Source: the human T2T-CHM13v2.0 reference genome, Homo sapiens
Direction: 5' to 3' (one strand)
Assembly (NCBI RefSeq): GCF_009914755.1
Contig: NC_060927.1
DNA: 64,000 nucleotides
Numbering within the stretch: the stretch's first letter is position 1; each line of letters opens with the position of its first letter. Of this stretch, positions 1-64,000 are shown one piece after another. Position numbers and translations under genes: made by a program. The notes below the pieces were generated by a model, which ran no database searches, had not been told where the DNA came from, and saw nothing but the letters and a program-made list of their open reading frames with translations.

Positions 1-1806
<1,806 letters not shown>

Positions 1807-3898
1807 GAAACAGATCCCTCATGGTATCCCATAAAAGTTACCTTAATTTATGAAAATCCAACCTGTGCAATATGGGTATCTTTTTTACAATAGAAGTGAT
1901 TTATATGGGCTACTCTTCCCATAGCAAGAGTCTCATTGCCTTACCATATAGCTCTTTTGGAATTTTTTTTTTTTAAACTTGAATATATCAGAATGATAGT
2001 AACTGGCCACTGGAGAAAAAGCTCTGACCTCAAGCCAAAGAGCAATCTGTCTACATGTCTATACCATGGCAGTGATTATTGATAACACAACTGATTATTG
2101 TAATCACAACTTCCCATACAGAAATTACTATTTGTATTATTCTCCAAAAAATAAGGCCAAATGCCATAATGTGTTTTTTCAGAAACAGTAGAACATACTC
2201 TTAGAATGATGTGAGTGCACACTCACTCTCATTCTAGTTTATTCTAAACGAGAATCTGAGATGAATGTTCCAAATCTCTCCAATCACAAGGGAGGAGGGT
2301 ACATTTGCAGTGGATTTTTCTCAGAAGGTTAAATCTAAAGAAGTAATTAAGGCTCCACATTTCTGATTTGCAGGAAACTGCGTTATGCATTTCCCTTGGA
2401 TGAAAATAAGTAAAGAGGATAAAGGAAGACTCTCAAATTGCAGTCTGTGTGACCTGTTTTTGAATAAACATAATCATATTCCACAGTCAATTATCTCCAA
2501 AGTACAGTGTGTTCTCCAGCCAGAGCGAGAGAGTGAGAGGAAGAATGTCAGTTAGAAGTGGTTAGAGAAGAGGACACATGCATAGAAGTGTACATCTTTC
2601 TATTGTCCTCTGAAAATTTTTATACGATTTGGGAGGGGTTAGTGGGGAGGATTATACAGTATTTTTATGTGATTTCATAAATGTCAAATTTCAGTCATCA
2701 GTAAGAGAGGCAAGCACAGGTAGGAAAACAAAATGAGATATGTTATGTTCAGCACAGTAATAAGGCTCCTAATACCAAAGGAAAAACAAGTCAGTAGTTA
2801 CAACTATTGAATAGAAGTGGTCTAATCGGAGCAGCAGGATGCGTATCCCATTTTATTATGGCTTCATTATGTGTTTTGCAAGGCTCTTTGGATTGCCATT
2901 AAAATAATTTTGTGCAGCAGCACTGTGAGGACTCAGAATCCAGAAGCGTAACTATTATTTTCTTTTCTTCTTTGTTTTCTTTTTGAGGTAAAGTTGGCAG
3001 CAAAGGAAGGTTTCGGATGGACCAAGTATAGACACAACACTTCTGTTAATTCACATGGGGACTAGGCAGCCTCCCACAATGGCTGTGACATTCATCCTGT
3101 TCTGATAGAAACTCCCTGCTTTCTGTGTGGCCTGGGATTTGAATCTGGAGGTCTTTGATCCTTAGCCTCTCCCGTGGCTGGTTACCGGATGGAACGGACC
3201 TGATCTTTCATTTCCCAAAGAAGGCCTATTACCATCAGAAGCAAACCGCATCCTTGCTTTTATAGCAGTTGCGCTTGATAATTATTGGTGATACTGACAT
3301 CTGCCCATGCTTACTTCATATTCATGAGCCTGAAGTGGAATTTTTTTTTTAAGCTAACATCCCCAGTTTTGGGGAATAGAGTATTTCCTCCAAAGTTAAA
3401 CCCTGAGGTTTATTTCAGAAAACCAGTAGTCAAGTACCCTTCTTCTCACTGAGCTAAGAAATCCTCATAAATTATTTATTTCCCATTTTAGACATTGGAC
3501 AGTGACTCAGTGTGCCCTGGAAATATTATCACTGTATTAATTTTCTCATGTGGCTCAGCATAATGTTAGAGAAATGGATAGTTACAGGTCCAGACACTAT
3601 AAAGATGGAGCTAAATATTCTTCTAAAAATAGGATGTTTGGTTAACGTTTAGTAGTCAACAACTTTCCTGAAGCCACACACAGTGCCGGACTAAGAAATG
3701 GAATAAATGTCCTCATACAGTATTTGGTGAAGTCTCCCTTTAGGAGATTAAGCTTTTAATGTTAAAGATTCAGAGTATTTTAGCTTTATCCCTGAGACTT
3801 ATTATTTGACGTGATGACATCTTTAACTCAAGAGGTCAACAATTGGGATAAAATGCCATGCTGTGGGTGATGGACGCCATAAAAGTAACCTGATAATC

Positions 3899-4197
<299 letters not shown>

Positions 4198-4856
4198 TAA
4201 CCTGATAATTGAGTTTTAGTTATAAAAGTGCCAAAATGCTAAAAGAATTTACAGTTTCTGACCACTGAAATATTTTGCTCTAGCCTGGGTACAAGAAGAA
4301 GCGAGTTTGAGACTAGGAATGAATGAGAGGAAACTTTTGATTCTTACTACATAGGTTCCTTTTAGAATTTTGAATGTTTAGAGCTAGAAATTGAATATTC
4401 ATTATTCTAGCCCAGACATTTTACAGAGGAGAAAGTCAAAGTTTCAGAGATGAAAGTTGTACCCAGGGCCACACAGTTAGGTTGCTGCAAATATTAAGAG
4501 AACTTACTTCACTTAATTTGGTGCATTTTTATTCTTCTATTTATAGACGAGTAAAATGTGCTGAGACCAGTGCATTTTAAGCTCCAAGACTGTCACTTCT
4601 TCATTTGTCTTAGGCTTTTAGATTCAATTAAATAAGTAATGCACCTAAAGATTCATCAGCTGGGAATACTGTCTCACCACTGAATGACTTAAGAGAGATA
4701 ATATTGCCTTGCTGAAGACATATTATAAAAATCTGAGAATGAGCATGTGTGAAGCTCTCTGATACTCTTACAAGAAGTGAAGTATAAGTAGTTGTGGATT
4801 CCTTCAAATGAAACAAAATTTTTCTGGACGCCTTTTTAGATAGAGTATATGCAACC

Positions 4857-4922
4857 CAGGAGTATAGATGTGATGTCTCCTGTCCTGTGCAGGAGTATAA
4901 ATGTGATGTCTCCTGTCCTGTG
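4857..4922. repeat. 33-bp tandem duplication (2 copies, 1 mismatch)
   Basis: CAGGAGTATA(G/A)ATGTGATGTCTCCTGTCCTGTG at 4857-4889 and 4890-4922. Confidence 0.95.
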
Positions 4923-6134
4923 CTCAGGCAGGTTAGGATTCTGGCAGACCATGAGACACCCCTGAGCCATCACTTTAAAATGCCCCGTATTTCAGTAGCG
5001 TCTATGTGCTAGGATTTCTGTTTGGGAGTACAAAAAGCAATGAGATTGTTTTTCTTGAGTAACCTGAAGTCTACTGGGAAGAACCCAGTGGTAACCCAAA
5101 TAGCTATGACACAAGGTAGAAAATAGTACCAAGGTAGATAGAGATAAAACCTTTGATACTTAAAGGAAGACAGAAATACTGCTGACTGGGAATTTTAGAG
5201 GAATTTTCATGAACAAAGATCAGTAACATCATCCACTATCCATGAAATATTGAACTATAAGGCAGTTTTAGTACTGGGAAAGAAAAACTACATCATACCT
5301 ACCAGTAAGAATCTCATGATCATCATATTTTAATAAAAGATGAAGAGGTAAGATCGCTTATTCTGTGTTCCAAAGAAATTCCTGGAGGAGAAGGGATCTG
5401 AGCTAGACTTTCATAAATAGAGATGATTTGGATAGAAGAACAATTTAGAGCATCCTGGTTTGAAAGAACAAAAGGATCTAAGGCAGTAGCCCTGGGAATG
5501 TACTTCACAAGTTCAGGATCAATGAGTATCCAGTTTAGCTAAAGAAAACAATTCTAGTGAAAGAAGTAAACAAACGTTTGGTAGGATGAAATGGTTCCAT
5601 CTTATGGAGAAGCTTAAATATTGATCCAAGAATTTTGAACACCCTAGTGGACTTCAGGAGAACCTTGTGACTCTGAGCAAAGATAAAAATAAATTGATAT
5701 GGGAAATGATGTTCCTTTCAGATTAGAGAAACTCCTGAATTAATCTCAAATTTGGAGGCCGCTTAGTATAACAAAAAAGTATATTTTCAATATTGCTGAT
5801 ATGTAATCTAAGAATGGTTCTCTCTTCCTGTCACTGAAATTCATCTATTATTTATTCCAAGCTTTAAAAAAAAAGTACTAAAATAAAATTGTGTGATTGA
5901 GCATTGCAAAAGAGTGGGTTTTTATAATGTGGAAGCCAAAATTTTTTATCAGAAAAGAAAAGAGAAAAAAGAATCTATGCTGAGAGGAGATGGCCAACTA
6001 CTACATAGATTTATTAACTCAACAAAAGGGTGACCAGTTCTTCCAAACCTGGTATTTGTTGGTCGTATCTATTACAAGGTAGCTGTGGCTTGGTGCAGGG
6101 TGCAGACAAGAGAGGGAACAGGAAGAAAGAGATT

Positions 6135-6360
6135 AGTGTAAACTGTGAAATCAGGCAAAGCTAGACTCAAATTTTGTCTCTGTTTTCTAGTAACTATGTG
6201 TGACCTTGAATTATTGAAGCTCTCTAAACTTCCACTTTCTTGTTTGCAAAATGGTACGATGGCATCTACATATAGAATTATAGTAAAGAGTAAATGAGAA
6301 ATACATGTGAATACCTAGCCGCTTCTGGAAAATAGTATGTACTCAGTTACTGGTTATTTT
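6135..6360 (+). mobile_element. MIR SINE, degenerate
   Basis: Colinear similarity to the MIR core (TGTGTGACCTTG...TTTGCAAAATGG...TAAATGAGAAATACATGTG...TAGTATGTACTCA). Confidence 0.65.
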
Positions 6361-9300
6361 TATTATCGTTGTAATTACTATTTCCAGTGATGTGATGCTT
6401 ATTACCTTCCAAAGCAAGTACTTTTATATTTGAATAAGTGAAAGCTCTTTCCCATTATTTCTAAACCCTTGTCCTACTTCTCAGTTCTAGAACTTTTTTT
6501 TTTTTTCCTTAATGGAAGGAAAGAAATAAGGAAGGGTTGGAGAGAGAGAGAGAGGAAAAGCACCTTTGTTTGTATGCTTTCTTTAGATACGTTGAAGACA
6601 ATACTCACAAATCTCTTCAGTCGTCTCTCCATTTGGATGGCCATCCTCAGTGCTTAAGCACTTCTTCATAAATATGATTTTCAGAAGCATCTGAAGCATC
6701 TGTATTCGGGGTCCTGTCCTCATCCCTGTTAAGAAATATAAGGCTCAAAATCAGATGTTGTTATGTGAGGTGTGGTCTCGTGCATGGAGTACAAGGTCAC
6801 TTTTCATTAGGAGACAAATGCGCAGTAATACCTACAGTGTGGGAACGTGGATCCCTTCTCTTTAATATCAGTTTTGCCAGTGCCCTCCTTTGTAACCCAG
6901 AGTAGCTTCAGATAAACCTACTGAGCCCTTCTTTTCTTGTTCATAGGAAAATATTTTTAAAGGGATAGTGCATTTATAAGAAAATTTTTATATACTTCTT
7001 TTACCCTGAGAGGATTGCAAAGTTTGTCATGCCCTGATTGACAAATATAAGTTCAAAAAAAAAAACAGAAAATAAATTCCTTAAATAATTTATATCAGAC
7101 AAATGGATCTGAATCTAAGCAAAATTTTCAGGAAAAAAAATGTTTATAATCATTAGGTAAAAGTAGAATTCTGACCTTATCTTTATATTTTCTTTATATT
7201 TTAAAGCTTTGCCTACATATTCCAAGACTTGGCTTTCAGTTTTCCTAAATCTAAACAGAGAAATAAATGAAATCATGTCTAAGATTTCTTCCGATTTTGA
7301 CATTGTTATATGTCCTTACCTGTAAAATGAAGAAAATATTTTTTCTTTTTATCAGGGTTGTTGTTAGGAAGAAATGATATTATGGATATTGTGTTTCAGC
7401 CTGCTAGGGACAGATACTTTCATAGCTTCATTCATTCACCCTAGGGTAAAAGTATCAGTGTTTTCTTCTTTTTCCTTCAGGATTTATTCCTTAGTCAGGG
7501 AGTGACCAAGGATGGTCAGCCAGAACCTCAGCTGGTCACCTGGAGCATAATATGGTAAACAGAACCATACCCAAAGTTCTGTTTACGGAGGCAGTCCTGG
7601 CTACCAGTGAATGATCAGGAACCCTATAAGCTAGCCCCTGGAAGAACAATGATGCTGATTTTATCTGTAAAATAATTCTTTGCATACAAAGTACTATAAA
7701 CTCAGTTGGTTCTCCCTGCATATTTTTGAATGATTGTAGGCAGAGTTTTTGTTATCTGTTTTACTAATGATGCAACTGAGGCCCGCAGGAGTCAGGTTGC
7801 CTATAAAGGCAAGGATGTGCATATAGAATTACCCAAAGCAAATTGGTATTTTGTGGGGCACAACCTCAAAACCACTGATATCTTGCTACATTTAAGTACA
7901 AAAAGCTCCTATATGCCACAGAATTAGAACATTACCAGATCTTAAATGTTCCTTAGAAATCACCTCAACTGATGCCCCACATTTGGCAGAAAGCCAAAAA
8001 GTTTCTCAGCTAGGAACAAAACACAAGTTCCCTTTCTATCACATGGTGCTGAAGCTTAGATGCATAAACTGAACAAATCATCAGGAAGCTATAAAAGGAA
8101 CAAACAAATACAGTCTCTGGAATCATTGCAACCTCAATACACATCTCATTGCCACTTCCTGGACATTTGTGTCTAGCTAGGTTGCTTCCCCTGCCTGAGC
8201 CTTACTGTGAATATGTGCCAAGCAGAGTGTTGCTGTTAATTGAGCTAGATAACATGCCAGTGTCTGGCCTAGTTCTTGGCCCATAATAGGTATTCAACTA
8301 ATATTTACTTCTTTTCATCCACTCACCCTTCTTCTTAACAGTTGGAACCCCTGTTTTGAACTGTTCACTTCTACTCTGGATTTCCCTGTGTAAGCTCACT
8401 TGCAGAAGAGGGTGGAGGTGAACACACTGCATTTCCCACCATCCAGCTCTGACCTGGGCCCACCCTGTGCAGGACTCTGCTGACTTTGGGATGCCAGCTG
8501 TGGTCCTCACACAGGGCTCACTGTATCCGGGGGCCTGGCTTGATCCGGTAAAGAGCGTCTGCTGCGGTGCCTGATGGAAAGTGCCCGCTTAATTGGGAGA
8601 TAGGGCTTCATGAATGGATCTTTCATTAGTTGAAAAAAAAAAATATTTGCCTGCAAGGACTGTAAACAGAAGACTTGATTCACTTGTTCCTTTTCTCCTG
8701 CCCTCTCTTGGGTTTTGTTTGACTTAGCGTGTTTATACCTCAGGACACAGCTGGTACTAATGCCTTTCCAAGGTTAAGAAAGCTTTCCCTGCCATTCCCT
8801 ATGGTCCCCTTTGTGTACTTTCAAGAGACAATAAAGGAGGTGTGGATGTGAGACAGAGAGTGCATTCACATTAGTCCTGGCTATTATGGGGACCTCAGAA
8901 CAAGCATCACCTCCACCCTGTCTGCATGGATTTAAGAGAGAGCATCTGAGCACCTGAGCTTACCTCAAACACGTTCTTTGAAGAAGAGTCACTGCCGGTC
9001 ATTTCTGTAATGTATCACAGCTGTCCTGACCTGATCCTTCTCTGCTCTATCGTGGCTACTTTAGCATATTTTTCTCAAAAAGTGTTCCTCTTTCATAATT
9101 AAAGGTGAGGGAAGACTGGATGAAAAAAGCTGTGGGATATGGTCAGCACATAAGGCCTGTGGTCAAAGATGGGTCTTCAGTTACATCGTTTGGTCTTACT
9201 AAGCCTCAATGTTCTCATTTGTAAATCTGGAATAATCATTAGACCTTTTTCACTCTGCTTGTTGTGAGGTTCAAACATGAGACTCAATGAAAAAGTACTT

Positions 9301-10714
9301 TTTGGACAATAGAACACTACATAAATAGGAAAATTTTAATGGAACCTTCCTCATATTCCATTAATATGTTGGTGCTCTGCATTATAGTAGTACTTTAGTT
9401 GACTTGAGCACATGATGTAGTTGACTTTAGATTAAACTTTCACTAAGTATTACTTAGAAAAAACGAGCCATCATGTGATTCTACAGTCTTTATGGGCTAC
9501 ATAGGGATGGTGAATTCTTTTCACCACTAGCAAAGGCTCCTAAAGGATCATGCCTTACTCCCACTCCATAGATGAAGACCTTAGGCCCCTGGGAATCCAT
9601 TGAGCTCACAGAGGTTTACATAATGCCAAATCAGGATGGGAAGTTAGATCCTGCTTAGTGCTCATAACTGGCTTATGAGGTTTCCATTTCAGACAATGAA
9701 TACTCATCAAGGAGGATTGGTGGGGAACCATGAGCTGTTCATGTGTACTGCTGCACTCACGTCGTATCCAGACACCCAGATATCATCTCTGGCCCACTGC
9801 AGTAAGATCTCTGTCTTCTGTCCTGTTTGTCTCTCCTTCATTCATTCCTTCATTTGCTCTATCTAGCCTTCATACTTCTTGAATCACTTTGAGTATGGTA
9901 CCCTTATTTTAAATAAATAGTACCCTCATTTGGGTATTTGTTTCCAGTGTTCCTGAGGCTGGGGAATTTCTCCAGAGTTTAATGATGACTCTGGTGCTCA
10001 AGCACCAAGAAAATTTCCACTTGAGATGGATCTGGCACTGGAGGTTTATTTTTTCCCCTTTCTATTTTATTGTTGGCCAGTTTGGGCCAGCATGTTGCTA
10101 GGTTGTATTGGTTTCTTAGCTCTTGTAACCAAGCTAAGATGCACATGTCAAAAAATATTTTTTCTTCCTCTCTAAAAAGGTTTTTCCTCTTTTCTGTAAT
10201 GCTTCAGGAAGGGAAAAGAGTGTTTGCTTGATTCTAATTCTGGCATATGAAGTGTTTGCTACAAAATGTTTTTATCACTGTGTTATCTTGTCAAAGTGCT
10301 ATCGTCATTGTCATTTTCAGTTTAATAGCAGGAATGTTCCATTTTCACAAAGGATATTCCATATTTTAAGTAAACTCAACAAAGGAAATTTCAAATGCAA
10401 AAAAATATTGATAGTGAGAAGCTAATTAGTTTTTTTATTTCTCAAAGCCCTACATTTAAAATAGCTTTAAGTTTCCAGTATGTCATGCTCTGACAGTAGC
10501 ATTTACAGGTAAAGGATGATGCTTAACTAGGATTATGGTTACATTGTAAACACTCAAGCCAAAGAAAAATATATCCTTGGACAAAGGGGTTAGGATGATT
10601 TGCCAGAGTGGCCTCCAGTGTTTGGATGACAGCTACATCACTGTGATTTAATGCACCTTTAGTTTCAGGAGTTGTATCCAGACTAGTCCTCATCTCAGCC
10701 TCACCAAAAGGGAC

Positions 10715-10800
10715 TGGACTTAACCACAATAGAACTCAGAGCTCCTGCAGTGAAACCCAGTCCCTTTCCATGCGGGAAGTGATAACCGCAGGTGAAACTC
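10715..10800. promoter_or_regulatory. Candidate hematopoietic-type enhancer core (RUNX; overlapping ETS/GATA/RUNX/E-box)
   Basis: TAACCACA 10721-10728; CGGGAAGTG 10773-10781, TGATAA 10780-10785, AACCGCA 10784-10790, CAGGTG 10789-10794. Function is inferred from motifs only. Confidence 0.55.
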
Positions 10801-12011
10801 TGAGCTAGGGAAATACCATCTTGGTAGTCCTGAAGTGATAGCACTTACATTCTTTTGCCAGGCATCCAAAATCCTTTATTCTTCAAATAGTTGTGAAGGT
10901 TTTTTTTATTATTATATAAAGCCTTGCAGTGAGTCATAGAAGAAATGCATTGGGGTCTGAGACAGAGAGAGAGAGATGAAACAACTATAATTCCTGAGTC
11001 AACTATGATTCCTGTCTTCAAGAGTCTCATGATTAAGAAATGGAGACAAAGCAGAAATAACTAATTCCAACTTCCTAAGCTAAATGTCATAATGAACAAG
11101 GAACCAAGGAAGCACATAGAAGGCTTAGGTAAATTCTTCCTGAGGGAATTCCTCTGTTATAGGTAATAATTATTAAGCTTCCACCTTGTCTTGTTTCTAT
11201 GTCTCTATTATTATTTAATATTTACAGCTAAAGCTATCTATCTATCTATCCATCTGTCTGTCTAGAGTTCCTACCTAATGGTATGTTTCAGATTAGGATA
11301 GATTTCTCACTTGAAACAGTCTGTCTGATGTTTTGCATCCATCCATCCATTCATTCTACAAACTGTTATGCCCTCTATATGGCAAGCATTTTGCTATATC
11401 CTTACTACAGAATTCACTTAGGCACTAATACCTATTTTAATTATGGAGACAAAAACAGCTAAGAAAATGTTATCACTCCATAGATGAGTTAAAGAAAAAA
11501 AACAGGGAGAATTTCTTGAAGGTGATGTCAATATTATCATAAACTCAGGCAGTCCATGCTGAAAATGATTTTTTTGTGAGCCAGAATCCCCTGTACTCAT
11601 CATTTATTCCCTGATTTACTGCGTTTTATTCTGTATCAGATGATGTGCTAGCATAAAGCGGGGACATAACATCTTCTGATATCATGAGACATTGTTTCTA
11701 AACCTCTTTTCTTGGTGATTAGACCTATGCTTGTGCCCATCAGAGTCAAGGGTTGTGGACACTTGCTCCGCTGCTTGTTTTTTCTGCTATCTTCTGTCCT
11801 TGTTGGTTGCATTCTAATGGACCTATACCAAGTGCTGTCAGAAGATGAGAGACTACAAATCAGATTCCACAAGGATGTTCACAAATAATAAGCATTTGGT
11901 TGCAATTTAAAATTGGTTGGCAGAGCAATAGGGCATTTGATTATTAGGATTTTACATTATCTGAGTGACTTGGAAATAGAAAAGAAGGGACTTGTATTAT
12001 ATGTCCAGAAA

Positions 12012-12224
12012 AAAAGTCCAGCAAACTATAATCCATAGGCAAAATCCAGTGCACTGCTGTGTTTGTAAATAAAGTTTTATTGGAATTCAGTCACGCCCAT
12101 TTGCTTATGTGTTGTCTATGTCTGATTTCTGTCTACTTGGTGGCATTGACTAGTTTTGAGAAACCAAATGACCCACAAACTTTGCAATATTTACCGTCTC
12201 TTTATTGAAAAGGCTTGACCCTCT
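12012..12224 (+). mobile_element. MER58A-like hAT-Charlie non-autonomous DNA transposon
   Basis: GCAAACTAT...TTTGTAAATAAAGTTTTATTGGAA..CAGTCACGCCCATTTG...AATATTTAC hallmark segments; ends approximate. Confidence 0.75.
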
Positions 12225-12749
12225 ATAAAAACGAATTAATCCTGAAGGAGAAGAAAAAATAAATAGGGACCCTAATCATATTTTTAAATTTATACAGCAT
12301 GCAGTTTTGAAACACTCAGTCAATGATGTAGAACAATTAAAAAGAAAAAATAAAACCTGGGCTAAGATGATAGACAAATTCCCTTTCAACTTCAACCAGT
12401 TTGTTCTGAGGATATTGTGTGCTTCAGGAATTTCTGCCATATGCTGGGATATTCAGACATATATAACGCAGTCTGCCTTCCAGGAACCCTTAGTCTGTTA
12501 GTGGAGATGGACATAGAAAGCAGCAAATACTCCTTTGTGTAACTCATGCTGTATATGAGATAAGATAATGAGGCAGAGAAGAGTTGGAGAGTAGAGATGG
12601 CCTGGCTTTTGGGAATTTGGGGAAGATATCATAAAACAGTAGAAACTTAAACTATGTTTGAAAGCATGAACTCATGATAGACGGGCAAGGGTAGAAACAA
12701 TCGTTTTATTTCTAGAAGCTTCAACTCTATCTTGAAATAGTTTGTTGTG

Positions 12750-13094
12750 TATATTAGTCCGTTTTCACGCTGCTGATAAAGACATACCTGAGACTGGACA
12801 ATTTACAAAATAAAGAAGTTTCAATGGACTTATGGTTCCACATGGCTGGGGAGGTCTCACAGTCATGGCAGAAGGTGAAAAGCACATCTCACATGGCAAC
12901 AGACAAGAGAAGAGAGCTTGTGCAGGAAAACTCCCATTTTCAAAACCATGGGATCTCACGAGACTTATTTACTATCATGAGAACAGCACGGGAAAGGCCT
13001 GCCCCCATGATTCAGTTACCTCCCACCAAGTCCTTCCCACAACACATGGGAATTAAAGATGAGATTTGGATGGGGACACAGCCAAACCTTATCA
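12750..13094 (-). mobile_element. THE1 (B/C-like) MaLR solo LTR
   Basis: The reverse complement begins TGATAAGGTTTGGCTGTGTCCCC and ends TTTATCAGCAGCGTGAAAACGGACTAATA. Length ~345 bp; imperfect 5-bp TSD (TTGTG/GTGTG). Confidence 0.93.
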
Positions 13095-13188
13095 GTGTGT
13101 TTATAATGGCACCACAGTTTCTAAAGTATTATCCATTATCTTTTTGGTCTTTATAACAGAGGTTGGTTGTAATCATTATCTCCATTTT

Positions 13189-13992
13189 ATTAGTATTTCT
13201 TAAAAGGCTTCATCAAAGCAGTTAAATGACTTTTTCAGGGTTTCACTGCTTATAAGTGGTAAAAGTTACCTGACCCTACCTCTGACTCTAAAGCCACAGG
13301 ACTGTCCCCTTAAATCAAACTTTCTGGCCTAAGTCTACAGGTATTCCCCAGAATTTCTAATTGATATGAAATGCAAGAGAAAAGAGTCTTTGAATTTTCC
13401 TGCACTGGAGCAACCTGCCTTATTCCAGACATTGCCAAGAAATTGTTTTTGCCACTGACATTATTGCGCATGCTGCCAGTGGAAGTAATAGTGATCTGGA
13501 CTTCATATGCTTTCACCGAACATGCATATGGCTCTTCTTATTAGACTGTCATAGGGCTCCCTTACTTTCAACTTTCCTTGGAGGTTTCTCTATTTTCTGT
13601 CCTCTTTTCCTTTCCTTGTTTCTGATACCAGCCTATAGACCCTCTGTCACCAGTTGGGTTTCTTCATCACATGGTTTTCTCCTTCTCAGGTGGAGTTTTG
13701 GCCAGAGGGAGGAGAATCTGTTCAATTAAACAGATTCTGTACAACAGATTCTGTATAATGCAAAACAGAACCGATTCTGTAAAATGCAAAAAAAACCCTT
13801 TTCTCTTGCATTTCAGATCAATTCTAAATTCTGGGGAATATCTGTAGACTTAGGCCAGAAAGTTTGACTTGAGGGGACAGCCCTGTGGCTTTAGAGTCAG
13901 AAGTAGGGTCAGGTAAGTTTTACCATTTATAAGCAGTGAAACCTTGAACAAGTCATTTAACTGCCTTGATGAAGCCTTTAAGAAATAATAAT
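13189..13992. repeat. Inverted repeat: arms 13189-13384 and 13798-13992, spacer 413 bp
   Basis: Hand alignment of the left arm with the reverse complement of the right arm gives about 15 differences in ~196 bp. Example: CAAACTTTCTGGCCTAAGTCTACAG vs CTGTAGACTTAGGCCAGAAAGTTTG. Confidence 0.96.
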
Positions 13993-14374
13993 TAAACATC
14001 CCCTGGTATTTGAGAAAAGAGGTATCCCAAGTCCCACCGTTTACCAGGTCCTATTACTCACAATGCTGGTAACCATAGGTCTCCATCCCTTATGCTCACT
14101 CCTCTTACCACGCCCTGTCTAGGAGCTACTTCTACATTTATGTGCTCAGTCTTCTATCCAGAACCCTACCCCCAAATGTCTAAGCTCCTCACACCTCAGT
14201 TCTCTGTCTTGGGCCATGGAACCTCTAACACTGGTTTGGAAGTGTGTGTCTTTTTCCTCAGGCAGCTGGAGCAGAGACTGATTCCACTGCCAATTCTTGC
14301 CTCAAGAAGAGTTGTCTTGAGACAATAGGTTGAAGCTTTCACTACATGTTCTTTTAGCAAAAAATTATAAAGCA

Positions 14375-14550
14375 TAGAGGTTGAGATGGGCTCTGGAATC
14401 AGACTACAAAGATTCTGATCTTAATGCTTCAGTTATAAGCTCTGGATGTTGAGCACCTCTCCTAATCTCCCCAAGCATCATCTACTGAAAGGGGGCATCA
14501 CAGGACTTCCCTCATTGAGCTGTTGTAAGGATTAAATGAGCACATGTTAA
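14375..14550 (+). mobile_element. MIR SINE, degenerate
   Basis: GGGCTCTGGAATCAGACT...CCTCATTGAGCTGTTGTAAGGATTAAATGAG matches the MIR consensus. Confidence 0.65.
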
Positions 14551-15776
14551 GTTTCTGGCTGTGTAAGTTTTTGTTATTACTTTTCTTTTGTACTTGAACT
14601 TGTCATACCATGTTTCTATTTTGGGTTCAGAAAATATGGTTAACATAATTATAGGTGTAATAGAAATTTTGGATTAGCCTGTGAACATAACACACAATTA
14701 TAGCACTGTTTTTTTTAATGAGAGAATGAATTCCTGAGTTCTAAACAGATGAGTTACAAAGAAACTCTTGGACTGAAGTCATCCATATATAATAGATGGT
14801 CCAGTTTGGAGTAGAAGACTGACTGTGAAAGATAATTGAAAGTCTGCAAAAATATTTTTTACTAAATGCACTGTCTTTTTGAGCTTGCATTCATAGGCAC
14901 ATCTAACGCACCTGCCCCAATGTAACCAATCAACATCACATACAGCCCTCAGTTACTAAGTTTATGAGGTAAATTTATTTTCCTTCTTGGTTTTTGTTTC
15001 TTTGCATTTTGATCTTTTTATGTCTTTGTTTATTAAATAAGAAATTAGAATCTCTGATCAGTAGATTGGCTAGGATCTGCTTATGAGTCTTAGATGCAAA
15101 ACTGACAAATCTTTAATTGGTTGTGCCATCGTATCTGTCCTCAGGCTTGTTAGCTAAAGCTCAGTTAGTGATTTGCCACCACTGCCATTGCTTGGTGGTA
15201 GAATAGGGTAAAGGATTATCATGCCAGCATCCCTTGTCCGCTGTGACCTTAGTCTTAGTGAACAAATTTTCTTGTGTGCTTTCTAAAATGCCCATGACCC
15301 TTATTTCATACTTAGGAAATAGAAGTCACAAAGATTTCCTGAGGACCTCATCATTATGTGGAGCTAGGAAAAGTACTGTGGTTTATAGCTCTGTGGTTTA
15401 CACAAAGGGAAATCCAATTGATTTGCACAAATACACAAAACAAAATATATTTAAGTGCCATGAAGAGAAACGATGTTCTTTAGGAATTAAGAGGAGGTTC
15501 AGAAGGAAAATGGTGTTGATTGAATCTGGCCAACTGAGCTTGGACAATCAGTGACCTCAGGGAAAGGAGTGTTAGGAAAGAGACATTCCTGACAGAGGAA
15601 ATAACATAAGTAGACAGGGAGATAGAACATTCTGGAAATTGAATCTGTGTTAAAATGCCTTAAAAATGGTGCATCATACGAATTTAGCGACATTTCACTT
15701 CAAGATTCTTACATACCTTAGGGTGAAAATCAACAAAGACCTTAAAATGCAGACAATTAACTCTTTTTCTCTGTGT

Positions 15777-15795
15777 TGTGTGTGTGTGTGTGTGT
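15777..15795. repeat. (TG)n microsatellite
   Basis: Direct reading. Confidence 0.85.
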
Positions 15796-17138
15796 ATGCG
15801 TACACACATATACTCCACATATCTCCACAAATCAATGACAATATCAAATGGAGCAATTTTCCACAATTTTCTCCAAGAAACTGCATGCTTAAGCACTGCA
15901 CTCAGCAAAATGTTGTAAGTCCATCAATATTTCTCAGTCTTGCTGAGTTTCTGCATGACCCCCAATAGCTTACCCAGTCTCTTCCTCTATAAGTAATGAT
16001 CGCAGATTCTACATCTGCAAGTACAAGAATCCTTTCACAAATAAATTCCAGAGGACTCCAACCTGCAGTGTCTTTAGTGAGTCAGAAATTAGGAAGATAG
16101 CTTCAATTTGGTTATACCCAGCAGGAAGGAAACAATCCTAATCATACTAATACCAATGGAATATTGTAGTCCAGGAGTTTGATGGAGTTTGACCAGCATC
16201 CTTTAGAAAGGAAAACTGCATAAATTAAATAATTTATATGGAACAAACATATGTGTAATATGCATGTAAAATAAAATGGCACCAGTTATTAATCAGGTGA
16301 ATGCATATATATCATAGAGAAGTCAACTATGACCAGAAGATACAAAATGAACTGTTCTTTAGGCTCATGTTTTGTTTTGCAATACAGGGCAGGATATTCT
16401 CTCTTCCTTTAGCCTTAACTGATCTGCTTCCATGTTCTAGTCACTTGAACATTGATATGCATGTAAAATAGGCCCCTGTTCTTCCATTAACTAGAAAATA
16501 AAAAAGTGCCCAGAAGGGAAGTTTCCATTTCTAGCAGCACGTAGAAAAGTGCCAGAGTTTGATCAGGAAGTGGTATCAGGGTCAAGATGAGGGAAAGGAC
16601 ATCAGAAAAAAAAGTAGAATTATCCTGTTCACTTCAAGGAAGACACACAGCATAAGGCGGGTTTTAGAAAAGGATTAAGAGAAAATTGGCAGACAGAATT
16701 AGGGAGATTGCTTAATCAATATCACAATATAACGATGCTGGGTAGAAGATGCATGGAAGAAGCATGGATTATCTCAATGACTATTTTATTTTGAAGATAG
16801 TGTGATTATCACCCCTGGGGATGCTGGAACATTACACTGGGGATTTAGTCACCAACTGAAGCAGATCTCTGGGTTGAATAGATCACCATGAAGGTTGTTT
16901 CCAACCTTAAGTTTTCTTAAATTTCAGAAGTTCAATGAGTTCTTCTCCAAGGATCAAGGAGGATATCTACTAGAAATCTACTATAGAATAGAGAGAATTG
17001 GTCTATACACAAGTTTATTTAAATTAAATAATCCTGATACCATTTTGAACTTTTCAGTCAAAACCTACCACATGCACCTCTTACCAGTGACTTCAGTGCT
17101 TCCTTATACAAGGTGCAAGCGGTTCTAATCTCACATTA

Positions 17139-17639
<501 letters not shown>

Positions 17640-18497
17640 TCAAAGCCGTGAAGCAATCGCAAACTGTTTGAGATCCCAAATCAAAGAACAGATTGTGTAG
17701 ACTCAAAAAAAGCAAACAAACAATTACATTTAAAAACAAAGTGTTGGAAAAAACCAGCAACAACCTTTCTGCTCACCTGCCAAGGCCTTGTGGCTAAGCT
17801 TCTGTTTTTGCCAAATTGTAGCAAATCACATCAGACAGTGTCCTTCTTGTACTACTGACAGGTGACCCATTTCCTGGTGGTTAAATCTGGAGGGATTTGG
17901 GAGTTCTTGCTCTTAACATGACTTTCCCACTGACTGGATTTGTGATTGTAAGCACATCACACTCATTTCCTCCATTTGAAATGCAGGTTCTCTGAAGCCT
18001 TCTGGCTTGAAGGAATAATAGTGAGTAATACCTAACATTGGTATTGCACAGCATGCCACTGAGGGCTGCCCAATAGCTCTGTGAAAGAGATGAGGAAACA
18101 GGATTAGAGAAGGGACCAGCTCACAGTCACAGGACTAGTAAATTATGAAGTGAGAATTCAAGCTTTCCAATATCCCTTGTTCTTCCTACTACATGATACC
18201 ACTTCTAGCTAACCACTCATTCAGTAGCTCTTGAAAAGGATATTCTGTTACCTCCTTTGAAGATAATATTTGATCCCTACTTTCTCACAGGGCTTTCCAA
18301 ATAGAGTCCACATTGGCCCATTTCCATGGAACATTTTGCTGGTCTTTAGGTATTTTATTAATTGCTGAATTGTTTAGGGGTTTTAAGTTGTCTAAGGAGA
18401 CTATATCTGAATTCAATTATTTTTTTCCTCTTTCCCCTCGAGCATGCACATTCTTTGTAATACTGTACTGAGGTATAAGTTTTCAAGAGCTGTCAAG

Positions 18498-18500
<3 letters not shown>

Positions 18501-18545
<45 letters not shown>
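18501..18545. repeat. (TA)22 microsatellite
   Basis: Perfect TA run. Confidence 0.97.
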
Positions 18546-18547
<2 letters not shown>

Positions 18548-19388
18548 CCAAAAGCAGATAGTATAGTACATTTACTACAGTTGTTTCACTTTGATATGGA
18601 TAAAAAATGTATAAAAAAGGCAAAGAATTCTGTGAGTGTCATTACAACTTTAATTTCAAAATTTTTGCCCTTATGTTATTTGCTATACTTGGCTTTCCTC
18701 GACATTATAAATCATTGATCACAGGCTGGTATAAATTTAGCATTACCAGTGGATTCTGCGTATTTTATATGCTCTTTTTATTTTGGTTTTGTCAGTTTGC
18801 TACTCGTGAGTTTATCTTTGAACAGCTTCCCATGGCTATGGGATTAGGTCTGTACTCCAGAGCCTGATATCTATGGGCCTTTTTTTCTTAGCCTTTCTAG
18901 TCTTTTTACCCCATATTTCTTCATGATATCCATAGTTTATCCAACCTAAACAAAGAGCTAGTCCCCAAGCACACTAACCCGTTACATTCATCCCTCTGCT
19001 TTTAATACAATTGTTCCTCTATAGAGAATACCTTTAAAAATATATATAAGTTGGCTAAGCTCAAAAACACCACTTCTATGATAATACTCTTACAGATTCT
19101 TCCATTTGTAAATATGCATGCTCATAGTACTCTTACAGCGTTGGTCCTCTCTTATAACATTGTTAGAGTAGATACTGTAAACTGAAAAGTGACACATAAA
19201 AATACATAATGGTGCAGCTCAGGTATGTGTCATCTTAATATTCCTATTAACCTTAGAACTTTGTGACTGTGTTGGGATTACTTGACATATTTGTTTATCA
19301 ATCAACACAGTGACAGTGACGACGAATGAGTAACCAGTGTTTTGTTTTTGAAACATTTGAAGAAGTGTTCCATATTTCTGAAGTTATT

Positions 19389-19691
<303 letters not shown>

Positions 19692-21095
19692 CTGAAGTTA
19701 TTTTTTTAAATTAAACTAATACATGCAACTGGCTTAACAAACTAATAGGACTAATGAGTCTAAAACAAACGACATACCCTCCGTGCTTCTCCTCTCTCCA
19801 CTCTCTCAATCCTACTTCACGAAAGACACTCTTGGCTGCTTCTTCCTGGCATTTGCACAGCTTCATGTCTAAAACAGAAATGCATTTCTATCTTTGGAGG
19901 CATAAATCTTAGACATTATCTGTGGATTAATAACACAAAAGACACGGATATGCCATCCATATAAATGTTTGACTGTTTAGAGCTTCCTACTCTGGGAAGG
20001 ATTGACCCATCTCCCTCCAAAATTGAGAAAAGGGACTTTCACTGGACATTATCTTCAAGTCCTTGCAGTGTTCCAGAAGGTGTGACAATCTGGTCCTTTG
20101 GCTGGCTGCATTACTGACCTGCTGACCTGCTGTTTTAGGTTGATTATATTTGCCTTTGAGCCAAAAGAGTTACTTGATGATACTCCAGAGCCCCATTTCC
20201 ACACAACACTTAGGTTTAAAAGCTGCAAAAATGGATTTAATGAAATAATGATGGAGTGATTTGAAGATTTTTCATGTCTTTCAGGAAACACAAGGTGCTC
20301 TTAGTGACCACAGAGCTAGCAGCCTCCCCTGCATCTCAACTTTATGTTTCCAAATATAGTCTAGATGCTTAGTAAGTGTTAAAAAATAATAGTGCATCTT
20401 GATGCATTCTTTATGGTGTAAAATAACCTGTTAGGTATCAGGGATAATTTTTCTTCAGCATTAGATGGCTGTTTATGTATGATATATTTCTCTGTGTCCC
20501 TGGGACCTAATGATCGTTGAATACAGGTGAATAGAATGTTATACAGTAGATGGAACATGATTATCAAAGTCAGGAGACCTAGACTCAGTTGCTTTCTAGC
20601 AAGGCAGTCATTAATTACATGTTACGTCTTTTATCAGAACCTCAGTTTGGATCTATAAAATAGGATTACTCATTTCCACCTTGGAACTGTTTTTATGTAA
20701 CCATCAAGTAAGCCGGTAAATATAGTTATCTGTGTAGTTAACTAGCTGCTAACAAAGGAATCCAGGGTGGCCTTTAATATATGTTCGGAATATATTTATT
20801 CAACAAATGTTTCTTCAATTGTTTTCCAAGTTAGATTTATAAAAAATGAGAGCCTGGCAGGCAAGCAGGCAAGTTGGTAGCTTGGGATGGGATCCACTAC
20901 AGCACAGAAGTGCAGCCAGAGACTTGCTCCTAACTCCCCACGGATTGCTACAAATCCTTGCTCCAACTCGCAGCTTGGCAAGGGATCTTGCTATCAGCCT
21001 TCTCTCATGGAACCCATTGTGCATATGAATATTTGATTAGCTTATTCCATTTTCATTTTATACTATTAGTTCTCCTTGTGGGGTTAGATCCTATG

Positions 21096-21123
21096 CACAC
21101 ACACACACACACACACACACACC
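21096..21123. repeat. (CA)n microsatellite
   Basis: Direct reading. Confidence 0.9.
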
Positions 21124-21925
21124 ATTTAAGAATAGGAAACTATTTTGCAATCTATATGCCCTCTGCTTGTAATTGTTACTGTTCCCAATCCATTTCCTCC
21201 TCATTCTTTGTCTCTCATCCAAATGGTTTTCACTTTATGTGTAACAGGAGTGAGCTTATTCTGAACTACATTGGTTAGGTCCTTTAAAGCGTAAGCACGA
21301 GAGAATAAAATGAATGGAATGGCACAGAGCACAGCTCACATATTTGTTTTTTAGTTTTAAATTCTCATTTGCTTTTTAGTTTTACACATATTTATTACCC
21401 GTATTTCTCATAGATTTGCTTTTTGGTTTTACATTCTCTCCTTACTTTTGCCTTGGTTCTCCTGATGTGTGAAAATGCTCCTAAGGCCACCAATCACAGG
21501 ATTGTGACTCCTTCCCCAACTTTGTTTACCTACAATAATTGCAACAGCATGATATTGTTCAATGTTGGCATATGCAAACAGAAAACCTAAGATCTGGGGA
21601 GCCAATTCTTTGCAGAAGGTGCTTCAACCTATCTAAAAGCAAAAACATTCAATAATGTGTACATGCTTTAAGGTGTGTGTAATATTTGTGTGTTCATTAT
21701 GTTATTCTCATAGTCACAAAACTCCTTTCAGGTAAATATTTGTTCCCATTGTATGCATGTAGAAATCAATGTTTAGAGGGGTTGTTAAATAGCTAGTTAA
21801 AATCAGAACCAAGAATCAAATTCATTATTTCTGTCTTAAACTTCTCTTTCAACTATTTTAGGCTGCAGTAGTAAGCATCATATGACTTCTTGTCATCTCT
21901 AGTGTGAAATGGTTTTCCAAAGATC

Positions 21926-21951
21926 TGTGTGTGTGTGTGTGTGTGTGTGTG
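21926..21951. repeat. (TG)13 microsatellite at the tail of an old L1
   Basis: Direct reading. Confidence 0.9.
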
Positions 21952-21959
21952 TTTTAAAT

Positions 21960-23035
21960 AGGCATTTTACTTTTAAAAGGAAGGTTCACAGTCAAACTGA
22001 GCAGAAAATACAAGCAAGTTCCCATATACCCCCATCCCCACAAATCCCACAAATGCATATTCTTTCCCACTATCAACATCTCTGACGAGAGTGGCACATT
22101 AGTTACAATCGATAAACCTACATTGTCACATAATTGTCACCCAAAGTCCATAGTTTACATTAGCATTGACTCTTGGTGTTGTACATGTTGTGGGCTTTGA
22201 TGAGTGTGTAGCATTTATTTCCCGTCATAGAATCATGCGGAATACTTTCACTGCCCCTAAGAATTATTCTTGCTCTGCCTATTATTACTTTCTCCCCCAA
22301 CCCCGGTAACCCCTGAAATTTTTACTGGCTTCATAGTTTTGCCTTATCAGAATGTCTTATAGTTGGGACCCTACAATATGCAGCCTTTCCATATTGCCAT
22401 TTTACTGAATAATATACATTCAAGGTTCATCCATGTCTTTTCATGGCTTGGTAACTCATTTCTTTCTAATGCTGGATAATATTTTATTATATAGATGTCC
22501 ACAGTTTATTTATCCATTCACCTCCTAAAGGACATCTTAGTTGTTTCCAAGTTTTGGCAATTATGAATAAAGTCGCTATAAACATCCACGTGCTGGTTTC
22601 TTTGTAGACATATATTTTCAGCTCATTTGGGTAAATACCAAGGAATGTGATTGCCGGATCGTATGGTAAGAGTATGTTTAGTTCTGTAAAAAACTGCCAA
22701 ACTGCCTTCCAAAGTATCTGTACCATTTTGCGGTCCCACCTGCAATGAATGCGTGTTCCTGTTGCTACAACATTGTGGCCAGAATTTTATTGTCAGTATC
22801 AGTGTTGTCAGACTTTTGGATTTTGCCTGTGGTAGCAGGCTTATTTGCTTATTTGCCATCTGTATATCTTGTTTGGTGAGGTGTCTGTTCAGGTCTTTTG
22901 CCCATTTTTAATGGTTGTTTTTCTTACTAAGTTTTGAGAGTTCTTTGGATATTTTCAATAATAATAGTCCTTTCTTAAACGTGTTGTTTGCAAATACTTT
23001 CTCCCACTCTGTGGCTTGTCTTCTCATAAACGCTT
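21960..23035 (-). mobile_element. Old LINE-1 3' fragment (L1MC1/2-like)
   Basis: Track ORF 22487..22726(-) LWKAVWQF...LPYDPAITFLGIYP...MFIATLFIIAKTWKQ is an ORF2 C-terminal relic. The 3'UTR has CACCCAAAGTCCATAGTTTACATTAG. Confidence 0.88.
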
Positions 23036-24974
23036 GACAAAGATGCATTTTTGACATGCACCCTGCCTCATCTATAGCATGTCTTCAAATAGGCTTAAGC
23101 GACTAACTTGAGGGAAGCTGATTTATCTTGGAGAACTCCTAACTCATTTTTCTTTCATTCATTTAATAGGCAGCAGACTTGGGGATATAAAAGGAATATT
23201 CTGATGTTTAGTTAGTGCTTAATTATTTTGCATTCTTAAGTCAAGCTTTTGACTGTTATTGCAGTGCACTTGCACAAACATGAACATTTCAACATCTGCT
23301 GTTAGTGTGACCAGAAAGAGAGAGAAGAGAAAGGAAAAGAAGGGAGAAATGTTGACTCAATCCTGTCCTTATGTGAAACAATAAAAATATTTTAAAACTT
23401 TCTCTCAGTTATGCGACATAGTGCTTTTCTATTTTTTCCTAAACTGGAAGCTCCCTAAGGGGAAAGGATGCATCTCATAGAATCTCAAGGTGCTCAGCAG
23501 GTAATATGCATTTGAGCAATGTTTCTTGAATTAAACTTGCTAGCCTTATTTATCCTGAAGTGATATAACATCGTTGGGCTGCTTCAAACTGCCTTTATCC
23601 TGATGGGTTCAACTGGCACAAACAGTTATTAAGATTTGGGAGAGCCAGAGGTCCCATAGATACCATGGACTTTGCTGCATCTCAGTTCTTCCATTGCATG
23701 CCTTTGGAAATCTTTCCTGCTGGTGAGGTTCTGTGAGGGACTGTGGCCTGATAGAATTTGTTTCATTTCTGTTTGTTTTTATTCTTTAGAAAGGCAGAGT
23801 AGAAAAAACAGTTTAATGAGATAACAAATAGAGGAAAATACTTTGGACTTACTGTTTAAATTTAAAGGTTGACTTTATGGTAGCTATTAATAGTTCCAAC
23901 ATCTTGTTGAATACCCAAAGCTTAATTATGTAAAGAGCTTCTTATTTCCTCTCTCCTGCCCCTTTTCTTCTCCATCCCCTTGCAAAGCAGGCACAAAAAT
24001 TAAAGCTATTTAGAGATATGTGAATCAGCATATTGCCTATATCTAATTTATCTTTGTGCAATGCACACATTCGTGAATTTCTCAAAGCCATGTGACTCTC
24101 CAGAAATCTTTAAATATGTAAATAATATTATAACGTCCCTTAGTGAATAGCAGATGCAATGCATTATTCCAGGTGTCTGAGTAATGCGAAGAAAAGATCA
24201 AATTCCCTGTTGTACTACCTGTGTCACATGTTACATTAATAAACACAGTCAGCTTGCAAGAATAGTATGTTATCTGAATTTAATGAACTTCTGAACTGAA
24301 TGGAATGCATCTAATTGACAAACTGTCATCAAAGAGAACAGAAGACACTACAAAGTCCAAAGGGAAAGAAGAAACAAGTGGGGAGAAAAACAAACAAACA
24401 AACATGATGAACTGTGGGGGCTGGGATTAAAATCATTGGAAGGCATCTCTGTGTGAATGTGAGCCTGTGCAGTAACCTGCACGTGTGTTGATGCCTGGTG
24501 GTCTTTCCATGTGAGACATCTTGGATCTGATTAAAGGGCCTTGTGGTGTCTGGCATTTACAGCTTTGTATTTCCCTTAATTGCATATACAGACTCAAGAA
24601 AGGGATGGGGGAGTGTCACATAAAAGATAATCCACAGCAAAGATCTCAAGCTGTTAGGTAAATGAAATGTTTCCACAGGAGGGTTTATTTTTGCCTTCAA
24701 AATCTCCTGGTACCTGATAAATTAAAGATAAAACTCTTTCAAACAAGTTTTTACTTTTCTTTTCTCCACCTCCCATGCTGTCATATTGAGTGTCACGTAC
24801 ATCGCTACTTAAAACTCCAACGGGTAGAGTGGCTATTAAATTCGGTCTGTATATACATGATATATATTATGCATATTTTCAGAACATATGCTGTGTTACC
24901 ATCTTCTGACCCAAAGAGAAAAGCTGCAGTAAGGATTTTTTCAGGACTGTAATTGGGCAAATGACCTTGTAACG

Positions 24975-25305
24975 CAGTGGTCTCCGACCTTTTTGGCACC
25001 AATGACCACTTTTCTGGAAGACAGTTTTTCCACGAACCCAGGGTTGGTGGGGTAGGGATGGCTTCAGTATGAAACTCTTCCACCTCAGATTATCGGCATT
25101 AGAGTCTCATAAGGGGCATGCAAACTAGGTCCCTTACATGCGCAGTTCACAATAAGGTTCGCACCCCTATGAGAATCTAATGCCACCACCACTGATCTGA
25201 CAGGAGGCGGAGCTCCGGCTGTAATGCTGGCTCGCCTGCCACTCACCTGCTAGGAACAGGCCAAGGACCACTATCAGTCCATAGCCTGGGGACTGGGGAC
25301 ACCTG
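24975..25305 (+). mobile_element. MER1B hAT-Charlie DNA transposon
   Basis: Termini CAGTGGTCTCC...GGGGACACCTG; internal CCTTTTTGGCACCA, GCGCAGTTCACAATA and CTGATCTGACAGGAGGCGGAGCTC. Confidence 0.9.
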
Positions 25306-25880
25306 TTACAGAATTTATACTGTTAAATGTCACTTGATATGCACACTAAACCTATTACAAACCACATATTGTCACTTGTCATAATTGGACAGAGCTGCAA
25401 TGAGGTTTTGGTTTTAAGTGCCAACTCACCTCTAAGCTTTTTCAGATCCTTGAGCTAAAAGTGTCCTCTTTCTGAAATCCTATTACCATTTATTGTATAT
25501 CTTTAATGAAAGTTTTAGTCTTTTCCTTCATATTAATGTTATTCACCCATTTGGCTTAGCACCCCTCTTAGAGATAAAGCTCTGTGAAGATGTGTTTCTT
25601 ACTGGTTCATTTCGGCATGCCGCTAAATGTGTAAAACCTAGAAGATATCCCATAGCCTTGTTTGAATAAATAAAGTTACACATGGTGTTTCAAGTTCACC
25701 TATTTCTTTGACTACCAAAAGACTTCTGGTTTTAATAAAACAACTGTGAAGTTCAAGTCCTGTGTATTCTAACACTTTGATTTACTCAATGGCCTGATAG
25801 AAACTGTTTTTAAAAATTATATTTACCCTTAGCATTTTCCTGAGTATTGTCTTTAGCTATTGGTGGGGAAGATGGATATA

Positions 25881-25938
25881 TGTGTATGTGTGTGTGTGTG
25901 TCTGTGTGTGTGTGTGTGTGTGGAGAGAGAGAGAAGAG
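25881..25938. repeat. Compound (TG)n(GA)n microsatellite
   Basis: Direct reading. Confidence 0.88.
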
Positions 25939-26730
25939 ATACATGGACCCATTGCCACAATCTTTTAATTATGTGAAACAAAAAATATTTAAATAACGTT
26001 GAGGTTATCCATATCTTCTGTATTATATTCTGTGTTACTGATTTTTTTGGATCAAATAGTGATTTTTCATGAGCTAGGTATAAAAATATTACCAGGGACT
26101 AAAATTAGGGGAAACTGGGAGTAACTTAGAGTGTAGCCAGTTGTTTTTCTACTGGTGCTACCGGCATTGAAAGCAAGAGAGTTCCTCCCTGTGTGGGGAT
26201 GGCCTGTACATGGCAGGACCTGAGTGTGCCAGGTCTCCAGCCTTTACACTTTGGTAGCATCTTCCCCACACACCCAGTGTAGTACGCCCTCTAGAGGGAT
26301 CCATTTCTTCAGTGACCACGTCTTTGGAGAGCCACTGTCTAGATTTTTAGTGCACAAAAATGGAGTGTGATTAAGGGTTTTCTGAGGATGGTGTATTGTT
26401 TTATGTTTTCTGTTGCTCCACTCAAATTCAAATTTTGCTGTTAGACTTATCATTATAATGAAATTGAATGTTGGTAAATATTTTTGTAAAGTATATGCCC
26501 CTTTTCTGTGTTGAATGGGCTACAGGCATTCAATACCCCGTAATACCCAAAATATCATTAATTTCCAGAAAATATAAAATTGTCACAAAATCTAAAAACT
26601 GGAATATTAGGAAAAAGGAAAGAATGGTTTCCATAAATCACTTTGTTTAACATAGTTTCTATGTGTTTGTCTGAGTAGTTGTTTTATTAGAAAATTGTAA
26701 TTTCCTCTCTAAACAGAGCAAACATATTCC

Positions 26731-27044
<314 letters not shown>

Positions 27045-28480
27045 AGCTAACATACTCTTTTGTTCCTAAATACAGTTTTAAAAGCACATGTCTTGAGACT
27101 AACTTGTCCTTTCCTTTGTAACATCAGTCAGTTTTGTTAAAAAAGTAAGTGAGGAACTATAAAGTTTGCATTTTAGGAAAATTTTGCATTTAGTATATAA
27201 TTTTATCTTAGCCTGTGCTTTATCTGGCAGGATCTGATCCATCCTATAATTCTACAATTAGTGTTTTAGTCAGAAATGCAGTCATTTACATTTATCCCTT
27301 TGACATTTTGCCATTCTTATTCATTTATCCAGTCATTCAATTTCAGAATACTAACTTTGCCAGATACTAATATCAAGGACTGGCCAATTCATTCATGAGT
27401 AGATGAATAACATAAGTGTCCTGACTCAAGGAGCTTGTAAACTAAGAATTGTAATGTTATAAACTATTTATATTTCTCTAGTATTTTACAAATTAACAAG
27501 CAAAATTGTGTGATTCTATTTGTAGTCAAGTGACCTCAGAAGCTATTCAGTCTTCACCATTTCCTAACTTATGACTTGATCTCATTCTAGCCAGTGACGC
27601 TCTATAGTATTATATTTATTATGTCATCCTTAACGGTGTGGAAGTTGAAGGACCAGAAAGATTCACACAGACTTGTCTTTGTTCACAGGAGTAGACCCAT
27701 GCCTCTAGATTTAAAAGGTTCATCAAGGCAGTATAACTTAGTAGAAAGAATAAGAAACTGTAAGTCTGGGGTGGGATCTGGCCTCAGTAATTCTCTGGCT
27801 GTGTAAACTTAGGTAAGATGCTTAATTTTAAACACAGTATATCCTTCTTTGGGAAATAGAATATACCTTACGGATTTCTTTATAACAATTATTTTTCAAC
27901 AGGAAAGAAGGAAAGAGAAATGCTTGCATGGAGCCATCATTTATTCAACAGTCACTCATCAAATACTTGTTGAATGCTTACTCGGTGCCAATCACTTGTC
28001 CACACACTGGAAGTCAGGAGTAAATACAATCATAAAAATTCCTGCCCTCTGGGTGCTTACATTTCTGGTTGTGTTATGCTGCAGGGAGAAAGAGGAGATT
28101 TTCAAAGGTAATAGTACCTAATACCATCTGAAATCCTAAAATTTCTGCCTTACTGTCTTCCACCTACCATCCCCATTGGGGAAACCTTACCTTAGAGGAG
28201 GCCACTATATAGTGGATATATAATAGTGTTTGTATTTTATATCTTTTATCACTGTTTTCTGCACACAGTAAAACAGTGATAAAAGTTATCACTTTCTTAA
28301 GATTTTGAGGTTGCTGTACATTCTCATTTGTGAACAAAAACTTTGCTCTGATTACGTAGGATTCATTTAAAATCCATGGAATCTTTTGACACTGAAGTTA
28401 GAAGTTCATTTTATCAACAAGTGAAATAGTCTCAGGCACAAGGTGGAAGGATGTGAGTCCTAAAATCTTCGGTAGGAGTT

Positions 28481-28935
<455 letters not shown>

Positions 28936-30114
28936 TCAACCTCACCATCTAGTGTGCTAATCTTTTTTGTTTTTGTTTTTCTTCCTGGGACAGATACCAT
29001 TTGTGACCTGTTGAGTGAGACTGATTTAGTCCACTGTGTTAACAGGAAAGTTGTTATAGTTTTTTTTTTTCTTCCGTATTGTTTTTAATGGCAATGTAAA
29101 ACATGTGAATCTGAAAAGAGAGGTTCTGAGAAATTTGTGCAGCTCCTTTTTCCAAATAAAAGATAGATTTCTCTTGATGAAGCCTTGATGGTTGGAAATT
29201 AAGACAAGAACTGAAAGCAAAACAGCCTACTCAAGGTTAGACAGTGACTCGAGTCATTCCATGCACTTAAACAATATTTAGGATGACCCTATGTAAACTC
29301 ACATTATCACTTAAAAGCCAGTATAAAAATACTACCCATCTGCTGTGCTAGTCCTGCTGTTGCTTGCCACATTTCTCTGACAAGCTGTTACCTCAGTATA
29401 TAGAGAGAGTATACATTTTGGAATCCGGAGTTTAAGTTTGAAAAAAAAAAATGGTATCTGGTACATATGGACTAGATTCTGTTCTTCCAAATGTAGATTT
29501 GTAACCTCATTTATTCTTAAAGATGATGTGTTAAGTTAGCTTTTTTTCTTGACTCTGAAGATTGAAGCTCTTATAATTTTATGCCTGGACATGAACAATG
29601 TACAATAGGAAATCATTTAGTTTACACTCGCCATATGATATGCAAAGTGGGTGTTGGGAGGTGTTTATATCAAACACCATAACTAAGTTCTAAACCGCTC
29701 TCTGGAAGCTATGTAACTTTTCAGGTATTAAAGGTTTGGAAGATTTGTAGGTGCAGTATGTATAATTGCTTCCATACAAGTAATTTTTTAGTGCCAAAAA
29801 ACTCTAATTCCATAATTTCCAGTGCCATTATAACAGCCGAGATGTAATCTTCCTTCTTAATAGGTATTTGAGCAGAAGAGGCAAGATTGAAAGTTAGATC
29901 CTCAGGCTTCTCTGATGCATCAATCTGCGGATAAAGCCTTTAGCTAGGAATTACAATCTGGAACAGACGTGCAAGATCACTGAGTCATTTGCTGTTTTTC
30001 CGTGGGACAATTACTTATTCTTTTTCTGCAGATTTCCTAGGAAATACTCCAAAGTAAAAAATATCAGGAGCAGCAGTATGTGATCTTCCTTGCTGCTTAT
30101 TGTTCATACTCTTT

Positions 30115-30149
30115 ATCGCTTCTCAGCTTTTTGGCTAAGATCAAGTGTA
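30115..30149 (+). pseudogene. U2 snRNA 5' fragment (nt 1-35), tailless retropseudogene
   Basis: ATCGCTTCTCaGCtTTTTGGCTAAGATCAAGTGTA matches 33/35 to the U2 5' end. It is flanked by a degenerate 17-bp direct repeat (30098-30114 / 30148-30164). Confidence 0.93.
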
Positions 30150-30520
30150 TTGTTTATACTGTCTCCACGATTTTCCTGGAAATCCTTTTTGGTGAATATA
30201 ACCTTGTGCATTACTTGAAAATGGGCATTTTAATCATTTTTTCATTCCACTAATATTTATTGAATGATCATTATTTGTAAGATCTTAGGAGACCTGTCAA
30301 AGACAAGCACGGGCTCATCAAAATCTTAAACTTGTGTATAGAGTACTAAAGAAGGAGCATGTGAACATATGATTTTCAGAAAATTGAGAAGGGAAGTGAG
30401 TGGGGAGCCCTTTGAGACTGGACAGAAACAAGAGGACCATGACACTGAAGAGGACATTTTTAATTTCATGTTCACCCTGAGATTGGTAATCAAGAGTCTT
30501 ATTTACTCAGAGCAAGCCGC

Positions 30521-31547
<1,027 letters not shown>

Positions 31548-33394
31548 AAATTAATTAGTTAATTAAAATTTAAAAAGTCACACTATTAAAGTTAGAAGAC
31601 ATGCCCTGAATCTTCCAGTCAAAATTCCTTGTTTACAGATGGGAGAAAGAGTGAGGAAGGGTTTTGCCAATGGTCACATAGATGTCAAATATCATTTACT
31701 GAGAAAATCAGCATAAGAACCCAGGTCTCTCTCTTTTTTTTTTTTTGTTTTTTTATCACTCAAGCCAATAGTTTTTCCACCCTTTTAGTTCTGTTATTTG
31801 TCTTCTCCACTGTTATTCAAGGCTATCTCAGGCCAGAAGCAGAGGTTTGAACTCTTTTCAGATGAGAGCATTTTTGAGACTGGGACCTCATGTTGAACTA
31901 AACTCACCTCCACGTTGGCACGCACGTTACTTCCTCTTCCACTGTATAATTTTGCCGTTGGATTAAACTCATGTGGTTGGTGCTAAGGCTTTGACCACAG
32001 GCACATTTGAAGATTATACTTATTTCTGGATACAACCTCCTTTGCCTCCAAACTGAAAGGTTGGAAGGATGACGGGAACAAACTCAAGTCAAGGGATTCC
32101 AAATGGTCACATCTTATGACCACAGGCTTTATATTTGGAGCGCTACCATGATTAATGTGTCCTCGTTGCCATCCTAAGACTTCCATCATTTTCTTCCATT
32201 GTCTTTCTGACTTCAGCTCCGTTGCTACTTCTGGGCAGTTATAGGTTTCTAACCCAATAGGGCAATTTCAGTTTCCCCCGCGTTTTCTACATAAGTTGTC
32301 CTTTCTCCACATATTTGTTTATGCAGTTTAAGTCTTGCCAGATTGTTCTCTCTACGTTCTAAAATCTTTCCAATTTTGAAAGTCTTAGATCAAGTACTAC
32401 GCAGCTGAAAATGGCTCTGCCTCTTTTATGGCATTTAATATCTACCTTGGATTATAGTTATTATAACGACCATAGATACTAAAACTTTGAAAAGAATAAC
32501 AATTTGAATTCCTTTGTCCTATCCCCATAGGACCTAGCATTGCCTCTTTCAATTAATAAATGTGTAAGGAATAAATTATTTTGGCATATTATCCCTTGTC
32601 TTTTAAAAGTTTCACAGGAGTCCCTTTGCAATCAAGTTAAAGGCTATAAAAATTTAACATCTAGTTGTGTTGGCAGAGTTGTCAGCATTTACTTCAGTTT
32701 ATCAAACTTCAATATTTATTTAAATTGAAACCAATCAGCCATTTTTTTCTATGCAAATCACAAATCTCATTTATTAATGCCTTCCCCTCCCCCTTTCCCT
32801 TACTACATCAATAGGAAGATTACATCTTGACATGATAAAAGGAGACAAGCTTTCGTTAATGTTAAGAATCTGCTCCATGGCCCCCTTTGCCCAGAAAGTC
32901 ATGAATTCTGATAATCAAGGGGCAGTTGCCTATGTTATTTTTTTTTAAGTTTCTAGTTAATTATTTGCTCTTCCTTATTTGCATTTTGAGATGTAACAGT
33001 AGAGCAGTTTACCCATTCTCTCCTGAAAACTATGAGTCTGTTTCAGACAAATTACTATACTAGGCACCCACCCTCAGTGGAGGTGCAGGAGACTCTAGGC
33101 CCGGAATGGGTGAAATACCAGAAGTTGCATTTGAATATAATATTGACTAATTAGTCAGCCAGAAATGAGAGCTCTAAACATGCTCTTTTTGTGTCATTTA
33201 CTGCATTTGTGGAGCATCTAATTATAAAGAAAATAAGTATTCTTCATTGGTTGCTAGTAAAGCTGCCACTGAAGGGCAAAAAGACATATAGCAATCATTG
33301 TTTAAATAGAAGCGCTTGAAAATTTTCCATTAATTTTCGTGTTTGCATTTTGAATGCTTTCTTGCTCACACTTGAGGTATCAAACTGAACAAGT

Positions 33395-33475
33395 CTGAAC
33401 TGACTGCGTAAGAATTTAAGGAAGAACTGGGAGGGGTAGAAATGAGGAAGCTATTTGCATTCCTGGAAGACAAAA
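33395..33475. promoter_or_regulatory. Candidate enhancer core (PU.1-like ETS, octamer, STAT/GAS)
   Basis: AAATGAGGAAG 33440-33450, ATTTGCAT 33453-33460 and TTCCTGGAA 33460-33468, in a repeat-free tract. Motif inference only. Confidence 0.45.
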
Positions 33476-36400
33476 CTCACGTTTATAATCTTTCTTGATA
33501 CTAAGGCAGTTTGTTTCCCAAATGCTATTTATGGTGAGCTTTTTGTCTTCAAATGTTTGTTATAAGACTCTTTTTTTTTTTTAATCATCCAGTGCAGAAG
33601 TTCATGAAAGAAAGTGAAAGTGCACCCATACCCCCATTCATTTTCCAGAGCTTACCCTGTTTGGTACATTATCTTGTTGGCTCATGTTTTGCTTGGTTTT
33701 GTTTATGCAACTTTTTCTTATTAATTTGTTGTTGTCGTTGGATGGAGTTAGGGAGGGTTAAAGGACTGGAGTAAAAATGCTATTTATCTTTACCCCTTCT
33801 TCACTTACAGTGTGTGTACGTTGATGGAGGGGGTGGTGGGGATAGAGGGTGATTTTACCTGCTCCATTTTTGTTTCTATTTGCTGCTACCAGCTTGCTTC
33901 TTAACCCTGGGCAGAGGCTGCCCTGCAGGCAGGAGCAGAATAAGCTGTCTGTGCCCTTCCTCTTCCTATACCTTTGAAGATTGGTGCCTTTCACTGTTTT
34001 CCAATCGCTTGTTCTTTCCATAAGCTCGTTCCCTTCTCTCCACTGCTTTGACAACACCTTTTAGAGTTGCTCCTGGAGCTGCTGCCAAGACAATAGTATG
34101 TTTTCTCTTTTAAAGGTCTAAACCCTGGGAGGAGAGGAACTGGAGGAATTGAGTCAATATAATATACGAATCACTTTATATTTTACTATCTATAATTTAG
34201 TTTTTGACTTCCATTTCTAAGGAAAAAATTGTTTTCTTTTATTGTTTTTTTTTTTTCTGTTTCCATTCAGCACTCGTGTACTGAGAATCCCCAAGCTATA
34301 TTAAGTCCCATTTGGGCCATTAATGTGTGTGCAACATGGTCTGTCTGTTCCAGTAGAGAAAAAGGCATATAAATAACTTTCTTATCACTGGTTATATGCT
34401 TTGAAGGAGTACAAATTAAACAACCTGTGGAAGTTCAAGTAAAAGAAAGCTTATTTCCAGTCACGAGAAGTTAAATGTGAGCTGGGCAGATTCATAATAG
34501 AGAAGTACCGTTTTTTTGTTTGTTTGTTTGTTTTTAACTCTGAGGGCCCTGTGAGCTTGGTCAATTTACATCATCTCATGAATGACATAGGGCCCTATAT
34601 GTGGAAACAAATAAACAACAACAACAACAAACCACTGTAGAGTCATATCAAAGAAAAATGAAGGTGGTATTCATCCACATCAATATTAAGATAAATTATT
34701 AAATATTTATAAAACTCTTTGACAGTGTACAGCCTCTATAATTAATCAATGTAGCACTTTCTCAATACTTCCCCATTTTAATTAGTACCAACATCAATCA
34801 TAATTAGGCTCATGCTTTGGTCTCTCTGAGACTTTTAAAACATCATGGGTAGGGGGCATTTTTCAGGATTCAGGTATCAGCTAAGAGTTCATTTAGCCAG
34901 TAGATCGTGACCATTCTTCCTCTCCCTGAAGCTATGATTCTGGATACTGTGGCTCTTCCTGCTCCTCCAGACATAGAGAAAATGGACAAGTTTCTCCTTC
35001 CCCATTTTGAGTGCATGAAGTGAAAACTTAGCTTGTCCAGCCAAACTGGAGGAAGGAGAGGCGGGACTTATTGGAGTAACTGAAAAGAGAAAAATTGGAA
35101 TATGAGCAGTACCAATACTCAGTCTCTTAAGGAAGGGTAGAGTCCCTTTCTTTCTCTCTCTGTAATTTTTTTCTTTTTTGTTTTTTTTTTTTCAAAGAAG
35201 ATTGCATAAGATTCTGTCTCTCTAGGAGATGACTGATGAAATATACCCCCTGGGTCATTTGCATCTTACTCCTTTGTAGTGTAGGGAAGAACATTCCAAA
35301 CCCATTATAAGCACTTACTGTTGTTGGGCATGTCATAACAAACACAATACCTTTCTGGAATATACTGCTGAGCCCTTGGCTTTTTGCTGAATTTGCCTAA
35401 AAGCCCTTCTGCCTATTGAGTGGCCACATTCTGAACTAGTTATACTTGGTTAAGTTTTCACACAGTACACTCTGGGATACTAGGGTTGCAACAATTTAAA
35501 AAAGAACATAGATGGAAGCTTTATATCTCAAAAGCTCCTACCTTTGACTTCCCTGACAATTTTTCCTTCTCCTGCTCTTCAACTCTATGTTTCCCAACTT
35601 TGTTTTTGTAAACACGAAAAGTAAATTTTTTACCATTTTGTGCCTAATTCCTCTTCTTTCTCTCTTCTCTTTTTACTCATCACAGGAATGTCTTAGCTTT
35701 CCTTCCTTCTCCAATCTGCCTTGGGTATAGAGTCACGCCTTTAAATCTTTTAGCATACCACAATGTAACTTACATAAGGAAATGTTTAATTTGGGAACCT
35801 CAGTTGGTTTTGTTAACACTGCTGCACCGAAGCTCTAGCTGAATTCACATAATCTCATGATTTTAGTAAAGGTAACAAAGGAAAACTATTATGTAAGTAC
35901 CTACTTTTCAACAAACATTGGGCTGGGTTTCTTCTTTACATTTTCTCATTTAATCTTCATAATAACCCTGCTAGATAAGGTTTACCATCTCATTTTGCAA
36001 TGTGGAATCTGGAGCCCAGAGATATTAAATACCTTGTACGAGAGTAGGTGTGCAAAGCTAAACTTTGAACCTAGGCATCTCTGACTTCAAAGTCTATGCT
36101 TTTTCCACCTCATAGAAAGACCATCCAGAAGATCAAGTGTTGGAACCTTCCGAGGCTGTGACATATTTATTACTTCAAAGTTTATTATCACAGGACATGC
36201 ATGCTGCTTTAGCAACTAGAAGTGTGTGAATGAATATTACTATTGTGTTGCATAAGTCCTTGGCAATATTACTTTTTAGGTGCCATTCTAATCCTGCCCT
36301 GTTTGGAATAATTGTGATTACGAGGGCATAGGAGTAATTCAGAAATTTTTTGAAGAAATTTCTCCACACAGCATTAGCCTTAGTTATGAGTATAATACAA

Positions 36401-38004
36401 AAGAAGAGGACCAGCACTGCTGGAAGGTAAATGAAAAGATGGAGGAATTGAACGATTACATAACAGCTGTTCAGACTTGTGGTACTGATTAGAGTCATTT
36501 GTAGAGATGAAGCAGTGTGTCTAGCCAGTGTGGGGTAGGGTATACTGGGAAGGTCTCACAGACAGAGTGAAGTGGGTTACGGCAAGCCCTGAGGTATGGC
36601 AAAATCTGGACAGCTAGCCTGGATCTTCATTTTTCATTAGTTGGCTTCCTTAACTGCTCAACAAGTAGACCAAACAAACAAACCACGCATACACACAAAG
36701 CAAAGAAGTAAATAAAGAATGGTGGGGCTAAGACTGTGAATAGCTCCTAGCAAATTAGAGAAATAGCTTCAAGTATATGCCTTCTGGATGATGTATGTTT
36801 GTATATGAAGGACAACACATCAAGGGGTGTTGGTAGTAATCTGTGCTAAGCTTAGAAGCCAGTATATCATTGTTCTAGTTCTATTTCTACTGTCGAGTGG
36901 CTTTATAGCCTTAGACAAGTCATGTAACCGTTCAGGCCCCAAATGTCCTTCTGGAATTACAGGGATTGAACTGGATGAATAAAAAGTTCTATTTCAACTC
37001 CAACATTTAATAATTCTAAAGTTCTTAGTGAGCTCTGATTGCTCATTTGCATTACATAGGCATATATTAACCATTTTAATATGTATCAGAAAAGGTATGT
37101 TCTTTTTCCTCAGAAATGTTGAAGCCTGACTTTGTTATAGAAAGCACCCAGGAATCATGTCTTCAGAGTTCCTAATTTTTAGTGTTTTCTTGTACTGCCC
37201 CGACTGCTGCAATCCTCTCTCTTACATTGGAATTCTGTTTTAAGTTTTGGTGATTGGAATCCTCTTTTTGATTTAAGAGAAAGAATCCTAGGGGTGAAAG
37301 ATTACTATACTGGAAATGAAAGATTACTAGTCTCTAAATGAGAATTGGCTTTGGGCTGTAATAGATAAAAATATTTTTAAGGGAAAAATATTAGAAAAGT
37401 GAAAACGTTTTTAAAAAAAATAGGTAGCAGTCACCACCGTATTCTGGTGGAATCGAATTCTTGAAGATTAGATTTGTGTATTCATGGAATAATCTAGACA
37501 AAATCCTGCCTTGCACATAGTGGGGAGATACACTAAAATACTGAAACAGCTACATTGTATTCAGGTGAAGCTACATAGATGTAAATAAAGGGCAGCCAGC
37601 GGGTACAAGCTGTCAATTAAGTGTTTTCAATAGTCTACTCCGTGTCGCCACATCTTAGGTAATTTAGATAGGTAGAAGACAGGTCATTAGCACTGAAGTT
37701 GAGAACACATTTGAACTCCAGAATGGGATTAATGCATCTCCAAAAAACGTGTATTTTCTAACCCTGTGCAAAAAATTATATTTGAAAAGATTAAAACAAA
37801 CAACAGTTTTCTTCGTTCTTTGTTATATGTCTTTGTACTTGAAAAAGGTAAAATTCTGCATTACGTTTTAAACAAATTGTGCCAGGGTAAAGGGTAAAAT
37901 CTCCATCAACATCTAAAGGTCTTTCTTGTTCAGAAAATGAAGGCCCCTCTCCTGCATTAAAGACCAATGTGGCCTTATAGATCCTTATACAGAGGGAACA
38001 AAAT

Positions 38005-38562
38005 GACATTAGACAGACTCTAAGGTGCCCTCAATTATTCCCACGTGGTGGTATTCATGCCTTTGTGTAATTGCCTCCCAATGAGTGTGGGAGGGACCTA
38101 TGATTTCTAGCCAATAGAAACAGCAAAGGTCACATGTAGTCTTTGATGACTTGTGTGTGATTGTGTCATATAAGACTGTAACATTTGTTCTATGAGGGGA
38201 CTTTCACCCTTGTAGGCTTTAAAGAAACAGGCTGCCATGTTGTCAGCTGCCACCTGGAGAGGTCCATGTGGTAAAGAGTGAGGGCACCTAGTAGCTGACA
38301 AGAAACTGAAGCCATCAGTTTAGCAGCCTGCAAGGAACCGACTGTTGACGACAATCATGCAAACTTGAAAGCAGATCCTTCCCCAGTCAATCCTCAGTTG
38401 AGACTGCCACCCCAGCCTAACTTTGCTTGTAGACAATGAGACCCTGAGGCAGAGGACCCATCTAAACCATACCTGCACTTGTGACCCACAGAAACTGTGG
38501 GATAATAAATGTATGTTGTTTTACTCTGCCAAGTCTTTATTGTTTTATAGATAGCTAATACA
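38005..38562 (+). mobile_element. MLT1 (E/F/G-like) MaLR LTR
   Basis: AGACAGACTCTAAGGTG...GAGTGTGGGAGGGACCT...GACCCACAGAAACTGTGGGATAATAAATG...AGCTAATACA. Confidence 0.85.
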
Positions 38563-40801
38563 ATTATGTTACTTTTAGAATCTAACATTTTCTTCACCTT
38601 TCGTTTTCTACATAATAGTTACTAAGTGAATGTGACTTGTTATCCCCATCCTCAAAATCATTAAGGGTCTTTTATTTAATATTTGATTTATCTGTGGCTT
38701 TGTGAAATTCATAAATCTGCTCCTCAGTTTCTGGTATCTCTTCAGGAGAGATGCCCTCTTACTCTACTGTATATGGAAGTTGAATAAGATTGAAACTGAT
38801 AGAGAAATACTTGTTGAATCAAGTTGAATTACATGAAATGGGCTTCTTTAAAAGCTGTTATTAAATCTTCCTGTGGCTGTCCTAGAGATGATATAACAGA
38901 ACTTCTGCTGGGAAATGGGAGAGGGGGAGGGAAGCGTTCCATGAGCTGCTCTGTCATTTGCATGCCAGTGAAATTAAGTTTGAATTTACATTAAGAGGAG
39001 TTTTGAAATTTAGGATCTATCTTACCAAATCACAATTCAGCCTAACAAATGTTATGGAAGTACAACAGGAGCCCGGACTGTCCATTGTCATCTAAATGAT
39101 GGATGTGTTTAAGGTGTTTACATCAGTGCTGTTTCTCCCACCCACCCTAGGTCTGGGTGGTTGCCTGGGATTGTTTACTCAAAGACAGTAGCTTGACAAT
39201 TTGGAAATGACAGAGGACGCTGATACTTGAAATCAAACTGTAGCCCTGGAATAGCCCAAACATGGTCCCAGGGTGGTCTTGCTTCTGACTTATGTGGAAA
39301 CGGCCAAATCTTCAACTACATTCTGTAGCTTTTCTTTATTCACCCAGCCAACTGGAAGATGAGTACCTATCTTGGAAATTTCCCAGAAGCAGCAATTCAT
39401 ACTTTCCTTATAACTCTTAACACATTGCTTTATAGTTTCTGTTCCAATGCCAGCAAAGCCCCTCTTTGAAGACTCAGTTTCCGTCATGCTGCTCTCTTAC
39501 AACACGCTTTCCTCAATTCTGAATGAATGAGCAGATGAGGATGCTGAAATGTTAGCATAACAAACCAAAGTCTTCTTCTGTTGCGGGACATTACATTTAA
39601 TGTAGCTTTATACAGCTCAGATTTATTTCTATAGGTTAAGCATTTTGTTAAACTATTCCTAAAACACTTCTGAATGGGTCACCAGAAAGAATATGGAGCA
39701 ATCAATTCTACTGTAACCTAGCCAGGCAAATATTGACTATTTCCTGATACCAGCATATGTTGTATATTTCTGCCTTACTCTAGTGAGCAGAAAATCTGTG
39801 AAGGTTTTTAGGAATTGCCTAAAGACACGCAGTTCTCAAATGGCAGGAAGGAGAGTAAATCCTAGTCTTTCTGATTCCAAACTTTATATTTTTTCCATTA
39901 AATGAATACAGCATACTTACATACATACATAAGTAATACATACATTCATACATGTATTCAGCTGTGAACATTTTTTGGGCACCCTCAATGGCCCATGCGC
40001 TGTGTTGGATGTGATGAGGGATATGTAGATGAATAAGACCTAGATCTTGCCCTTATAGGGAAAAATAAGATTTAAATAGGTTAAATCCTAGTCTTGTGGG
40101 AAGATAGAAAAGATGCACAAAACGAAAGCCAGACTCAAATGAGTAAAGTTAGATTATAAGTCTGCAGATGTAGGTAGGTAACCTGAGCTTTCCAAGAACT
40201 GTCTCCTCACTTGAAGAATGGCAGTTAATAATCTCTGCTTTATAGACTGGTTGAGTGGATTGAATGAGAACACATGGGAAGATGCTGGCATTTAATAGGC
40301 AACCCATAATAGAAATGTTAACATGTGCTCTGGGGTATCTTCAGAGGTATTGGGAGAGGAGTCCCTGCCTAAGGAAGAAGCAGTGCTGGGCAGAGGAAGG
40401 AATGTGGACTTGGATTGGAACTCAGTGGATCTGGTCTCCAGTCACCCAACAAGCCATGTGACTGTGGACCAACTACTAACTGCATAGGCACCTTGGATTC
40501 CACAATTGTAAAATGGACATCACTGGAAAGCCTTCCTCATGAAGTGATTAGAACAGATGCAGATAATAGCACAGGTGTGGTTGAAAATTGTGAACATTCA
40601 TGGAAAAGTTCACTTGTTTTTTTTTTATTTGTTTTTGTTTTACTGTCAAGAATATAATAGGAGCCACTCAATTTATGACTCTGTCCTTTCACTTATTATT
40701 AAAATTATGGTATTCCTTTTGCCACTCCTGTGGACAACATAGCCAAGCAAATGAGCATTTTAGTCTTTCTCGTCGTCCTGTCTTAGTTTGCCAAAACTTT
40801 G

Positions 40802-40808
<7 letters not shown>

Positions 40809-40852
<44 letters not shown>

Positions 40853-40855
40853 TGT
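40809..40855. repeat. (TG)17(CG)4 alternating purine/pyrimidine tract
   Basis: Direct reading. Confidence 0.95.
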
Positions 40856-42216
40856 TTAGTTGCTGTTGAAAATATTTGACCACTATGAGGAACTGGTAAA
40901 TTTGCCTGTGCTCAGGAATACATTACATGGATGCTCTGGTTAGTCACTTTGTACTTTACATCTGACTTTTCCTCCATCAGAGACAAAATTAATAATAAAC
41001 AATTTTTAAGATTTTGGATAAAAACCTTATTAAAATGCATGGCATATTTTTCTTTTTTCTTATGGGGCTATTCTAAGCATTTGAAACCTTTTGATGACTC
41101 AGGGTCATCACCATGACCATCTATTGTTATGCTCTGCTGAAACTCAGTAATTTTTTCCTCCTATCCCCCCAGGCTGTCAGCGGCCATCTCTGCTGTCACT
41201 GTGCTGCCTTTCACAGTCTTTCCCACTACCTTCTAAAGTTCATTGGTTTTAATCTCCTCTGGTATGAGGAAGAAACAGCAAAATTGTCATTAGAATCATT
41301 GGTGAATAGGAGTCAACAAACATTCACTAGTGGCCCAAAGGAGCACTCATCAGAGGAAAAAATGTTGTTTTATTTTGAAAAATTGCTATTTTATAAACCC
41401 AGAGCTGCTACTCCCCCTTCTTTTCTTCTCCGTTCTCTTTCTTCATCTTTTTCTTTCCTTTCCAACCTTCATGAAAACTGGAAATATGGACTATGACTTC
41501 ATATGCTCTTACTTACCCTCTGCTGGGATTTTGTTCTGAAATTGTAACAATTAGAGGAGTGTTTCTAAATTGGATCGCTTCAGATTGTCTCAGTTCTCTG
41601 TGACTTTAAGAACAAGCTGATTTGAAGCCACATACTGTTGGCAGCTTTCATCCATTTATTTGGACTATCAAGCAAGAATGCTCACAATCTTTCATATGAA
41701 AGAAGACATCTTTATTTCCAGTTCACACTCTTCATAATAAGAAGGGTATTTGAAATAAAGCCAAAAAGCATAACTTACTTCTCTAACTTCATATTTCAGA
41801 TGCCTGCAATAGTGGGAGAACATTTTTTTACTACCCCACCTTACCCTCAAATCAGTAGCAGAAAATAACAGTGATGCATTCAGACAGCAAAAAGAGAAAA
41901 TAATAATTTTATTAAGTTTACAGGAAAGGTCTCAGCTTTCTTAAAAGCCTATCTTTAGGAAGTAAGTAACTGGAGCTGCACACCCAACAGAGGAAGATGA
42001 CTTTACTTATCATTTACTTAGAAATTATCTTTGAAAGGATCATTGTGCTGTTGTTAGCAAAAAGGAGCTTCTGTAAATGTCACCTCAAACTTTGAAATCT
42101 GGGAAAGTCTCATTATGAAACGCAAGTTTTATCTTTCATACTCAGTGCTGGAGCACTGAGTATCCTTGCATTCATGAAGACTTTCTGGTACAGAGTAAAC
42201 GGAGCTGGGAGCATAA

Positions 42217-42572
<356 letters not shown>

Positions 42573-43174
42573 GCATTTCCCTTTTGTACACTAGGAGCTA
42601 CCGAGTACCAGAAGTCTTTGTTAGGATGCACAGTTCTTTGCTCACTCTGCCTGGGACAGTGGCTCAACATCTCCAGTCCCCTTTGAGTTACCTCCAGAAG
42701 GTTCAGGAAGAGCCTTTCCCTCCAAAATGTTCATAGCATTTGATCTACCTTCTCTAAGATAAGCAGCTTTTGTCACATTGTACCTAGGGTAAAGATTTGT
42801 AATGCCTTAACTCTATGCCATCTGTATGCTTCCTGCGGACAGGATATGCTTCTAATTTATCAGATTCCCTTAAGAAACTACACCATGATGCACTTCTCAA
42901 AGTATGCTCTTAACTAATACTTATGGGAGGAAAAAAGGAAGGAGAAGGAAAAGGAGGGAGGAAGGAAATCGTGTAATTGCAGAAAGTTTATGTCTGGGAC
43001 CCTTGTGTAATAATGTTAAATAATACTTTGACTTTTACGCCATTTTTCTATATACAAAATTCTTTCACATCTATTTTCACCACTATCCTGATATTGTTTG
43101 CATGATGTGTAGTATGTATGTTTTTAATGTGTGTGCATATTGTTTGTCTCTCACACATACAGCAGCCCCAACAC

Positions 43175-43297
43175 TGACAAATCCAAATTCTATGAGTACA
43201 GGGAGTTTGTTGTGTTCACTGCTGTATCCCCAGCACCTTGAACAGCACCTTTCAAGGAGGAAGAACCTAATTCATGTTTGTTAGAAGAATGAATGAC
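43175..43297 (+). mobile_element. L2 3' end fragment
   Basis: TGTTCACTGCTGTATCCCCAGCACCT...TTTGTTAGAAGAATGAATGA. Confidence 0.65.
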
Positions 43298-46264
43298 AAT
43301 ATTGTCTTATTTGATCTTCACCATAATCCCGTGAAGTGAATACCGTATTCATACTGTATCCTCGTTTTTTTGCAGATGGCAAAACTGAGGCCTTGAGACC
43401 TGCTCAGGTTTGCATAGCTAGTTTTTGGCCATGGCAAGATTTGAATTCAGGTTTTTCTATTTCCTTATTCTCTCCTTTTTGTCTTCTGGGAATTTGCTAT
43501 ATTAATAGCAAAGCAAGAAATGTCACACAAAGAAAAATTGTTTCCAATTTTAAATTCATGATGCATATGCAAGAAATTACTGACTTTTCAATCCAATGGT
43601 AACACAGATTGTGTGATTTTTAGGAGGAAGAGCCTTTCTTTTCCATCTCTTGCGTTTATTAGCATATGTGTCAGTGCACACACATCTACACCGTGCAGCT
43701 CTCACCTTGTACTTTTCCAGTCTGAATTCGTTTTGTAGGCTGTCCCTGCCCTGACTATCCCAGGTGCCTATCAGGGCTGTGTCTTGGTCAGGCTAAGGCC
43801 AAGCAACAGGCACCAGCATTTGTTATGGTTACCTTGGCAAGTGAATGGGGTTTGAGGGAAGCTGGAGAGCAGGCATTTCAGGAGTAGAACTAGGCCAGTC
43901 TGTTTTTGTAAAAAGTTGATATTCACCCTAATTGTAGCTCATGTTGGCAAGCGGAGTAAACACCCATGCAAATTACTAAGTTGTACTGAATGTCCAAGGA
44001 TGTCAATAATCATCTTGAAATCCAAATAAATATATTTTTTACTGAAACGGAAGCCAGGCACCACATGCAGTTTCTCTCTGTCACTGGAGACAGATTTGGC
44101 ACATATGCATGAGACAGAGAAGGGCAACTCTTCAGGCCCTAATGCACACAGGAAACTAGGGATGTGTATATCATACTTGGCAGCAAAATAGAGGTGGGGC
44201 AGCCATCACTTTCTGTTCTCAAGCACCTCTCTTTTTTCCTATATTTTAAAACAGGATGACCACAAAGAAGAATAAGGTATACAGTAGCATAGGATCCTAA
44301 ATTAAAGCATGAGGGAAAGCTAGCATTAGTTTTTCATCTAAAGTCCATTTGGGTAGGAATGAGTCAGTGCAAAACTGTACAAAGGTGATCTTAAGTCACA
44401 TGTTATGTTACCGACTCTGTGGCAATGGCTGTGAGTAGTCCAGGAACTCTCCAAGGCCTATTTTTAAATTCACTTAGACCAAGCATAATGAGGTAAAGGG
44501 ATGTCTATACACATTCTCAAGTTTAGTTCTCTGACCGTGAGTCAGACTGTGGGCCATGGACCTGGGCGTCTCAGTGGTAGCAGGACTCATTTTTTCCCCT
44601 TTTCTTTCTCATAAATGACTTAGGAGACACATTGGAGAACCCTATGTGCTCCTTTTACTGGAATTATCTTTTAAGGAAGTACTGATTTCACCTCCTGTAC
44701 ATGGTTTGCTGAGATGGCCTATTGGGGTTTCCCACCAGTCCACAACTGGAAGTTTCTATTTGCACATTTTGACTGCTAGTTCTATATTTAGTCAAAAGCC
44801 TGCCTTTTGCCTGGTTTCTTAGGGAAATAGTCTGTAGGAGTTGCTGTGTCCATTTGCCTTGTTCACTTGGGTATTTATTTGACTGTATACCCTGATTATT
44901 TCCTAAATTAACAAAAAGGCACAGGGCCCCAAATGAAGGAAGACCCCTTGTAATTTGTTAAAAAATAAGTTTATGAAAATGTGTCGTCAGGAAATCAGAG
45001 TTGTGTTGCGGGGTGGGGAGCATGATATACATTTGTGTTTGTATGTTTCTAATTGTCTACAGATTTATGGCCTACTGTAACAAAGCCATTGTAAGTGTAC
45101 AGTGGGAGGGTCAAGAAACCTTATTCTATGGATTCAAACACATTATGCATACAATTTACACGTAGGCACAAAAATATCCCTTCAAAGACCCTCCAATAAG
45201 CTATGGTATAGTTGAGGAAACACTAGACTTGAAGTCGGGAAACCGGAGTGTTGTCATTTTAATCTCAGGCTATATCTTTACATGAACAAGAGAACTTTGT
45301 GTTATTTTTCATATTCGAACTCTTTGTGCTGAAGATTCTGCAGTCAAACTGCAAGACACATACGCATTGGCTGATCAGAAATGACATAACCATTCTTACT
45401 GCACTGAGTTGATATTCAGTCAATAAACAGTCTAATCTCGGTTAAATGTTTGCATATTTTTAGACTTTTAAAAATTTGAAATCAGCCTCTCAAGTTCCAT
45501 TAGACAGTTTTATCACGGACACATCAAGTTCCATGTACAACAGGCTGAGAACCATTAAGCTACAAAATTTCTAAAATTTTCTCCAGGTTCTCAGTTGCTA
45601 AATTCTCTCTTGAACATTTTTGGGGATAAAAAACTGGCAGAGAAAAAGAAGAAAGTACACCTTTTTACATTATGAAACACCTATGTTCACCTTATCCATG
45701 GAGTTATGCCAGTGACCTAATGCCTATTAAGTTCTTCCATGTTCCAAAGGTCTTTCTGTACTTGAAAACTCATAGGTGAGTCAGGTCCTTCACTGATAGC
45801 TTATAGCTAAAAACCACTTGGGAGAGGGGCTGTCCAGGTCTTATGTCAAAACTTTGTCCCATACGCTGTTAGTGTTAGAAATGGAGCCGTCAGCAAATAG
45901 AATCTGTTGTTTCATTTAATTACTTTTCAATATGCCATTACCAGAAATTTTTATGTAAATACATATTTTATTCCCTGAGGCTTGTCAATCTGAGACCAAA
46001 ATTATACAACACTGAAAAAAAAAAAAACAAAATTTTCTTTTTACTAGTTCTCTCCCTGTGTTACTGTGTCATCTCTCATGCATGGTATAGGATGATGATG
46101 GTGCTCAAACTTAGCCAAAGACTCTTTTGTTGGTATTCAATTGGCAGAATTAATGAAACAAATATTTTAAGATCCCTGAATATGTGCTAAAAGCATATAA
46201 CTACACTACTGGCTAGTCAGTAATTGGTGCCTCAGAAGAGTTAGGTATTTATTCATTTACCAAA

Positions 46265-46445
46265 TACTTATATGTCAAGCACTGTTCCATGTGTTTTCTT
46301 AACCCATGTCATTGTTAAAACAACCCTTTGAAATGTGGGTACTGTGATTATTTCCATTTTGCATTGAGGAAGCTGAGGCACAGAGAAAGTAAGGAACCTG
46401 CCCAAGGTCATACTATCAATTGTAGTGGTGCAAGACAGTGGGCTC
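46265..46445 (-). mobile_element. MIR SINE
   Basis: CCATTTTGCATTGAGGAAGCTGAGGCACAGAGAAAGTAAGGAACCTGCCCAAGGTCATA. Confidence 0.75.
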
Positions 46446-46565
46446 TGAAGTATGTTCTCTCTATGACGACACTGTGCTCTGAGGGAGTGAGAGAAGGAGG
46501 ACATTGTTTGGGGCCCAGTGAATTAATGAACAAGATATCTGACTAGGATCTGAAGACTAGCAGAA

Positions 46566-46602
46566 TTGACCCTACAGAGAATGTTTGACCCTACAGAGAA
46601 TG
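46566..46602. repeat. 19-bp period tandem duplication
   Basis: TTGACCCTACAGAGAATG at 46566-46583 and 46585-46602. Confidence 0.9.
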
Positions 46603-47811
46603 GCTGGCTGTTGGTGTTCACAGCCGTGAGCATAGTGTGGTCCACAGCCTCGGTGTGGAAAATGGTCTCTGTGGTTGAATTGAGAGAAGAGCAAATGAAC
46701 TGGTCTGGAATAGGGTGTACACGTAAGTAGAAGATAAGATTGAAAACAAATTTAGTGCCAAAATCTGAGGGACCTTGAGCCCCATGCCAAAGAGTCTGTA
46801 TACCTTATCTAATTTGTTTAATGGGGCCACTAGGCAATTACGGGTCCGGGACCCGCATGGCAAGAATGCCTTCCATCCACAGCAGCCCTTGATGTGAGGT
46901 CAGAAAGCTAACTGCTAAACTTGCAGTCCTGAGGGAACACCCTCAAATGGATAAACCCAGCTAAGCAAGCTGGACCATTTCCTTGGGAATTATTCACCTC
47001 TCAATCAAAGAAGGAAACTTCCCAAATTCAATCCATTTGCCTTAACGTGGTGTCCCATTACCACGAATACTGAGTTGTATACATTCTTCCCTAGCTCCCT
47101 TGAACAAGCTTCTCTACTACTTTTCTTAAAAAAAAAATTACCCATTTATGACTTATTTATTATTTATCCCCTTCCTATAAGGGAATGTCCACTCTTTGAG
47201 ATCCTCATTCTTCCTCCATCATGATGATGTGATGATGTAATGATGTAGTCAAGGCGCTTCCCTGGCCTAATGTGTATGAGGGCAGGCTTTGAAGTTTGAC
47301 AGTCTTAAAGCTAGAGTGGTGTCATGCATTGCTCACCTCTCTAATCCCAGATTTCCTCCTCTGTATAATGGGATAAATACCTTTCCTATGAACATTTTCA
47401 GATTTTTAAATATTAATAATTCATATGAAATACTCAGCCCAGAGCTCTGTACAAAATATATTACTCAATAAATGTAGCCATTGATATTATTAATAATATT
47501 ATTAAATATTGAGAATGAATTCTACCAAAGTGCATGGCACTTCCAGTGGCTGATTCTGTTTTATGTAGCCACAGGCCTTTACCAAAGGCAATGGCAATAA
47601 AGAGAGGGCACAGCAAGATCTATACTCCTTTAAACTAAGGTAACCCACTTCAGTTAGTCCCCACAGCTTCTCTTGCAACTCTTACCCTATTAGCTGTTTC
47701 TGGGGAGAAATTTAATGGGCATAGATACTGGGTGGATAGACCATACCCCAGTGATACTCCAGAGAGTGAAAAAGAGAAGTTAACACAGGGCGTGACTTCC
47801 TATGTTTAACT

Positions 47812-47985
47812 TGCAGTTCTTATCTTACGTTGCCCATCAGAATTATCTGTGGCATATTCTAACCATATTCTTCCTAGGCCTCACCCCTAGAGATACTGAA
47901 TTAATTGTTCTTGTGGGTAGAGTCACTGTTATGCTTTAAGCTTCCCAAGTGATTCTGATGGGCAGCCAAGACTAAGAATCTATGA
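47812..47985. mobile_element. MER5A-like hAT-Charlie element
   Basis: CATCAGAATTATCTG...CCCTAGAGATACTGAATTAATTG...AAGCTTCCCAAGTGATTCTGATGGGCAGCCAAG. Confidence 0.7.
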
Positions 47986-48616
47986 TTTAGATAGAAGATG
48001 GGAAGCCGAGGGAGGCCATGGGAAAGCTCTGATGGTGAGTATGGGAAGAATCAACATAAAACAAGCACTCAACAAGTGTGCATCTAGTTGAAGCCTTGCT
48101 TCTCCTGCATTTGTTATCTCAGTGTGCTATTTAAAAGCAGCACAAAAAACAAGGAGTGAAGACCTTGATATCAAGGATGTGAAAGCTACTTCTAATCTTC
48201 AAACAGATATTAGGCAGGGGCTTTAAGACTTCAACTTGAGAGAAAAGCTAAGGCACCTGGTATGTGTGTGCTCAAGTGAAATATTTGTGCTGACTGAGGG
48301 CTTCAATGTCAGGCTGTCTGAAAGGACACAATATCAACAGCTTTGCTGTGCTTGTGTATGAGTCTTTAAATGAATATATCTGGTTATAGCTTATCTCTTT
48401 TCTCCATGCTCCCTCATTTCCAATTTCCAGGTAATGGAGATCATCTAGTTCGGTTTCAGCTGCTTTATTTTGCAGATGAGCAAACCCAGTGATGCCTGTG
48501 ATCTAGATGGAGGCAGATTTCCTCTCTCCCCCACCCTGGTATACCATAGTCTGTTCTAATGCTGGGATCAAGGATGAAAGTGCTAATTTGGGAGTGTCCC
48601 CCACTTTCTTACTAGC

Positions 48617-48962
48617 TGATATGGTTTGGCTTTGTCCCTACCCAAACCTCATCTTGAATTGTGATCCCCACATGTCAAGGGAGGGAGGTGATTGGATCGT
48701 GGGGGCCCTTCCCCCATGCTGTTCTCTTCATAGTGAGGGAGTTCTTATGAGATCTGAGATTTTTAAGGCAGTTTTCCTTGCTCTTGCTCGCTTCTCCCTC
48801 TGCTGCCACCTTGTGAAGAAGGTGCCTGCTTCCCCTTCTGCCATGATTTTAAGTTTCCTGAGGCCTCCTCTGCCATGCGGAACTGTGAGTCAGTTAAACC
48901 TCTTTAGAAATTACCCATTCTCAGGGAAGTTTTTTATAGCAGTGTGAAAATGGAGTAATTCA
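48617..48962 (+). mobile_element. THE1D-like MaLR solo LTR
   Basis: Starts TGATATGGTTTGGCT; contains GCCATGATTTTAAGTTTCCTGAGGCCTCC; ends TTTATAGCAGTGTGAAAATGGAGTAATTCA. Confidence 0.92.
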
Positions 48963-48993
48963 ATGACCCTTTCTTACTGACTCATTGGTCTGA

Positions 48994-49293
<300 letters not shown>

Positions 49294-50767
49294 TGAAACA
49301 CAATTCTTACCTTAACTGCCCCAGGCACCACGGCAGAAGAACCATGACCTTGCTGAGAGGCACTGCATGCCAAATGAGACTTAGTTTTTCCAAAGTACTT
49401 GGGAGAAGAAAAACAATAATCTATATGATGGGCTTTTGGCCTAAACCCATATCCTTTAGATGACGGAATTTGGCATAGCTCATATTCTGGTTTAAAGAAA
49501 AATGTTTTGTTATGATGTCATTTGCCTAATTAATAGCAAAAGAGGATTGAATTTTCCCTATGCAATGTCATCTAGCCTTTGAGATTTTAGAGTTAATGAC
49601 TCAAATCAATTGTCCTGTCTTCTGTGAAACCTTCCTGATGCCTTCAGTTGGATAAATCTACCCTTGGTGTTCATAAGGCATTATATTGATGCCTCTGATG
49701 TTATGCAGATATATCCCTTCTTGGCTTTGTTTGCCCATTCAATGAACATTTGTTGAACACCACCTATATGCCAAGATAGTTGGAAGATGGAAGTGTGGTA
49801 CACAGAGGATGTGGAAGGGAATCACAGAAGATGAGACTATGAAGGCAGGCCCTTCAAGGACTTTCTAAGTAGTACTCAGGAGTTTGACAAAGAGGAGCTA
49901 GAAGAGGTTTGTGAAGTCAGATGAGTAATATAATTAGGTTTGTATTTTATGAAGGGCAACATCTAAATATGGCTTGTCTATTCAGCAAGCACTTATTAAG
50001 TGCCTTTTGCATGGTAGACAACATGCTTGATGCTGAAGATACAAGAAAAAATTTAAAATGGTCCTTGCCCTCAAGGAGCTCACAGTCTATTGAGTTACCT
50101 TTCTGACTTTCCCACTAGATTGTGAGCTCCTGGAGGGCAGGCACTTTCGTTCATCTGAAAAAGAGCTTAAATTTCAGTGTTAATCCTAGATTACAATCCC
50201 GCCTCTATTATTTTAACTTTGTTCACATCTGTTAACTGCTCTGAAAATCAGAGCTAATACTGCCTACCTCATCAGGGAAAGATTAAACGAGAAAAGAATG
50301 AGATGTGATTGACACAGCAGGAGCTCTGTGTATGCTATTTCCTCCTCTATCTCTGTGCCTGGTACATGGTAAACATTCAGGACACTTCTGCTGCCTGCTT
50401 GGCTGGAGAGCCTGTCTATGCAGCCTCAGTGTTGGGAGGATTTGAGCCTGGGGTCGGCCTGGCACCCAGCTATGGTAGTTAGCAAATCTATCCTCAGCTC
50501 AGTCAGTGATCAAATCACTGGCTCTAGGCTGTAAACTAACAGGGCCAGAATTGGGTTCTGGACTCTGAAGCCCAGGCATGCATATTGCAAAAGTCAGAAT
50601 CGAAGTCATAGGAAAATGATGAAATTTCCTTTCTGGCCAGAATGCTATTATTTCACCAAGGGCAACAAATCTTCTTGGCAGGAAAAGTTGACTTGCTTGT
50701 GCTTTGTGTAATCAATTGTATTTGCAAGTGATGGAGTCCTTCTCACAGTGGCTTAGAGGAGGTGTTA

Positions 50768-50890
50768 ACCACTATTCTACTCTCTACTTCCATGAGATCA
50801 ACTTTTTTAGATTCCACACTTGAGTGAGATCATGCAATATTTATCTTTCTGTGCCTGGCTTATTTCACTCAACATAATGTCCTCCAGGTT
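50768..50890 (-). mobile_element. L1MA-type 3' fragment
   Basis: ACTTTTTTAGATTCCACA...GAGATCATGCAATATTT...CTGGCTTATTTCACTCAACATAATGTCCTCCAGGTT. Confidence 0.8.
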
Positions 50891-53754
50891 TGTTTGACAT
50901 TTCATTGTTTTCGGAGAATTTTCACAGTTCATTATCTCACTTCACAGTTCCTAATAGTCTCTCTGAGGTCCATATGGTAAGAATTAGTACCCTTTACTAT
51001 ATTTGTTGAATCACAAGTGAGTGGAGGAATGGGTATAGTTGAGACCCACAGAAGTGAAGTGACTTGCCCAAATCCATATAGCTTATTATGCTACCTGTTT
51101 GTTAGAGGTTTCCTGTTGTATCAGAAACTAGTGAGATAAATATTAGTAATTTTTGTCCCATTGACACATGATGGTATATCAGGAATTCTGAGCTCATTTT
51201 TTTTTTTTGGCTCAATAAGTGACCTTAGAAAATCCAGAATGGGATTTTTAAGTTGAATATCCTTCTCTGACCTGTGAAATCACTGCATCTGTTTCCCTGA
51301 CTTTATCACAAGGTAACCCAAGATATTGCCAATATTTACATGTGACAAACTCTGAAAGATGTGCATAATGCTCCCAAAGGTCATCATCTTCATACCTACC
51401 TTATAAAGTGCAAATGGAATTGACCTAGTCTAGAATAAGCAGGCGAGATGCAGAGAGATTATGTGACATAGCTAGGTCATGTGACTAGTATGCAGCAGGC
51501 TTGGGGCATAAATCCTAGTCCTCTGGCTCCCGAGTCCAGTGTTCATTACGCTATGTGACATGTCAGTATTGCTGTTTGCTCGGGGTTAGGCTTTTCCTTT
51601 GGAGGTTAGAGCTTGATAACTCTAAATCGATAAACTTCTTAGTATGCCACAGTAATGCTAGCAGAAAGTATTTGTTGAAGCAAAAAATATGTTGTTTCAA
51701 GGGGTCTGCTCCCTGAAAGATAAGTTTTTTTCTTTATTTGTGGTTTTACATCTAATTTTTCTAATGTTTCAAAAAACATTCTGTGTTCCTTTAATCTACA
51801 AGTTGGAATGGATACGGTGCCCTAATTTTCGTGTTCCCTTTGAGCACAAGCAATAACACATTTTAAAGGATGATAAATAGCTGTGTAAAATGTAGATGGG
51901 TTCTATAAATACTTACCAAAATCCCTGTAGTCAGACCCTGGTAGAAGGAGAGAATAGTCAAAGTGTTCTCTCTTTCCACATTCTTCTTCTTCTTTTAGGG
52001 GTAGTTTGGTAGTTAAGAACACAGTTGCTAGACCCAGACAGACTCAGACTTGAGTCTTGCCCTACCTGTACTACCTGTTAGATTTTAGGGAACTCCTTAA
52101 TTTTCATGGGCCTCTATTTGTAGAAGGATGCTAACAATATTATGTGTAGTTTTTAGAACATTCATCTAGTATAATCCCTATACATTTTAAGTAGGTAATT
52201 ATGGGTTATCTCTCATGACTGTTTTTATCTTCATCTGAGACCCTTTCTTTCTTCCTTTAAGATACTTCTATCCATATTTTTCCCTAGAGAGAAACAGTAT
52301 TAGCTACTCCTGCCTGTCAGTTTAAGCTACTGTGTCATGACTATTTTGCATTTCTAAGTTTATCCTTACCTTTATCATCAAAGTGCTGACTAATGCAGTA
52401 TCTGCCACCTTGTGCCTGCTCAGTAAATACAATTTGGGTTAAACTTTATTCATTTTTAGTTATGAGTGCAATATAATGACATAGCTAAAAGTTCGAAAGT
52501 AGAGAAGGGATAACAAATAGGTACTGATAATGCCACTCTTGTAATACTACATGTAGCTGACTGGTGAAGGCCATGGATTATAGAGTCATACTGGAATCCA
52601 GGCTTCAGTGCCTTGAGTGCTCTACTTAGAAATCTGTGCTTTAATTTCCTTAGCACTGAATGAGGGCAATAAAAGTAACCACCTAATCAAGATGCAGGGT
52701 GGATGAAATACATCTGAAGCATTTGGAGTAAGGCCTGGCCCAAAGGTTAGCTGTAATAATAAAAAGGTGGATGGTGACGATGTACATGATGATGGTTTGT
52801 GTGTCCCTTTATTCATATTGCCATTCACAAATTACTTGAGTAGTCCTACTTCTCCTGTTTGGTTTATTTGTTGCAAGAAACATGTGCATTAGAAGATTGA
52901 AGATGATTGCGCCCACTTGAGGAAACCGGACCCAGAGAGGTGAAATGATTTCCTAAATAGCACCCAGAAAGTTTATGATAGAGAGGAACATAGAACTCTA
53001 GCAGCCAGGCTGCTCTATTCTTATTTTCTCTATACTTTTCTTGTTGGAAAAGGACACTGTTGACTCCTAGTTACCATCTAACATTGTGGTCCAAGCTACA
53101 GAGACAGTAGAGCACATTAAGTTCTTTCAGTCTGGCTTTTATGCTGGCTTTGTGTGATAGTGCCTCATATCCACTGAAACGTAAGTACTTAAGGAGTGGA
53201 TGGGAAGTATTCCTGGAAACTCACAGCTAAGCTTTTATGTAAAGACAGCACATAAAAAAAAAACCACTTTTCATAACTTTATGGAACCTGCAAAAAAATC
53301 TTGGCTTCCTTCATGATGCTTGCCCCTAGAGTGTCAGCATAGCCCTTGCAGAGAAACCCCAGGATACCTGTATTTCTCCACCCTGGCCTTCCTCTGAGCA
53401 TTGAGTTGTTAGCATCAAAAAATCACCACAGCCACGTTGATCCTCATTTTCTTCAGCCTCTATAGAGCCTGCTATGCCAGGGTCCTGGGTAATCTGCAGA
53501 CAGCTGCTGTCATGCAGCCTCATATATGGGTTGACTTTACCAGCAAAGAATTCCCTCACCTTCGAGACATCACTGACATCTTCATGCACAGCACAGACAA
53601 TGAAACAAACAAAAAAGAACAAAGAGGGACATAAAGGTTGGAGGTCATTTACATTTGCATTTACTTGAAAGGAAACATGCTAACTTGTTGACTTGACTCA
53701 CTTGATGTACTTTTTCGAGATTTCACCTGGAATCTTGTTCTTGCTAGATCTCTG

Positions 53755-54020
53755 GATATGCAAATCCCATCTTTGTCCAAGACCTAATTCAAATGCCACC
53801 TTTTCTTGAGAATGTCCCTTCATCTCCTGAGCTACAACCATCTCCCCTTTCTCTGTGCTCTGATAGCACATCATTAAAACATTTTACTTCGGATTGATGG
53901 ACATTTTTGTGTGTCTAATATTTTCTACTATATCTTCTAGAGGGCAAGACCTACTTCTCAATATCTTTAGCATGGCACTTACTAGGCACTCAGCAAGTGC
54001 CCTTTGAATAAATGTATTAT
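53755..54020 (+). mobile_element. L2 3' fragment, degenerate
   Basis: TTCAAATGCCACCTTTTC...GAGGGCAAGACC...TAGGCACTCAG pattern. Confidence 0.5.
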
Positions 54021-54449
54021 TTGCAATCATCTCTTCAGGTATATGTAGTTTTTGTGTTAGAAGCTTGCTAGGTTGCATCTTGCAAGAGAAACAATGTGAT
54101 CCTTCACATGTACTTGTTCTTCTCCGAATGACTTTCTATGCAAGAAGCACTGGAGGCTGAGTTCATACGTTCAGCATTGTCAGCAGAATTGAGTCCTGAA
54201 TGACCTGGGTCAGTCACTACATTAGATGATTTGATTAGAAAAAAGAATAAAGCCAGTTATAACTTGTTTTCTGCCTATTACCCAGGATATTTAGAATGAT
54301 GGAGATGCAGAAGCATTTAGAGTTTTTGATGATACTCATGGTGGTATCATGAAAATAACACCTTGTGTGTTTATGGCACATAATTACATGAAACTCATTT
54401 TATTCTCATTAGAGTGTCACCTTGAATCCTGTTCTTTTTGGTCTTAATG

Positions 54450-54670
54450 TTTAGTGATTAGAACTTGGGAAGCAATTTCTAGAACCAGAATGGTCGGGTA
54501 CAAATCCTAGCTCCTTCTCATATCAGCTCTGAGAACTTGGGCAGGTAATTTAACTTCATGATGTCTCAATTTCCTAATCTGTACAGTGGGGCAGCCAGAG
54601 TACTTATTTCATTGTATTATTTGAGAAGTGGGAGGACATAGTGCATAGTGATTCTATAAATATTACTATT
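54450..54670 (+). mobile_element. MIR SINE, degenerate
   Basis: GGGTACAAATCCTAGCTC...CTTGGGCAGGTAATTTAAC...TCAATTTCCTAATCTGTACAGTGGGG. Confidence 0.7.
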
Positions 54671-55627
54671 GCAACCACCAGGCTTTGCATAAGGCCCTAA
54701 GTCAAGAAAACTTTCACCGTTTAACAGAGATGTTTCTCTCTGAAAGGCATGTTATTTGAGAAATAGTTGTTGAGATGAAAGGGGGGAGGCAAGATAGAGG
54801 CCAGCTTGATGAGGGCTTTGAACTCAGCCCTATCAACAAGAAGACCATAGGGCTGCATAGACTGAGGAGAAACACTCTTTGTTTGTCGAGGAAAAGGAAA
54901 CTTGCAAAGGGATGGCACCAGCGCAGCCCGACAGAATTCTCTGTGGGCCACATCTGTTCATGCCAGCTGTTGTCAGTGTGTGTCGCCTCGCCGAGAATAA
55001 CAGCAATGATTTTCACTTTATAGCAACTTCCATCTTGGGATCTCAGAATGCTGCATAAATGTAGATTAGGGCTCCCAAAATTTTTGCCAAGAATGAGCAT
55101 ACTTTACAGAGCATCAAGAATGCGTCACTCTTCTGAGTGAATCTTTATTGGTGCAAAGAGAATTAAACGAATATTGAATTAGACCTTCCTTCCTGATGTG
55201 AGCTTTCTTCTTGATTTTACTCCTTATTTTCTAGATGACCTTGAATAACTCAGTTTCCCTCCTTGACACTCAGTTTTCTTCTTATAAATGAAGGGATTCA
55301 TGTACTACTAAATGGTCTCCAGTGTCTTTTCTGTTTCTGAAATTCACAGAAGGCAGGGAATCTAAAGTTGCCTCCCACATTTTAGAAAGGCCTAAGTTGT
55401 TGTAGAATTGAATATTTTCTTAGCATTTTATTCATGATATGGTAAGAACCCGGCAGAAAATTTTTCAGTTTGGTCACTGGAAAATGACACTGTCCTTTAG
55501 CTTCTAATGTGAAAGAATATAGTATTATTTACCTGTTTTTCCCTTTGCCCACCTTTAGGTACAGTACTATTTATTATTTTATTTTACTATTTTAAGATTT
55601 AACATTAATTCTCTAGCTTATATCTCA

Positions 55628-56000
<373 letters not shown>

Positions 56001-57641
56001 TAAAAAACAACCATGTCTCTCAAAGCCTTGTACTCAGACCACCTGCATCAGAATTAGTTGGGGGTACTTGTAATATTTTTGGTTTCCATCTTTGTGCGCA
56101 GAGAGACTATATCATTAAAAAATGTTTGTCCTTAAGAAAGGTTCTTTTGATAGTTCAAGACTTTGTAATGTATGTGAAATTCCACTACAAATAAGTGGAT
56201 GGGTTGTTAAATCTCACTGGCAAAAGGCAGATGAGTTGAGAGACTGAGGCACTTTTGTTGCGGTTAAGCATCCCTTTCTGGAATTGATGACTGGATTCAA
56301 ATCCCAGGTTCTCCACTTATTATCACGGTAATCTTTGTACTCCAGCTTTCTCATTTGTAAATTCAGAATAGAAGCCACCTAATATGGTTGCACTGGTGAT
56401 GAAATAAGTTACTCAATATAAAACATTTTGAACACCTACTAAGCACTCAGAATACCTTATTTATACTCTTGTAAATTATACATAAATTAATACATAAATT
56501 AAATACTAATGTATTTCTACCTTTCAGAGTTTGTGGGAATGGATAAAAGATTCCTTCAATATGACTACTATTATTTTAATCATGGTCAGTGATTGATTAG
56601 AAATATTAAATGTTGCTGGTCTTTAGATTCACTGTCAGAGCATGATCTTTCTTCCCCTCGGCTGCAGTGCTGACGAATAACACTGAGTCATTCATATTCT
56701 CTCATCCACCTTCCTGCCACATTTGAAAGACATCCATAGCTCATATTTGACAGACTGTGTGTGAGCATTTAATACAAATAATCGTGCGCCACTGTCAAAT
56801 ATTAGCACATGCCATGTGTCTTCTTATGTATTACTCACAGTGGCTCTCAGATGAAGGCATCTACCCAGCTCCTCTGCCTACTTTCCCAACTCCATTTACA
56901 GGTGAAGACGCTAAAGGGGGGAACAAAAAACTTGTGAAATGTTATACAAAACTGGAGGTATAATTTGGCATTTGAACCAGCTTGTTCTGCCTCTGAAGCC
57001 CACGCTTTCTCCATTATACCACAATCAATATTTCTGAAAGTAAAAAAGGCCACATTGGTCTCCAGCTTCTGGTCTAATTAGCACCATACTTTAATCAGTG
57101 AGTTTGACTGTCTTGATTAACCTTTACGATAGACCATGTAAGTTTCATATTTCTAAATGAATATATAGAGATGGCTGTAAATTAGTGGAAAAACACTAAG
57201 CTGGAATCAAAAGACTCCTGCCTAACTCTTGGTTCTGCCACTTAATATGGGTATGATTTTGGCTAATCACTTAACAAACCACTAACTTGGTTTCTACAGA
57301 AAGAAGAAATGATTTCATGCATTGGACAATATTAAATAATCTAGTGTGTGTGTGTTGCACCCAAGTATCTTTTGACTGTAAAAGCACATAGAAAGGTGAA
57401 GGAATTTTAATCCCATGGTTGATAGAGTAGAATGCCACCTCAGTTCCTCTGAATTCTGTCCCTCATTCAAGTCCTAATTCAAGCTCTTTAAGCACACAGT
57501 ACTCTCTCTCTCTCTCTCTCTGTCTCTCTTAATCTGTATCATCCATTGATACACTTGAATAATATTTATACATCATAGTATATCTTTAAGGATGATATTA
57601 GTTTCTTAATTGGTGTAGGCTGGACCATCTCATTTAACTTA

Positions 57642-57878
57642 TGGCTCATGCCTGTAATCCCAGCACTTTGGGATGCCGAGGCGGGCAGATCACTTGAGGT
57701 CAGGAGTTAGAGACCAGCCTGGGCAACACGGTGAAACCCTGTCTCTACTCAAAATACAAAAATTAGACAGAGAAATTGCTTGAACCTGGGAGGCATAGGA
57801 TGCAATGAGCTGAGATTATGCCACTGCTCTCCAGCCTGGGCAACAGAGAGAGAATCCGTCTAAAACAACAACAACAAC
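57642..57878 (+). mobile_element. Older Alu (Sz/J-like) with internal deletion and (ACA)n tail
   Basis: The left arm is intact apart from the first ~11 nt. About 55 bp at the start of the right arm is missing at ~57770. Confidence 0.9.
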
Positions 57879-58569
57879 TCACAAAGTAAATTCTATTTAC
57901 CCCATTTTATTTTTGAAATAACTAATAGGTAGTAAAATTCAGCATCCTGCACTGGATCATACAATTGGTAAGCTGTGGATGTGGGATTTGAACCCAAGTA
58001 AGCAGACCCTAGAACCTATATATCTAAGGCATACTGATTACTATCAACGTTCAATTTTTTGCTTTGTTCTTTTATTTCTCCTTCATATACCTTGATTTCC
58101 TGACTGGATTATAAATTCTATGAACTGGTTGCATCTCACTCATTTTGATGACTGCTTTAATGCCTAATTAATTACTATTATTTGTGGATAATTTAATATA
58201 GATTTCATAGGAGGCTATAGTTTGCTACACTGCTCGTGTACTCTAGAAACAAGGACCCTTGACTTTTTTCTCTTCTTTGGCTATAAGCTTATCTTCTTAC
58301 CATGTTGAGATACTTTGATTTGATTTTCACTGGTCAAGCAAAAAAACATGTTCTTGTTATTTTCACTTAGGCACTTTGTCTGCCTCCCTGCTGAGGCCCA
58401 AAAATTCAGTGTGATCGGTGTGTCTGTCAGAAGGTAGGATTGCTTGCCTAGGGTGGCATTGTTATTGAACAAAACACATGCCCTTTCTTTGCATCCTAAG
58501 TGTCTTGGATTGCTGAGCCAGAACCGCTCTGACTCAAATGAAAACCACCTTGTGTTAGGTGAAAGATGG

Positions 58570-58720
58570 GGAGTTAACCATTTGTTTGCTGGTTTGCATT
58601 TCCCACGAAAAACTCAAAAACAGAAATTTACCTCGCCATGGAAAGTGATGTGCCAAGCGTCATATTTGCATATTAAAACCGAAAACTGATTTGCATGTTA
58701 TTTCAGTGTCTTGTGTCACG
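58570..58720. promoter_or_regulatory. Candidate POU-factor enhancer (paired octamers)
   Basis: Perfect ATTTGCAT at 58664-58671 and 58689-58696, plus a near-match GTTTGCAT at 58592-58599, in unique sequence. Confidence 0.45.
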
Positions 58721-61700
58721 TTCAGGCATCTGTCAAGCCCACTAGACAGAAACAGCTTGTACAGTAGGAAAGTGTTTTTATGCATATCAGACTGAAAATC
58801 TAGGTGCCTTATTTTTATCAGCAACTTGTCCACACTTTGGGCTCTCCAATCTCTCCTAGGTTCATACCTGAAAATACTAAAGAAAAGTCTGGAACCCCAT
58901 GTTTTATAAAGTATGTTTCCTGTTATTTTCTAAGAGCTATCCATTTTTATAATATTCTGTTTAGATAATTTTAAAATTATAAAGAGAAAAACTCAAATTA
59001 CTCATAATATCACAATCCTGACATAAGTCTTGTTAACATTTGGATATATTCACTTCTAGTAGCTGTTTGATAATACTTACATAGGCTAACATATACTGGC
59101 CCTTTTGCATATATATTTTTATACATTTGTAATTATCAGATGTACTATTTTCATATCTTCTTATTTTTTGGCACTATAATGGCAAGAATTATGACAATCC
59201 AAGTATCTAAAATAACAGATTAATAAAATCTTATTTTGAGCAGACAGGAAATTAGAACCAGTCAGGGCTGGAGCCGTGGCAACCGAAACTCTGTGCCGTC
59301 TTTTTGATAGTGCTTTATTAAAACTGTAGCTTGTAATTGAGGATAGTTTTTCTATGGGACAATGCATAGAAAGCTGTGCATGGTGATAAAACCTTTTTTT
59401 CCCGACATTAGAGCAACTAGCCCATTGCATTCTTCCAGGCAACCAAATGAAGATGAAACGTGTGCCTGGAGTCACTGCCAGGCATGTGGGGCACAGCAAA
59501 GGCCAAAATATGGTTTTAGTTTGAAAACCCAACCTTGAATAATGGTTCATTCTATTCATCAAACTTTTAGGTCATGGGTCTTGCCTAGGTGAAGCCATCC
59601 AATGGAAATAATGTCTTGGAATTCTCTTGCCTTTATTATGTCAAATCTCTAATATATAACATCCATAAAGCCTAATTAATGGGAAAAACTGAGTGTATGT
59701 TTTAGCCATAACATTGTGGAAATAGGTTCTTTTAGTTTCACACAAATAGAGATCTTCTCACCCCACCGAGAAAACTCGCTTTCTCCTTTACGGAGGGCCC
59801 GCATGGAGGTTTAGAGGGAAGGAACCCTGAAATGAGAACTGTGAATAAGGTTGGCAGGAGATCTTTGACCTAGATTCTCCTCGACTCTGAGGATTTGGCG
59901 CTTCTGCTCTGCGACTCGCTTTTCTTACTTCTTGCCTACCCGGCAGGATAACATCAGTGGTTGTACCTTGTCTGCCGAAGCCTAAGGGAGGCTGCTCTGC
60001 TCTAAATAGCCAAGCATGAGCTTTACTTTACTATTTGTCTTTTGGTCCTAAAGGCGAGACTGTACAAGAATTAATAGTTGGAGAGGCAGCAAGGCATACG
60101 TTCACCAAATGTCATGAATTTCAAGATTTGTAGCTAAAAAGTACTCAGAGTAATTACATCCCTTGCTAAAGCAACAATTAATGTGAAATTCGGGTACACT
60201 ACACTGAAGTCCTTTATCAGCAGATGGAAAAGTGGAGAGTTACTGGAGAGATCTCATTCTGCAAACATTCTGCTTCCAAGAAGAAAATCATCTTTGTTAG
60301 TGGTTTCTAAGTTGTCCCTCTTGATAATTATAACTGACATCTATTTGATATTTAATATGTTACAAAGCTTCTTCATATGAATCAGATATTATTATTCTCC
60401 AGTTTATATATGAGAAAATCAACAATAGAAAAAGAAATCACTGGAGAACTTAAGTAGTATCTTAGACATCAGGCCTAAGAGCCAGATGCTCCAAGCCCAG
60501 GCACTATTATAGCTGCCTTGACACGTGGAGACGGAGAGAGGTGGGTGTGGAGAGACCTCACTTTCCCCCAGCTCAGCCTAGATAAAACCCTTGTGTGCAG
60601 AGACCAGGGCCCCCTGACTGGATGCCCAGGCCTTTTCCCAGCTGCAGTAACTCTTCCAACAACTCCTCCTGTCTGTAATTCAGAATCATCCATCCTTGGC
60701 TATGACTCCAAATTTGGTTTAAGAAAAGGCATTTTATGGGCATCGATGCATGGCATGAGAAAGGGAATATGAGGAAGTAGAGATTTTAAGAAAATCAAGA
60801 TTTCGAAAGTTGAAGATCAACTGGGATGAGTTTCAAAGCAAGAATCAAACTTTTAAAGTCAAAATTTCTGGGTCTTCCTCTTTGTGTCCTTAAAATTCAT
60901 TCTTCAATAAAATGGAACATAAGAATAGAAGAACCAAGAGCATGCTTTTCTAATCCCAAGGAGCTGTGAGGAGTGTTCATTTAGAAGATTTCAATTCAGA
61001 TAGTCAGGTATCCACCTTCCACTTCTTTCCTTCTCTGTGGCCATCGCTTTTAACCTGAAACAGAAGAGGTATCCAGCAAATCATCTGCCCCTGGCCAGAA
61101 GGGGTTCTCCTTCCATTTAAGCAGTGAGATGTTGAGAGTAGAGTATAATTCAGTGAGAGTCAAAAAGTAGAAGCAGCCACAGGAAATTGCAAACTGCAGA
61201 CTTGACACAGCTAAATAGAAGGGGGGAAAAGAACGAAAATATCAGAAATATATTTTTTCTGGCAGGCTTTCAGCTCTAAAACGGGGCTAATTCTACCTTT
61301 TGAAAAGAAGATAATTTCAATGTTTCTTTTTTTTCAAGAACACATAATTGAAGTTATTTTCCCTCTGAGGGAAGGAACCTCTTGTACATCACTACAAATG
61401 GACAAGAAAAATGAGCAGCTCTGGTACCCAGAGTGATAGAGTATTCATTATCATGTAATCTTTTTGAATATCTTGGCTGCCTTTTCCCGGTGTTTTATCC
61501 GCCTGAGCGGTGCTTTTCTGGTAAGGTTCAGATTTGCAGTAAATTTGAGTTATCTAACACCATGTAACAAAGAAATCAACAGCAGGTAAGCACTCAAGAA
61601 AGAAAAATGATCACGCCAAGGTCAGCCCCAGAGGAACTCAGGGGGCTGACATTGCGACAGATAGTGGGTATCCATTTTGTAAATTGGATCCTTAGCACAC

Positions 61701-62849
61701 AGGTTAAAGTAGGTAAATTGTAGTAACAAAGATGCAAGATGGTGTGGTGTTTTCCTGGGAGCCATTTGCACCTTAGTGCGGGCTGTTTCCCATGCTTCCT
61801 TTTTCCTTTAGAAAGGATGATGGATATTTTTCTTCTCCACTCAGAAAAGGGGCAGTGGGATGATAAGGTGATTAACCTTTGTGTGTTCTTGATTTCATGC
61901 CCCAAGTGTAGTGAAAGTTCAGTAGGCTGCAGAAACCCTGTGACCTGCCCATTGCTTACTCAGATTCAGAATGCTGAATGAAGTTCTGGATGTTTCAGGG
62001 GATGCTGACAACTGGCTTAAGTCCTCTCATAAATGGAAATCTCTGTCATAATGAGGTTTCCACTTACTCAGTGTGTCTATTTTTATAGACTACAAAGGAT
62101 CTGTAAATATGAATATCTGTGATTTCACTCTAAAGATTGGTAATGATATGTGTCTTGCATACTATGGGCACAAATGGGCACAAAAAAATGATAGAGTAGA
62201 ACCAAAGGAAGCTTTGAAAATAACATGTTACACATAAAGAAACTGAGGCTCAGAAAATGGAAATGATTTGAGCAAAATCACTGGACAACTTAAAGGCAGA
62301 ACTAAGATTAAAGATATTCTGAATAGTCAGGTCTTCTGTATTTATGGGTTTCTATGTAAATGTATAATCAAATACCATGAAGTGTTATATGAATATGACA
62401 GATACTGTTATGTATGTTATTCTTAATCTAGTGGAGTTTCCTTCTTCATCAAGGGTCCTATTCATGTGTACATTTTGTTTCAGAAGCAAGTCTTCATTAC
62501 TGCATAGTCCCACCCATAATGTTTACCAGGGATTTAGACCCAGATTTGGCTGTAAATTTGGCTTCATATTAAGTATTTTCTTGAATGACAATCACCTGGG
62601 CCCCTAGCAAGAAAAGAGGAATGGCAAAGAAGAACCAGTTTTAGATAATTTTCAGCTGAAAAAAAAAAAATCTTTATTTTAAGAAGGGAAAATACAGAAA
62701 CATAGAAAGAATATAAAGCATTCAATTTCCCATGACTTTCAACGATTAACCTTTGAGCATATTGTATTGCCGTAAGGCAGGTCAGCCTGGCCAGCGAGTG
62801 ACTTATCTCCATGTGGTAGTTCAGGGCCCAGTCTCCATCCTTCCTGTGC

Positions 62850-62957
62850 CTCACAAGGCCACATCTAACTGCAAGGAGCATGGGAAATGTAGTCTAGCAG
62901 TGTGCCCAGCAAGAGGAGGAAATGGATTTTGGTGAGCAGTTAGCAGGCTCTGCCATG
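62850..62957 (-). mobile_element. MLT1J/K-like LTR 5' fragment
   Basis: GGCCACATCTAACTGCAAGGAG..TGGGAAATGTAGTCT...GGTGAGCAGTTAGCAGGCTCTGCCA. Confidence 0.75.
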
Positions 62958-62982
62958 CTTAGTAAACATCAGTCCTTTTTAA

Positions 62983-63533
<551 letters not shown>

Positions 63534-64000
63534 TTTCCTCTTAACAGTTTTTTAGATATACATGTTCCTCCTGAAATGCCTTTAACTTTCTTCCTTCTTT
63601 CTTTTCTTCTTCTTCTTCTTTTTTTTTTTTTTCCGGCTGTTGTACGCAATTTATTCTTCAAGATCAAACTACAGGTCATCTTTTTTTGGCAGCCTTCTTC
63701 CGTCTCAGAACACTGAATTCATACCTGTGTTTTAGAGCTTAGACTTTATTGTAATTGCCTATTTTCATGTCTCTTTCTTCCCAAACTGTGAGTTGTTAGA
63801 GACAGGATCTCTGAATAATTTGTCTTTATACTTAAAGTTCTTGGCACTTGGTAATCCCGTAGGAGATTTATGTTAAGACAATTTTGACGGAGTCCTCTAA
63901 AATCTGTCGCTCAGTAACTCACCTGTGGATCATATAACGTTAACTTGCCTTTAGTAAGAGATTCGGGTATTTCAGAAACAAACATATTAGTGATTAAGAT

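What the first reader, a model, noticed from the sequence alone, without database searches (positions are those of the whole stretch)
13189..13992. Closely spaced ~195-bp inverted duplication made of a MIR relic plus unique sequence
Seen: the arms (13189-13384 and 13798-13992) differ at about 15 of 196 positions by hand count (~92% identity) and enclose a 413-bp spacer. The outer ~110 bp of each arm is MIR-like; I do not recognise the inner ~85 bp as a repeat. Known: independent MIR copies are far more diverged than this, so these are not two separate insertions. Seen: MIR similarity continues outward only from the left arm (ATTATCTCCATTTT at ~13175). Inference: the right arm is a local inverted copy, or the arms were homogenised by gene conversion. 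Such a structure can mediate recurrent micro-inversion of the spacer. If transcribed, it would form a long non-Alu dsRNA stem that ADAR could edit.
Basis: partly seen in the sequence, partly recalled or inferred. Interest (0 to 1): 0.8.

Follow-up and report, generated by a model that had tools for sequence, protein, structure and literature searches.

The report
Old inverted duplication in LPP intron
A 206-base piece of an LPP intron, made of part of an ancient MIR repeat plus unique DNA, was copied once in reverse about 400 bases away, probably tens of millions of years ago, and it looks like an ordinary neutral relic that could fold into double-stranded RNA.

Summary
The arms are 13185-13391 and 13791-13996. 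They show 189 matches, 17 mismatches and 1 indel (91.7% identity), with a 399-nt spacer.

Each arm holds the 5' part of a heavily decayed MIR SINE plus about 76 nt of non-MIR sequence. At the sensitivity available, the arm occurs only twice in the T2T genome, namely the two arms themselves. There is no target-site duplication. MIR homology continues outward only from the left arm, so the right arm is the copy.

The arms share 32 departures from a MIR profile and differ at 6 columns. The duplication therefore came long after the MIR insertion. From JC 0.087±0.022 I infer an age of roughly 30-45 Myr.

Mismatches are evenly scattered and the longest perfect run is 26 nt. This gives no sign of recent gene conversion and makes the arms a poor substrate for recurrent inversion.

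As LPP pre-mRNA, the arms are predicted to form 190 base pairs. ADAR editing is plausible but I could not test it.

Best reading: a one-off local inverted duplication, by template switching or staggered-break inversion, that is now inert. This is a new member of a known kind and of low interest.

The parts
13108..13315 (-). Decayed MIR SINE, the ancestral copy. Its 5' end points inward (about 13315) and its 3' part runs outward past the arm boundary at 13185.
   Evidence: A profile built from 30 independent genomic MIR copies matches 13301-13214 on the minus strand (model 15-113, E 2.1e-3 in the 64-kb window). The outward continuation 13189-13108 aligns to model 134-220, and 1 of 2000 shuffles reach its score. 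The 5' end at about 13315 is extrapolated from model position 15.
13185..13391 (+). Left arm, the source copy of the inverted duplication: MIR part (13185 to about 13315) plus about 76 nt of non-MIR sequence (about 13316-13391).
   Evidence: Searches give the alignment. Searches show only two places in the genome. One search shows it is contiguous with the rest of the MIR on its outer side.
13392..13790 (.). 399-nt spacer, single copy in the genome. Its right end holds a small hairpin and short tandem repeats.
   Evidence: One search finds only a self match at E<=10. One search finds a 14-nt unit x1.9 at 13729-13755 and a 26-nt unit x2.0 at 13743-13795.
13791..13996 (-). Right arm, the derived inverted copy of 13185-13391. 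Its MIR part is truncated at the outer breakpoint 13996|13997.
   Evidence: One search gives 91.7% identity. One search places the MIR profile at 13882-13968 on the plus strand (model 16-113, E 4e-4). One search finds no MIR similarity beyond 13996 (513 of 2000 shuffles reach the score).

Best explanation
This is a one-off, locus-specific inverted duplication inside an LPP intron. A 206-nt segment was copied in reverse-complement orientation about 400 nt downstream. The segment comprised the 5' two-thirds of an already decayed MIR SINE plus about 76 nt of the unique DNA next to it.

The most likely mechanism is a replication or repair error that copies a nearby stretch from the wrong strand. 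In the four-point template-switch model this would be a '3-2-1-4' event with points at roughly 1=13790, 2=13391, 3=13185, 4=13997. The alternative is its '3-1-2-4' variant, equivalent to a staggered-break inversion, which would also have inverted the spacer.

Arm divergence puts the event tens of millions of years ago in the primate lineage. Since then both arms have decayed independently and neutrally.

The structure has no demonstrated function. Because it lies on the sense strand of an LPP intron, the pre-mRNA should fold into an imperfect stem of about 190 bp with a 399-nt loop. This is a plausible nuclear ADAR substrate that is removed with the intron.

Shown: the structure, its uniqueness in the genome, its MIR content, which arm is the copy, and the predicted fold. 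Inferred: the mechanism, the date, neutrality and editing.
For: Structure: arms 13185-13391 / 13791-13996, with 189 matches, 17 mismatches and 1 indel.

Local and unique:
- The arm query finds 2 of 2 first-look candidates in the 3.1-Gb assembly, itself and its partner.
- A 32-nt stretch of the non-MIR part, allowing up to 3 mismatches, occurs at exactly these 2 places, with 0 hits for the reversed control.
- The spacer and the right flank are single copy.
- As a positive control, the neighbouring masked repeat 12748-13097 returns 10,083 candidates, of which 40 were scored at 86-88% identity.

Not a transposon: there is no perfect flank repeat of 4 nt or more. The best 8-mer match is 5/8, which 1409 of 2000 random position pairs reach. 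MIR homology crosses the left 'terminus'.

Late duplication of an old MIR: over 84 shared profile columns the arms agree at 78. At 32 of those both depart from the profile consensus, and there are 11 shared gap columns. The arms differ at 6 columns, with left=consensus at 2 and right=consensus at 4.

Age: JC distance is 0.087±0.022 with no CpG sites. This gives 29-44 Myr at 1.0-1.5e-9 per site per year (the rates are recalled).

No conversion tracts: the longest perfect run is 26 nt against a mean of 36 under uniform scatter.

RNA fold: MFE is -414.7 kcal/mol against -216.6±8.2 for 20 shuffles, z = -24. There are 190 inter-arm pairs, the longest uninterrupted helix is 42 bp, and the duplex energy is -307.6 kcal/mol.

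Literature (passages read):
- Template-switch event types that create an inverted repeat, with or without spacer inversion (PMC5453318).
- Intronic dsRNAs are removed by splicing and are non-immunogenic (PMC12695637).
- 96% of predicted genic dsRNAs are intronic (PMC11838218).
Against: - No orthologous sequence could be examined. The ancestral state, the date and the absence of concerted evolution are therefore inferred from one genome.
- The copied fragment (206 nt) is longer than the largest 2->3 fragment in the great-ape gold-standard survey of template switches (median 12, maximum 128; PMC7954356). Calling it a 'short-range template switch' stretches that category. A break-and-repair inversion with staggered nicks fits equally well.
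- The genome DNA search is blind to copies as diverged as MIRs are from one another. It found none of the other MIRs. A very old low-copy family ancestral to the non-MIR part cannot be excluded, though that would not change the local-duplication reading.
- The MIR profile was home-made from 30 copies chosen with a recalled motif, and its E-values for the arms are modest (4e-4 and 2e-3).
- Neutrality is assumed, not tested.
Confidence: 0.78

Rival explanations
1. The duplication is much older, close to the age of the MIR, and the arms have been kept about 92% alike by intermittent gene conversion (concerted evolution). On this view arm divergence understates the age.
For: Inverted repeats 400 nt apart can in principle convert one another. 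A single genome cannot separate 'young duplication' from 'old duplication plus conversion'. The 32 shared departures from the MIR profile would arise under either history.
Against: The mismatches are evenly scattered with no long identical tract: the longest perfect run is 26 nt against 36 expected, P(>=26)=0.90. Both arms hold private derived states, 4 and 2. Perfect-identity runs of 26 nt or less are poor substrates for homologous recombination in mammals (recalled knowledge, not tested).
Confidence: 0.1
2. The 812-bp unit 13185-13996 is a non-autonomous DNA transposon (a MITE-like element), and the arms are its terminal inverted repeats.
For: The geometry fits such an element: arms of about 200 nt around a 399-nt core, about 0.8 kb in all.
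Against: - Only 2 arm copies exist in the genome, namely the two arms, and the core is single copy. A family whose inverted repeats differ by only 8% should leave many copies at comparable identity, which the tool does detect for another family.
- There is no target-site duplication.
- MIR homology runs across the left 'terminus' into the flank.
- The arm is itself MIR plus flank.
Confidence: 0.02
3. The stem is a functional RNA element of the LPP primary transcript. It might be an ADAR-dependent regulator of splicing or of pri-miR-28 processing, or a precursor of small RNAs. On this view it is retained by selection and is not a relic.
For: The predicted stem is very stable: 190 pairs, longest helix 42 bp, z = -24. 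It lies on the sense strand of an intron of an annotated gene, 36 kb upstream of mir-28 (hub annotation). About 92% of arm positions are paired (190 of 206-207), above the 84.67% median reported for edited repetitive dsRNAs (PMC11838218).
Against: There is no Rfam family at E<=1. The mismatch pattern gives no sign of pairing being preserved: only 4 of the 190 inter-arm pairs are G-U, and 10 of the 17 arm differences are transitions. I saw no functional annotation and no expression, editing or conservation data. A search for 'LPP' + 'miR-28' + 'inverted repeat' found 0 papers. Millions of such intronic dsRNAs are predicted and most are unedited.
Confidence: 0.07
4. Two independent MIR insertions happen to lie in opposite orientation.
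For: MIRs are abundant. The home-made profile finds 25 matches at E<=1 in this window.
Against: The homology extends about 76 nt beyond the MIR 5' end into sequence that exists nowhere else in the genome. The arms are 93% identical where independent MIR pairs reach at most 62% (325 pairs). There are 32 shared departures from the consensus.
Confidence: 0.01

Closest known systems
Template-switch mutations of the four-point model (Löytynoja & Goldman 2017, PMC5453318; Walker et al. 2021, PMC7954356)
   Same: A nearby stretch is copied in reverse complement into the same locus. This creates a new inverted repeat that can fold as an RNA hairpin. Event types '3-2-1-4' (repeat only) and '3-1-2-4' (repeat plus inverted spacer) both produce exactly this layout.
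   Different: Scale is the difference. Reported great-ape events have a median copied fragment of 12 nt and a maximum of 128 nt. Here the fragment is 206 nt, copied across about 400 nt. The ancestral state needed to call an event formally is not available.
Inversions with inverted duplications at the breakpoints from staggered breaks (described for Drosophila inversions; recalled, no paper read)
   Same: The layout is source segment, then inverted spacer, then inverted copy. The copy abuts DNA that formerly followed the spacer. No repeat family and no target-site duplication are involved.
   Different: It requires the spacer to be inverted relative to outgroups, which I could not check. The size here (0.6 kb inverted) is far below classical cases.
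Inverted Alu pairs (IRAlus) as intronic dsRNA and ADAR substrates
   Same: Two inverted, about 90% complementary segments a few hundred nt apart in an intron, predicted to fold into a long imperfect duplex. Intronic location implies removal by splicing and no access to cytosolic sensors (PMC12695637).
   Different: The arms are not two members of a dispersed family. They are a local duplicate of MIR plus unique DNA, so the RNA has a single possible partner in cis. Editing is not shown here.
Inverted repeats that mediate recurrent human inversions by NAHR (PMC6748972)
   Same: Inverted repeats at more than 90% identity flank a segment.
   Different: The inverted repeats known to mediate inversions are 654 bp to 24.2 kb. 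Here the arms are 206 nt with a longest perfect run of 26 nt.
MITE-type DNA transposons with long terminal inverted repeats
   Same: The overall geometry is the same: inverted arms around a short core.
   Different: There is no family and no target-site duplication. The arm continues into an older SINE outside the 'element'.

Membership tests
MIR SINE (outer part of each arm) | Sequence homology to the MIR family, collinear with the family consensus | tested here: met
   The profile came from 30 genomic copies picked by a recalled 24-nt core motif (418 genomic hits against 0 for the reversed control). The right arm matches model 16-113 at E 4e-4 and the left arm matches model 15-113 at E 2.1e-3, in opposite strands. 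The left side continues to model 220. No curated Dfam or Repbase model was available, so the subfamily is not assigned.
MIR SINE (outer part of each arm) | Independent insertion of each copy, so no homology beyond the element ends | tested here: not met
   Arm homology runs about 76 nt past the MIR 5' end into genome-unique DNA. The right-hand MIR piece is therefore a copy of the left one, not a separate insertion.
DNA transposon / MITE with terminal inverted repeats | Multiple dispersed copies of the arms and core | tested here: not met
   The arm is found at 2 places, which are the two arms. The core is found at 1 place. The control family is detected with 10,083 candidates. Caveat: the search is blind to copies below roughly 85% identity.
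DNA transposon / MITE with terminal inverted repeats | Target-site duplication flanking the element | tested here: not met
   There is no perfect direct flank repeat of 4 nt or more with boundaries shifted by up to ±4. The best 8-mer match is 5/8, reached by 1409 of 2000 random position pairs.
Template-switch mutation (four-point model) | The new sequence is the reverse complement of a stretch nearby in the same locus | tested here: met
   13791-13996 is the reverse complement of 13185-13391, 399 nt away. The source side is identified by MIR continuity.
Template-switch mutation (four-point model) | The ancestral or outgroup sequence lacks the copy, and one switch-and-return event explains the difference | not testable with these tools
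   No primate or mammalian orthologues are held. The own-genome search states that it has no relatives.
Template-switch mutation (four-point model) | Short copied fragment, as in the published surveys | tested here: not met
   206 nt here, against a median of 12 and a maximum of 128 in the gold-standard great-ape set (PMC7954356). This is a limit of the surveys and not of the mechanism.
NAHR-competent inverted repeats (recurrent inversion) | Inverted repeats long and identical enough for homologous recombination | tested here: not met
   The arms are 206 nt at 91.7% identity with a longest perfect run of 26 nt. Known cases use 654 bp to 24.2 kb.
NAHR-competent inverted repeats (recurrent inversion) | The spacer is found in both orientations among haplotypes | not testable with these tools
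   Only one assembly is held.
ADAR-edited intramolecular dsRNA | Both arms lie in one transcript and form a duplex of at least about 25 bp | tested here: met
   Both arms lie in an LPP intron on the sense strand (hub annotation). The prediction gives 190 inter-arm pairs with a longest helix of 42 bp. This is a prediction only.
ADAR-edited intramolecular dsRNA | Clustered A-to-G mismatches in RNA-seq on both arms | not testable with these tools
   No RNA-seq or site database is held. The large site lists of PMC4365171 cannot be read here. PMC3662811 and PMC3676881 are not held.
Segmental duplication (recalled standard definition: at least 1 kb and at least 90% identity) | Length of at least 1 kb | tested here: not met
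   The arms are 206-207 nt.

The most novel reading that the evidence does not exclude
The structure may be the fossil of an unusually large single template-switch event. The reverse-complement fragment is 206 nt, more than 1.5 times the largest in the great-ape gold-standard set. In one step it would have created, from non-Alu DNA, a primate-specific intronic dsRNA of about 190 bp in LPP. That RNA would now be edited by nuclear ADAR and might affect processing of the long intron that also hosts mir-28.
Probability: 0.12. Interest if true: 0.4.

Novelty: new member of a known kind. Interest (0 to 1): 0.2.

Why it matters
It matters little by itself. It is a clean example of a small, old, locus-specific inverted duplication that repeat masking does not flag. 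If orthologues confirm the history, it would show that switch-and-return copying, or staggered-break inversion, can create a dsRNA-forming hairpin of about 200 bp de novo from mostly non-repetitive DNA. That is larger than the events catalogued so far. As a non-Alu duplex with a single cis partner, it could also serve as a simple natural test substrate for intronic ADAR editing. I found no evidence that it affects LPP or mir-28.

Tried and rejected
- **Single-sequence searches for other MIRs.** The whole-genome DNA search with the left MIR and single-sequence nhmmer against the window found no other MIR copy. These searches are too insensitive for MIR-level divergence. I therefore built a profile from genomic copies.
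- **Contaminated profile.** The first iterated profile picked up another abundant repeat from the 3-kb flanks (model positions 1-105). I discarded it for the clean 267-position profile.
- **Templated junction.** I tested whether the spacer's right end (13767-13795) is a direct-orientation copy of the arm's inner end.
  - Against the left arm, 122 of 1000 shuffles and 278 of 5000 shuffles reached the score.
  - Against the right arm's inner end, 31 of 5000 did.
  - This was a post-hoc, marginal result in low-complexity A-rich sequence, and I did not use it.
- **Retroposition of a transcript.** Rejected, because there is no tail beyond the homology and no flank repeat.
- **Rfam.** Nothing at E<=1 in 12000-15500. 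Only mir-28 is found in the whole window.
- **Editing-site evidence.** The large lists of PMC4365171 are unreadable here. Two Nature Methods papers are not held. 'LPP' does not occur in the main text of PMC12695637 or PMC13251931.
- **Print search.** A search for the locus ('LPP', 'miR-28', 'inverted repeat') found 0 papers. They may list this duplex among its 5 million predictions.

Full report
**Observation.** The inverted repeat is real.
- The repeat finder reports arms 13186-13391 and 13791-13996: 206 nt, 89% complementary without gaps, 399 nt between them.
- A gapped local alignment gives 13185-13391 against the reverse complement of 13791-13996. It has 189 matches, 17 mismatches (10 transitions, 7 transversions) and one single-base gap, which is 91.7% identity.
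- In a search of the whole 3.1-Gb assembly the partner arm scores E 1.3e-75.
- In the 64-kb window this is the only inverted pair of 100 nt or more within 3 kb. The two other overlapping pairs lie in the masked repeats at 26725-27047 and 28477-28781.

**What the arms are made of.** No curated repeat library was available, so I built a MIR profile.
- A recalled 24-nt MIR core motif occurs 418 times in the genome, against 0 for its reversed control.
- I aligned thirty of those places, trimmed to about 280 nt, into a 267-position profile.
- In the window the profile finds 25 matches at E<=1. They include the right arm (13882-13968, plus strand, model 16-113, E 4e-4) and the left arm (13301-13214, minus strand, model 15-113, E 2.1e-3).
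- Both arms therefore hold the 5' part of a MIR in opposite orientation. Extrapolating to model position 1 puts the MIR 5' end at about 13315 in the left arm, so the inner 76 nt or so of each arm is not MIR.
- A 32-nt stretch of that inner part, allowing 3 mismatches, occurs only at the two arms in the whole genome, with 0 for the control.
- Outward from the left arm, MIR homology continues to about 13108 (model 134-220). One of 2000 shuffles reach that score, and 31 of 2000 do when only the bases strictly outside the arm are used.
- Beyond the right arm nothing MIR-like is found: 513 of 2000 shuffles reach the score.
- The left arm therefore sits in the ancestral MIR, the right arm is the copy, and 13996|13997 is a rearrangement breakpoint.

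**Local duplication or repeat family.**
- The arm query has exactly two first-look candidates in the genome, the two arms. The spacer and the right flank are single copy at E<=10.
- The tool does see real families. The adjacent masked repeat 12748-13097 gives 10,083 candidates, with the 40 scored ones at 86-88% identity.
- It does not see copies as diverged as MIRs. It found no other MIR with the left MIR as query. Very old families are therefore not excluded.
- However, a family whose terminal repeats differ by only 8% would have left many detectable copies.
- There is no target-site duplication. No perfect flank repeat of 4 nt or more exists, and the best 8-mer match of 5/8 is reached by 1409 of 2000 random position pairs.

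**Timing and conversion.**
- Over the 84 profile columns where both arms have a base, they agree at 78. At 32 of these both differ from the profile consensus, and 11 further columns are gapped in both arms.
- The arms differ at only 6 columns, where the left arm keeps the consensus state at 2 and the right at 4.
- Independent MIR copies aligned through the same profile are at most 62% identical (325 pairs, median 40%), whereas the arms are 93% identical. The profile alignment probably understates true identities, but the contrast is large.
- The MIR was therefore already heavily decayed when it was duplicated, and both arms have changed since.
- The Jukes-Cantor distance is 0.087±0.022 and there are no CpG sites in either arm. 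At recalled primate neutral rates of 1.0-1.5e-9 per site per year this gives 29-44 Myr, with about ±25% sampling error.
- The mismatches are evenly scattered. The longest perfect run is 26 nt where 36 would be expected on average (P(>=26)=0.90). I see no tract that would mark recent gene conversion. Old conversion cannot be excluded from one genome.

**Mechanism (inferred).** Two published event types of the four-point template-switch model produce exactly this layout (PMC5453318, passages read).
- '3-2-1-4' creates an inverted repeat.
- Mapped here, the points would be about 1=13790, 2=13391, 3=13185 and 4=13997 for the first type.
- The second type gives the same product as an inversion with a staggered break across the 206-nt segment.
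- Only an outgroup sequence can tell these apart, through the orientation of the spacer.
- The copied fragment is larger than those catalogued in great apes (median 12 nt, maximum 128; PMC7954356).

**Consequences.**
- DNA level: the NAHR inversions genotyped in humans use inverted repeats of 654 bp to 24.2 kb at more than 90% identity (PMC6748972). Arms of 206 nt with no perfect run above 26 nt are far outside that range, so recurrent micro-inversion is unlikely.
- RNA level: the plus strand is the sense strand of an LPP intron (hub annotation). Folding 13150-14030 as RNA gives -414.7 kcal/mol, against -216.6±8.2 for 20 shuffles (z = -24).
- The fold has 190 pairs between the arms (119 A-U, 67 G-C, 4 G-U). 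The longest uninterrupted helix is 42 bp and the arm-arm duplex energy is -307.6 kcal/mol.
- This is in the range of duplexes that are edited. The median for edited repetitive dsRNAs is 84.67% paired, and 96% of predicted genic dsRNAs are intronic (PMC11838218).
- Such intronic duplexes are removed by splicing and are considered non-immunogenic (PMC12695637).
- I could examine no editing or expression data. Rfam has no match at E<=1 in 12000-15500, while mir-28 at 50064-50141 is recovered as a positive control.

**Verdict.** Gene conversion and recurrent inversion are not supported by the sequence. ADAR editing is plausible but untested. This is an individual instance of a known kind of event with no evidence of function. 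A search for the locus in print ('LPP', 'miR-28', 'inverted repeat') found 0 papers. The dsRNAscan catalogue of 5 million predicted duplexes may well contain it, but I did not open its supplements. Interest is 0.2.

Noticed in passing
window 12748-13097: A high-copy interspersed repeat lies directly left of the MIR. The genome search gave 10,083 first-look candidates, and the 40 scored ones are 86-88% identical over nearly the full 350 nt. From memory it looks like a MaLR-type (THE1/MST-like) solo LTR, but no library was available to name it.
   Followed up: partly
window 13714-13795: The right end of the spacer is structurally odd. It has a short perfect hairpin around 13714-13737 (seen by eye), a 14-nt unit x1.9 at 13729-13755 and a 26-nt unit x2.0 at 13743-13795. 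The last about 29 nt weakly resemble the arm's inner end in direct orientation, forming a spacer-less mini-palindrome with the right arm (31 of 5000 shuffles, tested post hoc). It might be a footprint of the junction-forming event, or it might be chance in A-rich sequence.
   Followed up: partly
window 14389-14552: Another MIR-like fragment lies on the plus strand about 400 nt right of the structure. It scores E 9.8e-7 with the flank-contaminated profile and E 5.5e-3 for 14491-14546 with the clean profile. It is unrelated to the arms.
   Followed up: no
window 26779-27048 and 28477-28744: An inverted pair of about 300-nt masked repeats, 82-84% complementary, lies about 1.4-1.7 kb apart. The sizes and the Alu-like profile hits suggest an inverted Alu pair, the usual kind of intronic dsRNA former.
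   Followed up: no
window 50064-50141: The mir-28 precursor is recovered by Rfam (RF00655, 100.1 bits, E 1.7e-19) and is the only Rfam family above gathering score in the window. It lies 36 kb downstream of the duplication in the same LPP intron.
   Followed up: no
window 46246-46418, 54470-54640, 35882-36100, 43222-43456: These are the best-preserved MIR copies in the window by the home-made profile (E 7e-16 to 4.5e-6). All are far better matches to the profile than the MIR inside the arms, which shows how decayed the duplicated MIR is.
   Followed up: no
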